Made by a program: the position numbers and the translations under genes. From contig OY762463.1 of the NCBI GenBank assembly GCA_963665815.1, positions 544,001 to 608,000 of the forward strand: a DNA stretch of 64,000 nt. Reading direction: 5' to 3'. Source of the stretch: Candidatus Cloacimonadales bacterium (GTDB lineage: Bacteria > Cloacimonadota > Cloacimonadia > Cloacimonadales > JAIOQZ01). The notes below the pieces were generated by a model. It searched no databases and was not told the DNA's origin. It saw only the letters and a program-made list of their open reading frames with translations. Below, in pieces: positions 1-64,000 of this stretch (position 1 is the stretch's first letter; every line of letters begins with the position of its first letter).

Positions 1-33
1 TCCCTCATCTACATGATTTTTTGTTTTTTTCAT
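1..33 (-). CDS. 5' end of a gene running off the window (MKKTKNHVDEG...)
   Basis: ATG at 33 preceded on the minus strand by AAGGAGG; frame open to the window edge. Confidence 0.5.
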   Translation of the reverse strand, partial: MKKTKNHVDEG

Positions 34-188
34 TATAGCCCTCCTTAAAGGCTAATATTTATTCTCATCAATTATTAAATGTTTATAAAGAGTATTTTTT
101 TTACATAAGAAGATTTAATAATGTTTTCTACATTAGTAAATGACCTCATTAATTAAGAATAAGAAATCGTCACTATATTGTCAATAAC

Positions 189-218
189 AAAAAAACACCC
201 ATCTAACGACAGGTGTTC
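189..218 (-). terminator. Intrinsic terminator after hslU
   Basis: Minus strand AACACCTGTC-GTTA-GATGGGTGTT hairpin followed by a T tract. Confidence 0.7.
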
Positions 219-247
219 TAAAAGTATTTTATATTAGCTAAAAACTG

Positions 248-1633
248 TTACAGAATGTATCTCGAAAGATCTTCATTCTTCACGAGATCGCTCAGTTTTT
301 CAACAACTATTTCTTTATTAATGTTAATGCTCTTGTACTTGGTTTCCGGCATTTCAAACAGGTATTCTTCCAGGAGAGTACTCAGGATTGTGTGCAGTCT
401 TCTTGCTCCAATATCTTCCATCTTTTCGTTGGCATCGGCCGCATAAGCAGCAAGCTCGGAAATAGCCTCTGCTTCAAAGCTGAGTTTTACGCGTTCTGTT
501 TTGAATAAGGCTTCGTACTGCTTAATAAGAGCGTTTTTAGGTATAGTGAGTATCTTTTCAAAATCTTCTCTCGTCAGACTGTTAAGCTCAACGCGGATCG
601 GGAATCTACCCTGCAGTTCCGGAATTAAATCGGACGGCTTGGCTGTATGGAATGCACCGGCAGCAATAAACAGAATATGAGATGTATTGATAATACCGTG
701 TTTTGTCGGCACGTTAGATCCTTCTACAATCGGGAGTAAATCGCGCTGTACACCGGATCTGGAAACATCGGTTTTGTTATCTTTATTTGTAGAAGCAATT
801 TTATCAATCTCATCAATAAAGATAATGCCGTGGTTCTCTACCTTATCTTTGGCAATCTCCATAACCTTTTCTTTATTCACAAGTCTGGTTTCTTCCGCCT
901 GCTGCAGATGGGCAAGAGCCTGAGGTACTTTCATACTCTTAGCTTTCTTATCTTTCTTCTGCGGCATCATATTGGAGATCATCTCCCCTATGTTCAGGTC
1001 AAAAGCTTCGAACCCGATGTTAGAGAATACTTCCACATGGGGTGGTCCTGCATTCTCAACACTGATTTCCACATCTCTGTCGTCAAGCTGTCCGTCTTCC
1101 AGTTTCTTAAGGAACTTGGCTCTGGTTCGCTTGTAGCTTGCCAGTTTTTCTTCATAATCAACATCTGAGTTCTCGCTGGTGAAAGACTTCTTAGGTGGAG
1201 GCAGCATCTGATCGAGAAGCTTATGTTTTGCATTCTCAAAGGCCTTTGCTTTAACCTGCTCAACAAGTTCCGCTCTGGTGTCATTGATTGCAACATCCAT
1301 GAGCTCACGCACCATAGATTCCACATCACGTCCAACATAACCGACTTCGGTAAATTTTGAAGCTTCTACCTTAATGAAAGGGGCATTGGCGAGCTTGGAA
1401 AGCCTTCTTGCTATCTCGGTCTTCCCCACTCCGGTTGGCCCGATAAGAATTATATTGTTTGGCATAATCTCTGACTGAATATCTGTTTTAACATTCTGTC
1501 TACGCCATCTGTTTCTCATGGCAATAGCAACATGACGCTTGGCTTCATCCTGCCCGATAATGTATTTATTGAGTTCTTTTACTATTTTTCTTGGTGTCAG
1601 TGTTTTCATTTCCGCCATACTAAATTTCCTCAA
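248..1633 (-). CDS. hslU: ATP-dependent protease ATPase subunit HslU
   Basis: LTPRKIV..L..YIIGQ, Walker [19 protein letters not shown] pore motif, IFIDEIDK, C-terminal DLSRYIL; true start may be a few codons downstream. Confidence 0.97.
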
Positions 1634-2153
1634 TTACCAGATTATTGTTTGTATAAATGCAAATCTCCGAAGCGATATTCAGAGACGTTTCGACTATCTC
1701 TTTCAAATCCAGATCAGGATTTTTCATAGTAAGAGCTTTAGCAGAAGCCAGAGCATACGAACCGCCTGAACCGATTGCAGCAATGCCGTCGTTTGGTTCA
1801 ACTACATCACCGTTACCGGTAAGGATCAGAATTGTTTCTTTATCAGCCACAATAATCATAGCTTCCAGTCTTCTCAGAATCTTGTCTGAACGCCAGTCCT
1901 TAGCAAGCTCGACTGCAGATTTTCTTAAATTGCCTTTATATTCTTTTAGTTTAATGTCAAATTTTTCGAAAAGCGTAAATGCATCGGCTGTCGCACCGGC
2001 AAATCCGGCGATAATTCTGTCGTAATACAGTTTTCTGATCTTCACTGCATTAGATTTCAGTACGGTATGCCCGAATGTAACCTGTCCGTCCCCGCCAATA
2101 ACTGCTTTTCCGTCTTTAATAATACCAAGTATTGTTGTTCCTCTGATATCCAT
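1620..2153 (-). CDS. hslV: ATP-dependent protease peptidase subunit HslV
   Basis: N-terminal TTI nucleophile, [28 protein letters not shown]. Confidence 0.97.
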
Positions 2154-2177
2154 TTTTACTCCATAATCTATCTAAAA

Positions 2178-4199
2178 CTAAGATTCTTTCGAATCATCAG
2201 TTTCATTTACTTCTATATTCTCAGTTTTTTCAGCTTCTTCAGTTTCTTCTGCTGCTGCTTCGATATCCTCATCATGCATTTCGGAACTGAGAACCATTTC
2301 CAGAGCGATTGCTCTGCGCTTCTCAATAAATTCCTTCATATCGTCATCAACATGCTTCATCACAGTATCAAAAATTTCGGTAGCTCCCATTGTCTCTTTT
2401 TCATAGAGCTCCATGGACAGTACTTCAAGCAATTCCTTATGTTCTGTCAAGATAGCCATAGCTTTCTCATGTGCTTCATGAATAATATCCCTGATCTCCT
2501 GATCAATAATCTCAGCAGTTTTCTCAGAATGATAATCACTTTGCGTTAGCTCTTTACCAAGGAAGACCTGCTCGTTTTCCTTACCGACTTTCATAGGACC
2601 TATCTTCCTGCTCATACCCCAGTGACAGACCATTTTGGTTACAATATCAGTTGCTCTTTGAATATCGTTTCCTGCACCGGTTGTAAGTTCGTTGAAAATA
2701 ATCTCTTCGGCACAACGTCCACCCAGCAGAGAAACAAGTTTCTGCTCCAGATAGCTTCTGGAATAACTGGATTTATCTGTCTGCAGATAGTGAGTAGCTC
2801 CACCGGTAAATCCACGAGGTATGATAGATACTTTATGCACCGGTTCAACCTTATCCAGAAAAACTGATGTGAGTACGTGTCCAACTTCATGATAAGATGT
2901 ATTTTTCTTTTCCTCTTCGGAAATTACTTTCGATTTTCTTGCTTTTCCAAGTACTTGCTTGTCTTTAGCTTCTTCAAAGTCATCCATCTCGATTCTTTTC
3001 TTGTTTTTACGGGCAGCAAGAAGTGCGGCTTCGTTTACAAGGTTAGCAAGGTCTGCCCCGCTGAATCCGGATGTTCCTCTGGCAACAATAGAAAGATTAA
3101 CTGAATCAGCAAGCGGGAGCTTTTTAACGTGTACTTTAAGAATAGCTTCACGACCTTTAATATCCGGCAGATCAACCACAACCTGTCTGTCAAAACGCCC
3201 CGGACGAAGTAACGCCGGGTCAAGTACATCAGGTCTGTTTGTTGCGGCGATAATTATGACTGAATCATTTGCTTCAAAACCGTCCATTTCAACGAGTAAC
3301 TGGTTAAGAGTCTGTTCTCTTTCATCGTGACCACCACCGAGACCGCTTCCTCTGTGACGACCGACAGCATCAATCTCATCGATAAAAGCTATACACGGTG
3401 AGTTTTTCTTTGCGTTTTCAAAAAGGTCTCTAACTCTGGATGCACCTACACCAACGAACATTTCCACAAAATCAGATCCACTGATACTGAAGAAAGGCAC
3501 TTTGGCTTCTCCTGCTACTGCTTTGGCAAGAAGGGTTTTACCTGTACCCGGTCTACCGAGAAGAAGTACACCGCGAGGGATTCTTCCACCAAGTTTCTGG
3601 AATTTAGAAGGTGATTTAAGGAATTCAACGATTTCCTCAAGTTCTTCTTTAGCTTCTTTAACTCCTGCGACATCTTTAAATGTGATGTTGGTTTTACCGC
3701 CAAGGAAGAGTTTCGCTTTGCTTTTACCAAAACTGAAAGCTTTTCTGCCACCACCCTGCATTGATCTCATCATGAACAGCCAGAACCCTATAATTAAGAG
3801 GAATGGCAGAATGTTCATCAGGAAAGCGAACATCTTGGATGGTTTCTTGGAAGAAACATTGATTCCTGCAGATGTAAGCTCTTTCATGAAATCAGGATCA
3901 GGATACATAGGGAGAAGAGTATGATATTTCTGGCTATCTGCATCAATGTACTCAACATCTCTGTCTACAAATTGGGCTTCCATGATACTGCCGCTCTTTG
4001 CCATAGACATGAATGTTGAATATGTTACTTCTTTTATCTGACTTTTTCGTATCATCGGCTGAATGTTCCAAAGGGCAGCCATAATAAGTGCTATGACAAT
4101 CCACATTGTGACTGTCTGCATCTTTTTAGGTCTGTTCGGCGGCATTCCACCCGGTTTATTATTATTGTTACGATTATTATCGTTTCTATTTTGCATCAT
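2178..4199 (-). CDS. ftsH: ATP-dependent zinc metalloprotease FtsH
   Basis: Two TM segments, [31 protein letters not shown] zinc motif. Confidence 0.98.
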
Positions 4200-4732
4200 T
4201 TATAAACTTCCTCCTTAAGGATTCCGATGTAAGGCAGATTTCTGTATTTTTCAGCAAAATCTAACCCGTACCCGACAACAAATTCATTTCCGACTTCAAA
4301 ACCGACATATTCCAGATGAAGATCAGCCTTATGAGCTTCAGGTTTATCCAGTAAGACACATGCTTTGAGTGACGCTGGTTTATGTTTTGACAGATATTTA
4401 AGAAGATACTTCAAAGTCAGACCACTGTCCACAATATCCTCAACGATAATAACATGACGGTCTGTAATGTCTGTATCAATATCTTTTCTGATTTTTACAA
4501 CTCCGGAAGACTGTGTACTGGCTCCATAACTGGAAATACTCATGAAATCCATTTCAACCTGTGCTTCGATAGCACGTACAAGGTCAGCCGTAAATATTGC
4601 GGATCCTCTCAGAATGCAGATTAGTACCGGATTTGTATCTTTATAATCTTCAGCTATTTTCTTTCCTAATTCGTTAATTTTTCCCTGAAGCTTTTCTTTA
4701 GAAAGTAGAATTTTCTCTATATCGTTATGCAT
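4196..4732 (-). CDS. hpt: Hypoxanthine phosphoribosyltransferase
   Basis: [18 protein letters not shown] motif, [15 protein letters not shown]; tilS-hpt-ftsH synteny. Confidence 0.96.
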
Positions 4733-4741
4733 TGTATCCTC

Positions 4742-6166
4742 TTACTTTTTCCTTTCGGCTGAACGCGGTCTGCCTGAGATGATTTTTTCCAGTTTTATCA
4801 TCAAGATATTTTTGGTTTCATCAGAAATAACAACTCTGTTGTCAATTCGTTTCCCACAAATCCAGATGATCTTATTATTATCAGTTAAAACTATAACCTT
4901 ATCTCTGTCGAATTTTGACACTTTTTCGTCAATGAAAAAATCCTTTAATTTCTTATGATGCTTCATGCCGAACGGTATGAATTTATCCCCGGGGAGTCTG
5001 TGACGGAATACAAGAGGAAGCTCCAGTTTGTCATAATCGAAGTAAGCTGTATTCTTATCTTCAAACTGATTCTTCTTCTTTGGCATAACCCTGAACTTTT
5101 TCATGGAAACTCTGTAATTCTCGAATGTGAAACGGTTTCTAACAGAATCTATTATCCTTTCCTGAGGTTCATACTCTTCTATTTTCTCTTTGGTTGTGAA
5201 TATCAGATTTTTGTAGTCTTTCCTGACTATGACATCAGACGGGAGATTGAGTTCTTTACAGCCTTTGGAATGAATTATCTCCTCAATTGCTTCGTAATGA
5301 GATGTATAAAAATCATTTTCATGACCTGTAAACTCACAATATATCTGACGGTAAATGTAAAAACGAATAAGACGTTTCTGTTTGAGTAGATCACGCAGAT
5401 CGAGCGAATGAAACTCCTCTTCAGAATCATCTGTAAGTCTGTGCAGTCTGGAGTTTGTCATTTCTCTGAAGATTTCATCGGCATCCTGAAAGATCAGGCT
5501 CATATCGTAGAGCTTGTCCACAATCTTATGTGACAGGTTTTCTTCCATGCATGGAATAAGAACGTTGCGTACTTTGTTACGATCAAAGTCATTCTTGAAG
5601 TTAGACTGATCTGTGCGATACTCCTGATTCAGTTCTGCGAGAAAACGCTTGATCTCTTTTTTGGTGAATATCAGGAGCGGATGAATCACGTTACCGCTTT
5701 TGACTTCAATTCCCTTCATCCCGGAGATGGCAGAACCGCGTCCCATGCGCAGAAGCAGTGTCTCAGCCTGGTCGTCCTTAGTGTGTCCCAGAGCAATTCT
5801 GTTGATCTTGTATACCTTGAGAAGTCTGTTAAACTGCTCGAAACGAATTTTTCTGGCAGTGTTCTCCAGATTGGCTTTATCAGTTATTTTTGCATTCTTA
5901 ACAACAATATTAACAGCATTCTTGAAGCAATATTCTTTCACAAACTTTTCGTCATTGTCAGAGTCTTCCCCTCTCAATCCGTAGTTGATATGCACGGCAA
6001 GGAGAAAGAGCTTGTATTTGGGTCTGAGTAAACGAAGAGCTTCAATTAACGCAGTGGAATCCGGACCTCCCGAAAAGCCTACAATAAGCTTGTCACGCTG
6101 GTGTATCAGATTGTTTTCGAGCAGAAAAGACTCGAATCTGGCTAGGAATTGTTCTACAAACTGCAT
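4742..6166 (-). CDS. tilS: tRNA(Ile)-lysidine synthase
   Basis: SGGPDS PP-loop, H..DDQAET, DQSN...RNKVR, C-terminal TilS domain (KKLKDFFID.KV). Confidence 0.96.
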   Translation of the reverse strand: MQFVEQFLARFESFLLENNLIHQRDKLIVGFSGGPDSTALIEALRLLRPKYKLFLLAVHINYGLRGEDSDNDEKFVKEYCFKNAVNIVVKNAKITDKANLENTARKIRFEQFNRLLKVYKINRIALGHTKDDQAETLLLRMGRGSAISGMKGIEVKSGNVIHPLLIFTKKEIKRFLAELNQEYRTDQSNFKNDFDRNKVRNVLIPCMEENLSHKIVDKLYDMSLIFQDADEIFREMTNSRLHRLTDDSEEEFHSLDLRDLLKQKRLIRFYIYRQIYCEFTGHENDFYTSHYEAIEEIIHSKGCKELNLPSDVIVRKDYKNLIFTTKEKIEEYEPQERIIDSVRNRFTFENYRVSMKKFRVMPKKKNQFEDKNTAYFDYDKLELPLVFRHRLPGDKFIPFGMKHHKKLKDFFIDEKVSKFDRDKVIVLTDNNKIIWICGKRIDNRVVISDETKNILMIKLEKIISGRPRSAERKK

Positions 6167-6263
6167 GATACTTCCTGTTATTTTTATTCCACTACACTAT
6201 TTAGAAGTAGTTTATAAATGTCAAATAAAAATGTCTTTTGTCGGTATTATGAGTAGAATACCA

Positions 6264-6443
6264 GTATAAACTCATTATAGCACTTACAGAACTTGAGTTG
6301 TTACGATTTATCGGAATGACTTGAGTTCTCTATTGCAATTCGAGAAGCATATTCTCTACCTGGCAAAGCTATTTGAAGTAGAAAACATTTGTATAAGAGA
6401 AAGTAAGTCTATCCAGATGCAAGATCGGTATAAACTCATTATA
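6264..6443. repeat. 16-bp direct repeat GTATAAACTCATTATA (6264-6279 and 6428-6443)
   Basis: Exact match read directly; second copy overlaps the start of the 44-bp repeat. Confidence 0.75.
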
Positions 6444-6483
6444 ATGCTCGTGCTATCGCGTAGAGGCAACCGGACGGTTGTCT
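6440..6483 (+). repeat. 44-bp REP-like element, copy 1
   Basis: TATAATGCTCGTGCTATCGCGTAGAGGCAACCGGACGGTTGTCT, identical at 9696-9739; GTAG overlapping the base of the AGGCAACC-GGAC-GGTTGTCT hairpin. Confidence 0.9.
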
Positions 6484-6506
6484 TATTTAAAGCTGTTTAC
6501 TAACAC

Positions 6507-8210
6507 TTAATTCTTCTTTTGCAAGGCGTTAAACTTTTCCCTGAACTCATTCAGTTTCCATTCAGGTATATTAGAAGACTGAATAATTAATTCAAAATCA
6601 GGATTCTTTGCAAAGTACATGTCCAGAATTGGATTCAGATCAAGATTCAGATTGTTAAGGTAGAGTTTCTCTAAGTAGGGAGTTTTGATATTCTTTAAGC
6701 TAGTAACATTATTATCTGAAATGTCCAATTCTCTTAATTGATAGAATCGATCACCAATATCAATATTCTCAAGTTTATTTCCGTTAACATATAGCTTCCT
6801 TAAGTAATCTCTTTGAGTAATTGATCTAATTTTCTCCAGTCTATTATTGGAACACCTTAGTTCTCTTATTCTATCAAGGGAAATCAAATCTAAAACCTTG
6901 AACTTATTATTAGAAATGTTCAATACTCTAATATCATTGAAAGCACAGAATTCAGGTAACTCATGCAGAAGATTGTTACTTACGTTAACTTCCTCTAAGT
7001 TAGTAACATTTCTTAAACCTTCAATGCTAACAAGATTTCCTTCTGTTATCCGCACGGATTTCAATTCTTTGAAATTTGATAAATCAGGAATATATGAAAT
7101 TTCTAAATCTCTCAGGTTAATTCGTTCTAAAAAGATTAGTGCTGACAATTCTCTCAGATCATTATTTCTAAGTTCCATTTTTACAGGTTCTTTGAAGTTC
7201 CCATCACGAGTAATAATTTTGCTTTCAAAAATCAAACTTCTCAAATTGGATAAGTATTTAATACCTCGAAGACTTTTGCACTTATCCATCAGTATTGCAT
7301 GATATGGTTCTAAGTTCTCTATATCAATATCAAAATTCATCTTAAATAATGATACACCAGCATCACTTACACCCTTCCACTTATTCAGGTCTATTTTATT
7401 ATCAATTAAACGGAGCAAATGAATTTTTTCCAAATCTGAGGGAAAAATAGATCTATCATGGATATCTGTAACATCTCGGATATATTCCTCAAACGCATCA
7501 TCATCGAATCTTACAGGTTTTTCTTCCTCCCAGAGTACTACAGATTTATCTTCAAACCATATCCACTCAAGTGAATCCAGCACTGAAAGTACCTCTAAAT
7601 CTTTCACTGGATTATTATTAATCCAGACTTCTCTTAGTTTTCTGCATGTCAATAAAGGCTTTACACTTTTTATATTATTATTGCTTATCCAGACCAACTG
7701 TAGCTCAGAGTTACTACTTAGTGCTGAGATATCTGATATGTTGTTATTTTGCAAATCTACATCAATTAGTTTTGGCAGATTTGATAATCCTGCAATACTC
7801 TCTATATTATTGAAAACTGCACTGAAGCGTTCAAGCTTCTTATTCTTCATCTTTTGATCAATCTTCTTAATGTTATTATGATTAAGACTCAGTATTCTCA
7901 ATTCTTTCAGTTCAGATAATGGAGATATGTCATCGATCAGATTATCATCCAGATACAACTCTTTGAGCTTTTTTAGTTTTCTTAATGGTTCCAGATTCTT
8001 AATATTATTAGCTCTTAATTCAAGGTGTTGAAGATTCTTGAATTTGGATATTCCGGATATATCCTCGATATCACGGCAATTCAGAATGATAGATTTAACT
8101 GTGTCAGGATCAGATACTATTTTATAGTAATCATTGATAACATCAGCCATCAATATATAGATAGAAAAAGTCATTGTAAAAACTAATATAAGCACTCTTT
8201 TCGAAAACAT
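6507..8210 (-). CDS. Secreted leucine-rich-repeat (internalin-like) protein
   Basis: Signal peptide; many LxxLxLxxNxIxxL repeats in two blocks. Confidence 0.9.
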   Translation of the reverse strand: MFSKRVLILVFTMTFSIYILMADVINDYYKIVSDPDTVKSIILNCRDIEDISGISKFKNLQHLELRANNIKNLEPLRKLKKLKELYLDDNLIDDISPLSELKELRILSLNHNNIKKIDQKMKNKKLERFSAVFNNIESIAGLSNLPKLIDVDLQNNNISDISALSSNSELQLVWISNNNIKSVKPLLTCRKLREVWINNNPVKDLEVLSVLDSLEWIWFEDKSVVLWEEEKPVRFDDDAFEEYIRDVTDIHDRSIFPSDLEKIHLLRLIDNKIDLNKWKGVSDAGVSLFKMNFDIDIENLEPYHAILMDKCKSLRGIKYLSNLRSLIFESKIITRDGNFKEPVKMELRNNDLRELSALIFLERINLRDLEISYIPDLSNFKELKSVRITEGNLVSIEGLRNVTNLEEVNVSNNLLHELPEFCAFNDIRVLNISNNKFKVLDLISLDRIRELRCSNNRLEKIRSITQRDYLRKLYVNGNKLENIDIGDRFYQLRELDISDNNVTSLKNIKTPYLEKLYLNNLNLDLNPILDMYFAKNPDFELIIQSSNIPEWKLNEFREKFNALQKKN

Positions 8211-8272
8211 TCTTCACCCTTTATAGTAATTTGATTAATTATCAGAAATTTGCATTTGATGTCAAGAAAGAG

Positions 8273-8959
8273 TTATTTATCAAAAACTCCAAAATAATCT
8301 CTATTCCGAATTAACAGTGATAATTCGATTGATCCTGGACAAATACCTTTGTTATATCCGTATCCAGCTTCAAATACATATTCGTCTCTATTCTGTAAAT
8401 TATCTGGATGTGAAGCATTTAAGAATAAATCTGATAATAAAATAAGGGCTTTGATAGTTCCAGATATTACCAGCACATCTCTTGATTTCATCTCACTCGC
8501 ACACTTTACAATTTCTGTGTCATTTGTAAGATAGAATCCAGGATTATTATAGTGGTCATTAAGTTCTTCAAATGGGTGTTTCTCGTACTCATGAACGTTA
8601 AAACTGTAAAAATCAGGTTGCATGCAAAAATTTATATCATCAAAATACGGTTTATTATGATCAAATCTTAGCTTTATTTTACTGATCTCCGAGTGCTTAT
8701 TATCTATGATGATACATATTTCACTCATTTCATTTGAAAAAAGCAATGCAAGAATCAAGAGTCCAAGATTTCTCAATGAATTTTCTGTCATGTATACAAA
8801 AAGCTTATCATAGGCAATATCTCCATAACTATGAGAACCTTTTTTAATAATTATTTTCTCAGAAAAATATTTCATTTTCGGCTCGAAAGAAGTTTCATTG
8901 AACTTGATTATATTATAATCATTGTTAAAATGTTGTGTGAACATATCATTCATCTTCAT
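8273..8959 (-). CDS. Hypothetical protein, paralog A (possible Imm32-like immunity protein)
   Basis: Shares NLGLLILALLFS, EYEKHPF, PGFxLTND, KSRDVLVI.G, NRDEYVFE and CPGS.EL with 9775-10440. Confidence 0.75.
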   Translation of the reverse strand: MKMNDMFTQHFNNDYNIIKFNETSFEPKMKYFSEKIIIKKGSHSYGDIAYDKLFVYMTENSLRNLGLLILALLFSNEMSEICIIIDNKHSEISKIKLRFDHNKPYFDDINFCMQPDFYSFNVHEYEKHPFEELNDHYNNPGFYLTNDTEIVKCASEMKSRDVLVISGTIKALILLSDLFLNASHPDNLQNRDEYVFEAGYGYNKGICPGSIELSLLIRNRDYFGVFDK

Positions 8960-9647
8960 AGGATATCTTCCTTCTGGTTATCAATTAAATGAATTGCAAA
9001 TTCTGAACTATCCATATTAGTACTAATCTTCCCAGGTGCGTTTTCAAAAGAATAGTACTCAGTTTTATGATTCGGATTACTGGCATTAAGCAGAAAGTGA
9101 GACAATATAGCCAATGCGTAATGGTTTCCCATAATTAAAAAGATGTCAGGATAAAACTTTTCAGCTTCGAGATTTCCTTTATTCTCATTGGATATCCAGA
9201 AACTTGGCAAATTGGAATCCTTGTACTGAGACATGTACTTTAACACATAAAATGGATACTTGGAGAATTCGGTTTCAGAGTATATATATGACATAGGTTT
9301 CTGTTCAAAATCAAGTTGATACCTTGGGCTGAAAACATTGAAGGTTTCTATATTCATATACTCTATGTCAGTTTCTTTGTTCGTTAGCTCTATACTCACA
9401 CTTTTTTTATCTGAAAAGAGCATAGACAAAAACAATAATCCTAAATTGCATAATTCTGTCCTTGATATATACATATTACATCTTTCATTGAATACTAATG
9501 AACTGTAGTTATGATAGTCTTTTTTAAGAATTATACTACCTGATTTATATGATCTCTCTGAATAAAGAAATTTTTCTTGCAAACAATATTGTCGAATCTG
9601 CTTCTGAAGGCAATTTCAAATATATCCGGCTGTTCTTTTATTGGCAT
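8956..9647 (-). pseudogene. Paralog B split by a -1 frameshift (pseudogene, sequencing error or recoded gene)
   Basis: ATG at 9647 opens MPIKEQPDIFEIAFRSRFDNIVCKKNFF, homologous to the paralog D N-terminus, which stops at 9531; the rest of the homology is in the -1 frame (8956-9582). Confidence 0.8.
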
Positions 9648-9695
9648 ATAACATTACTCTCCTGTATGGATTATGCGACGTATGTTAGTATTTAC

Positions 9696-9739
9696 TATAA
9701 TGCTCGTGCTATCGCGTAGAGGCAACCGGACGGTTGTCT
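9696..9739 (+). repeat. 44-bp REP-like element, copy 2
   Basis: Identical to 6440-6483. Confidence 0.9.
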
Positions 9740-9774
9740 ATATGTGTATGCCGGAGCATTGATATAATTGCAAA

Positions 9775-10440
9775 CTACTCTTTATTATGTATCCATAAAC
9801 AGAGTTCTGCTGAACCGGGACAGGTACTTACATATCCAGGTTCATTTTCAAAAACATATTCATCACGATTTTTAAAATGTTTTGGGTGAGAAACATTTAT
9901 CAAAAAATCTGCTAATAGAATTAATGCAACATAAGATCCTGTTATTACCAATACATCACGTGATTTTATGTCTTCTTTTGATCTGATTTGTTCTTTATCG
10001 TTAGTCAGAAAAAAACCTGGTAAATCGTAGGTAAATTCATTATAATCAAATGGATGCTTTTCATATTCAATCATCTTATATCTGTATTTATCAATCTTCA
10101 TGAGTAAATGTAAGTCATCAAAATATGATTTTTGCTTATCGAACCTGATTTTAAGCTTTTTGATTTCTGATTCTTTATGACTCAAATTAATGCAGACTTC
10201 TCTTGAGTTCTCAGAGAACAGCAAAGCCAGAATTAATAAACCGAGATTACATAATTCATTTACAGGTATATGCAAATGCAATTGATCATTGTATACTGCT
10301 AATCCATAAACATGACCAATATTTTTGATACCTATAAAATCTGTAATATATTCCTCAGAAAGAGTAAAGAATTCCTTCTTACAGTTAATTGATCTATATT
10401 TTTCATTGAATAGTTGTTTAAAAATATCAGGCAATCTCAT
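9775..10440 (-). CDS. Hypothetical protein, paralog C (possible Imm32-like immunity protein)
   Basis: Closest to paralog A; ATGA overlap with paralog D. Confidence 0.75.
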   Translation of the reverse strand: MRLPDIFKQLFNEKYRSINCKKEFFTLSEEYITDFIGIKNIGHVYGLAVYNDQLHLHIPVNELCNLGLLILALLFSENSREVCINLSHKESEIKKLKIRFDKQKSYFDDLHLLMKIDKYRYKMIEYEKHPFDYNEFTYDLPGFFLTNDKEQIRSKEDIKSRDVLVITGSYVALILLADFLINVSHPKHFKNRDEYVFENEPGYVSTCPGSAELCLWIHNKE

Positions 10441-11132
10441 ACATCAATCTCCTCAAACTTTTCAATAATACTGACTGTCAATTCTGAACTACCAGATCCG
10501 ACAGATCCTTTACCTACATTGGACTCAAAGGCATAAGTTTTATCATTCTTCTGAGCATAGCAAATATTCAAGATAAAGTGCGAAAACAACACTAAGGAAT
10601 GAATACCACCCTCAACAGAGAAAAAGGTTTGTTCGGCATGTTCCAGACCAAATCTTTCATAGAAATTATAAATATAGAATCTTGGTAGATTAGGTTCTCT
10701 ATATTTTGCTTTCTGCTGCATATCATAGAAGGGATACTCGGAGTATTCTGTATGTGAATACTTATAATTTAAAGGTACAATGGAGCAGTTCATCAAATCT
10801 GAAGAATAAAAATCAATTTCCGGGTTTATTTTAAAAATCTCTAACTCAGTTTTCTCGTTAGTCAAATGTATTTGTATTTCTTTAGTTCTTGAAAATAACA
10901 TTGATAAAATGAGCAGCCCTAAATTACGTAATTCATCTTTTGCGGCATACATATTCAATCTTTCTACGAAAACTAACGAATCATAATTATGATAGTCTTT
11001 AGTAACAATTATCTTATCTGTTTTATATACTTTAGCCGGCTTGAAAAAATTTTCTAAACATGTTATATTGTTGTAATCACTATTGAAAACTTTGCTAAAA
11101 ATATCGGGTAAATTCTTTACTTTTGCAGTCAT
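10437..11132 (-). CDS. Hypothetical protein, paralog D (possible Imm32-like immunity protein)
   Basis: Closest to paralog B (KDYHNY.SLVF.ER.NMY, NLGLL.LSMLFS, YPFY, SHF.LN, SSE); RBS AGGAG. Confidence 0.75.
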   Translation of the reverse strand: MTAKVKNLPDIFSKVFNSDYNNITCLENFFKPAKVYKTDKIIVTKDYHNYDSLVFVERLNMYAAKDELRNLGLLILSMLFSRTKEIQIHLTNEKTELEIFKINPEIDFYSSDLMNCSIVPLNYKYSHTEYSEYPFYDMQQKAKYREPNLPRFYIYNFYERFGLEHAEQTFFSVEGGIHSLVLFSHFILNICYAQKNDKTYAFESNVGKGSVGSGSSELTVSIIEKFEEIDV

Positions 11133-11300
11133 TAATACTCTCCTGTACTAAATATGTACTTTGTTTATGTAATTGTCATCTGATTGTCAAGGATATTCGT
11201 TTCATGAGTTTGAATCCCTCCCCCGTTTTTTCTTGAAAATCTGACTTCAAGATAACAGTAAGGATTTTTACAGACATTTCTTTGAAAAATGCACTCTTCA

Positions 11301-11322
11301 TTTTCTTTGGTGCCAAAGAAAA
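11301..11322. repeat. Inverted repeat TTTTCTTTGG-TG-CCAAAGAAAA
   Basis: Perfect 10-bp arms read directly. Confidence 0.7.
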
Positions 11323-11850
11323 CGAAAGAAAAGAAAATGGAGAAGTTGATGAAATTGTAAATTTCATCTAAATGTATTTCCAGTAAACTGGAACCATAAA
11401 TTTTTCCTGAAATCCTTCCAAGGCTTCAGGATTTCTTAGCGGGAAAATTTACTATACGGACAAAAAAGAGAAAATACTATCATCAATGCAAAACAATCAT
11501 ACTTAGTTCAAAGCTATTACATTGATTCATATTTTCCACTGATTTACTGTTTCAAAACTTTTATTTATAATAAGTTATATATACATTGTATTTGGTTTTC
11601 GGGGGGATGCCTGTATTCGTTTCTTGAGTCTTTCCATTAATGCAATACTGGAAAAGAACACTACCTTCCATCAGATTTGCACACCCCATCCGTCTTGGTT
11701 GTAACTACGCCGGATTGCCCCTCTTGATTTTAAAATTAATGAAGAGGGGATTCATACAACGCTTTGCGTCGTTATAATCATGAAATCCTGCAATCCTTCT
11801 AATCAAGGTTCGGACATTTTGTTTTGGAAAGTCCACCCTTGCGAACTTCA

Positions 11851-11984
11851 CTGGATGTGTTCCTTCGGAAACATCTACGTCAATTCTGGATGTGTTCCTT
11901 CGGAAACATCTACGTCAATTCTGGATGTGTTCCTTCGGAAACATCTACGTCAATTCTGGATGTGTTCCTTCGGAAACATCTACG
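11851..11984. repeat. Perfect 35-bp tandem repeat (3 full copies plus a 29-bp copy), REP-like hairpin unit
   Basis: Unit CTGGATGTGTTCCTTCGGAAACATCTACGTCAATT at 11851, 11886, 11921, 11956; minus strand reads GTAG then an ATGTTTCC-GAA-GGAACACAT hairpin. Confidence 0.95.
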
Positions 11985-12028
11985 GGTCTAAGTACCATTC
12001 GCAAGGTCTTTACATTAAATCTTCTCAT

Positions 12029-12058
12029 TTCCGAGTCCTTCCGTTCATTCCGTGGTTA
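12029..12058. repeat. Dispersed 30-bp TTCCG-periodic element, copy 1
   Basis: 25/30 identical to 16879-16908. Confidence 0.65.
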
Positions 12059-12211
12059 ATAGAATGCGTTTTTTTTCAATAGTTTGGCGATCGAAAATTT
12101 AACCGGTATATGCTCTATTATCATTATTATTAGTATGTTTCTTAAAATTCATTTACAAAAATACAAACACTAAATTAATTGATACAAAAAAAATAGACTT
12201 ATGGAGGATTC

Positions 12212-13672
12212 ATGAATTACAAGATTGGTTCACTTAATGACGTTAAAAAGTATATTGTCTTTTTCGGTTACGAAGACAATAGTGCAAACCTTGCACAATA
12301 CGATGATTCACTCTCAATCGAAAAGCTTAACAAGTTCATTGAGCTTAAAGAATGGAAATGGAAAAAAGAAGCTTCAGCGAGTTATATTGACGTGGAAACA
12401 GGTCAGGAAGTTATGCTTTGCGGACTTGGTAAGAAAGACAAGTTAACTAAAGTTATTCTTCGTCAGGCAATGGCAAAACTCACTGCTGCAATCGCTAAAG
12501 TCAAAGCAGAAGACATCTATGTTGTTATTCCGGAATTCGAAGATAAAGAGCTTAAAGTTGCTTACATCGAAGCACTTATTGATGGACTTGAAAGCGTGGA
12601 ATACGACTTTATCAAATACAAAGAAAAGAAAAAAGACGATAAAGAAGACGAAAAGAAAGATAAAAACGTAAATCTTCTTAACTGGGATTTATGCGAGCAT
12701 TTCTTAAATGAATGTGTTTATGTTGCAAAAGCAAAATCCATTACAAAAAACCTTGTTAACGAGCCAGCAAATGTTATGACTCCTCAAAAGCTTGCTGATA
12801 CAACAAAAGCACTTGGTGAAGAATTCGGTTTTAAAGTTGATGTATACGATGAAAACTATATTCAGGAAAAGAAAATGGAGTCTTACTGGTCAGTTGCTAT
12901 GGGTTCCGACCTTATGCCAAGACTGATTGTCTGTAAATACATGGGAAATCCTGACAATAAAGAAGACATCATTGCTCTCGTTGGAAAAGGTTTGACATAT
13001 GACAGTGGCGGTTATGCTATTAAAACTGCCTCAGGAATGGCTACAATGAAAAGCGACATGGGTGGTAGTGCAGCTGTAATCGGAGCTATTACCGCTATTG
13101 CAAGAATGAAACTGAAAGTTAACGTTGTATGTGTTGTTGCTGCTTGTGAAAATATGATTTCCGGCAGAGCTTACAGAAACGGTGATATTATCGGATCAAT
13201 GGCAGGAAAACACATTGAAGTCCTTAATACTGATGCGGAAGGTCGTCTTACGCTTATTGATGCAGTTACTTATGCTGTTAGAGAAATGAAAGCAACTAAA
13301 GTTGTAGATATTGCAACTCTTACAGGTGCTGCACTTGTCGCATTAGGTTCTACAAGAACTGCAGTTGTTTCGAATAACGACGAGTTCTTTGCTGAACTTG
13401 AAGATGCTTCAGAACAGGCTAACGAAAAAATCTGGCGTCTTCCTCATGATAAAGAATACAAAGACCTTCTGAAATCAGATATTGCTGATCTTAAAAACAT
13501 CGGTGGAAGGTATGCCGGCACAATCACAGCAGGACTGTTTATTGGTGAGTTCGTTGAAGAAAAACCCTGGCTGCACCTCGATATCGCTGGAACATCCTGG
13601 AATGATAAAAAAGGTTCAACCGGTCACGGAGCTAAATTACTTTACCACTTAGTGAAAAATACGGAAAAATAA
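12212..13672 (+). CDS. pepA: Leucyl aminopeptidase (M17)
   Basis: VGKGLTYDSGG, MKSDMGG, NTDAEGRL, DIATLTGA, WLHLDIAG; RBS GGAGG. Confidence 0.95.
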   Translation: MNYKIGSLNDVKKYIVFFGYEDNSANLAQYDDSLSIEKLNKFIELKEWKWKKEASASYIDVETGQEVMLCGLGKKDKLTKVILRQAMAKLTAAIAKVKAEDIYVVIPEFEDKELKVAYIEALIDGLESVEYDFIKYKEKKKDDKEDEKKDKNVNLLNWDLCEHFLNECVYVAKAKSITKNLVNEPANVMTPQKLADTTKALGEEFGFKVDVYDENYIQEKKMESYWSVAMGSDLMPRLIVCKYMGNPDNKEDIIALVGKGLTYDSGGYAIKTASGMATMKSDMGGSAAVIGAITAIARMKLKVNVVCVVAACENMISGRAYRNGDIIGSMAGKHIEVLNTDAEGRLTLIDAVTYAVREMKATKVVDIATLTGAALVALGSTRTAVVSNNDEFFAELEDASEQANEKIWRLPHDKEYKDLLKSDIADLKNIGGRYAGTITAGLFIGEFVEEKPWLHLDIAGTSWNDKKGSTGHGAKLLYHLVKNTEK

Positions 13673-13674
13673 TT

Positions 13675-14964
13675 ATGAAACATCTCAGTTTATATGTATT
13701 GATTTTAAGTTTACTTTTTACTGCCTGCGGCAAAAAGGAAGAACCTTCAATTCAGACAGCAATTCAGCAGGATCCACAAGTTCTGGAAATGCTCTCAGAC
13801 AGTCTTCTACAAAACATGATATCTGAAGCCTTGATTGAACGAACAAGCTTTTCTACAGAATTTACAAACCGGATTACTCGAAGAATAATGGAATCTGCTG
13901 TTGCAAACAGAATTGAGTTAAGTGAAATTGTTCCTGAAGAACAGGTATATAATGGTAATTACGTAAAACAGACATATAAACTGAGATTCTCTTCTGAATA
14001 CAGAGAACTTCTTAATTTTGTTAAAGATTTGGAGAATTCCACAATTCTTGGTAAAATTGAGAGTTTTACTCTTAACCAGGGAGAAGAAAAACCTGTTACT
14101 GCCGGTATTGACTTCAGTATTTTCCGAATTGTTAACAAAAAAGTCGTAAATACGGCAGAACTGAAGCATCTTTCTTATGATATAAAATCAGAGCAAGTCA
14201 GAGCAAAAAGGATCGGAATTTTCTGTGAGTTATATGCCCAGAATTATCACTGGTCAGATCTGCTTAACTGGTTAGGTAAATCTTTGCAAGAAAATGTTTC
14301 ACTAAACAGTCTTGAGTACAAAGATGCAAAAATGATCATTGAATTCAGGAGTATATCTGATGAGCATTCAAATAATTACTCGTTAATATATAAAGTAATA
14401 GATGAGATTCAGAAGCTTCCTGATTCTAAACTTTTTTTTGATGGTATAGTTTTTGAGGGAAGTAAGAAAGATCCTGATTCTGATAATGTTACTTTCTTCA
14501 CAGTCTCTGCTGCCGAGAAGGAAAAAGTTATTGTTACAAGAAAGCTATATAAAGCTCTGAAAAGTATTAAAAACTGTATGAAGCACCAGCCAGTTGTTAT
14601 TGATTCCATTCTCAATAATCCGTTTAATTTTGTGTCAATTGCAAAAGAAGACCAGGCACCTGTTCTCATAAATCAAGAAGAAGCAGGTTTTCGTATTTCA
14701 AGCACTATGAAAAACAGTAGCGGAAAATACTTTGCAATGATAACTGTTGGCGACAAAAAAGAGCTTATGTCTGTAGGTGAACATGTTTATGAATACACTA
14801 TTACCGGAATCAGTCGTGAAGAAGTTAACCTTGAAGATGAAAAGGGTAATAAATTTATACTGCAGGTTGCAGGTATAATCAAAAAAACGCCTGAAGAGAT
14901 ACAAGAGAAAACGATTGAAGAAAGAAAAAAAGCTAAGAACGATGAAAAATATGGAGATTATTAA
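13675..14964 (+). CDS. Lipoprotein with PilO-like, PilN-like and PilP/GspC-like segments
   Basis: Lipobox LLFTAC; segment motifs described in findings. Confidence 0.6.
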   Translation: MKHLSLYVLILSLLFTACGKKEEPSIQTAIQQDPQVLEMLSDSLLQNMISEALIERTSFSTEFTNRITRRIMESAVANRIELSEIVPEEQVYNGNYVKQTYKLRFSSEYRELLNFVKDLENSTILGKIESFTLNQGEEKPVTAGIDFSIFRIVNKKVVNTAELKHLSYDIKSEQVRAKRIGIFCELYAQNYHWSDLLNWLGKSLQENVSLNSLEYKDAKMIIEFRSISDEHSNNYSLIYKVIDEIQKLPDSKLFFDGIVFEGSKKDPDSDNVTFFTVSAAEKEKVIVTRKLYKALKSIKNCMKHQPVVIDSILNNPFNFVSIAKEDQAPVLINQEEAGFRISSTMKNSSGKYFAMITVGDKKELMSVGEHVYEYTITGISREEVNLEDEKGNKFILQVAGIIKKTPEEIQEKTIEERKKAKNDEKYGDY

Positions 14965-15769
14965 GAATAACTTCCAGTCTTATATACAGGGATTTGGACT
15001 AGAAAATCTTCTTGAAACCATATCTGAAATTTTTACAACATCTTTGAGTGATAACCTTATTGGTATTTACCTGCATGGCTCGCTTGCTATGGGCTGTTTC
15101 AACGATAAATACAGTGATATAGATTTGCTTGTAATTGTCGAAAATGAATTTTCACCGGAGATAAAAAAAACTATCATTGATAAAATTATTGAGTTATCCG
15201 ATTCTGGAAAGTTTCCACCAAAGGATCTGGAATTCAGCATTGTAAAAAAGAACTACCTTAAGCCATTCTTCTACCCTACTCCTTATGAACTGCATTATTC
15301 TTTATACTGGAAAGAAAAACTCAGAGACAAACCGGCTGATTTTTTTGTTAGTGAAAAAAGAGTTGATAAAGATCTGGGTACACATTTCAGAGTTCTCTAT
15401 GAACGAGGATATACTCTATATGGCACAGACATCAAGGATGTTCTGGAAAAACCATCCAATGACATTTATCTTGATGCAATTATGTATGACATTGTTGACA
15501 GCAAAGAAGAGAATGTAAGCGATAAAGAATATCATATCCTCAATCTGTGCAGAACTTATGCATTTCTTAAAACGAATGATATAATGTCCAAGAGAGAGGG
15601 TGGTGTATGGATGTATAGCACTTCTGATATTGAAAATCGAGATGTGATAAAAAAAGCTCTGGACTATTATTCAGGGAAAAACTATATTAAGATCGAAATA
15701 AATGAATTCAAAAATTTTGTACAGCAACTAATGAGTATGATCAAGACTCAGCTATCTGTACTACAATAA
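14942..15769 (+). CDS. Nucleotidyltransferase, aminoglycoside adenylyltransferase (AadA/DUF4111)-like
   Basis: GIYLHGSLAMG...SDIDLLVIV, ILNLCR, SKREGG.W; start ambiguous (14915/14942/14951). Confidence 0.8.
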   Translation: MKNMEIIKNNFQSYIQGFGLENLLETISEIFTTSLSDNLIGIYLHGSLAMGCFNDKYSDIDLLVIVENEFSPEIKKTIIDKIIELSDSGKFPPKDLEFSIVKKNYLKPFFYPTPYELHYSLYWKEKLRDKPADFFVSEKRVDKDLGTHFRVLYERGYTLYGTDIKDVLEKPSNDIYLDAIMYDIVDSKEENVSDKEYHILNLCRTYAFLKTNDIMSKREGGVWMYSTSDIENRDVIKKALDYYSGKNYIKIEINEFKNFVQQLMSMIKTQLSVLQ

Positions 15770-15815
15770 AATACCTTAAACATTGAATTTAATTTTTTAC
15801 TATTGAGGAGTTAAG

Positions 15816-16733
15816 ATGAAGAAAATACTTTTAACTGTTTTAATTATTTGTATGGCATTGTTTATTTATGCCGGAACCCCTTCATACAAATTCAAATCAG
15901 GAAAATTTGTTACTAAAACTACTGGTCCGTTCCAATCTACAGCCATTACTTATTTTGATGATTATGGCAAGAAGATATATGTCGAGAATTCTATGGAAAT
16001 AAGGATGTATGGTGAAGTGCGGAAGCAGAATAATTCAATGCTTATACTGCCAGATAAATCATACATGATTCAACATGACCAGAAATCATACCTGAAAGTA
16101 CCTGATGATGAAGAAATTAGTATTGATGAAGAATTTATGAACCATAAAGACGACATGGGTAAGAAAGTAGGTACTGAAAAAATCTTAGGCAGAACCTGTG
16201 ACATTTATGTAAAAGATAATATGAAATTCTGGATTTGGAAAGAAATGCCTTTGAAATACGAAATTACTGAAGAAGGTGAAACAATTGTTTCTGAAGTGAT
16301 TAGTATTGAAGAAAATGCAAAAATCCCAGCAAGCAGGTTTAAACTACCTGAAGGTTATTCCAGTCAAGCAGCTCCATCCTTAAACAGAATGAATATGGAT
16401 ATGGAAGCAATGCAAAAAGCAATGGAAGCTCAGGAAGTTCAAAGCAGTGATGCTAAAGTCAAAGCGACACAGGAGACGCGAACCAAACGTCTTGAGCCTG
16501 TTTCTGCAGATAAATTTCAGAAAACAAAATCAGCAGAAAGACTTGATAAAAGCAGAAATAAACGTCTTAAACCTGTTTCTGCAGATAGATTTGAGAAAAA
16601 AGCAACAGAAACTGATAAAGCGGCTGAAGCAAAGAAATTAGCCGAAGAGGAAAAGAAAAAACCAGCCGTAGAAAAAGAAGATACAATCAAGAAAATCAAA
16701 AAATTGAAGAAACTAAAAAATCTCTTCAATTAA
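15816..16733 (+). CDS. Exported DUF4412-like protein with charged C-terminal tail
   Basis: Signal peptide; GTEKILGRTC..Y motif and IPASRFKLPEGY; RBS GAGGAG. Confidence 0.7.
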   Translation: MKKILLTVLIICMALFIYAGTPSYKFKSGKFVTKTTGPFQSTAITYFDDYGKKIYVENSMEIRMYGEVRKQNNSMLILPDKSYMIQHDQKSYLKVPDDEEISIDEEFMNHKDDMGKKVGTEKILGRTCDIYVKDNMKFWIWKEMPLKYEITEEGETIVSEVISIEENAKIPASRFKLPEGYSSQAAPSLNRMNMDMEAMQKAMEAQEVQSSDAKVKATQETRTKRLEPVSADKFQKTKSAERLDKSRNKRLKPVSADRFEKKATETDKAAEAKKLAEEEKKKPAVEKEDTIKKIKKLKKLKNLFN

Positions 16734-16753
16734 TATAGAATCTTCAGAAATTC

Positions 16754-16782
16754 GCCCTTTGAGAAATCAAGGGGCTTTTTTT
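16754..16782 (+). terminator. Intrinsic terminator
   Basis: GCCCTTTGA-GAAA-TCAAGGGGC followed by T7. Confidence 0.85.
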
Positions 16783-16878
16783 GCACATGAATTTCCTGGA
16801 AATTAGCAAACAGTTATTTCTTGTTCATCGACAACATATATGAAGAGATAGTTGAGTCAGAGGATTTATAACAATTAA

Positions 16879-16908
16879 TTCCGTGTCCTTACGCTCTTTC
16901 CATGGTTA
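16879..16908. repeat. Dispersed 30-bp TTCCG-periodic element, copy 2
   Basis: 25/30 identical to 12029-12058; overlaps the stop codon of the radical SAM gene. Confidence 0.6.
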
Positions 16909-17817
16909 GAGTTGAAAATCTTTCCCCTGCTTGATTCCCTCTGCCAGCAAATGCTTTCTCAGCTTTTCTATCCACTGAGTCTTATGCCCCGGGAATGGAT
17001 TCAGTACTTTCGCACTATCTGCAACATGCGATGTAAACAATCTTGAAATCACAATATCAGGATTAAGCCTTTCAATAACTTTACTGAGCATCACAATATA
17101 CTCTTCATAATCAGGAATCTGATCCTTCACATCTTCATAAATTCCAGACAGCCTTGTTCCCTCATATGCAACCATATTATGAAATTTCACTTCTGATATT
17201 ACTTTAGATTCTGACACGTAATCGATTGTATTCATTATATTTTGCTCAGTTTCTCCGGGTATACCTAATATAAGGTGAACACCAATATGCCTTATGTACT
17301 TTGAGGTAATCTTCAGAGCTTTTTCAAAATCTGCAAACGAGTGTCCCCTATTGAGAAAGCTCAGGCTTTTATCATGTATCGACTGCAGACCGAACTCAAC
17401 AGATACAAATTTCTCCTGCCTGCTGAGGAACTCCAAAACTGACTCCGGTATATAATCAGGTCGTGTTGAGATGATCAGTCCCAGACATTCATCAAGTTCC
17501 AGAATCTCCTTGAATGTGTTGATCAACAGCTCAGGAGAACCTGCCAGAGATGTTTCATCCTGAAAATAAGCCAGTAAACCTACATCCCCAAACATATCTC
17601 TTATTCTTTCAGCAGATTTCCTGAATTGCTGCAGTACATCAGACTCAGATGCCTGGTTCTCCCCTACGAACGTAGAGGGATTGCAGTAAATACAGCCTGA
17701 GTTATTTACTCGATGTGGACATATAAGCCCGGTACTTAAACCTGCTTTATAGACTTTTCTTCCGAATTTTTTCTTGATGAAATCGGAATAGGAATTAATC
17801 AATTCGTTAATCTGCAT
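16906..17817 (-). CDS. Radical SAM protein, YhcC/TIGR01212-like
   Basis: CPHR....GCIYC, STRPD, EFGLQS.H, HLILGIPGE; start 17817 has an RBS (ORF extends to 17844). Confidence 0.85.
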   Translation of the reverse strand: MQINELINSYSDFIKKKFGRKVYKAGLSTGLICPHRVNNSGCIYCNPSTFVGENQASESDVLQQFRKSAERIRDMFGDVGLLAYFQDETSLAGSPELLINTFKEILELDECLGLIISTRPDYIPESVLEFLSRQEKFVSVEFGLQSIHDKSLSFLNRGHSFADFEKALKITSKYIRHIGVHLILGIPGETEQNIMNTIDYVSESKVISEVKFHNMVAYEGTRLSGIYEDVKDQIPDYEEYIVMLSKVIERLNPDIVISRLFTSHVADSAKVLNPFPGHKTQWIEKLRKHLLAEGIKQGKDFQL

Positions 17818-18041
17818 AGTCAACCTTTCTTCAAAATACGGCATTACAGTTCATATTCAATATCTTATGACAAATTTTTGTTTACAAATATCATGCACAA
17901 GTTTTTTTTACAATATAGAATTTTGCACTATTTATTGCATTTGATTCAACAAATAGATGCATTAGATCACAAGCAAATATGTTTGACCAAAGTATGTTAA
18001 ACTATTTTGCTGACAATAATTATTTACATTCAGGAGATACC

Positions 18042-18818
18042 ATGAGAAACAGAGACCTTCAAACTGAATCGGTAAAGATACAGAATTTCATCAAAAAGCA
18101 ATTGGAAAATGCCGGAAAAGAAAAGATAATCATTGGTCTTTCCGGTGGAATAGATTCCTCACTTTCAGCCACTCTTGCAGTTAATGCAATTGGGAAAGAA
18201 AATGTTATAGGCATTATGCTTCCGTATAAAACAAGCCATCCGGACAGTCTGAATCATGCAAAGCTCATAGCAGATCAGCTTGGAATAGAAACAACAACAA
18301 TTGATATATCTCCTATGGTGGATGCATATTTTGATTACTACGAAAAAGATGCTGACAGACTCAGAATAGGCAACAGAAAAGCCAGAGAAAGAATGTGTGT
18401 TCTGTACGATTATTCTTCAAAATACAATGGTTTAGTACTCGGTACAGGTAACAAAACAGAGCTTTTAATCGGTTATTTTACTCAATATGGTGATGGCGCA
18501 TGTGCATTCGAACCATTAGGACATATTTACAAGACAGAAGTATGGGATATGAGCAGACTTCTCGGTATTCCTGAAGTTATCATTGATAAAAAACCAACGG
18601 CTGATCTCTGGGATGACCAGACTGATGAAGGTGAACTTGGAATAACATATAAGAACCTTGATGAGCTTCTTTACAGGATCTTTGAAATTGACACAACTAT
18701 CACAGAATTAATGGACTCAGGGTTCTCTCATGATGATATCCTGAAAGTCAAAGCTCTCGTTAAGAATTCTTCATTTAAAAGAAAACTCCCTCCTGTAATG
18801 GAAGAAATTGACGTGTGA
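18042..18818 (+). CDS. nadE: NH3-dependent NAD+ synthetase
   Basis: GLSGGIDS, NRKARERM, GTGNKTE..GYFTQYGDG, KPTADLW..QTDE; RBS AGGAG before ATG 18042. Confidence 0.95.
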   Translation: MRNRDLQTESVKIQNFIKKQLENAGKEKIIIGLSGGIDSSLSATLAVNAIGKENVIGIMLPYKTSHPDSLNHAKLIADQLGIETTTIDISPMVDAYFDYYEKDADRLRIGNRKARERMCVLYDYSSKYNGLVLGTGNKTELLIGYFTQYGDGACAFEPLGHIYKTEVWDMSRLLGIPEVIIDKKPTADLWDDQTDEGELGITYKNLDELLYRIFEIDTTITELMDSGFSHDDILKVKALVKNSSFKRKLPPVMEEIDV

Positions 18819-18846
18819 ATCTGCCTGATTGAAAGAAAGGATATTA

Positions 18847-20052
18847 ATGCTGAATTTAAAAAAACTATTTAAAACTGATAGATGTGTAAAATGCAAGGAC
18901 AACAAAGGCAGCAGATTCTGCCTGAGACTCGGTAAAGATATATGCTGGAGCTGCTGTAACAAGCTGAGAATTGACCTTACATGCTCTGAAAACTGTAAAT
19001 ACGCATTGCAGGAATACGAACAGAAAGGAATGTTCCAGTTTAAAGCACATACAGAGTCATTTTCAGAATATATTTCTTTGATTAAAGAAAGCATGACTAA
19101 ATGGATGATGTCTGAACAGGAAGCATTCGACAATCAGGTTCCGATACTGATGGCAGACGATCCTGAGAATAAAGAAATACTGCAGAAATACTTGAATTCT
19201 GTCAATTTCCCTGATTTCTTTCCTGTAAAATACCTGTACAAAAAGTTAAAACTTCCGGCAAGAAATACACCGGTTCTCATAAACCATGAGTCTGTGGCAA
19301 ACAGATTTCTTGACTTGTCAATTGAGAATAGCTGGGATGAAGCTGTTAAACTGCTTGACTATTACAGAGATGAAGTTCCTATAGAAATTATAAAAAAACA
19401 CTTATTGCTATGTAAACATCAGGATAGGATACGATCACGTGATGTTCTAACCTCTGCAACAACCAAAGACAATAATTCTGCATTGGTACATTATGAGATA
19501 AACAAAGCTTTTGAGTTGACCCTGCATGTTGTTAACAGAAACGGAGAATGGAGAGTAAAAAGCAGAATTTTCGGTCCTCCAACTCTATTTCACGATGAGA
19601 CAACTATTTGCAAACAGATTGCTGTGTTTTTGCAAACTCAAGATCTCAGTACAACCTTTGATATGCTCAAGAAGTACCTTGATGTTTATCCGGATTCTCC
19701 TGATTTGAACTACTATCAGGGAATGTATCAGTTATTCCATAACAGATTCGAAGCTGCAGCAGAATGGTTTGAAGCTGCTCTTATATTAGAGCCATCAGTC
19801 TATGAGGCTAAGTACAATCTTGCATTTATCAACCAGGTTACTAAAAAGACAGATATTGCAGAGAAAATGTACAAAGAGCTGCTTACAAGAAATAAACAGG
19901 ATGTCAGAGTTCTTAATAATCTGGCATCGATTAATTACGAAAACAATAAACTTGAGGAAGCAAAGAAATATGTTGATGAATGCCTCAAGCTTCATCCTGA
20001 CTACGAAATTGCTCTCAAGAATCTCGAAAGAATAGAGAAAGCACTTAGTTAA
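18847..20052 (+). CDS. TPR protein with N-terminal Cys cluster
   Basis: CVKC...C.....ICWSCC......C...C then C-terminal TPRs (AKYNLA, VLNNLA); start 18829 or 18847. Confidence 0.75.
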   Translation: MLNLKKLFKTDRCVKCKDNKGSRFCLRLGKDICWSCCNKLRIDLTCSENCKYALQEYEQKGMFQFKAHTESFSEYISLIKESMTKWMMSEQEAFDNQVPILMADDPENKEILQKYLNSVNFPDFFPVKYLYKKLKLPARNTPVLINHESVANRFLDLSIENSWDEAVKLLDYYRDEVPIEIIKKHLLLCKHQDRIRSRDVLTSATTKDNNSALVHYEINKAFELTLHVVNRNGEWRVKSRIFGPPTLFHDETTICKQIAVFLQTQDLSTTFDMLKKYLDVYPDSPDLNYYQGMYQLFHNRFEAAAEWFEAALILEPSVYEAKYNLAFINQVTKKTDIAEKMYKELLTRNKQDVRVLNNLASINYENNKLEEAKKYVDECLKLHPDYEIALKNLERIEKALS

Positions 20053-20068
20053 ACTTCGGAGTAAGTTA

Positions 20069-21136
20069 ATGAAAATCGTTAGTATTATAGGGGCAAGACC
20101 TCAATTTATAAAGGCAGCAACTGTCACAAGAGAAATTGGTAAACACGATGATGTAACAGAAATTCTGGTGCATACCGGGCAGCATTACGATAAAAACATG
20201 TCAGATGTTTTTTTTGAAGAACTGCAGATTCCACAACCGAAATACAATCTTGAAGTTGGTTCCGGTACTCATGGAGCACAAACAGCAAAAATGCTGATCA
20301 AAATTGAAGAAGTTCTTCTTGAGGAAAAACCTGACTGGGTACTGGTATACGGTGATACAAATTCTACAATAGCAGGTGCACTCGCTGCTGTGAAACTTCA
20401 CATACCTGTAGCACATGTAGAAGCATGTCTCAGATCGTTCAACAGGAAAATGCCAGAAGAAATAAACAGAATAACAACTGATCATGCATCAAGTCTGTTA
20501 TTCACTGCCACAAAGAAATCAATCATGCAGTCAGCTAAAGAAGGACTGGAAGAAAAAACTGTGTTCTCCGGAGATGTTATGTATGATTCAATCCTTTTCT
20601 ATAAAGAGTTTCTGAAAAACAATCCTGATTCTCACTCTGTTGAAGGCATACCTGACAAATTCTATCTTGCAACCATTCACAGACCACAAAACACAGACAA
20701 CCCTGAAAGAATGAAATCCATTTTTTCGGCATTTGAACAACTGAAGTATCCTGTTGTTCTCCCCCTTCACCCGAGAACTCATAAGATAGTTAACGAAATG
20801 GGTTTAAACGGAGATAACATTGTGATAATCCCTCCTGTAAGTTATCTGGAAATGATAAAATTGCTGAATGACTGCGAAAAAGTCCTCACAGACTCAGGTG
20901 GTCTTCAGAAAGAAGCTTACTTCATGCAGAGGCAATGCATAACAATGCGTGACGAGACCGAATGGGTGGACACTCTGCACAATAACTGGAACACTATAAC
21001 TAGTGCAGACGAAGAAAAAATACTTGCCGCAGTAAATTCTGAAATTACCGATTACAAACAAGTTAATGAATTCGGTAACGGTAATGCTGCTGAAATTATA
21101 GTTAATACTCTTAAGAAATCAAATATAACATTATAG
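20069..21136 (+). CDS. wecB: Non-hydrolysing UDP-N-acetylglucosamine 2-epimerase family (WecB/WbpI-like)
   Basis: GARPQFIK, HTGQHYD, GDTNST, MPEEINR, TDSGGLQKEA. Confidence 0.9.
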   Translation: MKIVSIIGARPQFIKAATVTREIGKHDDVTEILVHTGQHYDKNMSDVFFEELQIPQPKYNLEVGSGTHGAQTAKMLIKIEEVLLEEKPDWVLVYGDTNSTIAGALAAVKLHIPVAHVEACLRSFNRKMPEEINRITTDHASSLLFTATKKSIMQSAKEGLEEKTVFSGDVMYDSILFYKEFLKNNPDSHSVEGIPDKFYLATIHRPQNTDNPERMKSIFSAFEQLKYPVVLPLHPRTHKIVNEMGLNGDNIVIIPPVSYLEMIKLLNDCEKVLTDSGGLQKEAYFMQRQCITMRDETEWVDTLHNNWNTITSADEEKILAAVNSEITDYKQVNEFGNGNAAEIIVNTLKKSNITL

Positions 21137-21155
21137 AACAGTTTCAGGAGCTCTA

Positions 21156-22226
21156 ATGAGAAAACAATATTTATTGTATTTATTTATAACTTGTCTATTG
21201 CAGATTGTTTCCTGCAAAACGTCAGTTTCTCGAAATATTGACGGTGTAAATATCATAGAGAATAAAAACTGCGATATTGTTAATTTCAATTATGAACCTG
21301 AAACTACCATATCAGATAGTGAAGAACACGAAATCTTTTTTTCTAGAATTGTTGATTTAGATGTTGATTCTGATGGTAATATTTACATTCTTGATGGAGA
21401 TAAATGCAGTTTGTTCAAATACTCAAAAAATGGGGACTTTGAAAGACAATTCTGTTCTCAAGGTAAAGGTCCTGAAGAATTGCTGTTTCCTGAAAGCATG
21501 ACAATAACTGAAAACAATGAGATATTTGTTTATGATGGAGGTAATCAGAGAATATCTATCCTGAATACTGAAGGCAAATACTTAAGAACAATTAAAACTG
21601 ACATTGTTTTAGGTAGATTAGAATCATATATGAGTAATATTCTTGTATCTTCAAGCAGTTTAGAAAGCTTTAGTGAAGCTCAGGAATATTATTTCCATGA
21701 ATACGATTCAAACATGAAGCATATTAAGTCTTTTGGTGAATTTATGCCTGAACTGAAAACTGAGGAAAACTATCTGTTGAAATGTTCAGTGACTTCCACA
21801 TGTAACAATATTGCAGTTAACTCATATATAGCTTCAACTGTATCTGATATTTTCAAAGATGGTGTTCTATCTTACAGAGTAGTAAGACCTTTACCATACA
21901 AACCTGCTAAATCAGGTCAAAAAGAAAAAAACATTTATGAAGTTGATGTTGTCACAAAAAGTGTTGCAGTATCTGATGAGGGTGAAATTTTTTACCTGAC
22001 TGCCGGCTATAAAGAACATAAGGACGGACAACCTGCTCTCAGTTATTTAGACGTTACTACATCTGATGGCTTGATGTACAACCGTTATAGCATTAATAAA
22101 AATATCAGCATGATTCATGTTGATTCATTCAAAAGACTATTTCTTGTAGATTCCGAAAATCAGAATATTCTTGTCTATAATTCTGTTGTTGATAATGTTG
22201 AATCTGCAATGAAAAAAAAGAAGTAA
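21156..22226 (+). CDS. 6-bladed beta-propeller (NHL-type) lipoprotein
   Basis: Lipobox IVSC; DVDSDGNIYILD and GKGPEEL..P repeats. Confidence 0.8.
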   Translation: MRKQYLLYLFITCLLQIVSCKTSVSRNIDGVNIIENKNCDIVNFNYEPETTISDSEEHEIFFSRIVDLDVDSDGNIYILDGDKCSLFKYSKNGDFERQFCSQGKGPEELLFPESMTITENNEIFVYDGGNQRISILNTEGKYLRTIKTDIVLGRLESYMSNILVSSSSLESFSEAQEYYFHEYDSNMKHIKSFGEFMPELKTEENYLLKCSVTSTCNNIAVNSYIASTVSDIFKDGVLSYRVVRPLPYKPAKSGQKEKNIYEVDVVTKSVAVSDEGEIFYLTAGYKEHKDGQPALSYLDVTTSDGLMYNRYSINKNISMIHVDSFKRLFLVDSENQNILVYNSVVDNVESAMKKKK

Positions 22227-22266
22227 AATAATTTTAAATATTAACGATAATTCAATAGAGGTAAAA

Positions 22267-23301
22267 ATGAAAGAATTAAAATTTAATCTGATCGGATGCG
22301 GAAGAATATCTAAAAATCATTTTGAATCTTTCCAGCAGATTGAAGGGGCTGAAATTACAGCTTGTGCAGACATAATCGTTGAGAGAGCTGAAGAAGCTGC
22401 TCAGAAATACAACATTCCTAAATTCTATCAAGACTACATCGAAATGCTGGAAACAGAAAAACCTGATTGTGTAATCATCTGTACTCCTAGCGGAATGCAC
22501 CCTGAAATGGGTATCGAAGCTGCAAACAGAAAAATAAATGTTGTCACTGAAAAACCAATGGCAATTAAACTTGATGAGGCTGATGCTCTTGTAAAAGCGT
22601 GCGACAGAAACGGTGTAAGACTTTTTGTTGTTAAGCAGAACAGACTCAACACAACTATCCAGCTTCTAAAACGGGCAGTTGATAAAGGCAGATTCGGTAG
22701 AATTTACATGGCTCATTGTAATGTTTTCTGGCAAAGACCTCAGAGCTATTACGATCTGGCTAAGTGGAGAGGAACCTGGGAATTTGACGGTGGCGCATTT
22801 ATGAATCAAGCCAGCCACTATGTTGATAAAATGCATTGGTTGATCGGGCATGTGGACCATGTTCTTGCAGAAACTGCCACTCTCGACAGACATATTGAAG
22901 GGGAAGATACCGGTTCAGCTATCCTTAAGTTCCGTAATGGAGCAATAGGAACACTCAACGTAACGATGCTTACCTACCCGAAAAACTTTGAAGGATCTCT
23001 AACAATACTCGGAGAAAAAGGTACCGTAAAAGTAGGTGGAATTGCCGTTAATAAAATTGAAAAATGGGAATTCGAAGATTATGATGATGATGACAGAATT
23101 GTCCATGAAAGCAATTACCAACCACCAAATATCTATGGTCTTGGACACCTTCCATATCACAAGAATGTTGTGGAAACACTTCGTGGTAAAGCAGAAGCCA
23201 ATACAGACGGTCGTGACGGAAGAAAATCTCTCGAGATAATTCAGGCAATCTACCTGTCAGCAAAAACAGGTAAAAAAGTTTCCTTACCACTTTCGATCTA
23301 A
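22267..23301 (+). CDS. Gfo/Idh/MocA oxidoreductase, WbpB/WlbA-like UDP-sugar 3-dehydrogenase
   Basis: GCGRIS, CTPSGMH, EKPMA, VKQNRLN, WRGTWEFDGGAFMNQASHYVD. Confidence 0.85.
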   Translation: MKELKFNLIGCGRISKNHFESFQQIEGAEITACADIIVERAEEAAQKYNIPKFYQDYIEMLETEKPDCVIICTPSGMHPEMGIEAANRKINVVTEKPMAIKLDEADALVKACDRNGVRLFVVKQNRLNTTIQLLKRAVDKGRFGRIYMAHCNVFWQRPQSYYDLAKWRGTWEFDGGAFMNQASHYVDKMHWLIGHVDHVLAETATLDRHIEGEDTGSAILKFRNGAIGTLNVTMLTYPKNFEGSLTILGEKGTVKVGGIAVNKIEKWEFEDYDDDDRIVHESNYQPPNIYGLGHLPYHKNVVETLRGKAEANTDGRDGRKSLEIIQAIYLSAKTGKKVSLPLSI

Positions 23302-23302
23302 T

Positions 23303-23818
23303 ATGGCTGGATTTGTACTCTGGTTTACAGGACTTTCAGGTTCAGGAAAGACTACACTTGCAAAGTCTGTGATCTCTGCTATAGAAGGCAAAACTCCGGT
23401 TGAGCATCTTGATGGAGATGTAATCAGAGACAGGTTTCCCGGAACAGGATTTACAGGAAAAGAAAGAAAAAAACATATACAAAGGGTGGGCTTTATAGCC
23501 CACCTTCTCGAAAAACACAATGTGGCTGTTGTCGTATCATTAATTTCTCCGTTCAGAGAAACCAGAGATGACATCAGAGCAATGTGTACAAACTTCATTG
23601 AAATTCATTTATCAACCAATCTCTGTGTGTGTGAAAACAGGGATGTAAAAGGACTTTACCGGAAAGCCAGAAATGGTGAAATAAAACATTTCACAGGAAT
23701 TGACAGTCCTTACGAACCACCATTGAACCCAGAGCTTACCATCAATACTGAAATCATTTCTATCGAAAATTCCACTACCGAAATTGTTAATTACCTGATC
23801 TCAAGAGGTTTAATATGA
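23303..23818 (+). CDS. cysC: Adenylyl-sulfate kinase
   Basis: [34 protein letters not shown]. Confidence 0.95.
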
Positions 23819-24693
23819 ACGATCTGCAAAAACTTGAAAGCAACAGTATTCAGATAATCCGAGAAGCCTATGCCTGTTTTAAAAACATGGGAATGCTCTG
23901 GTCTATAGGCAAAGACAGTACTGTTTTGCTCTGGCTAACCAGAAAAGCCTTTTTCGGTCATGTTCCGTTTCCATTAATTCATATTGATACGAAGTACAAG
24001 ATTCCTGAGATGATACGTTATAGGGATGATCTTGTCAGAAGATGGAAACTGAAGATGGTCGTGGGCAGCAATATAAAAGCTCTTGCAGATAAGGAAACCT
24101 ATCCTGATGGAAAAACAGACCGACTTACTTGCTGTAAAAACCTTAAATCCGAAGCATTGAAGAATACATTGAACGGCTACTGGAGAAGACAGATTTTCGA
24201 TCATGAAAAAGACTGCTACGTAAATGATGAAAACAGATATGCATTTCAAGGTGTTATCGTTGGTATCAGAGCTGACGAAGAAGGTTCCCGTTCTAAAGAA
24301 CGCTACTTCTCTGCACGTAATTATGATAACGACTGGGAAATTGCCAGCCAGCCTCCTGAATTCTGGAGTTATTTTAAAACAGACTTTGCTCCGGGAACTC
24401 ATGTAAGAGTTCATCCGCTTCTGGACTGGACAGAACTTGACATCTGGAGATACATTGAGCATGAAAACATCCCAATGGTTTCCCTTTATTATGATCAGGG
24501 AGATGGTAAGCGATATCGCTCTTTAGGCTGCGGCACCTGCACCTTCCCTATTGACTCAACTGCTGCTGACAATGCAGATATTATCGAGGAACTGGAATCA
24601 GGGCAGCTTGCTAATATTGGAGAACGTTCCGGTAGAGCTCAGGATAAAGAAGATGGTGGTCTGGAAACCCTGAGGAAGAACGGGTATATGTAA
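23815..24693 (+). CDS. cysD: Sulfate adenylyltransferase subunit 2
   Basis: [36 protein letters not shown]. Confidence 0.93.
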
Positions 24694-24698
24694 GGAGT

Positions 24699-26495
24699 GT
24701 GATGATGGAAACAATGAAGATAGTTATTGCCGGACATGTAGATCATGGTAAATCAACCATTATTGGACGCCTGCTTGCAGATACCGATTCACTCCCTGAA
24801 GGAAAGCTGGATCAGGTAAAACAGTTTTGCCACAACAACTCCCGTCCCTTCGAATACGCTTTTCTGTTAGATGCGTTGAAAGACGAACAGGCTCAGGGAA
24901 TTACAATAGACTCTGCACGGGTTTTCTTTAAATCAGCGAAACGTAAATACATTATTTTCGATGCTCCCGGGCACATAGAGTTTCTCAAAAACATGGTAAC
25001 CGGTGCTTCACAGGCAGAAGCTGCATTACTGGTTATAGACAGTTCTGAAGGTATTAGGGAGAATTCAAGAAGACATGCTTACATGCTTTCTCTGCTTGGA
25101 ATAAAACAGATTGCCGTTTTGGTTAATAAAATGGATCTCGTTAACTGGTCTGAAGAAGTCTTCAACAGCATAAAATCGGAATTCACAGAGTTCCTCAAAG
25201 GTCTTTGTATAGAACCGAGAGCATTTATACCTGTCAGTGGGCTCACAGGTTCCGGTATAACCGATACTGTTAAGAACCAATACAGCGAGTATGAAAACCA
25301 TGTCCTGAATGTACTGGATACGTTCGAATCAGTCAGTTCGTCATCTGATCTGCCGTTCAGGATGCCTGTACAGGATGTCTACAAATTCACCGCAGAGGGT
25401 GATAACAGAAGAATTGTTGCAGGATCTATAAGATCAGGATCAATCAAAACTTCTGATGAAGTCGTTTTCTATCCATCTCTGAAAAAAAGCAGGATTTTCT
25501 CTATAGAGAGTTTTCCTCCAGTAAAAACCGGTAAACTTTCTACCGGAGACCACTGCGGTTTTACTCTGGAAGAGCAGATATTTATCACCAGAGGTGAAAT
25601 TGCTGCCTTGCAGAATGAAACACCTCCTCACGTTTCCGGCAAACTTCTGGTTAGTCTGTTCTGGTTGAGTAAAAACAATCTTGTGTTAAACAAAGAATAT
25701 CTGATAAAAATAGGAACAACCAAAGTTCCCTGTAAAATAGAACAGTTTAATAAAATACTCAACAGCTCAGATCTCAACATTATCTCTGATAGAAAACATC
25801 TTGAGAACCACGAGGTCTGTGAATGTGTCATATCCTGCAGAACCCCAATTGCATTTGATGCGGATAACAGACTACCCGATACATCCCGTTTTGTTCTGAT
25901 TGATGATTATGAGATTTCCGGTGGTGGAATCATTAGAGAAGCAGTTTCCGACGATCAGCAGAAGATACGCGATGATGTCAGGATCCGTGAATCTAAATGG
26001 ATACACAGTAATATAAACCTTGCCGAACGCTCAGAACGATACAACCAGAAACCTTTACTGATAATGATTACCGGTAAAGGGAAAACCGGACGTAAGACTC
26101 TCGCACGTGATCTTGAGAAAAAAATGTTTGAAAAAGGAAAGTTCGTTTATTATCTTGGTATGGGAAGTGTCCTTTATGGTGTAAGCTCTGATCTGAAAGA
26201 ACGTGATGCTGATAGCAGACAGGAAATCATAAGAAGATTCACGGAGGTTGCCAATATCATGCTTAATGCCGGGCTTATCCTGATTGTAACAGCTCTTGAA
26301 TTCACTCTTATTGAGCAGAGAATGCTGGAAACAATCATAAACAACGTAGATGTTAAAACTATCTGGACAGGAAATGAGATCAGTACAGATCTTAAACCGG
26401 ATATACATTTCAGCAATGATATGGATCTACAGTCCCGTACATCTGAAGTTCTCGATATCCTCGGAAATGAAGGTTATATATTTAAGTCGTGGTAA
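24699..26495 (+). CDS. cysN: Sulfate adenylyltransferase subunit 1 fused to a degenerate APS-kinase domain (CysNC/NodQ-like)
   Basis: [25 protein letters not shown]-terminal kinase-like domain with altered motifs. Confidence 0.9.
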
Positions 26496-26711
26496 AACTA
26501 TGGTAACTTTTATTCAATGCAGTTTGCGGAGTAATATTCATAAAATTCTTTATCCTTCAATTCATGTTCAAGAATATTCTGGAATTGATATTTCAACATC
26601 ATTTTGTGTCTCATAGGCATTTCATTGTCAAACCTTCAGCAATTTTATCTGGATTTAACTCGTCGAAAACATTATCAATATTAGAGCATTCCACTGGTGT
26701 TCAGGATAAAT

Positions 26712-26738
26712 CAACCGTAGGATTGTCTCTACGCGATA
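26712..26738 (-). repeat. Degenerate inverted copy of the 44-bp REP-like element
   Basis: CAACCGTAGGATTGTCTCTACGCGATA matches the reverse complement of 6440-6483 at 23/27 positions. Confidence 0.7.
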
Positions 26739-26739
26739 T

Positions 26740-26767
26740 AAAAAAAGAGGAACAAACTGTTCCTCTT
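26740..26767 (-). terminator. Intrinsic terminator of the gyrB-gyrA-guaA operon
   Basis: AAGAGGAACA-AAC-TGTTCCTCTT hairpin with a minus-strand T tract. Confidence 0.8.
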
Positions 26768-26774
26768 CTATAAA

Positions 26775-29591
26775 CTATTTATATATCACACCAATTCTGG
26801 CCTGATATTTCTTCAGCCATTCCTGATACTTCTCTTCCCGAAGCTGCTCACGAAAAGCTTTTCTTTCTTTGTAATAACGAGATTTATTCCCCTTCACAAT
26901 TCTGTCTACTCTATAGAACATGTAGTGGTCATCATCCAATCTGATAGGAGAACTGTAATCACCAGGTTTTCTTCTCAACAAATCTTGAATAACAGCGTCA
27001 CTGTATTTTATTCCAGGGATTTCACTTTTGATAGAAAGATCCTTTAATGTTACCCATTCTCCAAAAACTTTCAGCAGGTAATCCGGAGAGCGTCCCAGCT
27101 TCAACTCAGAAATTAACTCGTTAATGTATTCTTTTATCATAACCTGTCTTGATTTCTCATAGAGCTTAGTTTTTATCAAAGGTAAAGCTGTTTCAAAATC
27201 AGCAGGTTCAGATGTCCTCTTTTTGATAAGGAAAACAACTGCTGCACCTGTTTCGGTTTTGACAATACTTGAGTACTTCTCGTTGTTCCAGAGCAACATC
27301 AGTTTACGTTTAAGGTGTTTGATATTACCAAGAGGAGGAAAGTCCAGATCAGCATCCTGAAACTCAGTTTTGAACACAAGAGAGTCACCATATTTAATGC
27401 ACTCACCAAAATATGTGAGAGAATCAAACACAGCCTTAGCTTTAGAAAAAGCAGTATCTCTCGCTGCTTCCATTCTCAGTTTATTTCTAATGCTTTCTTT
27501 GGTCTGATTAAATGTAAGATAAGCAGGGCTGTAATTCTTAATCTTATAGAATATAAACCAGCCATTATCATAAAAAACAGGTTGAGAAACATCTCCTTCG
27601 GAGACCTGTCTGAGCATCTTAGATATTTCTTCAGGCAAGGATTTGTATTCCCTTCTACTGTTACGCACAAGACTGTAAGGATCAGAAATTACACTACCTG
27701 ACATCTGGAAAACCTCGGCACTTAGCTGAAAACTCAAATCAGTAACATACTTGTTTCTAATCTTCTTCTCATCTTTTATATAAATATAGTCATACAAAAC
27801 CGACTCATCCATATAATATTCTTTCTCATGCTGATCGAAGTAATCTTTCAACACATCGTCTTCAATCTCAATGTTTGAGGCGTCATATGGGAAATACACA
27901 CCTCCGAGCTGAAGGCTGTCCGGAATAGTAAAACTGGATGAATTCTCTTCAAAGTATTTTCTGTGCATTTCAGTGTCGTACTCAATTTCATCTCTGGTCT
28001 TTATCTTCTGAATATCCTGAGCAACTTCCTCATATGCAGGAATATAGCCAGGGATAAGAGTATTAAGTTTATAGAAATAGTATTGACCATCAATGTAAAC
28101 AAATCCCGGTGTTCCATCATAACTTTCATCATTGATCACTTCACCAATAAAATCCAGAACCTTGGTTTTATTTTCCATTTTCTCAAGATAAATCCGTTCA
28201 TCCGATATTATAAAACCATATTCAGAACAGATTTTCTCAAGTTTCTTTGTCCTGAAACTGTTTTTAAGAATCAATTTTTTAATATTCTCAATCTTTTGCT
28301 CAGTTTCCCTGTTCACAATAGCTGTATGAATTTTATCTTTAACTTCTGCATAAGGCATCACCTCTCCAAAAGTAGTAAATTCCATGATGTTATCTTCATA
28401 GTATTTTTTCTTTTCAGTTTCAGTGATATTCCTGACTACTTTTACTTTGGATGTATCAATTGGAATAGTAGTAACACGAGCAATTTTCACTTTGAATGAA
28501 TCAATATTTGCCCTGAAATATTCTATATTATCTGTACTGAATTTACCTTTTCTACTGGAATTTATATAATCTTCCCAGACCTGATCCGATACTTCTTCAA
28601 ACTCAGCAAGAGATGGCTCAATTCTGTTCTTAACTTTGAGAATAAGATAACCGTTTCGGAATTCCCGTATTACCGGTTGAGATGAAACTACATCATGAAA
28701 TGCATCGGCAACAATATCCTTTGACTCTGGATAACTACCGAAGCTTTGACCTTCCTTAAGGTAATCCGTATCAAGACTATAGAACTCAGATTGAAAGTTA
28801 TACCTTAAGTTATTTGCAAACTTGAAAGCTTCTTCGTGAACCAGTATTTCCTTAACAACAACTGCGAGACTGTCCTTAACTTCCGGGAACGTTGCCTGAG
28901 CTCCGATACCTGAATCCACATAGTATTTTGTCAGAACAGAGTCAGTCACTTTTAGATCATTCACGAAGAGGCTATCAGGTATATATGTAAACATGAGCTT
29001 TATTTTTTCAGGAGATTTATATTTTTCTCTATTACTCTCAAAAAAAGCATATGCTTCTTCAGGATGAAAGTCTGTTGAAATATCCAACTTATTATCATCT
29101 ATTACAATGTAGCTCATATCAAAACTGATCTTTCTTTTTACATATTCTTCCTTAAGCTGTTCATCGGAAATATTGAAAGTATCGAACACAATTGATTTCA
29201 TCTTGCTTATAAGCAGATCGTGTTTAAGGTCATTCAATATCTTTTGTACTTTTTTCTTCTGCTTAGCTTTTATATACTTTGCCTTACTGAATGATCCATT
29301 GTCCTGAAACATCGGGTGATTCCCATATTCAGTAATGAAAAAGTCATCAACTTCCTGTTCGGAGACATTGACGCCAATCTCTTCAGCATAGTTCATCAAG
29401 GTCTTTTCTTCAATAAGATTGTTTATGATCTTATTATATTTAGCTCTACCAAGTAAATCGGATTTATCTGCTAACCATGCCCTGTCAATCTCCTTACGAG
29501 TGATTGTTAAGTCACCGACTGTAATTTTTGTTACAGCATTAAGTGATAATGCAATTGCTAACAGGACAAAACACAATACATGTTTTCTCAA
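26775..29591 (-). CDS. Large SurA/PpiD-like periplasmic chaperone with repeated modules
   Basis: Signal peptide, SurA-N-like helices (LIEEKTLMNYAEEIGVNVSEQEVD), repeated parvulin-like segments (GDVSQPV, GDYSSPI, FEEV). Confidence 0.7.
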   Translation of the reverse strand: MRKHVLCFVLLAIALSLNAVTKITVGDLTITRKEIDRAWLADKSDLLGRAKYNKIINNLIEEKTLMNYAEEIGVNVSEQEVDDFFITEYGNHPMFQDNGSFSKAKYIKAKQKKKVQKILNDLKHDLLISKMKSIVFDTFNISDEQLKEEYVKRKISFDMSYIVIDDNKLDISTDFHPEEAYAFFESNREKYKSPEKIKLMFTYIPDSLFVNDLKVTDSVLTKYYVDSGIGAQATFPEVKDSLAVVVKEILVHEEAFKFANNLRYNFQSEFYSLDTDYLKEGQSFGSYPESKDIVADAFHDVVSSQPVIREFRNGYLILKVKNRIEPSLAEFEEVSDQVWEDYINSSRKGKFSTDNIEYFRANIDSFKVKIARVTTIPIDTSKVKVVRNITETEKKKYYEDNIMEFTTFGEVMPYAEVKDKIHTAIVNRETEQKIENIKKLILKNSFRTKKLEKICSEYGFIISDERIYLEKMENKTKVLDFIGEVINDESYDGTPGFVYIDGQYYFYKLNTLIPGYIPAYEEVAQDIQKIKTRDEIEYDTEMHRKYFEENSSSFTIPDSLQLGGVYFPYDASNIEIEDDVLKDYFDQHEKEYYMDESVLYDYIYIKDEKKIRNKYVTDLSFQLSAEVFQMSGSVISDPYSLVRNSRREYKSLPEEISKMLRQVSEGDVSQPVFYDNGWFIFYKIKNYSPAYLTFNQTKESIRNKLRMEAARDTAFSKAKAVFDSLTYFGECIKYGDSLVFKTEFQDADLDFPPLGNIKHLKRKLMLLWNNEKYSSIVKTETGAAVVFLIKKRTSEPADFETALPLIKTKLYEKSRQVMIKEYINELISELKLGRSPDYLLKVFGEWVTLKDLSIKSEIPGIKYSDAVIQDLLRRKPGDYSSPIRLDDDHYMFYRVDRIVKGNKSRYYKERKAFREQLREEKYQEWLKKYQARIGVIYK

Positions 29592-29594
29592 AAA

Positions 29595-31139
29595 CTACTC
29601 CCATTCGATTGTTGCAGGAGGTTTAGAGCTGATGTCATACACTACTCTGTTAACTCCCCTGACTTCATTTATTATTCTGCTCGATACTTTTTTAAGGAAC
29701 CAGTAAGGAAACTCTGTCCAATCTGCAGTCATTCCATCAGAAGATCCAACTGCTCTTAAAGCACAAACATTCTCATATGTTCTCTCATCCCCCATAACAC
29801 CAACAGACTGAATAGGCAGAAGTACTGCAAATGCCTGCCAGGTTTCATGGTACAAGTTTTCCTTGTATAATTCTTCAATGAATATGGAATCTATTTCCTG
29901 AAGTAATGTTACTTTTTCAGGAGTAATATCACCAATAATTCTGATTGCCAGTCCGGGACCGGGAAATGGATGTCTGTCAACCAGACGTGAAGATAGTCCA
30001 AGTTCTCTACCGGCAAGTCGAACTTCATCTTTGAACAATTCTCTTAAAGGCTCAACAAGTTTGAGATTCATTTTCTCAGGTAAACCACCAACATTATGAT
30101 GTGATTTTATTGTTGCAGAAGGTCCCTTAAAGGAGACACTTTCGATAACATCCGGATATAAAGTCCCCTGAGCCAGAAAGATAGCATCAGAATGTTTTTT
30201 AGCTTCCTGATCGAATATTTCGATAAATGTATGTCCTATGATTTTACGTTTTTCTTCAGGATCAGATACACCTTTCAAACGTCCAAGGAACAGATCTCCT
30301 GCTCTAACTGTATTCAGTTTAAGACCAAAAGCAGATGCAAAAGCTTCTTCTACATCCTCAACTTCGTTCTTTCTTAACAGTCCTGTATCAACAAAAATCG
30401 GAATAAGCTGATCTCCAATAGCTTTATAAAGAAGTCCGGCTGTTACAGAGGAGTCTACACCACCGCTGAGTCCAAGTATTACTTTATTGCTACCTATCTG
30501 TTCTTTCATCTCTGCAATAGAATTACTTACGAATGAAACAGGAGTCCAGTCTCTTTTAAAATCATACAGCTTCAGGAAGTTATCAATAATCATCAAACCG
30601 TTTTCGGTGTTAACAACTTCCGGATGAAACTGAAGTGCATACAAACCCTTTTCGATATTGGCAATTGCAGAGTATGGTGAGTTTTCAGTATGAGCAATTT
30701 TTTCGAATCCTTCAGGAAGGTTCACAACACCGTCTCCATGACTCATCCACACGTTTTCCTCTTCATTCAATCCAGCAAAGAGATTATCATGTGTATCAAT
30801 TTTGATTTTTGCATAACCGTATTCTTTTTTGTCAGCAGTTTCCACTTTACCTTTGAAGTGTGATGTCATAAGCTGCATACCGTAACAAATCCCCAGAATT
30901 GGAATATTCAAGTCCCATATTCTTTCATCAGGGATAGGTGCATCTACTCTGTTTACACTGTATGGTGAACCGGAGAGAATCAACACTTTTGGCTGTTTCT
31001 TTTCAATCTCAGAGAATTCAATATTAAAAGGCACAATTTCTGAGTATATATTTAGTTTTCTAATACATTTTGCGATTAATTGGGTATACTGAGATCCAAA
31101 ATCCAGGATCAATGCTGTCTCATGCTGAGTATACGACAT
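29595..31139 (-). CDS. guaA: GMP synthase (glutamine-hydrolysing)
   Basis: LDFGSQYTQLI, GICYGMQ, QFHPEV, SGGVDS, HPFPGPGL, KPPATIEWE. Confidence 0.98.
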   Translation of the reverse strand: MSYTQHETALILDFGSQYTQLIAKCIRKLNIYSEIVPFNIEFSEIEKKQPKVLILSGSPYSVNRVDAPIPDERIWDLNIPILGICYGMQLMTSHFKGKVETADKKEYGYAKIKIDTHDNLFAGLNEEENVWMSHGDGVVNLPEGFEKIAHTENSPYSAIANIEKGLYALQFHPEVVNTENGLMIIDNFLKLYDFKRDWTPVSFVSNSIAEMKEQIGSNKVILGLSGGVDSSVTAGLLYKAIGDQLIPIFVDTGLLRKNEVEDVEEAFASAFGLKLNTVRAGDLFLGRLKGVSDPEEKRKIIGHTFIEIFDQEAKKHSDAIFLAQGTLYPDVIESVSFKGPSATIKSHHNVGGLPEKMNLKLVEPLRELFKDEVRLAGRELGLSSRLVDRHPFPGPGLAIRIIGDITPEKVTLLQEIDSIFIEELYKENLYHETWQAFAVLLPIQSVGVMGDERTYENVCALRAVGSSDGMTADWTEFPYWFLKKVSSRIINEVRGVNRVVYDISSKPPATIEWE

Positions 31140-31143
31140 AATA

Positions 31144-31725
31144 TTATCCTTTTTTAATTTTTTTAAATTCTATTTCGTAGTTTTTGTATTGTAATTTATG
31201 AGTTGTATATCTGGATGGAATACGTCTGAAAAAAATGAAACCGGATTTCTGATTTCCGGGGTTGAGTTTACCAAAGTAGAAAGAATTCTGCATCAAATTT
31301 CTTCTTGTAATCTCATAGTCATTTTCCAGAGTATTAATTGATTCAGTATCATTATATAGAATTGCCCTTTTTGACAATACTCTCTGACCATAGAAATCCA
31401 GAACATCTTCATCCGGGAATGCATCATATTGATTCCCGTACTCATCTGCAAGTTTCAGATCTTCAGCCTCAATAACAATCTGTTTATCAGACCTGTTCTT
31501 AATAATAACATAGTAAGTGGTATAGTATTCAGACACATCCATGGGATCCATATTCCAGTATCTGTTTGCTGCAATCAGCTTGATATCATCAGTTTGAAGC
31601 ACACCATATTCCTCATCTGTTTTAACAGAATCGGTTGCGATCGGCATAAACTGCTGACCACAACCAATTACTGATAATATCATTAAGACAAGAACGTACA
31701 ATGTGACTCTATACTTCGTCTCCAT
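31144..31725 (-). CDS. Hypothetical lipoprotein
   Basis: Lipobox [17 protein letters not shown] resembles DUF4352-type Ig folds; start uncertain. Confidence 0.6.
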
Positions 31726-34294
31726 CAGTTTCTTCATCTTTGTTGCTCTCTTCTTCATCGAATTCAGACACGTCATCATCACCTAAGTTATCAGAACTGT
31801 CATCTTCGATTTCTTCATCAATATTCTCTACAGAAACTATATCAGCTTCTGTTATTTCTTCATCATCATCTTCTTCTGCGATAATTCTTGTAATGTCATA
31901 AACTCTGTCTTTCTCACTAAGGTTAATCAGTCTTACTCCCTGAGTATTTCTTCCAATAACACTTATTTTATCAACACCTTGTCTGATTATCATTCCGGAA
32001 CGAGTAACTATCATCAGATCATCGCTGTCAACAACTTCCATAAGAGAAATTAATGCTCCGTTTCTATCGGAGGTTTTAAGAGTAATTACACCTTTTGAAC
32101 CTCGCTTGGTTGCTTTGTAGCTGCTTACGTCTGTTCTCTTACCATAACCGTTTTCACTGATAGCAAGTAATGTACCTGTTCTTCTTACTACAACCATTGC
32201 AACAACTTCATCGTCGCCTCTTAAGCTGATTCCGCGAACACCCTGAGAATTTCTTCCCATTGATCTGACATCCATTTCATTGAAACGATTTGCATAACCA
32301 CCTTTAGTTGCAAGGATAATGTCGTTGGAACCTTCTGTGATTTGTGCATCAATAAGTTCATCACCGTCAACAAGTTTTATTGCGATAATACCACTGATTC
32401 TTGGTCTGGAGTAAGCAGAAAGTTCTGATTTCTTGATTGTTCCGTTTTTAGTAATCATTGTTACATAATGTGGATCTTCAAAGTTTCTTACTGTAACGTA
32501 AGCTCTGATCTTTTCATCTTTTTCAAGTTGAAGAAGATTGATTATAGCTTTTCCGCGTGCAAGGCGTCCAACCTTAGGGATTTTATGTACTTTAAGCCAG
32601 TAGCACTTACCATAATCAGTAAAGAACAGAATATATGAGTGAGTTGATGCGATAAAAATGCTTTCAACAAAGTCTTCATCTTTAAGGTTAGAGCCCGAAA
32701 GTCCCTTACCACCTCTTCCCTGTTTTCTGTATGTATCTACCGGGAGTCTCTTTATATAACCCTGATGAGAAATTGTTACAACCATTTCCTCATCTGCTAT
32801 CATATCTTCTGTTTCAATATCAGCTGATCCTTCAAGAATCTGGGTTCTTCTTATATCAGAATATTTATCTTTAATATATTGCGTTTCTTCTTTCATAATA
32901 TCAAGACGCAATTGTTTGTGATCAAGAATTCCTTTAAGTTTTTTTACGGTATCAAGAATCTCGTTATATTCCTGCTCAACCTTTTCTCTTTCAAGTCCGG
33001 TCAATCTCTGCAATCTCATCTCGAGAATAGCTTTTGCCTGAATCTCACTTAACTTGAATTTTGCCTGTAATGCCTGATTAGCGTCTGTAGTTGTTTTGGA
33101 AGCTCTGATCGTGGCTATTACTTCATCAATATTATCCAGAGCGATTCTGTAACCTTCTAAAATATGAAGTCTTCTTTCGGCATTCTTCAATAAAAACTTA
33201 GTTCTTCGTACAACAACTTCATGTCTGAAATCAATGAAATGCTGGAGAAGCTGTTTTATGTTTAGAACATGAGGAACCGTACCGATAAGAGCTCTGTTAT
33301 TAACGCTGAATGTTTCCTGTAACTGAGAATATTTGTAAAGCTGTTGAAGAACAACGTTAGCCTCGTTATTTCTCTTAATCGCTATAACAAGCCTCATTCC
33401 CTGTCTACCGGACTCATCTCTAATATCACTGATACCATCAATTCTCTTATCTTTAACAAGTTTAACAATCCTGTCAATCAGGAGGGTCTTGTTCAGCTGA
33501 TATGGGATTTCTGTAATAACAATAAATTCAGAGCCATTCTGTTTGGTTTCAATTGCAGCTTTACCTCTTAGTGTTATCTTTCCGTGACCTGTTTCAAAAT
33601 ATGATCTTATTCCGGCTGTACCAATAATGTATCCACCTGTAGGGAAATCCGGTCCTTTGATATATTTCATCAGTTCGAGAGGTTCCATATCCGGATTATC
33701 TATCAAGGCAACAATACCGTCACAAACTTCATTAATATTATGAGGAGCCATATTGGTTGCCATTCCGACTGCAATACCGGAACAACCATTAACAATAAGA
33801 TTAGGAAACTTAGAGGGAAAAACTACAGGTTCCTTTCTTGTATCATCATAGTTTGAGCGGTAATCAACGGTTTCTTTTTCAATATCTTCCAGAAGGTCTA
33901 CAGATGCCTTCTGAAGTCTTGCTTCGGTATAACGCATAGCAGCAGGTGGATCACCATCCTGTGATCCAAAGTTTCCCTGTCCATCTACCAGCATATATCT
34001 CAGACTCCATGGTTGAGCCATTCTCACAAGAGTAGGATATACAACCTGCTCACCATGAGGGTGATAGTTACCTGATGTATCACCGGCAATCTTTGCGCAT
34101 TTACGAAATCCTCTTCCCGGAGTAAGATTAAGTTCATGCATTGCATAAAGTATTCTTCTTTGAGAAGGCTTAAGACCATCTCGTACATCCGGAAGAGCTC
34201 TGGAGGCTATCACACTGAGAGAATACTCCAGGTACGACTTCTTCATTACATCTTCAATCTCTATTAATTCTATTCTTGATCTATCGTGAATCAT
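31709..34294 (-). CDS. gyrA: DNA gyrase subunit A
   Basis: [24 protein letters not shown], GyrA-box QGRGGKG, acidic tail. Confidence 0.98.
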
Positions 34295-34304
34295 TTATCC
34301 TCCA

Positions 34305-36212
<1,908 letters not shown>

Positions 36213-36360
36213 CTATTTATGTTTAACTGTTTCAAATACTTAAATCATATAGGTAAAAAAAACATACTGAGTAAATATGTCAACGTATTTTTATGATGAA
36301 ATCAAGAATTGTTTTAGATTTGTATCTAATATATTTTTCAGGCAGTTATGACTCTCATTT

Positions 36361-37566
36361 TTACTCGTTATTTGCCTCGTCGAGAATTTCCCAGTGCTGA
36401 GATTTCATACCATCAGTTTTTGGCAGTTTTCCGGAACTGATAACAAGATCGATTTTGCTTTTTCGAGGTACAGGAGTCACAGCCTGCGGACTGCTGTAAA
36501 TTATCTTATTCTTCTTCACTTCGTCCGAATACCTGTAGTTTATCTTTCCCGGCTGCAAATCGGCGTTCTTAAGTCTTAATTTTGCCTGACTTAAACTGAT
36601 ATTATCGAGATGAGGTACATAAACCATCTCAGGACCGTTACTTACAACAACCTCAATGGATCTGTTCTTCTTTGTTTTCATTCCAACACCAGGCACTTGA
36701 GAAATAATCTTACCTTTTGGGATATCATTGTCGTGAACTCGCTTCTTTTCCTGAACGTAAAGCCCAAGACTTTTCAGCTCTTTTCTGGCAACATCGAAAT
36801 TTTTCATTTTTATGTCCGGGACATCTACTTCTTTACCCTGTTTTGTCACAAGTTTCATGGAAAAGTTTGCACCCCAGAATCCAACAAGTATAGTTGCAAG
36901 AATAACACCAAGAACAATCGAATATGATATAATATGACTTAGGATTTTATTCGGAGCTTCATTTTCGTGTTCCTCTTCAAATACAACTGTGTTTTCCAGA
37001 TCATTTATAATTCCGCTTTCAGGAATTTCTTCTTGTTTTACCTGTTTGCTGTGAGTAACTTTTTTTACAGGTACTTTTATGGCAACAGGCTTCTTCTCTG
37101 TTTCATTTTCAGGGATCTCTTCTTCAGGTTCTCTGCCTTCAATTGATTTCAATTTGAGCATTTTTTTCTCAAACTTCTTCTGAAGCTCTTCCTGCCTTTT
37201 CAGCTCTTTCTGCCTTCTGGCTTCCTCCAGCTCTTTTTTCTGTTCTTCTTCCCTGCGTTTAATAATTTCCTTATCATGCTGTTCTGCAAAGTTCTGCCCC
37301 TTTTTTTTAAAAGGAGAAAAACTATCATCGATTTTACCTTGAGCATTCAGAATAACCTTGCTGAGCACATGTATGAATCTTGATTTATCTTCAACATCAA
37401 TCATATGTACTTTGAAAACATATAGATTTACTTTTGCTTCATCAATTGGAAGGTATGCTTCAAGAGACTTAATTGCATCAGCATGACTCTTGTTGTTCTT
37501 GTAATATTTAGTTTTATAATATTTGTAAACTTCTTCCATAGTTACATCTGAAAGCTTTCTGTGCAT
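36361..37566 (-). CDS. Membrane protein with two extracytoplasmic PASTA domains
   Basis: Single TM, then VPDI..KNF..A...L...GL and VPHL...SL..A...L PASTA repeats; no kinase motifs. Confidence 0.8.
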   Translation of the reverse strand: MHRKLSDVTMEEVYKYYKTKYYKNNKSHADAIKSLEAYLPIDEAKVNLYVFKVHMIDVEDKSRFIHVLSKVILNAQGKIDDSFSPFKKKGQNFAEQHDKEIIKRREEEQKKELEEARRQKELKRQEELQKKFEKKMLKLKSIEGREPEEEIPENETEKKPVAIKVPVKKVTHSKQVKQEEIPESGIINDLENTVVFEEEHENEAPNKILSHIISYSIVLGVILATILVGFWGANFSMKLVTKQGKEVDVPDIKMKNFDVARKELKSLGLYVQEKKRVHDNDIPKGKIISQVPGVGMKTKKNRSIEVVVSNGPEMVYVPHLDNISLSQAKLRLKNADLQPGKINYRYSDEVKKNKIIYSSPQAVTPVPRKSKIDLVISSGKLPKTDGMKSQHWEILDEANNE

Positions 37567-37574
37567 CAGTTCTC

Positions 37575-38909
37575 CTAAATCTTCTTCTGTAGTTTCGCAG
37601 CAAATGCTCCATCAATATGATGAACATGAGGTGTTGTCATAATACAACCCTCATTGACGAATTCAGCAGGAACAAAACCTTTTGCGTCAATCAATGTAAA
37701 GTCCTTATGTTGTTCAAGGAATTTTTTTATCTGATCAAAATTTTCTTTTCTGTTAAGTGTACATGTACTATAAACAATATGTCCGCCGGGGGCAACAAAC
37801 TTTGCCCCGTAACTCAGTGCAGCCTCCTGTAATTTCAGGATATTATTCATATCTTGAGCTTTCTGCCATCTGAGTTCTGATTTTTTCTGGAATACACCCC
37901 AGCCGGAACATGGTACATCAAGCAGAACATGGTCATATACGGGAGCTACAGGACCATATGTATAAGAATCTGCTGTAATAAGTTTAATATTAGTAAGCTG
38001 GAGTCTTTCTGCTGTCTTTTTAATCTTTTTAACTTTATTAGGAATCTTATCTACAGCAATAACCTCTCCTGTGTTTTCTACTTTCTCAGAGATGTATGTA
38101 CATTTTCCTCCCGGACCGGCAAACAAATCCAGAATTGATTCATGTTTTTGTGGATTTAAAAGGTCAACTACCATTGCAGCAGCTGCATCCTGAATAGTGA
38201 AATATCCTTCAGAAAAAGTAACATCATTTATTACTTCTTGTGGAGAATCTGTACAGACAACAGATGGACTGGCACTGGAAGGTATAATACTGATTCCTTT
38301 TTTACTAAAGTATGATATTACCTTTTCAACAGTTGTTGCAGTCTTGTTCACTCTGATATTCAGTTTTGGTACATCATTGAAGTACATGCACAGGTATTCT
38401 GTTTGTTCCTCACCATAATATTTCAGCCATTCTTTTATAATTTCTGTAGGGAAAGAATACTCTATTCCTATTCTTTCTGCTGTATCCTTTATATCATAAG
38501 TAATTTCCGGATTTCTCAGGAAGTTCCTGATAACGGCATTTACAAAATCAGCAATTTTCTGATTCATAAGTTTTTTTGCTAATTCTACAGTCTCATGAAC
38601 TGCAGCATGATCAGGAATATTATCGCAATCTTTTATCTGGAAAATTCCCAGATAGATGAACACCTTGATTTTCAGATCTGTATTGGCAAATTTCTTTTCA
38701 TCAGCGAATCTGGAAGCAATATAATCCAGATTTCTGTGCATTTTAATGATACCTTTAACCAGAGTGTAAAACAAATCATGATTTCCATTCTGTTTCTTTA
38801 TCTTAGCTTGAGATTTCTGCAGCAGATTATCTGAGAACATGTTCTTTTTGAGAACTTTCACAATAATTTTATAAGCTTCTTCTCTTTCATTAACCATAGC
38901 ATTCCTCAC
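37575..38909 (-). CDS. rsmB: 16S rRNA m5C967 methyltransferase RsmB/Sun
   Basis: NusB-like N-terminus, IQD, DLFAGPGGK, LDVPCSG.G, YSTCT. Confidence 0.92.
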   Translation of the reverse strand: MRNAMVNEREEAYKIIVKVLKKNMFSDNLLQKSQAKIKKQNGNHDLFYTLVKGIIKMHRNLDYIASRFADEKKFANTDLKIKVFIYLGIFQIKDCDNIPDHAAVHETVELAKKLMNQKIADFVNAVIRNFLRNPEITYDIKDTAERIGIEYSFPTEIIKEWLKYYGEEQTEYLCMYFNDVPKLNIRVNKTATTVEKVISYFSKKGISIIPSSASPSVVCTDSPQEVINDVTFSEGYFTIQDAAAAMVVDLLNPQKHESILDLFAGPGGKCTYISEKVENTGEVIAVDKIPNKVKKIKKTAERLQLTNIKLITADSYTYGPVAPVYDHVLLDVPCSGWGVFQKKSELRWQKAQDMNNILKLQEAALSYGAKFVAPGGHIVYSTCTLNRKENFDQIKKFLEQHKDFTLIDAKGFVPAEFVNEGCIMTTPHVHHIDGAFAAKLQKKI

Positions 38910-39508
38910 TATTTTTTATAAAGATGCTTTATAGATCGTTTAACAATCTCTTCTACTGAAAGCAATTCACCGGATTCTTTAACAGTTCTCAGCACATTTG
39001 CAATTTCATGTTGCTTATAGCCAAGAGTAACAAGTGCAGTAAGAGCTTCACTGTAATTTGTATCAAAATCAGTAAGCGTATCATCCTGAATTTCATGACT
39101 GATAACATCACCGACTTTATCCTTCAGTTCAATAATCAATCTCTGAGCTTTCTTCTTTCCAAGACCCGATACTGTAGAAAGTATTTTTGTGTCATTAAGA
39201 AGTATAGCATTAACTATTGAAGACACATTAAGGGTAGATAAAATTGACAGTGCAAGTTTAGGTCCTATTCCTGAAATAGAAATTACTTTTCTGAACATGT
39301 TTTTTTCAGCTTTAGTATGGAATCCGAAAAGTCTGATACCATCATCAGTCATGTGAAAGTGAACATATACATGGACATTCTGCTCAAGTTCCGGCAATCT
39401 CTCGAATGTACTTAATGGTATTTCGACTTCATACCCAACACCACTGCAATCTATACAGGCAAAATTATTTTCTTTATCTGCCAGTTTACCTTTTAAAAAA
39501 CTTATCAT
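38909..39508 (-). CDS. ruvA: Holliday junction branch migration protein RuvA
   Basis: GVGYEV, LFGF, SGIGPKLA HhH, ALVTLGY. Confidence 0.95.
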   Translation of the reverse strand: MISFLKGKLADKENNFACIDCSGVGYEVEIPLSTFERLPELEQNVHVYVHFHMTDDGIRLFGFHTKAEKNMFRKVISISGIGPKLALSILSTLNVSSIVNAILLNDTKILSTVSGLGKKKAQRLIIELKDKVGDVISHEIQDDTLTDFDTNYSEALTALVTLGYKQHEIANVLRTVKESGELLSVEEIVKRSIKHLYKK

Positions 39509-39509
39509 A

Positions 39510-40004
39510 CTACCTCGATTTAATCATACTTGAAAATCTTTCTCTATTGTAATAACATAACGCAACACCCAGTGCATCTGTTGCATCTTCACTTTCAGGA
39601 AGATTTTTAATCGGGATCATTTGCTTAACCATATAACGAATCTGCTGTTTGGAGGCATTACCATTTCCCACAACAGATTTTTTCACTTCTCGTGGACTGT
39701 ATTCATATATCGGGATTCCGAATTTGGCGATTGTAAAAAGAATTACACCTCTTGCATGTCCAAGCTTAAACGAAGATTGAACATTCTTACCATTGAAGAT
39801 ATTTTCTACGGCAGCAACTTCAGGATTGTATTTACTTATCACAGATTCAAGCTCTTTATTAATGTATACGAGTCTTTCCGGAAGTGAAAGAGCCGGCGAG
39901 ATACGTATAGTATCACAACCGGCTGCTAATATTTTATTGTTTTCGAATTCCAGAAGACCGTAACCGCAGTTACGACTACCCGGATCAATTCCTAAAACGA
40001 GCAA
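39510..40004 (-). CDS. ruvC: Crossover junction endodeoxyribonuclease RuvC
   Basis: LGIDPG, LGHARGV, EYSP.EVK.SVVG.GNASK, DATDAL. Confidence 0.96.
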   Translation of the reverse strand: MLVLGIDPGSRNCGYGLLEFENNKILAAGCDTIRISPALSLPERLVYINKELESVISKYNPEVAAVENIFNGKNVQSSFKLGHARGVILFTIAKFGIPIYEYSPREVKKSVVGNGNASKQQIRYMVKQMIPIKNLPESEDATDALGVALCYYNRERFSSMIKSR

Positions 40005-40005
40005 T

Positions 40006-40749
40006 TTAAGCCAGTCCCTGAATTACTTCATCTGATATATCAAAGTTAGCATAAACTTTTTGTACATCATCAAGATCTTCAAGTTGATCTAATAATTTCA
40101 GAAGTTTTTCAGCAACGGAATCTGCATTAACTGTAGATTTTGGAACTCTTGTGAGTTCGGCTTTATCTATTTGGTATCCACCATTTTCAAGTTCGATCAT
40201 CACTTTATGAAGATCAGCACCTGATGTGTAGATTTCGAATTTATCGTCTTCCAGAACAACATCTTCAGCTCCTGCTTCCAGAGCAATCATCATGAATTCG
40301 TCTTCATCATGACCTTCAGATGGAGTTTCAATCAAACCTTTCTGTTCAAAGTTCCAGGCAACAGCACCTGTTTCAGCCATTGATCCACCATATTTAGAAA
40401 AACAATGTCTTACTTCGGCTACTGTTCTGTTCTTATTATCAGTTAAGGTCTCAACAAGAATAGCTACGCCTGCTTGACCATAACCTTCGTATGTAGCTTC
40501 TTCATAGCTGACCCCTTCAAGTTCACCTGTACCTCTTTTTATTGCTTTATCAATATTAGAGTTAGGCATATTATTATTTTTGGCGTTACTGACAGCAGTT
40601 CTCAAACGAGGATTAGAGTCAACATCTCCACCACCTTCTTTAGCGGCAATAATGATTTCCCTTACTATTCTTGTGAATAGTTTACCTCTTTTAGCATCTG
40701 CTGCGCCTTTTTTGTGCTTTATCGAGCTCCACTTACTATGTCCAGACAT
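40006..40749 (-). CDS. yebC: YebC/PmpR family protein
   Basis: MSGHSKWSSIKHKKG, YEGYG, LEDLDDVQKVYAN. Confidence 0.96.
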   Translation of the reverse strand: MSGHSKWSSIKHKKGAADAKRGKLFTRIVREIIIAAKEGGGDVDSNPRLRTAVSNAKNNNMPNSNIDKAIKRGTGELEGVSYEEATYEGYGQAGVAILVETLTDNKNRTVAEVRHCFSKYGGSMAETGAVAWNFEQKGLIETPSEGHDEDEFMMIALEAGAEDVVLEDDKFEIYTSGADLHKVMIELENGGYQIDKAELTRVPKSTVNADSVAEKLLKLLDQLEDLDDVQKVYANFDISDEVIQGLA

Positions 40750-40761
40750 TAATCCTCCTGT

Positions 40762-42819
40762 CTATTCATCAGAAGATTTGTATTCATCTATTACTTTTTG
40801 AGCTATATCATTAGGAACTTTTTCATAGTGTGAGAACTTCTGATTAAATCTACCACGACCCTGTGTAAGAGACTTAAGAGCAGGGAAGTATTCGTGAAGT
40901 TCAGCAAGCGGAAGCATTGCAGTAAGAATTTGTTTCTTACCAACTTGTTCCATACCGTTGATTTTACCGCGACGTGTAGATACGTCGCCCATTACATCAC
41001 CCATGTACTCGTTAGGGATGATGATCTGCACTTCATGGATAGGCTCAAGAAGAATTGGTTTAGCTTCAGCAAACCCTTTTTGAAGAGCTTGTGATGAAGC
41101 TATTTTGAAGGCCATCTCAGAAGAGTCAACATCATGGTATGATCCGAAGTATACATCAACACTGATATCAACAACGTTGTATCCTGCGATAATACCTTTT
41201 TCCATAGTTTCTTTCACACCTTTTTCAATAGCAGGTATGAATTTACTTGGAATTGTTCCACCAACAATAGAGTTGATGAATTTGAATGCTTCACCACGTG
41301 GAAGAGCTTTAATTCTGAAGTAAACTTCACCGTATTGTCCTCTACCACCTGATTGTTTTTTGTGTTTATAACTTACATCTGCATTACCGACGATAGTTTC
41401 TTTGTAAGGAATCCTTGGGTTTTTAAGGTCTGCCCCAACTTTGTAACGAGATTTAAGACGTTTTACGAGGAGGTTAACCTGTTGTTCTCCGGCACATGAA
41501 ATAACTTGCTCATGTGTTTCACCGTTGAAGTCAGCTGAAATTGTAGGGTCTTCATCAAGAAGTCTGTTAAGAGCTGAACCAATTTTATCTTCATCACTCT
41601 GGTTAGAAGCTTTGATAGATTGCCAGAAGATTGGAGCTGGGATTTCTGGTGTTGGGAATTTGAATTCATTTCCCGGTTTTGTAAGCGTGTTGAGTCCGCG
41701 ACCATATTTCAGCTTAACAAGACCACCGATTTCACCTGCTCTGAGTTCGGATGCATCTTTACGATTTTTCCCGAAGAGGAGATAGATACCACCAATTTTG
41801 TCTTTTGTATCTTTTTCAGGAATGAAAACATCCATTCCACTTTTGATTGTTCCTGAAAGAACTCTTACATATGCAACATCACCAATATTTGGATCTGCAA
41901 ATGATTTAAAGATATAAGCTACAAGATCATCATCTGCTGAAGCAGTGATAACTTTTTCTTCATTATCTTTAACAAGAGTGATTTCTTTTTTATCTGCAGG
42001 AGAAGGAAGATAATCAACAATTGCCTGTGTCAGCTCATTGACTCCAATGTTTTTCCCTGCTGATGTAGCAAATACAGGAATAACAGCACCTTTAGTGATA
42101 CCTTTTTTGAGCCCGGTCATAATTTCAGCATCAGTGAGTTCACCTTCTTCAAAGTATTTTTCGAGAAGATCGTCATCAGCTTCAGCTACGGCTTCCATAA
42201 GCTTCATTCTTGCTTCTTCAGCAAAATCAGCAACTTCAGCAGGAATATCTACAGCCTGACCGTCTATGTAAGCTTTGTTTTTTACTAAATCTACAACACC
42301 TGAAAGAGCTGATTCTTTTCCAATTGGAATCTGTACAGGTGCTAATGTGTAGTCAGTATTTTCCTGAATAAGCTCAATGATTTTAGTAAAATCAGCTTGT
42401 TCGTTATCCATTCTGTTAATAATAACAGCAGTAGAAGCATTAGAATTTTCAATAGCTTCAAATGCAAGTTCAAGACCAACATCAAAAACAGAAGCAGTTG
42501 CACTTGCAACAACAAATGCAGTTTCAGCAGCAGTTACAGCACCAAGAACTTCACCGTAGAAGTCCGGATATCCCGGAGTATCAATAATATTAATACGATG
42601 GCTTTTGTAATCGAAGAACGCTGTACCGAGAGCAATAGACATAGTTTTTTCAATTTCATCCTGGTCATGATCCATTACAGTGTTGCCTTCTTCAATTTTA
42701 CCGACTCTGGTTATAGCTTTCATATTGTAAAGCATGTGCTCGGCAAGGCTGGTTTTTCCGGATCCACTTGAACCGCAGAATACAATGTTACGAATTTTGT
42801 TCAAATCGTAGTTCTTCAT
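40762..42819 (-). CDS. fusA2: Elongation factor G paralog (EF-G2-like)
   Basis: Full EF-G domain layout (KKQSGGRGQYG, GSYHDVDSSEMAF, LLEP) with altered G-motifs GSSGSGKT / DTPGY / NRMD. Confidence 0.88.
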   Translation of the reverse strand: MKNYDLNKIRNIVFCGSSGSGKTSLAEHMLYNMKAITRVGKIEEGNTVMDHDQDEIEKTMSIALGTAFFDYKSHRINIIDTPGYPDFYGEVLGAVTAAETAFVVASATASVFDVGLELAFEAIENSNASTAVIINRMDNEQADFTKIIELIQENTDYTLAPVQIPIGKESALSGVVDLVKNKAYIDGQAVDIPAEVADFAEEARMKLMEAVAEADDDLLEKYFEEGELTDAEIMTGLKKGITKGAVIPVFATSAGKNIGVNELTQAIVDYLPSPADKKEITLVKDNEEKVITASADDDLVAYIFKSFADPNIGDVAYVRVLSGTIKSGMDVFIPEKDTKDKIGGIYLLFGKNRKDASELRAGEIGGLVKLKYGRGLNTLTKPGNEFKFPTPEIPAPIFWQSIKASNQSDEDKIGSALNRLLDEDPTISADFNGETHEQVISCAGEQQVNLLVKRLKSRYKVGADLKNPRIPYKETIVGNADVSYKHKKQSGGRGQYGEVYFRIKALPRGEAFKFINSIVGGTIPSKFIPAIEKGVKETMEKGIIAGYNVVDISVDVYFGSYHDVDSSEMAFKIASSQALQKGFAEAKPILLEPIHEVQIIIPNEYMGDVMGDVSTRRGKINGMEQVGKKQILTAMLPLAELHEYFPALKSLTQGRGRFNQKFSHYEKVPNDIAQKVIDEYKSSDE

Positions 42820-43226
42820 TTTTCCCCCGTGTATTTTATGATATATTTTTAAATATTTATACTAATTTAACATAGTTATCAATTTTTTAAATTAATGCAC
42901 AACTTGTCAATGAAATAGATTTGCATTGAAATACATTATGACATTATTATGTTGAATGATCAGTACAAGTCTGCAATATCAATGTTATTCACAGATCACA
43001 TTACAAGCATTCTGTTTTATTGATTAATATTTCACATTCATTAAGTATTAAATACTACCTTTCTGATCTCTATGAAGCAAGTTGTGCTTAAAATTATTAG
43101 AATGAATTATATATGTTGATAAAAGTATCTGAAGAGATTGATTTTATAAAGTTATATTAAGTTTGCTGCAAATTTTTATTGACATATTTTTAATAAATAT
43201 CAATTTTTTTTAAAAAGGAGAAATTT

Positions 43227-43766
43227 ATGAAAAAATTTTTAGTTTCAATTTTATTTGTCTTATTTGTATTTACCGGGCTTTTTGCTGATGCTGCGGTTTT
43301 CTATAATCCGCTTGCACATTATGTTGCAAATGCGAAGAATATTGCATTTGAAGGTGAGATTAACCCTAATACCACTTTCTCTCTATATTATGCAGATACC
43401 GGAATTACAGCACCGGAATATGATGACGTTTGGGTAATATTCTCAGAGCAATACATTGGGGTAAACAGATATTTTAATAAAGCATTTCAAGGTCCATATC
43501 TTGGTCCACAACTCATTTTAACAACAGGATCAATCACAGGGAAAAGCAATTCATTTTACGATTTTTCAAATGTTACTCTCGCAGTAGAAGGCGGTTATGC
43601 TTTGAGATCAGGTAAATTATGTTTAACTCCATTTGCAAAAGTCGGTTATATCTTCACACACAACTTCTACGGACAATTACAGGAATTTGGATCAGGAGAA
43701 GTCGACAAATTAGAACTTGTTGATTTTTCATTCAACTATGGTCTCAAGATTGGAGTTGTATTCTAA
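43227..43766 (+). CDS. Small outer-membrane beta-barrel protein (DUF3575-like)
   Basis: Signal peptide, alternating beta strands (G.NRYF...FQGPYLGP), C-terminal YGLKIGVVF; RBS AAGGAG. Confidence 0.7.
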   Translation: MKKFLVSILFVLFVFTGLFADAAVFYNPLAHYVANAKNIAFEGEINPNTTFSLYYADTGITAPEYDDVWVIFSEQYIGVNRYFNKAFQGPYLGPQLILTTGSITGKSNSFYDFSNVTLAVEGGYALRSGKLCLTPFAKVGYIFTHNFYGQLQEFGSGEVDKLELVDFSFNYGLKIGVVF

Positions 43767-43787
43767 ATAGAAGCACATATATGATCA

Positions 43788-43821
43788 AAGCCTGTTGGAT
43801 ATTCAGCAGGCTTCTTTTTTT
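43788..43821. terminator. Intrinsic terminator between convergent genes
   Basis: AAGCCTGTTG...CAGCAGGCTT hairpin followed by a T tract. Confidence 0.75.
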
Positions 43822-43827
43822 ATAGAA

Positions 43828-45270
43828 TTATTTAAAACTGTTATTGTAAAACTCCATCAGATTACCTGTCTTTCTCTCTCCAAGTTTTTCAAGAATGGAC
43901 AAGTACAACATAAGAGAATACTCATAAGAGTCTTTTTCTGAATTACAATTATAATAATGAGGTTTGAACTCATCATTCAGGGCAAAATGAGCATAACACA
44001 AAGAGCAAATCTCTTTTATCCAGCAATTCGAGCAGTACTTTTCTTTGAAATCAAAGAATTTCTGCAACATACTCTTTATTTTACTACGATTCACCCATGA
44101 ATCAACATTACCTATCCTGAAACTGTGATCCATCTTTTCGCATACATAGAAATCACCATTAGTTGTGACCATAAGACTTCCATCTTCTGTATCAAGACAT
44201 ATTCCGCCCTTCCTGTAACTATTCTTTCTGAAGTGTATTCTCAACAAGTTCTTCACCGTTTCATCATCAAAGAAATCAAGTCTTTTACTTATAACTCGCT
44301 CAAGTAGATTGTCAAACCTGCTTCTTTTGTATTCATTGGATAGATTTTCATAATATTCTCTATTTTCAGCGAATTTGACTCTTTCATCATGTTTACATAC
44401 AATCATTGAGATTTTCTTAAGCTTATACTCAGGGTTGTTTTCACGATATTTCATCAGTTCCAGATAATCCTCTGTTGTTTCAATTGTAGAAACAAAGTTA
44501 AGTCTTTCTTTGCAAAAATCAGGATACCTTTTCTGAAACAGCTTTATATTATTCATTACCTTATCATATGTTGGCTGATTACAAAGATCTACTCTATTTT
44601 TATTATGCATTTCTTTGGGACCATCTACAGTTACAAGAATCCTTAGATTGTTTTCAACAATGAAATCCTGCATAGCTTTTGTCATTACAGAACCATTTGT
44701 AGTAAAATGATATTCAATATCCAAATCAATTTTATTGATCTCCTCCACGAAGTACTTGATAAGATCAAAATTTAGACAAGGTTCTCCACCGTAAAATCCT
44801 ATTGTCAGCATATCTCCGGCAGTATAAATTTTTTTTATCCATCCTAAGACTTTATTGGCTGTTTCGAATGTCATATTTTCATTGGACAAGTCTTTAGTAT
44901 GGTTATAGTTTTCTCCATATATACAATATTTACATCTGAAGTTGCAGTTATCTGTAACATTAACAGTGAGTAGGTCCGGCTTATAGATACTGTTCTGTTC
45001 TATATTATCCAGAATTTCTATCTTTTTCTTGCGTATATCCTGCCGTACAAATCGTTTACTGAATTCAGAAATATAGTCATATACCTTATCTGCCCCATCT
45101 TCATTATTACTATAACTGATAAAGCTATTCTTAGATAAAGACCATACATTTTCCAGAATATCATCCAGCTTTTGATTTATTTTTAGAATTTCACTTGTAT
45201 CCGAATTATACAGATAATAGTTATCCCTTGTCTTTATTCTCTTCAAATGAGTACTTTCATTGTTTAACAT
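43828..45270 (-). CDS. Radical SAM/SPASM peptide maturase (Cys-rich peptide maturase, CcpM-like)
   Basis: RRE-like N-terminus (KTRDNYYLYN), CNFRCKYC, FYGGEP, SPASM motif GIC..V..NG.FYVCEK..IGNV..CSNCWIKEICSLC..C. Confidence 0.9.
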   Translation of the reverse strand: MLNNESTHLKRIKTRDNYYLYNSDTSEILKINQKLDDILENVWSLSKNSFISYSNNEDGADKVYDYISEFSKRFVRQDIRKKKIEILDNIEQNSIYKPDLLTVNVTDNCNFRCKYCIYGENYNHTKDLSNENMTFETANKVLGWIKKIYTAGDMLTIGFYGGEPCLNFDLIKYFVEEINKIDLDIEYHFTTNGSVMTKAMQDFIVENNLRILVTVDGPKEMHNKNRVDLCNQPTYDKVMNNIKLFQKRYPDFCKERLNFVSTIETTEDYLELMKYRENNPEYKLKKISMIVCKHDERVKFAENREYYENLSNEYKRSRFDNLLERVISKRLDFFDDETVKNLLRIHFRKNSYRKGGICLDTEDGSLMVTTNGDFYVCEKMDHSFRIGNVDSWVNRSKIKSMLQKFFDFKEKYCSNCWIKEICSLCYAHFALNDEFKPHYYNCNSEKDSYEYSLMLYLSILEKLGERKTGNLMEFYNNSFK

Positions 45271-45337
45271 AAAAAATCCTTTATTAATTAAAAGAAGAAA
45301 TCTGATTGTTAATTTTGTTTATTAATTAATGATTAAT

Positions 45338-45517
45338 TTACACACCGTTTGCTGTCATTCCGCCGGTTCTTGTAAAACCACCGGTATTATCGTATGCTGA
45401 CGCTGATTTCTCGCCTGATTTTATACATGCTCTTGTGCATGTACATGTACTAGAAGTCCCTGCTTCTCCAGTAGCCCCTGAGGATACTATAGTTACATCA
45501 TTTAACAAATTTGACAT
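45338..45517 (-). CDS. Putative RiPP precursor peptide (59 aa, CTCTRAC)
   Basis: RBS AAAGGAG before ATG 45517; Ser/Thr/Gly/Cys-rich; directly upstream of the maturase (ORF extends to 45565). Confidence 0.8.
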   Translation of the reverse strand: MSNLLNDVTIVSSGATGEAGTSSTCTCTRACIKSGEKSASAYDNTGGFTRTGGMTANGV

Positions 45518-45565
45518 CTTATCTCCTTTCCCTACTACCCGAATCAGATTTCTTCTACTTTCCAT

Positions 45566-46540
45566 TTATATTGTATATTTGTATATCTTCTCCATTCTGA
45601 TATCGACAATGAACACATATTCATCAGTAATAACAACTGAAGACTCAAAAATTCTGTGTTTTTCAGGTAATTCATACTGCTTTAAAACTTTTCCATTTTT
45701 ATTGATAAGAACCAGACAGGATTGACAAGCCTCTACATTGGTTTTATAGTTTCCGTATTGAATTTCTTTACCATACTTGTTACCATTAATAAATAGCCAG
45801 ATGCCATTATCATTGCTTCCACAAATATATGCTGCCGTCCCATCATCATACTTCAAATCAAGATCAACCAGTTCAAGTATTCGGCTGCTTTCTCCCTCCT
45901 CGAAATATTTAATACTGAATTGATTATCCTTATAGGTAGACGCAAATAAACAATCATCTTCCAACCAGAATGATCGCCCATTCTGATCTTCCTTGAAGTA
46001 TTTCTCAAATCTGGAATACTCTTCAATTTTGTCTTTAGATAGTTTATAAATTTTGTTATCCGGAATCAATTTGTAACCGAAATCTCTACAGTAAACGTTA
46101 CCTCCGGAGACAATTAAATTATCTGTTCTAACATTACTGAATTCACTGATATACTTTCCATCATAATCAAATAAAGATACTCGGGAGTTTCCAATATCGC
46201 ATACATATAGTATTGAATCTTCAGTTCCTGTTATTGAAACAACCTGAAAGAATTCTCCTGGTCCACGCCCTTCATTTCCAAATTTTGAGATGAGACTTAA
46301 ATCATCAACATTGTACATGTAAATACCATTAAACTCATCTGCGACGTATAAACGATCATCAATTACAGTTAAATCCATTGCAAAAGACATATCAAAATCC
46401 AGACTATCAGCAGAGGTTAAATACTTGATTGAGTCATTACTATCAGAGCATGAAATTATGAGAAAACAATTAACTGAAAGCATGAGAAACATAACAATAA
46501 AATGAAGTCTTCCTTGTGATTCTACATTAACAATATTCAT
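45566..46540 (-). CDS. 6-bladed beta-propeller (NHL-type) lipoprotein
   Basis: Lipobox IISC; FGNEGRGPGEF, LYVCDIGNSRVSLFDYDGKY. Confidence 0.82.
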   Translation of the reverse strand: MNIVNVESQGRLHFIVMFLMLSVNCFLIISCSDSNDSIKYLTSADSLDFDMSFAMDLTVIDDRLYVADEFNGIYMYNVDDLSLISKFGNEGRGPGEFFQVVSITGTEDSILYVCDIGNSRVSLFDYDGKYISEFSNVRTDNLIVSGGNVYCRDFGYKLIPDNKIYKLSKDKIEEYSRFEKYFKEDQNGRSFWLEDDCLFASTYKDNQFSIKYFEEGESSRILELVDLDLKYDDGTAAYICGSNDNGIWLFINGNKYGKEIQYGNYKTNVEACQSCLVLINKNGKVLKQYELPEKHRIFESSVVITDEYVFIVDIRMEKIYKYTI

Positions 46541-46807
46541 ATTACACCTTTTTATGGATTAAGTCCATATATTTTTCTACAAGAAATGCCTTATTTGTTA
46601 AGACCTTTGCATAATTGTTAAATCAAAAAAAATCAACCAGTATGTAAGCTCTTATATTATCATTTTTTTACTAAAGATTCATTTTTATGTCAATAAAAAA
46701 AATATTCCGGATAGAGATTTATCAATACTTGAAATGAATATAAAAATGAAAGCTAAATATAGGTAAAAATTCAGAAAATACAGTATTATAAATAGTTATA
46801 TTAAATG

Positions 46808-48346
46808 CTAATTCTTAATCTTAACTGACAACTCCGTTATCCTGTTACCATTAACAGCATAAAGGCATTTTTTAACATGATCATACTCACTGATCATTTC
46901 GATATCATCCATAAAGGAATACGTTGATATTACCTTTCCGTCAACACTACTTACAAACTCTATTTTCATGCCGGTTATTCTCAACAATACACTATTCTTC
47001 AGTCTTTTCTCTTCAAAGAAAGATATCTGAATCGGGAAGACAGTCTTTCCCAGTCTTTTAACCGGATTATATTCTACTGATTTTCTCCAGATTTCTTCAC
47101 CTGTTTTTCTGTTAATGCAAATCTCTTCTTTTTTTCCGCATAACAGAATTCTATTGCCATCAATGAGTTCTGTATGTAAAATATTTTGTCCTGCTGCATA
47201 TTCCCATTTCTTTCTGAAACTCCTTCTCATATAAGCAGTCAAAGTATTACCTGTACAAACATAAAGATGTTTTATGTCAAACATTGGACTGGAGCATACA
47301 CTATTTTCCATCACAATAGAATCCGTGCTTTCAACAATAATTTCTTTCGCAGGCTGAGTCATTTTACTGAGATAATCCTGAATAAACTCTTCTACTTTTT
47401 CTTTCTCAAACTTCGGATACAATTCTTTCATTCTTGTTGTTACATTAAGAGTAATATCTTCAATATCAGTATTTCTGATGTTCTCCTGAATAAGTGTCTT
47501 AAGGATTGAAAGCTGATTCTCAACTTCTCTATTGCCGAACATATTGTACATAACAGATGATATCAGAAGAGCAGTAATAATGATTGTTCCTATAGTTTGA
47601 GCCTTTATCTTGAAGAAAGATTTCCCTTTCTCGTATTTTGCCGGAACAGTAAACAAACAGTATGGATAAGGATTAATAAGATATACTTCTTTCAGATTCT
47701 CCTCAATTGTTCTTGGATGAATTCCTTTTGCCAGAAGTTTTTCAGTTGCACCTGAAAACAGAATTGTAAACATTTCTGCATCAGTTAACTCAACTTTATA
47801 TACTGGTATTTTAATATCAACGCTTTCTGCACCTAAGAGATTAAGTTCTTTCTGGGATTTTACTCTGGCATTATCCCACTTCTCACCTATTTGACTGAAG
47901 AGATCTTCTTCAGAATTTCTTTTTACAATACCACAAAGCATTCTCCCAAACTGTACAATGTATATTCTGTTCTCATAACTCATCATGAAGCATAAAGAAA
48001 GCCCCTTCTCATTAACTTTTGAGAAGATGTTTTTGTTTTTCTCAGATAGATTCTCAGCTGTCTTGAAAGCAATCTGTTTGAACAGATTGCTTAACTGCCA
48101 GTTCAGTTTCTGAAAAACATCTTTCAACTGAGATTCAATGCCTGATTCTTTCCAGTCATTTTTCAGCAGCTCATTCAGAATAATCTGATTAATCTGTTTT
48201 AATCTGTAATCAGAGTTATATGAATGAGTAAGTAAAGCAAAATTGCGATTCCTGTTCTGAAAAAAATCAGTATATACATAGTAATTGTTTACGGAATCAT
48301 TATTCTCCTGACTATTATTCTCGGAAAATGCCTGCAGACACAGCAT
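46808..48346 (-). CDS. Membrane protein with PP2C-like N-terminal fold and PQQ/BamB-like beta-propeller C-terminus
   Basis: LSLCFMM...RIYIVQFGR resembles PP2C strands; one TM; WEY / TGEEIW propeller motifs. Confidence 0.5.
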   Translation of the reverse strand: MLCLQAFSENNSQENNDSVNNYYVYTDFFQNRNRNFALLTHSYNSDYRLKQINQIILNELLKNDWKESGIESQLKDVFQKLNWQLSNLFKQIAFKTAENLSEKNKNIFSKVNEKGLSLCFMMSYENRIYIVQFGRMLCGIVKRNSEEDLFSQIGEKWDNARVKSQKELNLLGAESVDIKIPVYKVELTDAEMFTILFSGATEKLLAKGIHPRTIEENLKEVYLINPYPYCLFTVPAKYEKGKSFFKIKAQTIGTIIITALLISSVMYNMFGNREVENQLSILKTLIQENIRNTDIEDITLNVTTRMKELYPKFEKEKVEEFIQDYLSKMTQPAKEIIVESTDSIVMENSVCSSPMFDIKHLYVCTGNTLTAYMRRSFRKKWEYAAGQNILHTELIDGNRILLCGKKEEICINRKTGEEIWRKSVEYNPVKRLGKTVFPIQISFFEEKRLKNSVLLRITGMKIEFVSSVDGKVISTYSFMDDIEMISEYDHVKKCLYAVNGNRITELSVKIKN

Positions 48347-48355
48347 AATAGCCTC

Positions 48356-49438
48356 CTATGTCCACCATCTGAAAAATGATCTGTAAGTAACTCTTATTAA
48401 TGTAGGAATATCCATCAGCATGTTTGTGTAAGATGCGTTGGCAAGAGGACAATAGCATTCTTTATTTTTTATGGCTATTCTCTCTTTAACCATTTCCTTT
48501 GAGTTCCATATCTTCCTGAAGTTATATTTATGGTCCCTGAGATTCCCTACTGATTTTGCTTTTATACAACATGCCCATACTTCTCCATCCGGAGAAATCT
48601 GTACAGAAGTAATACCTGCATAACATGGAATAATCTGAGTTTTATCTCTGAGTATTTTCTTTACCAGATTGTAATATTCTATCCTGAATGCCTGAGTAAT
48701 CTTGGACATCCCGGTGTATTTGTTGTTTTTAATCCTGTGAATAAGAAAATCTATGGCAGAACGATAATCCAAAACCGTTGGAGTAATTCCGGAACCAATA
48801 GTATCCAGCTCAACTCGTTCTTCTGCAATCTCAGTAATGTAAGAATCAGGTTCCATATTCATTAGGGTATTTGCTATTTTTGCAAAGTTCTTAACATTGA
48901 ATCTGGAGATGACAGTATGGAATCCTATTGAGAAGTTAGGAGATTCTATCTCTCTGAGACGCTTATAAGTAGCAAGGACTTTCTCATAATTACCTTTAAC
49001 ATTTCTGATATTATCATGTTCTTCAGCAATGCCATCAATTGAGAGATTTATAATGATCTGTGTTTTCTTACAGTAATTTACTATTTCCAATACGCTCTGA
49101 GCAATTTTATCTGTCAAAATTCCGTTTGTTGGAATATTAATTATTTTAGGGCGACAGTAATCATATGCCATTTTGCAGATTTCTACTATTTCCTTATGAA
49201 GAAATGGTTCCCCACCACTTAATGTAAACCAGTATGGAGAATGACTGATGGACTTAAATACTTTTCTGTATTCATCCAGAGTAAAATTATCTGCTTTTTT
49301 GCGATAGATATTACATGTACTGCACTTTGAGTTACATCTATATGTAAGACTGATTGTGTAATTCATCGGCATTATTCTTGGAAAACCAAGAGCTCTGAAA
49401 CATTTATAAGCAAATATTTTAGGAATTATTTCCAACAT
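48356..49438 (-). CDS. Radical SAM protein with SPASM/Twitch domain
   Basis: CNSKCSTC, SGGEPF, SIDG, CYAG...ISPDGEVWAC..GNL. Confidence 0.9.
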   Translation of the reverse strand: MLEIIPKIFAYKCFRALGFPRIMPMNYTISLTYRCNSKCSTCNIYRKKADNFTLDEYRKVFKSISHSPYWFTLSGGEPFLHKEIVEICKMAYDYCRPKIINIPTNGILTDKIAQSVLEIVNYCKKTQIIINLSIDGIAEEHDNIRNVKGNYEKVLATYKRLREIESPNFSIGFHTVISRFNVKNFAKIANTLMNMEPDSYITEIAEERVELDTIGSGITPTVLDYRSAIDFLIHRIKNNKYTGMSKITQAFRIEYYNLVKKILRDKTQIIPCYAGITSVQISPDGEVWACCIKAKSVGNLRDHKYNFRKIWNSKEMVKERIAIKNKECYCPLANASYTNMLMDIPTLIRVTYRSFFRWWT

Positions 49439-49441
49439 AAC

Positions 49442-50332
49442 TTAGACCTTCCTGGATAAATTCTTTGTAGACTCGGCAATATCCCATTTAAAAGGATTCT
49501 TCTTGAGCAGATTGAAATCAATCCAGCCAAGAACTCTTCCGTATATTTCAAGCATCATTGTTGCTGCAAGTCTGCAAGTATTCATTGGGTGAATTGCAAT
49601 CTCTGCCAACATAATTTCCAGAAGAAGCATGGAATTTTGAGATGTAACCTGATAATTGTGCTCTTTCTTCAACCAGATATGACCGGCAGCAATTCTTCTT
49701 CTCTGCTTAATAAAATCTTCGATATTTTCAGGACCTTTATTGTGTACAATTGCTGAAGGAATATAAACTTTCCTGAGACCCTGTTCTTTTATCACAGCTT
49801 CTATACTGGCTTCATCAACCGCACTTTCTTCCGGAATGGATTTTACAACATTCCTGAAAGCAATCATTTCACCCAGTTTGGGCTCATGTAATGCCATAAT
49901 ATGATGAAAATGCCACATGATATTTACAGCATAGCCTACCAGTGTATCATCCGGGTTTTCAGGTACAGGTCTTCCCCCGCTCATGCCAACTTCGGGATTA
50001 TCAAACACTGAAATCATTTTTTCTACCGTTGTTGGAGCAGGAATAGTATCACCGCTCTCAATTACGAGTGTTTCTGAATTTGCAGCTTCCAGAAACATGT
50101 TTATTGCAGCGGATTTTCCACGTCTTTCAGGTTCTGTAATCAACTTTATACGCTTATCTTTCTGTTCATATTCTTTGACAATATCATCTGTTCGATCTGT
50201 ACAGGCACTGGATACAACGAAAATTTCTTTAATACAGACTTTCTCAAGCTCCTGTTTCAAAAGTGCATCAAGCAGCTTGGAAATATTCTTTTCCTCATTG
50301 TATACAATAACGCCTATACTACAGTTAATCAT
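49442..50332 (-). CDS. Glycosyltransferase family 2
   Basis: IVYNEE, CTDRT, RRGKSAAIN, QRRR; start overlaps the nusB stop. Confidence 0.88.
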   Translation of the reverse strand: MINCSIGVIVYNEEKNISKLLDALLKQELEKVCIKEIFVVSSACTDRTDDIVKEYEQKDKRIKLITEPERRGKSAAINMFLEAANSETLVIESGDTIPAPTTVEKMISVFDNPEVGMSGGRPVPENPDDTLVGYAVNIMWHFHHIMALHEPKLGEMIAFRNVVKSIPEESAVDEASIEAVIKEQGLRKVYIPSAIVHNKGPENIEDFIKQRRRIAAGHIWLKKEHNYQVTSQNSMLLLEIMLAEIAIHPMNTCRLAATMMLEIYGRVLGWIDFNLLKKNPFKWDIAESTKNLSRKV

Positions 50333-50789
50333 CTTTCTTTCCCTTATCATCCCTGTTTTCATGGGCGATTGTATTCAATACACCATTTATGAATTTCCCG
50401 GATTTATCAGAACAGAATTTCTTGGCCACTTCTATAGCCTCATTTATGATTATCGGAGACGGTACCTCTGAAAAAAGAATCTCACCTGTAGCAATTCTCA
50501 TAATATTTTTGTCGAGAATAGCTATTCTGTCAAACTTCCAGTTCTTGGCGTATTTACCGATTTCTTCATCTATTGCTTCTATGTTTGATAAAGTTGTTTT
50601 TAGAAGATTATCGGCAAAAGTGAATATTCCACTTTCGATTTCAATATTGTTTGACTCTGCCACATCGTTCAACACTTCAGTATATTGTCCGATGTATGCC
50701 AGATTGCCAAGAACCGGATCCTCTTCGTTGAAGTCCAGTATGTATAATGTCTGTAAAGCTACTTCTCGAGCTTTTCTGCGAATTCCCAT
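50325..50789 (-). CDS. nusB: Transcription antitermination factor NusB
   Basis: RRKAREVALQ.LY, W...RIA.LD..I.R, INEAIE.AK.F, FINGVL. Confidence 0.95.
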   Translation of the reverse strand: MGIRRKAREVALQTLYILDFNEEDPVLGNLAYIGQYTEVLNDVAESNNIEIESGIFTFADNLLKTTLSNIEAIDEEIGKYAKNWKFDRIAILDKNIMRIATGEILFSEVPSPIIINEAIEVAKKFCSDKSGKFINGVLNTIAHENRDDKGKKDD

Positions 50790-50794
50790 AATTC

Positions 50795-51256
50795 TTATAT
50801 TTCCTTGTAAAGATTAATCATTTCAATACAACTTAACGCTGCATCCCAGCCTTTATTTCCTACTTTTGTTCCTGCTCTTTCAATTGCCTGCTCTATACTG
50901 TCAGTTGTAAGAACACCAAATAGTACTGGAATACCTGTCTGGAGACTCACGTTTGCAATACCTTTACTTACTTCCGCACTTACATAATCAAAATGAGGAG
51001 TTGCTCCACGAATAACAGTACCAAGACAGATTACGGCATCATATTTCTTTGTGTCTGCAATCTTTTTAGCTGTAAGAGGTATTTCAAAAGCACCGGGTAC
51101 CCAGTAAATACTCATATCATCATTGTCTACTCCATGTCTGACAAGACAATCTATAGCACCATCCATAAGTTTGGAATTGATGAACTCATTAAATCTGCTG
51201 ACAACTAATGCAACCTTGATTCCTTCAGCATTAAGTTTTCCTTCTATAATTTTCAT
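50795..51256 (-). CDS. ribH: 6,7-dimethyl-8-ribityllumazine synthase
   Basis: [43 protein letters not shown]. Confidence 0.97.
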
Positions 51257-51426
51257 TATATCTCCTTGAGTAATAAGATTACGTCAATTCTGAAACCGAT
51301 TTAAAGCATTCAATTCATAACATTTCAGTCTCGGAATTTCAATATTGTATAATCATTCAACATTGTTTTTCTGTCAATAATCATTTTCAGCAACCATGAT
51401 CAAACTGATTCAAAACAGTAATTGAC

Positions 51427-52548
51427 TTACTGGACAAAATCGTATTTGTATTTGTATTTCCTGATTGATTCCGCAATTGCATTTACAAGCTTGTCCTGGA
51501 AATTTGATGAACTGAGTAGTTTTGCTTCTTTGTAATTAGTGATAAATCCCAATTCCACCAGAACTGCAGGCATGAATGCGCCACGCAATACATAGAAATT
51601 AGCCTGTTTAACTCCTCTGTCCTTCAATCCGCTGACTGATACGAGACTCTTCTGCAATCTGACCGCAAGGTCACTGCTTTCTCTTAACTGCTCTGTCTGC
51701 TCCATATCCATCAGGATAAATGATAAGTCATCGTACTTTTTAAGAGCTGATTCACCACCCTCATACTTTGAAACAACAGAGTTCTCCAGAGCTTCAACAG
51801 CTCGAGCTTCGTCTGTTTTAGCGGTAGAAAGGAAAAATACTTCTATTCCTGAAGCTTTCTTAGATCGAGATGCATTGCAGTGTAGAGAAATGAATAAATC
51901 GCTATGAGTGTCATTTGCCATTTTTGTTCTGTTCTGCAAGGATACAAATTTATCTGAATCTCTGGTGAGAATAACCTCTACATTGAGTTCTTTCTGAAGC
52001 TTGGCTTTCAGCTTTCGAGCAACATCCAGAACAATCTTCTTTTCTCTTGTTCCTGTTGATCGACCTACTGCACCAGGGTCCTTTCCACCATGTCCGGCAT
52101 CTAATACAATTCGTCGAATAGAGTTATCAATCGGAGTCTTGACATGAATAGAGAAATCTTTCTGTCTGATGAAATTTTCTTTGAACAGTTCAGGAAAAAC
52201 TCTTTGGAAGAAAGTAAGAGGAAGATACATCTTACCGCTGTGGTATTTTAAAGGGTAAGTCATATTGTAAAAATCTGAAGATGCCTGTAAGTATGGAGAA
52301 TTGATCAGAAAAATAATCTGCTGATTGTAAAGAGTTACGTACAACCTCTGATCATCAATATCTTCTCTGATAGATGCATGAAAAGCTTTGTTCAGCTCAA
52401 ACGCATTGAAATAGTACAGAGAATCGATACTTACTACCTTGATTTCCTCAGTGTTTACCGGTTTATCAAAATGAATATTATAGCAGGAACTACTGAATAA
52501 CAATCCTGCTAACATTACAATAATTATTAATAATACAAGTTTTCTCAA
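51427..52548 (-). CDS. N-acetylmuramoyl-L-alanine amidase (Amidase_3)
   Basis: LDAGHGGKDPGA, TRDSD, FISLHCNA, FYVL...MPAVLVELGF; signal peptide. Confidence 0.93.
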   Translation of the reverse strand: MRKLVLLIIIVMLAGLLFSSSCYNIHFDKPVNTEEIKVVSIDSLYYFNAFELNKAFHASIREDIDDQRLYVTLYNQQIIFLINSPYLQASSDFYNMTYPLKYHSGKMYLPLTFFQRVFPELFKENFIRQKDFSIHVKTPIDNSIRRIVLDAGHGGKDPGAVGRSTGTREKKIVLDVARKLKAKLQKELNVEVILTRDSDKFVSLQNRTKMANDTHSDLFISLHCNASRSKKASGIEVFFLSTAKTDEARAVEALENSVVSKYEGGESALKKYDDLSFILMDMEQTEQLRESSDLAVRLQKSLVSVSGLKDRGVKQANFYVLRGAFMPAVLVELGFITNYKEAKLLSSSNFQDKLVNAIAESIRKYKYKYDFVQ

Positions 52549-52768
52549 ATCTTTACCTCATGAAATGAAAAAATTTAAGATTTACAAAATTGTCAATAAT
52601 ATGTTGTAATTAATGGTGTTTATTGTCGATGAATTTAATATGCACTACTTCAGGCAGAACAGAATATATAGTACGCTAGCATCCCTGCTCGCTTTATCAC
52701 AGCCTGTTAGTTCAGAGAAATATTATTATTGATTCATTTATTCTCAGATATTCAAAGGATTATATTTA

Positions 52769-55606
52769 TTACTCCTTAACAGCGGTAACATAATAGAATT
52801 TCTTAGAGCTGTTTACAGGTGCTGTCCAGCTTGTCCCGGAAAATGTACCCGTTGTATCTTCTGTAAATCCAGCATTTTCCTGATCGGAAGAATAAACTTT
52901 ATAAGATTGAGCAAAAGCAACAGGTTCCCAAGTAATAAGAACATCATTTGCATTGATTGATACTTCAGTATTAACAGGGATATCAAGAGCAGAAACATCA
53001 TACTGCCAACTGAGTATCGGATAACCATTATTAATAGCCGGATCAATATGCCAGACACTGTTGTTCAACGTATCATTGTTTGTATTATAGGCGAAATCCC
53101 AGGCACTTGTTAAACCGGATGACAGTGTATCCGTAAATGTTGCTATGTTTTGCATTTCTGACATAGTTTTCCCTGTACCATGACTACTGGATATTCCAAT
53201 TACCTCATTCTCCTCCCAGAAACAATTTGTTACAATAGCAACACCATTGGCTGCTGGTTCAATAAGACAATCATAATATCCTTCATTACGGGTAGGTATA
53301 CTGGCGGAGTAACAATTATTCAGGATAGAGGTATTATGAGCAAGACCTATCAGTCCGGCTGAATTAGATCCCTCTATAGTATTCACTGTGAAACAGTTTG
53401 ATAGCGTGAGATATGAACCGCCTCCTATTAATCCCCCGATGAAATGACTACCTTTAACATGACAACCACTACAACAATTAATTATTTGACAATTATTAGC
53501 CCCTCCAATAAGACCTCCAACATTATATCTTCCTGATACATATCCATTAGATCCACAATTTTCGATTATAGAATTGCTTGCTTTAGCGACCAATGCACCT
53601 GAAAGAGTTCCACCATTGATATTAATATTGGAAAGCGAAAGGTTTTTTATAACTGCGTAATTAGTTTCACCAAAAACACCACACTTCTGATCTCCAAATA
53701 TCAGGTTCATATTTGAAATTGAATGACCTTTGCCATCGTAATTTCCTTCAAACATCAGCCCACTTACACCAATGGACGAATAGCCAATTCTTGCAAGCCA
53801 TAAACTTACCTGATTAGCATCAATGTCACAAGTTTGTTCAATGTAAGTACCACTACTCCATGTTTGTGAATTATATGCAATCCAATACAGGCAGTTCATA
53901 GAATTAACAATGTAAGGATCATCTTGAGTTCCCATCCCTGTTATATCTGTTACAAAACCTTCATTTTCTCCATAATATATCCCTGTTGAATCAATTGCAT
54001 AAGCTCGAACATAATACTGTGTACAAGATGGTAATAAACCGTTAATTGTAGATGAAAACTGTCCACTGCCTGATCCTAAATCAATGTTATAATCATCAAT
54101 TAACGGATTTATATCTGTGCTAAAGCAGACCCCCTTGTTTGTAATGGCTGCAACTCCGGATTCTGTAGCTTCTCCCCCTATTAATGCACCATTCTGAGTA
54201 TTTGAAGTAACAACAGATGTAACAACCGTAGGTTGTAGAGAAATACTTTCGTTGATTAATGACAAACTATCCATGTTTGATAGAAAACCATAAACAATTC
54301 TATCACTATCAAATACGACATTATCATGTACTTGATTAAACTGCCAATATACCAGCAAAAATCCATCAAATGGATTCGCTACCGAATTCATGTTAGCTCT
54401 AACTTCGTCTATGGATCTTTCAGCTTGCCAAATTCTCACTTCATCAATCTTTCCATCAAAATATGTTGGAGAAGATGAAAAATCAGCTCCTATTGTAATG
54501 TCGCTTGAATTATAATAATTGTCATATGGATTCCCTATTAGAAAAACTTCATTACCATTAACATAAAGTCTCCTCGTGTTACCATTCTTAACTGCGGCTA
54601 TATGCGTCCACTGACCCGCATGCAATATTCCATTTCCTGTAGTCATCCCATTGAAGTTGATTCCGGTATAAGGTGCTGTATTGTTCAATTTCAAGCTAAA
54701 ACCATTACTAATTCCGTCATTATTTGAGATAAGTCCTGCTGAGTTACTGAATGAGTCGGGTTTTATCCATAATTCAATCGTATATCTGGTGGCAACATTA
54801 GTTGTAGAATTATTTCCTATCAATACATAATCATCAATACCATCAAAATCGAGACAATTCCCGGAAAATGGACCGGGAGCTTCCCAATGATCAAAAATTA
54901 TATCAGATGCAATCCAATCAGCATCCGTCATATTATTCAATGTATAGTTTGTAGATCTAACATAATCATATGCCGTATTTCCGGAACTTTCGTTAAACTG
55001 TAGATAACACAAGAAAGCACTATGTATACGTTCCACAGCATGATGTCTATGGTGTATCAATTCATGCTGTGTCCTGACATAACTCCATATCCTTATTTCA
55101 TCCATTTCGCCCTGAAAAAACTGTGTTGCACTTGCTGATGATCTACCAATCGCTAAATTGAAGACTGTATCCTGATTGCCAGGAACACTGCCATAAATAT
55201 ATTCTGTTCCATCAACATAACATCTAACTTCTCCAGGTTCAAAAACAACAGCAACATGAGCCCATTCATTTTCAGTCAAAACAGCATGAGTATTCCAGCC
55301 ATTGCCGCCTATTCCTATAATAATTTCATTTGTTATTGGAGTAATCCAGATCGCTCTGTCCCATCCACCATCATCTGTAGAGAGAATTGCCTGATACTCA
55401 TTATGATTCAACCTTGTAGGTTTCACCCATACTTCCCAGGTTGACACGGGTATAGTAGATGGCTGCACATCTAAATCGGTATATATATAGTCATCATTAC
55501 CATCAAAACTCAAACAATTACCGGCATTGAGATCAACAGCGTTAAGGTGTGTAAGAACAATCAATAGTAACATTAGAAATGTAAATTTTTTCATCATTTT
55601 CTCCAA
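52769..55606 (-). CDS. Secreted protein with two LamG-like domains, GLUG repeats and a short C-terminal beta domain
   Basis: Signal peptide; two L.FDG.DDY / W.H.A / F.G..DE.RIW modules; VGGLIG repeats; N.GYP.L. Confidence 0.85.
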   Translation of the reverse strand: MEKMMKKFTFLMLLLIVLTHLNAVDLNAGNCLSFDGNDDYIYTDLDVQPSTIPVSTWEVWVKPTRLNHNEYQAILSTDDGGWDRAIWITPITNEIIIGIGGNGWNTHAVLTENEWAHVAVVFEPGEVRCYVDGTEYIYGSVPGNQDTVFNLAIGRSSASATQFFQGEMDEIRIWSYVRTQHELIHHRHHAVERIHSAFLCYLQFNESSGNTAYDYVRSTNYTLNNMTDADWIASDIIFDHWEAPGPFSGNCLDFDGIDDYVLIGNNSTTNVATRYTIELWIKPDSFSNSAGLISNNDGISNGFSLKLNNTAPYTGINFNGMTTGNGILHAGQWTHIAAVKNGNTRRLYVNGNEVFLIGNPYDNYYNSSDITIGADFSSSPTYFDGKIDEVRIWQAERSIDEVRANMNSVANPFDGFLLVYWQFNQVHDNVVFDSDRIVYGFLSNMDSLSLINESISLQPTVVTSVVTSNTQNGALIGGEATESGVAAITNKGVCFSTDINPLIDDYNIDLGSGSGQFSSTINGLLPSCTQYYVRAYAIDSTGIYYGENEGFVTDITGMGTQDDPYIVNSMNCLYWIAYNSQTWSSGTYIEQTCDIDANQVSLWLARIGYSSIGVSGLMFEGNYDGKGHSISNMNLIFGDQKCGVFGETNYAVIKNLSLSNININGGTLSGALVAKASNSIIENCGSNGYVSGRYNVGGLIGGANNCQIINCCSGCHVKGSHFIGGLIGGGSYLTLSNCFTVNTIEGSNSAGLIGLAHNTSILNNCYSASIPTRNEGYYDCLIEPAANGVAIVTNCFWEENEVIGISSSHGTGKTMSEMQNIATFTDTLSSGLTSAWDFAYNTNNDTLNNSVWHIDPAINNGYPILSWQYDVSALDIPVNTEVSINANDVLITWEPVAFAQSYKVYSSDQENAGFTEDTTGTFSGTSWTAPVNSSKKFYYVTAVKE

Positions 55607-55857
55607 TTGCAGGTTAAAATAGGTTTAGATCATGCAAAGTTAAAGATTTGATACTAATTGTCAAATAAAAAAAATGGTAAGCAATGATTTTATATATATG
55701 TTCTGACTTTCAAATGAAGATCAGTCAATTTGTCGAAATAATGGATTAATTCAGTAAAATTATAACGAAATCGTATACTTGCTTTTTCTGTAGGAGAATT
55801 GATGTTCTTTTCTTCTTTTCACCATTTCCACGATTAATTCTGTGGTCAACCAAAATC

Positions 55858-55881
55858 CAGGGAGCAGAAAACTGCCCCCTG
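55858..55881 (-). terminator. Possible terminator hairpin after the NFACT-R gene
   Basis: CAGGGAGCAG-AAAA-CTGCCCCCTG; weak T tract. Confidence 0.5.
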
Positions 55882-55886
55882 ATAAA

Positions 55887-56252
55887 TCAGTCTATCCCGG
55901 GTATTACCTTAATTGTCTTTTCTCGTCTGGTTAATACAGAGCCAGGCTTCATTCCGCTTTTTTTACTTACATTGCCTGTCTGAGTATATGTAACGGGTGC
56001 AGATTTGGCTGTTCTGTACTTACTGTGGTAAGCTGCCACCTCGGCTGCTTTGGTTATATCGGATTTCTCAGCATCAGCAGCATTACAAAGTAAAACAACA
56101 TGACTCCCGGGAACCCCCTTAGCATGGAACCAAAGGTTATATGGTTTTGCCACTTTGAATGTCAGATAATCATTATCATAGTCTGTTTTGCCTGCCAACA
56201 CTATGTGACCGTTCTCAGTCTTATACTCCCAGTATTTGCATTTGATTTCCAT
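55887..56252 (-). CDS. Stand-alone NFACT RNA-binding domain protein (DUF814)
   Basis: GK....ND.LT, WFHAKGVPGSHVVL, AA..AA.HSK, V.K.....PGSV. Confidence 0.88.
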   Translation of the reverse strand: MEIKCKYWEYKTENGHIVLAGKTDYDNDYLTFKVAKPYNLWFHAKGVPGSHVVLLCNAADAEKSDITKAAEVAAYHSKYRTAKSAPVTYTQTGNVSKKSGMKPGSVLTRREKTIKVIPGID

Positions 56253-56314
56253 TTTTCCTCATTTCTTTATCAGTGATCTCAAACTGTCTACTCTGACAGT
56301 TTAAAATTTTCCAA

Positions 56315-56650
56315 TTATGTGACAAAATTATTCTCCTCAATTGAGTCAATAAGTTCCTCAACATCATGTAAAGAATGAATGATATGATTCACGATGTCAA
56401 TTCTTTCATCCTTAACAGCCCTGATTTCCTGATCATAATGATGCCTTTCCGTATTGTTTTCTGTTATCTGTGACTGGCTCCAGAACTTTTTCTCTCTTAT
56501 TACTGCCAGATATTTACCAAAATCAATTGATGCATGTTCCTCATAAATAGGAATCCTGATATTCAGTCTGTTTCTGTATTTAACTACCCTTAATTTAAGT
56601 TTAGTTAACAGATCTTTCCTGATATTAACCTGAATTAACTCTTTCGTCAT
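56315..56650 (-). CDS. Hypothetical protein
   Basis: 111-aa ORF coupled (TAATG) to the upstream HTH gene. Confidence 0.65.
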   Translation of the reverse strand: MTKELIQVNIRKDLLTKLKLRVVKYRNRLNIRIPIYEEHASIDFGKYLAVIREKKFWSQSQITENNTERHHYDQEIRAVKDERIDIVNHIIHSLHDVEELIDSIEENNFVT

Positions 56651-56844
56651 TATTCCTTCCCCGATTCAAGATTAAAAAAATAAATTGATGCTCTGGTTCT
56701 TAAAGGTAAAGCTTTTACTCTCTGATTCTCTACAAGGGAAAGCCAAGTACGGCTGATATTCAATTCTTCAGAAAGCTGCTTCATGCTAATGTTGTGTAAA
56801 ATCCTCTTAATCCTTACTTCTTTGCCTGTCAATATTCTCATCAT
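56650..56844 (-). CDS. Small XRE/Cro-like HTH protein
   Basis: RILHNISMKQLSEELNISRTWLSLVEN; RBS GGAGG. Confidence 0.8.
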   Translation of the reverse strand: MMRILTGKEVRIKRILHNISMKQLSEELNISRTWLSLVENQRVKALPLRTRASIYFFNLESGKE

Positions 56845-56878
56845 TCCTCCACAAAATATTTTAGTTTGAAAAAAGTAT

Positions 56879-56907
56879 TTGACAATTAACATAAATTAAT
56901 ATATATT
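56879..56907 (+). promoter_or_regulatory. Sigma70-like promoter toward the XRE repressor
   Basis: TTGACA-N17-TATATT. Confidence 0.7.
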
Positions 56908-56927
56908 AATCAACGATAACTAAGAGT

Positions 56928-56956
56928 CTTATATTTAACTTTAATTAAATTGTCAA
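56928..56956 (-). promoter_or_regulatory. Sigma70-like promoter toward the Cro-like gene
   Basis: Minus strand TTGACA-N17-TATAAG. Confidence 0.6.
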
Positions 56957-56987
56957 GAATATATTTTACTTTTATTAAGGAAGTGTA

Positions 56988-57422
56988 ATGATAGGTGATA
57001 GATTTAAAGAACTACGTAGTACGCTTAACATGCGTCAATCAGACTTTGCAGCTAAGCTTGGAGTATCTTCTGCTGCACTTTCGAAAATCGAAAATAATCT
57101 AACCGTAAACCCCAGAACTGAAATAGTGAATTCTTTAATTCATGAGTTCAAAGTTAACATGGAATGGCTTTTTTCGGGTACAGGAGAAATGTTTACTAAT
57201 TCTGAAATACATGAGGATAATGGTACTATTGAAGAGTACAGACAGAAAACCATGGAACTTCAGGAAGAACTCTCAAATGTACAAAAAAAACTGATCAGCG
57301 AAATTGAAGAAAACAAGCTTATGAGAAAAGAGTTTAACAGCAAACTGCGCGAAATTGTGAAAAGCATCAAAAAAGGTGAAATAGATATAGAACGACTGCT
57401 CAGTCTTAGTTTTCTGGATTAA
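56988..57422 (+). CDS. XRE-family (CI-like) transcriptional regulator with coiled-coil C-terminus
   Basis: IGDRFKELR..LNMRQSDFAAKLGVS.AALSKIEN, VNMEWLFSGTGEMF. Confidence 0.9.
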   Translation: MIGDRFKELRSTLNMRQSDFAAKLGVSSAALSKIENNLTVNPRTEIVNSLIHEFKVNMEWLFSGTGEMFTNSEIHEDNGTIEEYRQKTMELQEELSNVQKKLISEIEENKLMRKEFNSKLREIVKSIKKGEIDIERLLSLSFLD

Positions 57423-57424
57423 AT

Positions 57425-59539
57425 CTATAAACTGACTTTGAGACTGACAGATCCCGCAAATGTTGTTCCGGGTTGAGGTTCATGACTCTGGATTTCGTAT
57501 TCGGTGTTGAGGATATTATCTACAGAAAGGTTGCAATTAACAATGTACCTCTTCCCTGCTTCTATTCTATATGAAATAATGGCATTCAAAAGTTCGTAAG
57601 GTGTGATAACTCCATTAAGATTGTCATTGGTTTTCCATTGTCTGCCGAAGCGTTCCCAGTATAAACCTGATTCAAGATTTGTAATTTTGCATTTCAGAGA
57701 AAGTCTGGTCTCGGAAGAAAAGATATTCGGAATATTCTTATCATAATGATCAGAGCCATCTGTTTTGTTAACTGCGAAGTTTCGTTTCCAGTCAAAACCT
57801 GCAGAAAAACCATATGGGAGTTTCTGCGTTATATTTATGTGCCAGATTTCATATTCAGCATCAGCAATATTACCAGTTGTCCAGGAATTCAGAGATTTAT
57901 ACCAGAATATCATATCCTTTAACTCTGATTTCTGTAATTCTACTGTAAACTCAGTATATTGCATTTTTATTCTAAGGAAAGTATTGATTCCGGTAAGTTT
58001 CTCTTCTTTTAAATCAGGATTACCTTTTACTCTTGAATCTCCTTTCCAGTAAAGTTCATAAAATGAAGGCACAGTGTATGCCTGTCCATAGTTTACACCT
58101 GAATGAACTCCGAATAAATCCGGAAAATCTTTGCTTAGCTCAATACTACCACTATAGTTTAAATATCTACTGTCATTTTCAAAGGCATAACCCGAGCTGA
58201 TTTCCCCCTTGATACTCCCAATGGATTTTACTTCAAATGTCATAAGGGTGTCTGATCTGCTAAGGTTTATGTATTCTCCCAGTTTCTGCATTGTCAGTGA
58301 CTCTGAATTTTTAAAGACCGGAATTGTTAAATCCTGCTGTTTATAATACTCGTTTGTGTAGTTTGCAACTTGACTGATTTTCAGGTATTTAATATCAATT
58401 TCAGTATTGAATCTAATGTCATTTTTCCTGTATTTTTCTTTTGTAAGACTTCGGGAAGCAGGCACTTTTGAAGCCATATTATCGTATCTCGTATGTTGAT
58501 CTGAGAATAAATATGACAAGGTGCAAACACTTTTCCCAAAAGAATCTCTATAGCTTAATAGGTAATTTCCATTGTGACCGGATAGTCTGCTATTCTCATA
58601 CTTGGTTACATTGGTGACTGCTCCGGGAGTACCTCTCTCAAACTCATTGTAAAATGCTGTAATCCCAAATTTTTGGGTTTTCAATGCTCCGGAAAAAGTA
58701 TACTCTTCTATGTCATTATTGCTTCTTTCGTGAGTGACATCTTGAAGATTGATATAATCAAAATTGTTTTTCCCCGTGTTGTATTCCCCTGATATAACCG
58801 AACTGAACATTGAGTTACTGGTGCTTAAATGAAGCTTTTCAGTATAGTTTTTGAATGAACCCATTGAAGTAGTCGCAGTCAATGATGATTTACCTGAAGT
58901 ACTTTTAGATCTTGTTTTTATAGAAATTATTCCACCTGCTGCACCGGAAGAATATGTAGAATTCCCTTCCAGTATATCAATGCTTTCAACTATGTTAAGG
59001 GGAATTGCCGAAAGATCATATGCCTGACCTGATTTGTTCAGGGGAACACCATCCAGAAGTATCAAAGTATGCTTTGCAGATTTTCCCTTAAGAGATACTT
59101 TCTGCTCTCCTCCATCTGTGAATTTGTTTCCTTTCACATAAATTCCGGCTGAATCTTTTAGAAGAGTCTCCAAAGTACTGTTTTCTCTATCATTGTCATT
59201 GAGCTCAATAGACTTTACATTTCCAGCATCAATGTAAGAACTCTTATTTCGTGATTCGACAACTTTTATTTGTTTTCCTTTCAGCGCATTGCTTTTCAAC
59301 GATACTGTACGAGGAACCGGTTTAAAAACTGCGGACTCGAAACCCAGCTTAATTATTGTTACCGAATCCGGTTTTGCCTGAAAACGTACAATTCCTTTTT
59401 CATTTGTCAGATATATTTTTCCCAAATAGATAACAGCGGCGTTTTCTACAGGTTTATTATCTGAATCATATACTGCTAAATTAAAAGCACCGGCATAAAT
59501 GGGAATTACAAGGATAAGGAATAAAAGTAGTGTTTTCAT
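57425..59539 (-). CDS. TonB-dependent receptor (BtuB/heme-receptor-like)
   Basis: Plug motifs LILLDGVPL, IP..IVESIDILEG, GGIISI.T; GNPDLKEE; DNILNTEY..PG. Confidence 0.88.
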   Translation of the reverse strand: MKTLLLFLILVIPIYAGAFNLAVYDSDNKPVENAAVIYLGKIYLTNEKGIVRFQAKPDSVTIIKLGFESAVFKPVPRTVSLKSNALKGKQIKVVESRNKSSYIDAGNVKSIELNDNDRENSTLETLLKDSAGIYVKGNKFTDGGEQKVSLKGKSAKHTLILLDGVPLNKSGQAYDLSAIPLNIVESIDILEGNSTYSSGAAGGIISIKTRSKSTSGKSSLTATTSMGSFKNYTEKLHLSTSNSMFSSVISGEYNTGKNNFDYINLQDVTHERSNNDIEEYTFSGALKTQKFGITAFYNEFERGTPGAVTNVTKYENSRLSGHNGNYLLSYRDSFGKSVCTLSYLFSDQHTRYDNMASKVPASRSLTKEKYRKNDIRFNTEIDIKYLKISQVANYTNEYYKQQDLTIPVFKNSESLTMQKLGEYINLSRSDTLMTFEVKSIGSIKGEISSGYAFENDSRYLNYSGSIELSKDFPDLFGVHSGVNYGQAYTVPSFYELYWKGDSRVKGNPDLKEEKLTGINTFLRIKMQYTEFTVELQKSELKDMIFWYKSLNSWTTGNIADAEYEIWHINITQKLPYGFSAGFDWKRNFAVNKTDGSDHYDKNIPNIFSSETRLSLKCKITNLESGLYWERFGRQWKTNDNLNGVITPYELLNAIISYRIEAGKRYIVNCNLSVDNILNTEYEIQSHEPQPGTTFAGSVSLKVSL

Positions 59540-60315
59540 TATTTATATAGGACATGCGGAATATTGGAATCTTTGTAATTCATAATATTGATATTATGGT
59601 CGTACAAAGTTTTAAGATTTTCACTGTTTATAACTGAAGCAGGAGAACCATCTGCAATTATCGATCCTTTTTTTAACATGATGATACGATCACAATATGA
59701 AGATGCCAGATTGATATTATGGGAAACAAGAATAATAAGCATGTTTCGTTCTTTCTTAAGTTTTTTCAGCAAGTTCATCAGTTCGATCTGGTGATTGAGA
59801 TCCAGATTGGAAAAGCTTTCATCCATCAGCAGGATTGGAGTTTTCTGAATTAGTGATCTGGCAATAGATACTCTCTGTTTTTCTCCACCGGAAAGAGATC
59901 TGTAAAAGTCCTTTCTCTTATGAGTCAGTTCAAGTCTGCTGAGTACTTCTTCAACATCATCTTGAATATCATTATCATTAAGCTGAAACAAACTGCTGTG
60001 TGGATAATTACCCATTATTATAAGATCTTCCACAAGATAACTGAATTGAGGAAAAAATTCCTGAGGAATTATTGAAATTTGCTTTGCCAACTCTTTTCTT
60101 TTCCATTTAGCAACGGATTTTTCAAAAACGTCTACCCCGCCGGATGTAGTTGGAATTGTACCAATAAGGGTGTGCAGCAAAGTTGTCTTACCACTTCCGT
60201 TAGGACCGATAATTCCAACAAAGCTGTTTAAAGTGAAGTCCAGATTCAGATCCTTCAACACAATTTTATCAGGATATCCGGCTGTAACGTTGTTGACTTT
60301 CAAACATTTTTGCAT
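59539..60315 (-). CDS. Iron-chelate/cobalamin ABC transporter ATP-binding protein
   Basis: GPNGSGKT, LSGGEKQRV, MDE..SNLDL.HQ, SHNINLA..YCD. Confidence 0.9.
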   Translation of the reverse strand: MQKCLKVNNVTAGYPDKIVLKDLNLDFTLNSFVGIIGPNGSGKTTLLHTLIGTIPTTSGGVDVFEKSVAKWKRKELAKQISIIPQEFFPQFSYLVEDLIIMGNYPHSSLFQLNDNDIQDDVEEVLSRLELTHKRKDFYRSLSGGEKQRVSIARSLIQKTPILLMDESFSNLDLNHQIELMNLLKKLKKERNMLIILVSHNINLASSYCDRIIMLKKGSIIADGSPASVINSENLKTLYDHNINIMNYKDSNIPHVLYK

Positions 60316-60468
60316 AAGCCAATAAATTGAAGATGTGAAAAAGTTACAAGTTTTAAATCAGAACTTGCAAAAACAGCATTTATGTATTATAGTTTTTTTG
60401 AGACAAAAATCATTGACTTTTATGATAGAAAGCTTGGTCTTGGTTACTTAGAAAAAAAAGGATTAATT

Positions 60469-61638
60469 ATGAACAGAATATATATGAATAATTGTGTGAC
60501 AACCAGAATAGACGATGAAGTTCTGGATCACATGATTCCTTACATGAAGGAGAGTTTTTACTTTCCTGCCAACTTTATTAAAACAGGTGAAGAGGCCAAC
60601 GATATGATAGCTGCTGCCAAACAAGCAATTGCAAAAACAATCAATGCAGATGCAAATGAAATACACTTTACTAAAGGTGGAACATCAGCAAACAATCTGG
60701 CAATAAAGGGTTTCCTCACAGCAAATGCATCTAAGGGAACACACATAATCTGCTCAGTTGTAGATTATCCTGATATTCTCACAAACGCATCTTTCTTTGA
60801 AAGCAGTGGATTTGATGTATCATACATTTCTTGTGATGACAAAGGATTCATTAACCTGGATGAACTTAAAGAAGCAATTAGAGAAGACACTGTCCTGTTT
60901 ATGACCACTCTTGCCAATCATACCTCAGGAACAATCCAACCGATTGCGAAAATCAGAGAAATTCTCGATACTGCGGATCATAGAATATACTTCCATGTGG
61001 ATGCTTGTCAGGCATACGGAAAAATTGATATTGATGTCAACGATCCTAAGATTGATATGATGTCATTATCAGCACATAAAATACACGGACCTCAGGGAGT
61101 CGGTGCATTATATCAACGAAAAGGTGTTGTGCTAGGTCAGATGCATCATGGGATTTCCAGAATAGATAATCTTGAGAACGGTGGCATAAGCATAGCAGGG
61201 ATTGCCGGTTTCCATAAAGCCGTGGAAGTGTTGTTCAGGGACATAGAAGGATACAGAAACCATCTTAAGGAAATGTCTGATTACCTGTTCAGCAAAGTTA
61301 AGAATGACATTCCTTATATTCTTATTAATGGTCCTGAAGGAGATGAAAGAATTCTCCATAATGTGAATATCTCTTTCGATTATATTGAAGGAGAAGCTAT
61401 CATGATGATGCTTGATATTCAGGATATTATAGTAGCTACAGGTTCTGCCTGTGCTTCTCAGGGTCTCAAACCTAATTATATTCTGATGGCAATGGGAAGA
61501 TCCCATGAACAATCACATGGTTCAATCAAATTTACACTTAGCAAATATACAACCAAAGAAGAAATAGACCGAACAGTTTCCAGCCTGGCTGAAATTGTTG
61601 AAAAATTGAGATTAAGAAGTCCTCTTTACAATAAGTAA
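60469..61638 (+). CDS. iscS: Cysteine desulfurase family protein (divergent IscS/NifS-like)
   Basis: HVDACQ, SAHKIHGP.G.G, TGSACAS; several active-site substitutions. Confidence 0.8.
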   Translation: MNRIYMNNCVTTRIDDEVLDHMIPYMKESFYFPANFIKTGEEANDMIAAAKQAIAKTINADANEIHFTKGGTSANNLAIKGFLTANASKGTHIICSVVDYPDILTNASFFESSGFDVSYISCDDKGFINLDELKEAIREDTVLFMTTLANHTSGTIQPIAKIREILDTADHRIYFHVDACQAYGKIDIDVNDPKIDMMSLSAHKIHGPQGVGALYQRKGVVLGQMHHGISRIDNLENGGISIAGIAGFHKAVEVLFRDIEGYRNHLKEMSDYLFSKVKNDIPYILINGPEGDERILHNVNISFDYIEGEAIMMMLDIQDIIVATGSACASQGLKPNYILMAMGRSHEQSHGSIKFTLSKYTTKEEIDRTVSSLAEIVEKLRLRSPLYNK

Positions 61639-61654
61639 ATAACAGGGAGATAAT

Positions 61655-62275
61655 ATGCAGTATTCACAGAAAGTCTTAGATCACTTCATGAATCCTCATA
61701 ATGTTGGTAAACTTGAACATGCAGATATCATTGCTACAGAAGGTTCACCGGCTTGTGGAGATCAGGTTACATTGTACTTAAAAATAAATGATGATACAAA
61801 AGTCATAGAAGATATATCTTTTCAGTCATACGGATGCGCTTCCAATATCGCAACCGGATCAATTATAACCGACCTTGCCAAAGGCAAAACACTTGATGAA
61901 GCAAAAAACATTACATGGAAGGATGCTGCCGCAGAACTTGATGGACTCCCTCCTCAAAAAATGCACTGCTCAGTTCTGGCAGTTGATACTCTTATGACTG
62001 CAATTAAGCAATATGAGATTGAGCATAGTTTATCTGAGAAGGATGTGTTTTCTAAGGATCAGATTATCGAAGAGCTTCATAAAATCATTTACCCTAAAGT
62101 AGGTGAAGATATTATTGCTCTGAAAATGGTGAAATATGTTGGTTTTGATCATGGTGTAGCAACAATTGATATTGAGATTCCGAAGTTTGATACATACCGT
62201 GATAATGTAGCAGAAGAAATTAGAGAACACCTCGAAAAATTCCCGGAAATCAAAGATATTAAGATAAATATGTAA
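61655..62275 (+). CDS. iscU: Fe-S scaffold IscU/NifU-N fused to a DUF59/SufT-like domain
   Basis: YS.KVLDHF.NP.NVG, CGD, GC, LPPQKMHC; C-terminal IIEELHKIIYPKVGEDIIALKMV. Confidence 0.88.
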   Translation: MQYSQKVLDHFMNPHNVGKLEHADIIATEGSPACGDQVTLYLKINDDTKVIEDISFQSYGCASNIATGSIITDLAKGKTLDEAKNITWKDAAAELDGLPPQKMHCSVLAVDTLMTAIKQYEIEHSLSEKDVFSKDQIIEELHKIIYPKVGEDIIALKMVKYVGFDHGVATIDIEIPKFDTYRDNVAEEIREHLEKFPEIKDIKINM

Positions 62276-62282
62276 ATTTTGT

Positions 62283-62309
62283 TAAAGTTTATTTATGATT
62301 GTTCGATAT
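62283..62309 (+). promoter_or_regulatory. Sigma28 (FliA/SigD)-like promoter
   Basis: TAAAGTTT-N11-TTCGATAT versus consensus TAAAGTTT-N11-GCCGATAA. Confidence 0.6.
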
Positions 62310-62337
62310 TGTATTGAAAACAATATTGGAGGATACG

Positions 62338-62583
62338 ATGATAATATCAGGAGTAAGTTCACTAGCCAATGCCTACACAGCAGGCTCAGTAACTAATAAC
62401 ACTAATAATACAGATTCTGTTAAAGAAAACGATGGAGCTGTAAAACTAGAAGATAAAGAAGAAGAAGAAGTTGATTATGCTAATGAAGATGTTGAAGATG
62501 TAGATCCTTATAACTATCATAACCCAAAGCCTCAGAAAATTCTTTCTGCTGCCGGTAACGAGCAAATCGATATTCTTTTGTAG
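62338..62583 (+). CDS. Small acidic hypothetical protein
   Basis: RBS GGAGG before ATG 62338; followed by a terminator. Confidence 0.75.
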   Translation: MIISGVSSLANAYTAGSVTNNTNNTDSVKENDGAVKLEDKEEEEVDYANEDVEDVDPYNYHNPKPQKILSAAGNEQIDILL

Positions 62584-62600
62584 AGTGGTCTTAATTTAAT

Positions 62601-62634
62601 GAAGGTTATCCTTTCGGGTGACCTTCTTTTTTTT
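62601..62634 (+). terminator. Intrinsic terminator
   Basis: GAAGGTTATCC-TTTC-GGGTGACCTTC followed by a T tract. Confidence 0.85.
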
Positions 62635-62880
62635 ATCTTTTAGAGACCTTCTAATAATTGGAGTAGTTGATTAGTTTATAGACTTCATCATACTCTGACA
62701 AAATTAGTCTACTCTAAGAAGTTATTTTGATGATTTCATAAATCTCATTGAAACTGCTTACTCAATACTGCTTAATTTTGCTATTATGCAAACTCTCATT
62801 TATTTTCAATGAGAAAATTATTTGACAAATTTCTAGTGGGATTTAGGTTTATAATAAATACTATTTTTAAGGAGTTAGTA

Positions 62881-62955
62881 ATGAAAAAAATCATTTTTGC
62901 CGCATTAATACTGATTGTTGGAATCGCAGTATTAAAAAAAATAAAGAAAAACTAA
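62881..62955 (+). CDS. 24-aa cationic membrane peptide MKKIIFAALILIVGIAVLKKIKKN
   Basis: RBS AAGGAG upstream; TTGACA at 62822; hydrophobic core flanked by Lys; too short for the ORF track. Confidence 0.65.
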   Translation: MKKIIFAALILIVGIAVLKKIKKN

Positions 62956-63073
62956 TTTTCTGCTAAAGCTTTTTTTAGCATCGACGATCATTAACTGAGC
63001 GACGGCTCGGACAGATAAGCAGGTTAAGAAAGAATGAATCACATCACGTAATGTTCTTTCTTGATTGGAAAAG

Positions 63074-63101
63074 AAAAACCCCGCATTGCGGGGTTTTTTT
63101 T
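63074..63101. terminator. Bidirectional intrinsic terminator
   Basis: AAAAACCCCGC-ATT-GCGGGGTTTTT. Confidence 0.9.
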
Positions 63102-63121
63102 GCCCAAAATCAGGTGCAAAA

Positions 63122-64000
63122 TTATTTATACTTCAAATTACCAAAACCGTAATTGATTTTACTTGATATTTTTATGGAATATTCTTTCTTGCTGTCTGGA
63201 TATACTCCTTTGCCTTCAAGATTCTGTTCAAGGATACCTTCCCAGAAATTAGTATTTTCCAGTTGATATCTAATATTCCCATCTGATTTTCCCTTCAGAG
63301 TGATTAGCTCTTTCCCGTTTTCTGAAACAGATTGAAGCTTTCCTTTTACCTGAATTTTTCCCACGTCAATAGAGATTTTATCCACAGAATATTCTTCATC
63401 AGTATCAATTGAAATTCCGGTGCGTTTTTGTCCTGAGTAATTCCATTTCATCCCGGGCTTGATACTCCCTGAAGGAATTGTATCGAATATTCTTTTAAAC
63501 TCTTCGGTCACAGCATTGTCGTTAAACTGCTTAATGATGACATCTTTTAGATTCAGGTTACCGGGCATATTGTGAAGCTTATCAGCTGTTTTAGTAATAA
63601 TATCATTAAGTCCGAACACTCTTTCTACTTTCAGCTCTTTGTTAAGCTTAAGAGAGAAAGATTTACTTTTCAGCTCACTCAGAAATACTTTCAGGAAGTG
63701 TTTGCTGTCATTTGATTCTGAATCATATGCAAGTTTTGTACTTCCGTCACTGCTACTGTAATAGAGAGAATCAATTATTACCCTTGCATTGTATTTATCA
63801 AGAGGAATAATATTGTAAAGAGCAATATACTCTATATTGTAGTTAAGTGTATCGTTAATTGTAGTCTTCTGGTTGATTTTGTACAACACTTTACTGTTTA
63901 CATCTTTTGAAAAAGGAACTTTAACTTCAGTTGACTTGGAACTACAGGCAAAAATGACATAGACTAATGTCATAAATAATAAATAATGTGTTAATTTTTT
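63122..64000 (-). CDS. Lipoprotein, DUF6263-like; start probably just outside the window
   Basis: Frame open to the edge (KKLTHYLLFMTLVYVIFAC), lipobox IFAC; P.GSIKPG.KW motif. Confidence 0.65.
   Translation of the reverse strand, partial: KKLTHYLLFMTLVYVIFACSSKSTEVKVPFSKDVNSKVLYKINQKTTINDTLNYNIEYIALYNIIPLDKYNARVIIDSLYYSSSDGSTKLAYDSESNDSKHFLKVFLSELKSKSFSLKLNKELKVERVFGLNDIITKTADKLHNMPGNLNLKDVIIKQFNDNAVTEEFKRIFDTIPSGSIKPGMKWNYSGQKRTGISIDTDEEYSVDKISIDVGKIQVKGKLQSVSENGKELITLKGKSDGNIRYQLENTNFWEGILEQNLEGKGVYPDSKKEYSIKISSKINYGFGNLKYK

Follow-up and report, generated by a model that had tools for sequence, protein, structure and literature searches.

A candidate thioether-RiPP cassette of the CcpM/CteB-like radical-SAM/SPASM kind, with an NHL-propeller lipoprotein, in a Candidatus Cloacimonadales bacterium

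Three adjacent genes in the genome of a Candidatus Cloacimonadales bacterium (GCA_963665815.1) encode a predicted lipoprotein, a short Cys-containing peptide and a radical-SAM enzyme. The question raised by this locus is what the trio makes, whether it represents an undescribed class of RiPP, as a reading made from the sequence only had proposed, and what part the lipoprotein plays. The DNA examined, referred to here as the window, comprises 64,000 nt of contig OY762463.1 (544,001-608,000, forward strand). It is considered somewhat probable that the locus is a functional cassette for a RiPP, of the CcpM/CteB-like radical-SAM/SPASM type, operating by a mechanism of five steps, each of which is presented below with the data that bear on it. 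The features of the cassette, in the coordinates of the window, are as follows.

46541..46807, minus strand: non-coding stretch of 267 nt upstream of the propeller gene, presumed promoter region of the cassette
46540..45566, minus strand: gene for an NHL six-bladed propeller lipoprotein as predicted, 324 aa (ORF list)
45542..45556, minus strand: 5' arm (mRNA sense) of a perfect 15-nt long-range helix (inverted repeat)
45523..45527, minus strand: Shine-Dalgarno sequence AGGAG, 5 nt 5' of the peptide ATG (sequence)
45517..45338, minus strand: precursor peptide gene, 59 aa (ORF list and sequence)
45293..45307, minus strand: 3' arm of the helix, 30 nt past the peptide stop codon and 22 nt before the maturase ATG
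45270..43828, minus strand: gene for the RRE/radical-SAM/SPASM maturase, 480 aa (ORF list)
43788..43813, no strand given: GC-containing, terminator-like hairpin of 11 pairs

It is apparent that the three genes are co-oriented, as had been described, and that all three ORFs are intact, each preceded by a Shine-Dalgarno site. The 67-nt gap reported between the peptide and maturase genes is present (45271-45337). The ORF list gives the peptide frame as 75 aa (45565..45338), with an internal ATG at 45517 that yields the 59-aa peptide. The longer start was rejected and the shorter preferred because all of the homologous peptides begin at the 59-aa position, and because the extra 16 codons hold one arm of the helix; the AGGAG sequence is the strong ribosome-binding site that had been ascribed to the 59-aa form. 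The hairpin at 43788..43813 separates the maturase gene from a convergent plus-strand gene of 179 aa, and is likely to be the end of both transcripts. A promoter scan returned 26 sites, versus 24.6 expected. DNA homology to the sister species ends at 46809, and the cassette is accessory, being absent from the syntenic site of that species; no direct repeats marking it as an insertion were found.

The enzyme is a full-length RRE/radical-SAM/SPASM peptide maturase, and is CteB/CcpM-like. Pfam analysis identified a Radical_SAM domain (8.3e-16) and a SPASM domain scoring 21.1 bits, slightly below the cut-off of 21.5. In an alignment of 34 sequences, the Cys residues of the CxxxCxxC motif (C109, C113 and C116; motif at 44923-44946) are invariant, as are the seven SPASM Cys residues expected for two auxiliary clusters (C358, C377, C413, C416, C422, C425 and C442), which are encoded between 43945 and 44199. 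The AlphaFold model (pLDDT 83.5) begins with strands at residues 9-13, 18-22 and 27-31, followed by helices at 33-42, 47-53 and 60-73, so that residues 9-73 (encoded at 45052-45246) are predicted to have the RRE pattern of three strands and then helices. The RRE-like N-terminus, the CxxxCxxC motif and the full SPASM array that had been claimed for this protein were thus all recovered.

Comparison with solved structures placed CteB (5wgg) first (484 columns, E 2.4e-19), ahead of anSME, TigE, ChlB and SuiB. CteB is also the best solved relative by sequence (6.8e-19), at an identity of 19-20%. Among curated models the top score was that of the CcpM model, TIGR04068 (215.6 bits versus a cut-off of 500; 1.2e-63, spanning residues 10-463), followed by the models for RumMC (162.8 versus 720), TIGR04148 (160.1 versus 300) and PapB (130 versus 340), all four of which match the enzyme over its full length. 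The QhpD model, TIGR03906, scored 121.4 bits versus 453 (3.8e-35). The description of the maturase as CcpM-like was therefore upheld, since TIGR04068 is the closest curated model and the thioether-forming CteB the closest solved structure. In the HMM check that had been suggested, TIGR04068 is the best match and a full-length one, with a score below the cut-off, and the enzyme falls under the cut-off of every curated family. In a search of 5.8 billion proteins, its closest relatives were 31-32% identical. These comparisons mark the cassette as a genuine relative of known peptide-modifying systems, although a very divergent one.

The peptide contains a leader box, VTIVSSG (45476-45496), a core with the pattern C25-x-C27-xxx-C31 (45425-45445), which holds its only three Cys residues, and a tail containing Y42 and G53. 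Homologous peptides were found in the same position at loci L003, L004, L006, L086 and L110/L192. Ten peptides were aligned, drawn from four cassette loci of this genome, from the sister species, from one genome in another family and from MAGs belonging to other phyla, and a homologous leader box, a CxC core and an aromatic/Gly tail recur in them; C25, within the CxC motif, is the sole invariant residue, and G53 is nearly invariant. The Cys peptide that had been noted beside the enzyme is accordingly conserved, in position and in motif, in paralogous and distant cassettes. The twin TGG motifs are indeed present in the window peptide, but they are confined to it, and of them only Gly53 is nearly conserved. 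A profile of four peptides was used to search 56,133 small ORFs from the genome; only the three cassette peptides included in the profile were matched, together with one new sequence from outside it (E 0.0013), which adjoins a propeller gene. The cores themselves are hypervariable, to the extent that a leader conserved at 97% DNA identity can precede an exchanged core.

The peptide had been thought to lie outside the known precursor families, and it matched no Pfam or NCBIfam family, even at E values up to 10; the TIGR04149 and CLI_3235 precursor families likewise gave no match. A likeness to FibroRumin/CLI_3235 precursors in the protein atlas (0.78-0.80) was rejected, as it is under the level that counts. 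The further suggestion of an undescribed RiPP class found no support in that form. CxC-type peptides adjoin related maturases at many of the 159 loci examined and are a hallmark of the whole CcpM-like superfamily; the window peptide is therefore a divergent variant and not a new class. On sequence grounds, it is best placed within the broad group of CcpM/TIGR04149-like, Cys-rich precursors, as a minimal and divergent member.

The first two steps of the proposed mechanism concern this peptide and its enzyme. The RRE of the maturase would bind the short N-terminal leader box, and its three Fe-S clusters would link Cys25, Cys27 and Cys31, as thioethers, to carbons of other residues; bonds to the alpha-carbon (sactionine) and to the beta/gamma-carbon (ranthionine) are both possible for these predicted links. 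Asp, Glu and Thr are frequent within and after the CxC motif, and acceptors of this type are the residues linked by QhpD, PapB and CteB. Some other chemistry, such as Cys oxidation of the anSME kind, a C-C cross-link or epimerisation, would be compatible with an enzyme that is under all curated cut-offs, with the presence of anSME, TigE, ChlB and SuiB after CteB in the structure ranking, and with the CcpM/CLI_3235 group itself, in which SacP23 is active and its links are, in the relevant section of PMC10731318, 'to be elucidated'. That alternative appears improbable, however, in view of the restriction of invariance in the peptide to a Cys of CxC, and of the formation of thioethers by the best full-length relatives of the enzyme, by profile as well as by fold.

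A perfect 15-nt helix encloses the peptide ORF together with its ribosome-binding site. The minimum-energy fold brings its two arms together (z -4.03), none of 200 shuffles doing equally well, and an equivalent enclosing helix was observed in 6/6 cassettes of the phylum, with five different arm sequences. The longest complementary run was compared with genomic and shuffled backgrounds; on the better measure for each cassette, its value was reached in 0-5 of 1000 composition-matched shuffles. The RNAduplex energy between the flanks did not discriminate (background mean -21 kcal/mol), and RNAalifold returned no pairs for the six helix-bounded segments as aligned with MAFFT, the arms being out of register and the L004 segment short. 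A local hairpin in the 67-nt spacer was no better than shuffles (z -0.02), Rfam yielded merely two chance-level matches, and no description of such a helix at a RiPP precursor was found in the literature searched. The helix probably sets the precursor-to-enzyme ratio, via mRNA processing or stabilisation. If it does act in processing or stability, it would set this ratio in a compact manner and serve as a handy marker for locating precursor genes.

These features also bear on whether the cassette is a decaying remnant, with a small ORF that is unexpressed or no longer modified. Such decay would agree with the absence of an exporter or protease among its genes, with its absence from the site in the sister species, and with the existence of a related locus that is already without a maturase. 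On the other hand, all three ORFs are intact and have Shine-Dalgarno sites, all ten cluster Cys residues are retained, and so is the perfect 15-bp helix around the ORF. Decay is thus regarded as very improbable.

The product of the first gene is, by its predicted structure, an NHL six-bladed beta-propeller. The AlphaFold model (pLDDT 88.6) has an N-terminal helix at residues 7-29, and its top Foldseek matches are the six-bladed NHL domains of Brat/TRIM proteins; profile searches matched the NHL domains of TRIM71/Thin (7.7e-37) and Pfam DUF5128 (9e-6), and the conserved NHL motif GxGPGE is encoded at 46253-46270. A signal peptide and lipobox Cys31 (...LIISC; encoded at 46448-46540) were recognized by pattern, in agreement with the earlier designation of this protein as an NHL-propeller lipoprotein, which is a prediction to that extent. 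The lipobox pattern was found in 32/40 paralogs as well. Several of the paralogs missed by the pattern still show a signal peptide that ends in Cys. NHL enzymes of the PAL type (peptidyl-hydroxyglycine lyase) possess a Zn site made of several His residues; an enzymatic role of this type was rejected for the propeller, which has one His in its mature form, and for which PAL (3fvz) ranked only 35th by fold.

The occurrence of propellers near related maturases was then compared among loci. The genome has three cassettes, each with peptide, propeller and maturase, in which 3/3 maturase paralogs have a same-strand propeller gene; the propeller gene directly adjoins that of the maturase in two, and in the window only the peptide gene intervenes. 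Gene order varies among these cassettes, and identities are 28-33% for the maturases, 20-24% for the propellers and about 25-40% for the peptides. A fourth locus (L086) keeps peptide and propeller and is missing the maturase, L052 has two peptide-propeller pairs, and the cassette of the sister species carries five propellers. In other phyla, propellers lie beside related maturases at 8/159 loci (6/79 genome, 2/80 metagenome), in Bacteroidales, Acidobacteriota, Aminicenantes and other MAGs. The co-occurrence of propellers with homologs, which had been put forward as a check, is thus recurrent. One such locus (L079) has the order peptide (with a GCSCSC core), propeller lipoprotein, maturase and pseudo-rSAM, and its maturase scores 336 bits with TIGR04148, above the cut-off of 300; at L078, no CxC peptide was found within the flanks examined. 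No propeller was found beside the maturase in a clade of 73 Firmicutes rows. The nearest cassette outside the genus, G136/L192, consists of exporter, peptide and maturase, in a genome without any propeller match; the propeller is therefore not needed for maturation, and a requirement for it was rejected.

The propeller belongs to a lipoprotein family of 37-40 copies, a size seen only in this genus. The propeller could be a bystander, placed next to a self-sufficient pair of peptide and maturase by the scattering of an expanded lipoprotein family. Most of the 40 matches have no peptide or maturase nearby, the nearest paralog of the window propeller (41% identical) stands alone as an orphan, G136 has exporter, peptide and maturase without a propeller, and 151 of the 159 related loci elsewhere have none within the flanks examined. 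In addition, for each cassette-linked propeller there is a closer paralog that is an orphan, and 13 changes of the cassette label are required on the tree of propellers, versus a shuffled mean of 15.9 (27/500 shuffles as good); the sequences thus indicate that the link between propeller and cassette is not one of clean co-inheritance. Against the bystander explanation, all three maturase paralogs in the genome keep a same-strand propeller despite identities of 20-33% and altered gene order, five propellers occur together in the sister species, the association recurs in the other taxa listed above, a locus without a maturase retains peptide and propeller, and two propeller clades, with members from different phyla, are purely cassette-linked (support 96-97). 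This explanation is considered unlikely.

According to the favoured reading, that of a working thioether-RiPP cassette, the remaining steps take place outside the cytoplasm. It had been noted that the locus has no peptidase or ABC exporter. This holds for the cassette, but ABC exporters that have no peptidase domain, and miss the first ~130-150 residues of peptidase-bearing models, occur in paralogous cassettes of this genome and genus. No pump is encoded in the cassette itself, and export in trans by these exporters is proposed; no obvious leader cleavage site was found in the peptide, nor a protease in the cassette. The NHL-propeller lipoprotein would then capture the product in the periplasm or at the surface, acting in self-protection (immunity-like) or as a receptor, and not as an enzyme; its NHL binding-domain fold and single His support a role as binder. 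The most likely product is a thioether RiPP that leaves the cytoplasm and is subsequently bound by the propeller, where we infer both the chemistry and the role of the propeller. Points that count against this reading are that the enzyme is under all cut-offs, that the peptide has three Cys residues only, and that exporter and protease genes are both missing from the cassette.

A broader proposal, which we regard as doubtful, is that the cassette is one unit of a peptide-receptor repertoire, in which thioether peptides with a conserved leader and hypervariable cores would be exported by the peptidase-less ABC exporters and captured by cognate propellers, the 37-40 propellers of this genus forming a bank of immunity proteins or receptors, like orphan immunity arrays, and a 'processing-stalk' helix setting the amount of precursor. 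No other recurring family of small peptides was found beside the remaining propeller paralogs.

Quinohemoprotein amine dehydrogenase (QHNDH) has a propeller as its partner subunit QhpB, and offers another route by which a modified peptide could meet a propeller. By that logic, the cross-linked peptide would not be a secreted product; it would be a small subunit that combines in the periplasm with the propeller to give a single functional protein, perhaps one with a peptide-derived cofactor. As set out in the relevant section of PMC7876137, cross-linking of the small subunit QhpC by the radical-SAM enzyme QhpD takes place in the cytoplasm; the efflux ABC transporter QhpF then delivers QhpC to the periplasm for assembly with the other subunits. 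The proposed events at the present locus, in which a small Cys peptide is cross-linked by a radical-SAM enzyme in the cytoplasm, exported by a peptidase-less ABC pump and met by a periplasmic partner, would be analogous; the QhpD model is among the matches of the maturase, the exporters of the paralogous loci are without peptidase domains, and peptide-propeller pairs exist. The QhpD score is nevertheless far from its cut-off (121 versus 453), and the peptide has no Trp and therefore cannot form the quinone. No homologs of QhpA, QhpE or QhpG were found within the 64-kb window, and the cytochrome, protease and flavoprotein partners are absent. The window propeller is a six-bladed NHL lipoprotein of a 40-member family, and a set of 37-40 propellers that are highly divergent and mostly occur without a peptide would be ill-fitting for an obligate subunit, as would peptide cores that are replaced behind a conserved leader. 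An arrangement of the QHNDH type is accordingly thought quite unlikely.

Among known systems, the favoured thioether-RiPP reading brings the locus closest to the CcpM/CLI_3235 group of Firmicutes, with which it shares end-to-end alignment to TIGR04068 and short CxC-type substrates adjacent to the enzyme. In sections of PMC4573289 and PMC10731318, CcpM-type clusters are described with the partner genes TIGR04066, TIGR04069 and subtilase, which are absent from the cassette and its neighbours. The window system differs further in its maturase score, in having only three Cys residues, in a leader that is not of the MKKLGKK...SVEAY type of the Firmicutes loci, and in the propeller lipoprotein, which the Firmicutes clade does not have. 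It resembles the Bacteroidales TIGR04148/TIGR04149/TIGR04150 systems in that a diderm host encodes a radical-SAM/SPASM maturase alongside a Cys peptide, but scores below the TIGR04148 cut-off, has no GG leader and no TIGR04149 match, and is without a pseudo-rSAM partner or a peptidase-bearing transporter with HlyD/TolC. With regard to the suggested undescribed class, the order precursor, lipoprotein and radical-SAM had already been reported in silico in Bacteroides fragilis (PMC4573289). The domain arrangement of RRE, radical-SAM and SPASM is shared with CteB/thermocellin and PapB/freyrasin (ranthipeptides) and with RumMC (sactipeptide), whereas the PapB and RumMC models are far under their cut-offs. 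CX3D repeats and SCIFF motifs are the precursor motifs of CteB/PapB-type systems, and the motif of the window precursor differs from both.

A parallel for the lipoprotein may be found in lantibiotic producers, in which membrane-anchored lipoprotein immunity proteins of the NisI/SpaI type are encoded beside the gene for the modified peptide. The window propeller is likewise a predicted lipoprotein encoded beside such a gene, and its putative role would be extracytoplasmic binding of the product; it differs in its unrelated fold and its diderm host. No paper linking NHL or propeller lipoproteins to radical-SAM RiPPs was found in the literature searched, and the main texts of PMC10352776 and PMC10288494 do not contain the terms 'propeller', 'lipoprotein' or 'NHL'; the supplements of these two papers could list such clusters.

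A peptide with three Cys residues, together with a compact maturase, would be among the simplest substrates for working out the chemistry of the CxC peptides that make up the large CcpM/TIGR04149-like group. The recurrent pairing with propeller lipoproteins in diderms suggests an extracytoplasmic step, which may be capture, immunity or sensing; this pairing is not mentioned in any of the RiPP surveys consulted. Four propeller loci elsewhere in the phylum were inspected, and no CxxxCxxC gene or Cys peptide was found at them; three of the four have propeller pairs, and two of these three, as judged by eye, lie beside efflux-like genes.

The cassette consists of three co-oriented genes, as the sequence-only reading had it; the ORF list and the sequence bear this out and place them on the minus strand. 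Its features are as follows.

46540..45566, minus strand: propeller lipoprotein, 324 aa (ORF)
45517..45338, minus strand: precursor peptide, 59 aa, ATG at 45517 (ORF and sequence)
45270..43828, minus strand: maturase, 480 aa (ORF)
45293-45307 / 45542-45556: perfect 15-nt inverted repeat around the peptide ORF and its ribosome-binding site (sequence)

The strong ribosome-binding site reported for the peptide is AGGAG, 5 nt before the ATG, and the reported spacing of 67 nt from the peptide end to the enzyme gene is correct. The ORF list also contains a 75-aa frame for the peptide, starting at 45565. This form was set aside and the 59-aa form adopted, because every homologous peptide in the alignment begins where the 59-aa form does, and because the additional codons contain one arm of the RNA helix.

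Pfam analysis of the enzyme returned Radical_SAM (8.3e-16), Fer4_12 and SPASM (21.1 bits; cut-off 21.5). The closest NCBIfam model is CcpM TIGR04068, matched end to end but at 215.6 bits, below the cut-off of 500. Further scores were 162.8 bits for RumMC (cut-off 720), 160.1 for TIGR04148 (300), 130 for PapB (340) and 121.4 for QhpD (453), so that the enzyme is a member of none of these NCBIfam families. The three radical-SAM and seven SPASM Cys residues are invariant in an alignment of 34 sequences, and in the AlphaFold model (pLDDT 83.5) the N-terminus shows three strands followed by a helical bundle, which is the RRE pattern. These results support the RRE-like N-terminus, CxxxCxxC motif and full SPASM Cys array claimed previously. 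Foldseek placed CteB first (484 columns, E 2.4e-19), followed by anSME, TigE, ChlB and SuiB, and CteB was again the top match in a phmmer search of the PDB (6.8e-19). Among the 5.8 billion proteins searched, the best relatives are just 31-32% identical to the enzyme.

The peptide had been said to match no recognised precursor family, and indeed neither Pfam nor NCBIfam gave a match, even at E 10. Related peptides are nevertheless encoded near related maturases: three further in the same genome (G000), one in the sister species (G001), one in G136, which belongs to another family of the same order, and more in MAGs from other phyla; the adjacent peptide is conserved. Ten aligned peptides share a common plan, with an N-terminal I-V-S-S-G-type box, a spacer and a CxC core in which C25 is the sole invariant residue; the tail that follows carries an aromatic residue and an almost invariant Gly (G53). 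The 'twin TGG' motif noted earlier is not kept. A profile of the ten peptides retrieved 11 proteins from the protein collection, solely the inputs and three close variants. In a crude scan, 114 of 159 related-maturase loci had, within 1.6 kb, a small ORF containing one or more CxC (2 of the 159 lack a maturase ORF; some of these CxC ORFs are surely chance, and many are obvious alternating-Cys precursors). By this frequency CxC is the hallmark of the entire CcpM-like superfamily, and the CxCxxxC of the window is a minimal form of it.

Taken together, sequence and model lead us to infer that maturase and peptide form a thioether-forming RiPP system, because of the full-length homology and fold, the invariant Cys residues and the D/E/T-rich surroundings of CxC. 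D, E and T are the acceptor types of QhpD, PapB and CteB, and they match the surroundings of CxC in the peptides. The linkage may be alpha or beta/gamma. The proposal of an undescribed RiPP class was not upheld, CxC being superfamily-wide: the cassette is genuine, of an ordinary kind, and represents a new, highly divergent variant of CcpM/TIGR04149-like radical-SAM peptide systems. It rises above the routine in two respects, the link to a propeller lipoprotein and the helix that encloses the precursor ORF.

G000 encodes three maturase paralogs (28-33% identical), each accompanied by co-directional genes for a peptide and a propeller. The window's cassette reads propeller-peptide-maturase, the two others (L003 and L004) peptide-propeller-maturase, and the propellers are 20-24% identical among themselves. 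A fourth locus (L086) has a peptide and a propeller without a maturase; it corresponds to the cluster of G001 (L006), in which an ABC exporter is followed by peptide, propeller, maturase and four more propellers. Compared as L188 (8254-8706) against L189 (13454-13723), the two species are 97% identical in DNA up to peptide codon 13, where identity breaks. The leader is thus retained and the core exchanged, with the CDC motif and the flanking arms kept in both species; the pattern combines a conserved leader and a hypervariable core.

The earlier statement that there is no ABC exporter is true of the window's cassette but not of the paralogous loci. An exporter without an N-terminal peptidase part directly follows the L003 maturase, and similar exporters lie beside the cassettes of G136 (L110) and of the related-maturase loci L076, L081 and L052. 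The product would be exported by such a peptidase-less pump, a step for which the paralogous loci provide the support. The window cassette is missing at the syntenic site of G001, where DNA homology ends at 46809. The adjoining genes (46808-50362, minus strand) encode a 512-aa protein that weakly matches a PQQ-like propeller, a second radical-SAM/SPASM protein (360 aa, under every curated cut-off) and a family-2 glycosyltransferase. Because the sister species conserves them at 82% DNA identity, they are considered core and outside the cassette.

Inverted repeats also enclose the peptide ORFs of the other cassettes of the phylum.

L003: 3928-3941/4226-4239
L004: 3870-3898/4082-4110
L006: 3804-3816/4058-4070
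L086: 1209-1229/1470-1490
L192 (the G136 cassette): 1190-1200/1467-1477

The repeat is thus present in 6/6 cassettes, window included, with five independent arm sequences, since L006 and L086 have arms in common. In the window, the minimum-energy fold of the mRNA sense has the arms paired (z -4.03; 0/200 shuffles as good), and they are paired in the predicted fold of all six (z -1.9 to -4.75). Of 4000 random 165-225-nt genome segments, 0.2% had an exact complementary run of at least 11 between the flanks, and none had one of at least 13. Composition-matched flank shuffles reached the observed value in 0-5 of 1000 for the six cassettes on the better of two measures, L003 qualifying only with one mismatch allowed and L192 only on the exact run. 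Among more distant cassettes, 3/14 (L076, L107, L042) come to 1% or better by one measure or the other. The helix is probably a processing-stalk or stabilising element, which would uncouple precursor level from enzyme level.

Sequence and model bear out the claimed NHL propeller, a predicted lipoprotein. Pfam matches are DUF5128 and TolB_like; a five-sequence profile matches the NHL domains of Thin and TRIM71 (1e-37 to 1e-31), and the model (pLDDT 88.6) best resembles six-bladed NHL domains, with Brat/TRIM NHL as top folds and the Bacteroides proteins 3s9j and 4raa, PAL and the B12-binding surface lipoprotein BtuG ranked lower. A signal peptide and lipobox Cys are present. A PAL-like catalytic role was rejected, since the mature protein contains one His, which makes a Zn site like that of PAL impossible. 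Nothing in sequence or model points to catalysis by the propeller.

The phylum is small, and 232 species genomes were covered. The maturase profile (E 1e-60) found 3/232, namely G000, G001 and G136 (2/41 in a smaller sample). The G136 maturase is 100% identical to a protein with the public label Candidatus Cloacimonadales, and the window's organism, being of the same order as G136, is probably a member as well. The propeller profile gave 40 matches in G000, 37 in G001, none in G003, G004 or G136, and one weak match in G009; two other genera of the family have no copy, versus about 40 in G000. At E 1e-15 it matched 18/232 genomes, with one or two copies outside the genus. At four propeller loci inspected elsewhere in the phylum, no CxxxCxxC gene and no Cys peptide was found, and three of the four have a propeller pair. 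At L196, L197 and L198 (genomes of family f11), two propeller subtypes form adjacent pairs with no radical-SAM gene; at L196 and L197 a neighbour resembled, by eye, an RND or outer-membrane efflux gene.

A maturase tree (FastTree) was built from 147 rows; the other 16 of 163 (L073 included) were excluded because they contained X or had no complete ORF of 381-559 aa. The window's maturase falls in a long-branched group with its paralogs, G001, G136/L110 and a Gammaproteobacteria MAG (support 91). The propeller label requires eight changes on this tree (four forced; 1/500 shuffles as good) and is absent from a 73-row Firmicutes clade. Propeller and peptide co-occur in all three G000 cassettes and in G001. 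Outside the genus a propeller lies beside the maturase in 6/79 genome and 2/80 metagenome loci, and G136 has none. On the propeller tree (55 rows), the cassette-linked copies of the genus are interleaved with orphans, the cassette label requiring 13 changes versus a shuffled mean of 15.9 (27/500 shuffles as good); two clades (support 96-97) are purely cassette-linked, with members from different phyla. At L052, from a MAG labelled Heimdallarchaeota, there are two peptide-propeller pairs and a maturase split over two frames. The contig carries an ABC exporter and bacterial-type lipoprotein signals, and may be mis-binned or the cassette transferred.

A requirement for the propeller in maturation is ruled out by G136, which lacks it; the propeller is thus dispensable for that step. 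Its persistence through deep divergence and recurrence across phyla would fit a binding role outside the cytoplasm. The formal parallel to QhpC/QhpD/QhpF of QHNDH (PMC7876137) is close. A putative immunity- or receptor-like role nevertheless accounts better than a QHNDH-like obligate subunit for the lipoprotein anchor, for the pairing of peptide and propeller at L052 and L086, for the tandem arrays and for a family that is extremely divergent and rich in orphans. A B. fragilis cluster of precursor, lipoprotein and radical-SAM pair is noted in PMC4573289, and SacP23, a CLI_3235-family peptide, is described in PMC10731318 as active against Gram-positives, its links unsolved. The main texts of a Bacteroidales RiPP survey (PMC10352776) and of a compendium of ~15,000 RiPP radical-SAM enzymes (PMC10288494) do not mention propellers, lipoproteins or NHL.

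Propeller sites in G000 include C1:2543421-2547536 and C1:311499-316572, and a second propeller in the window (21156-22226, plus strand) has a UDP-GlcNAc 2-epimerase gene on one side and an oxidoreductase/sulfate-activation gene set on the other. Short DNA is repeated near several propeller genes (G000 C1:1191973-1192163, 1194387-1194550 and 1668241-1668384); these copies are 61-80% identical in translation and may represent a small repeated element.
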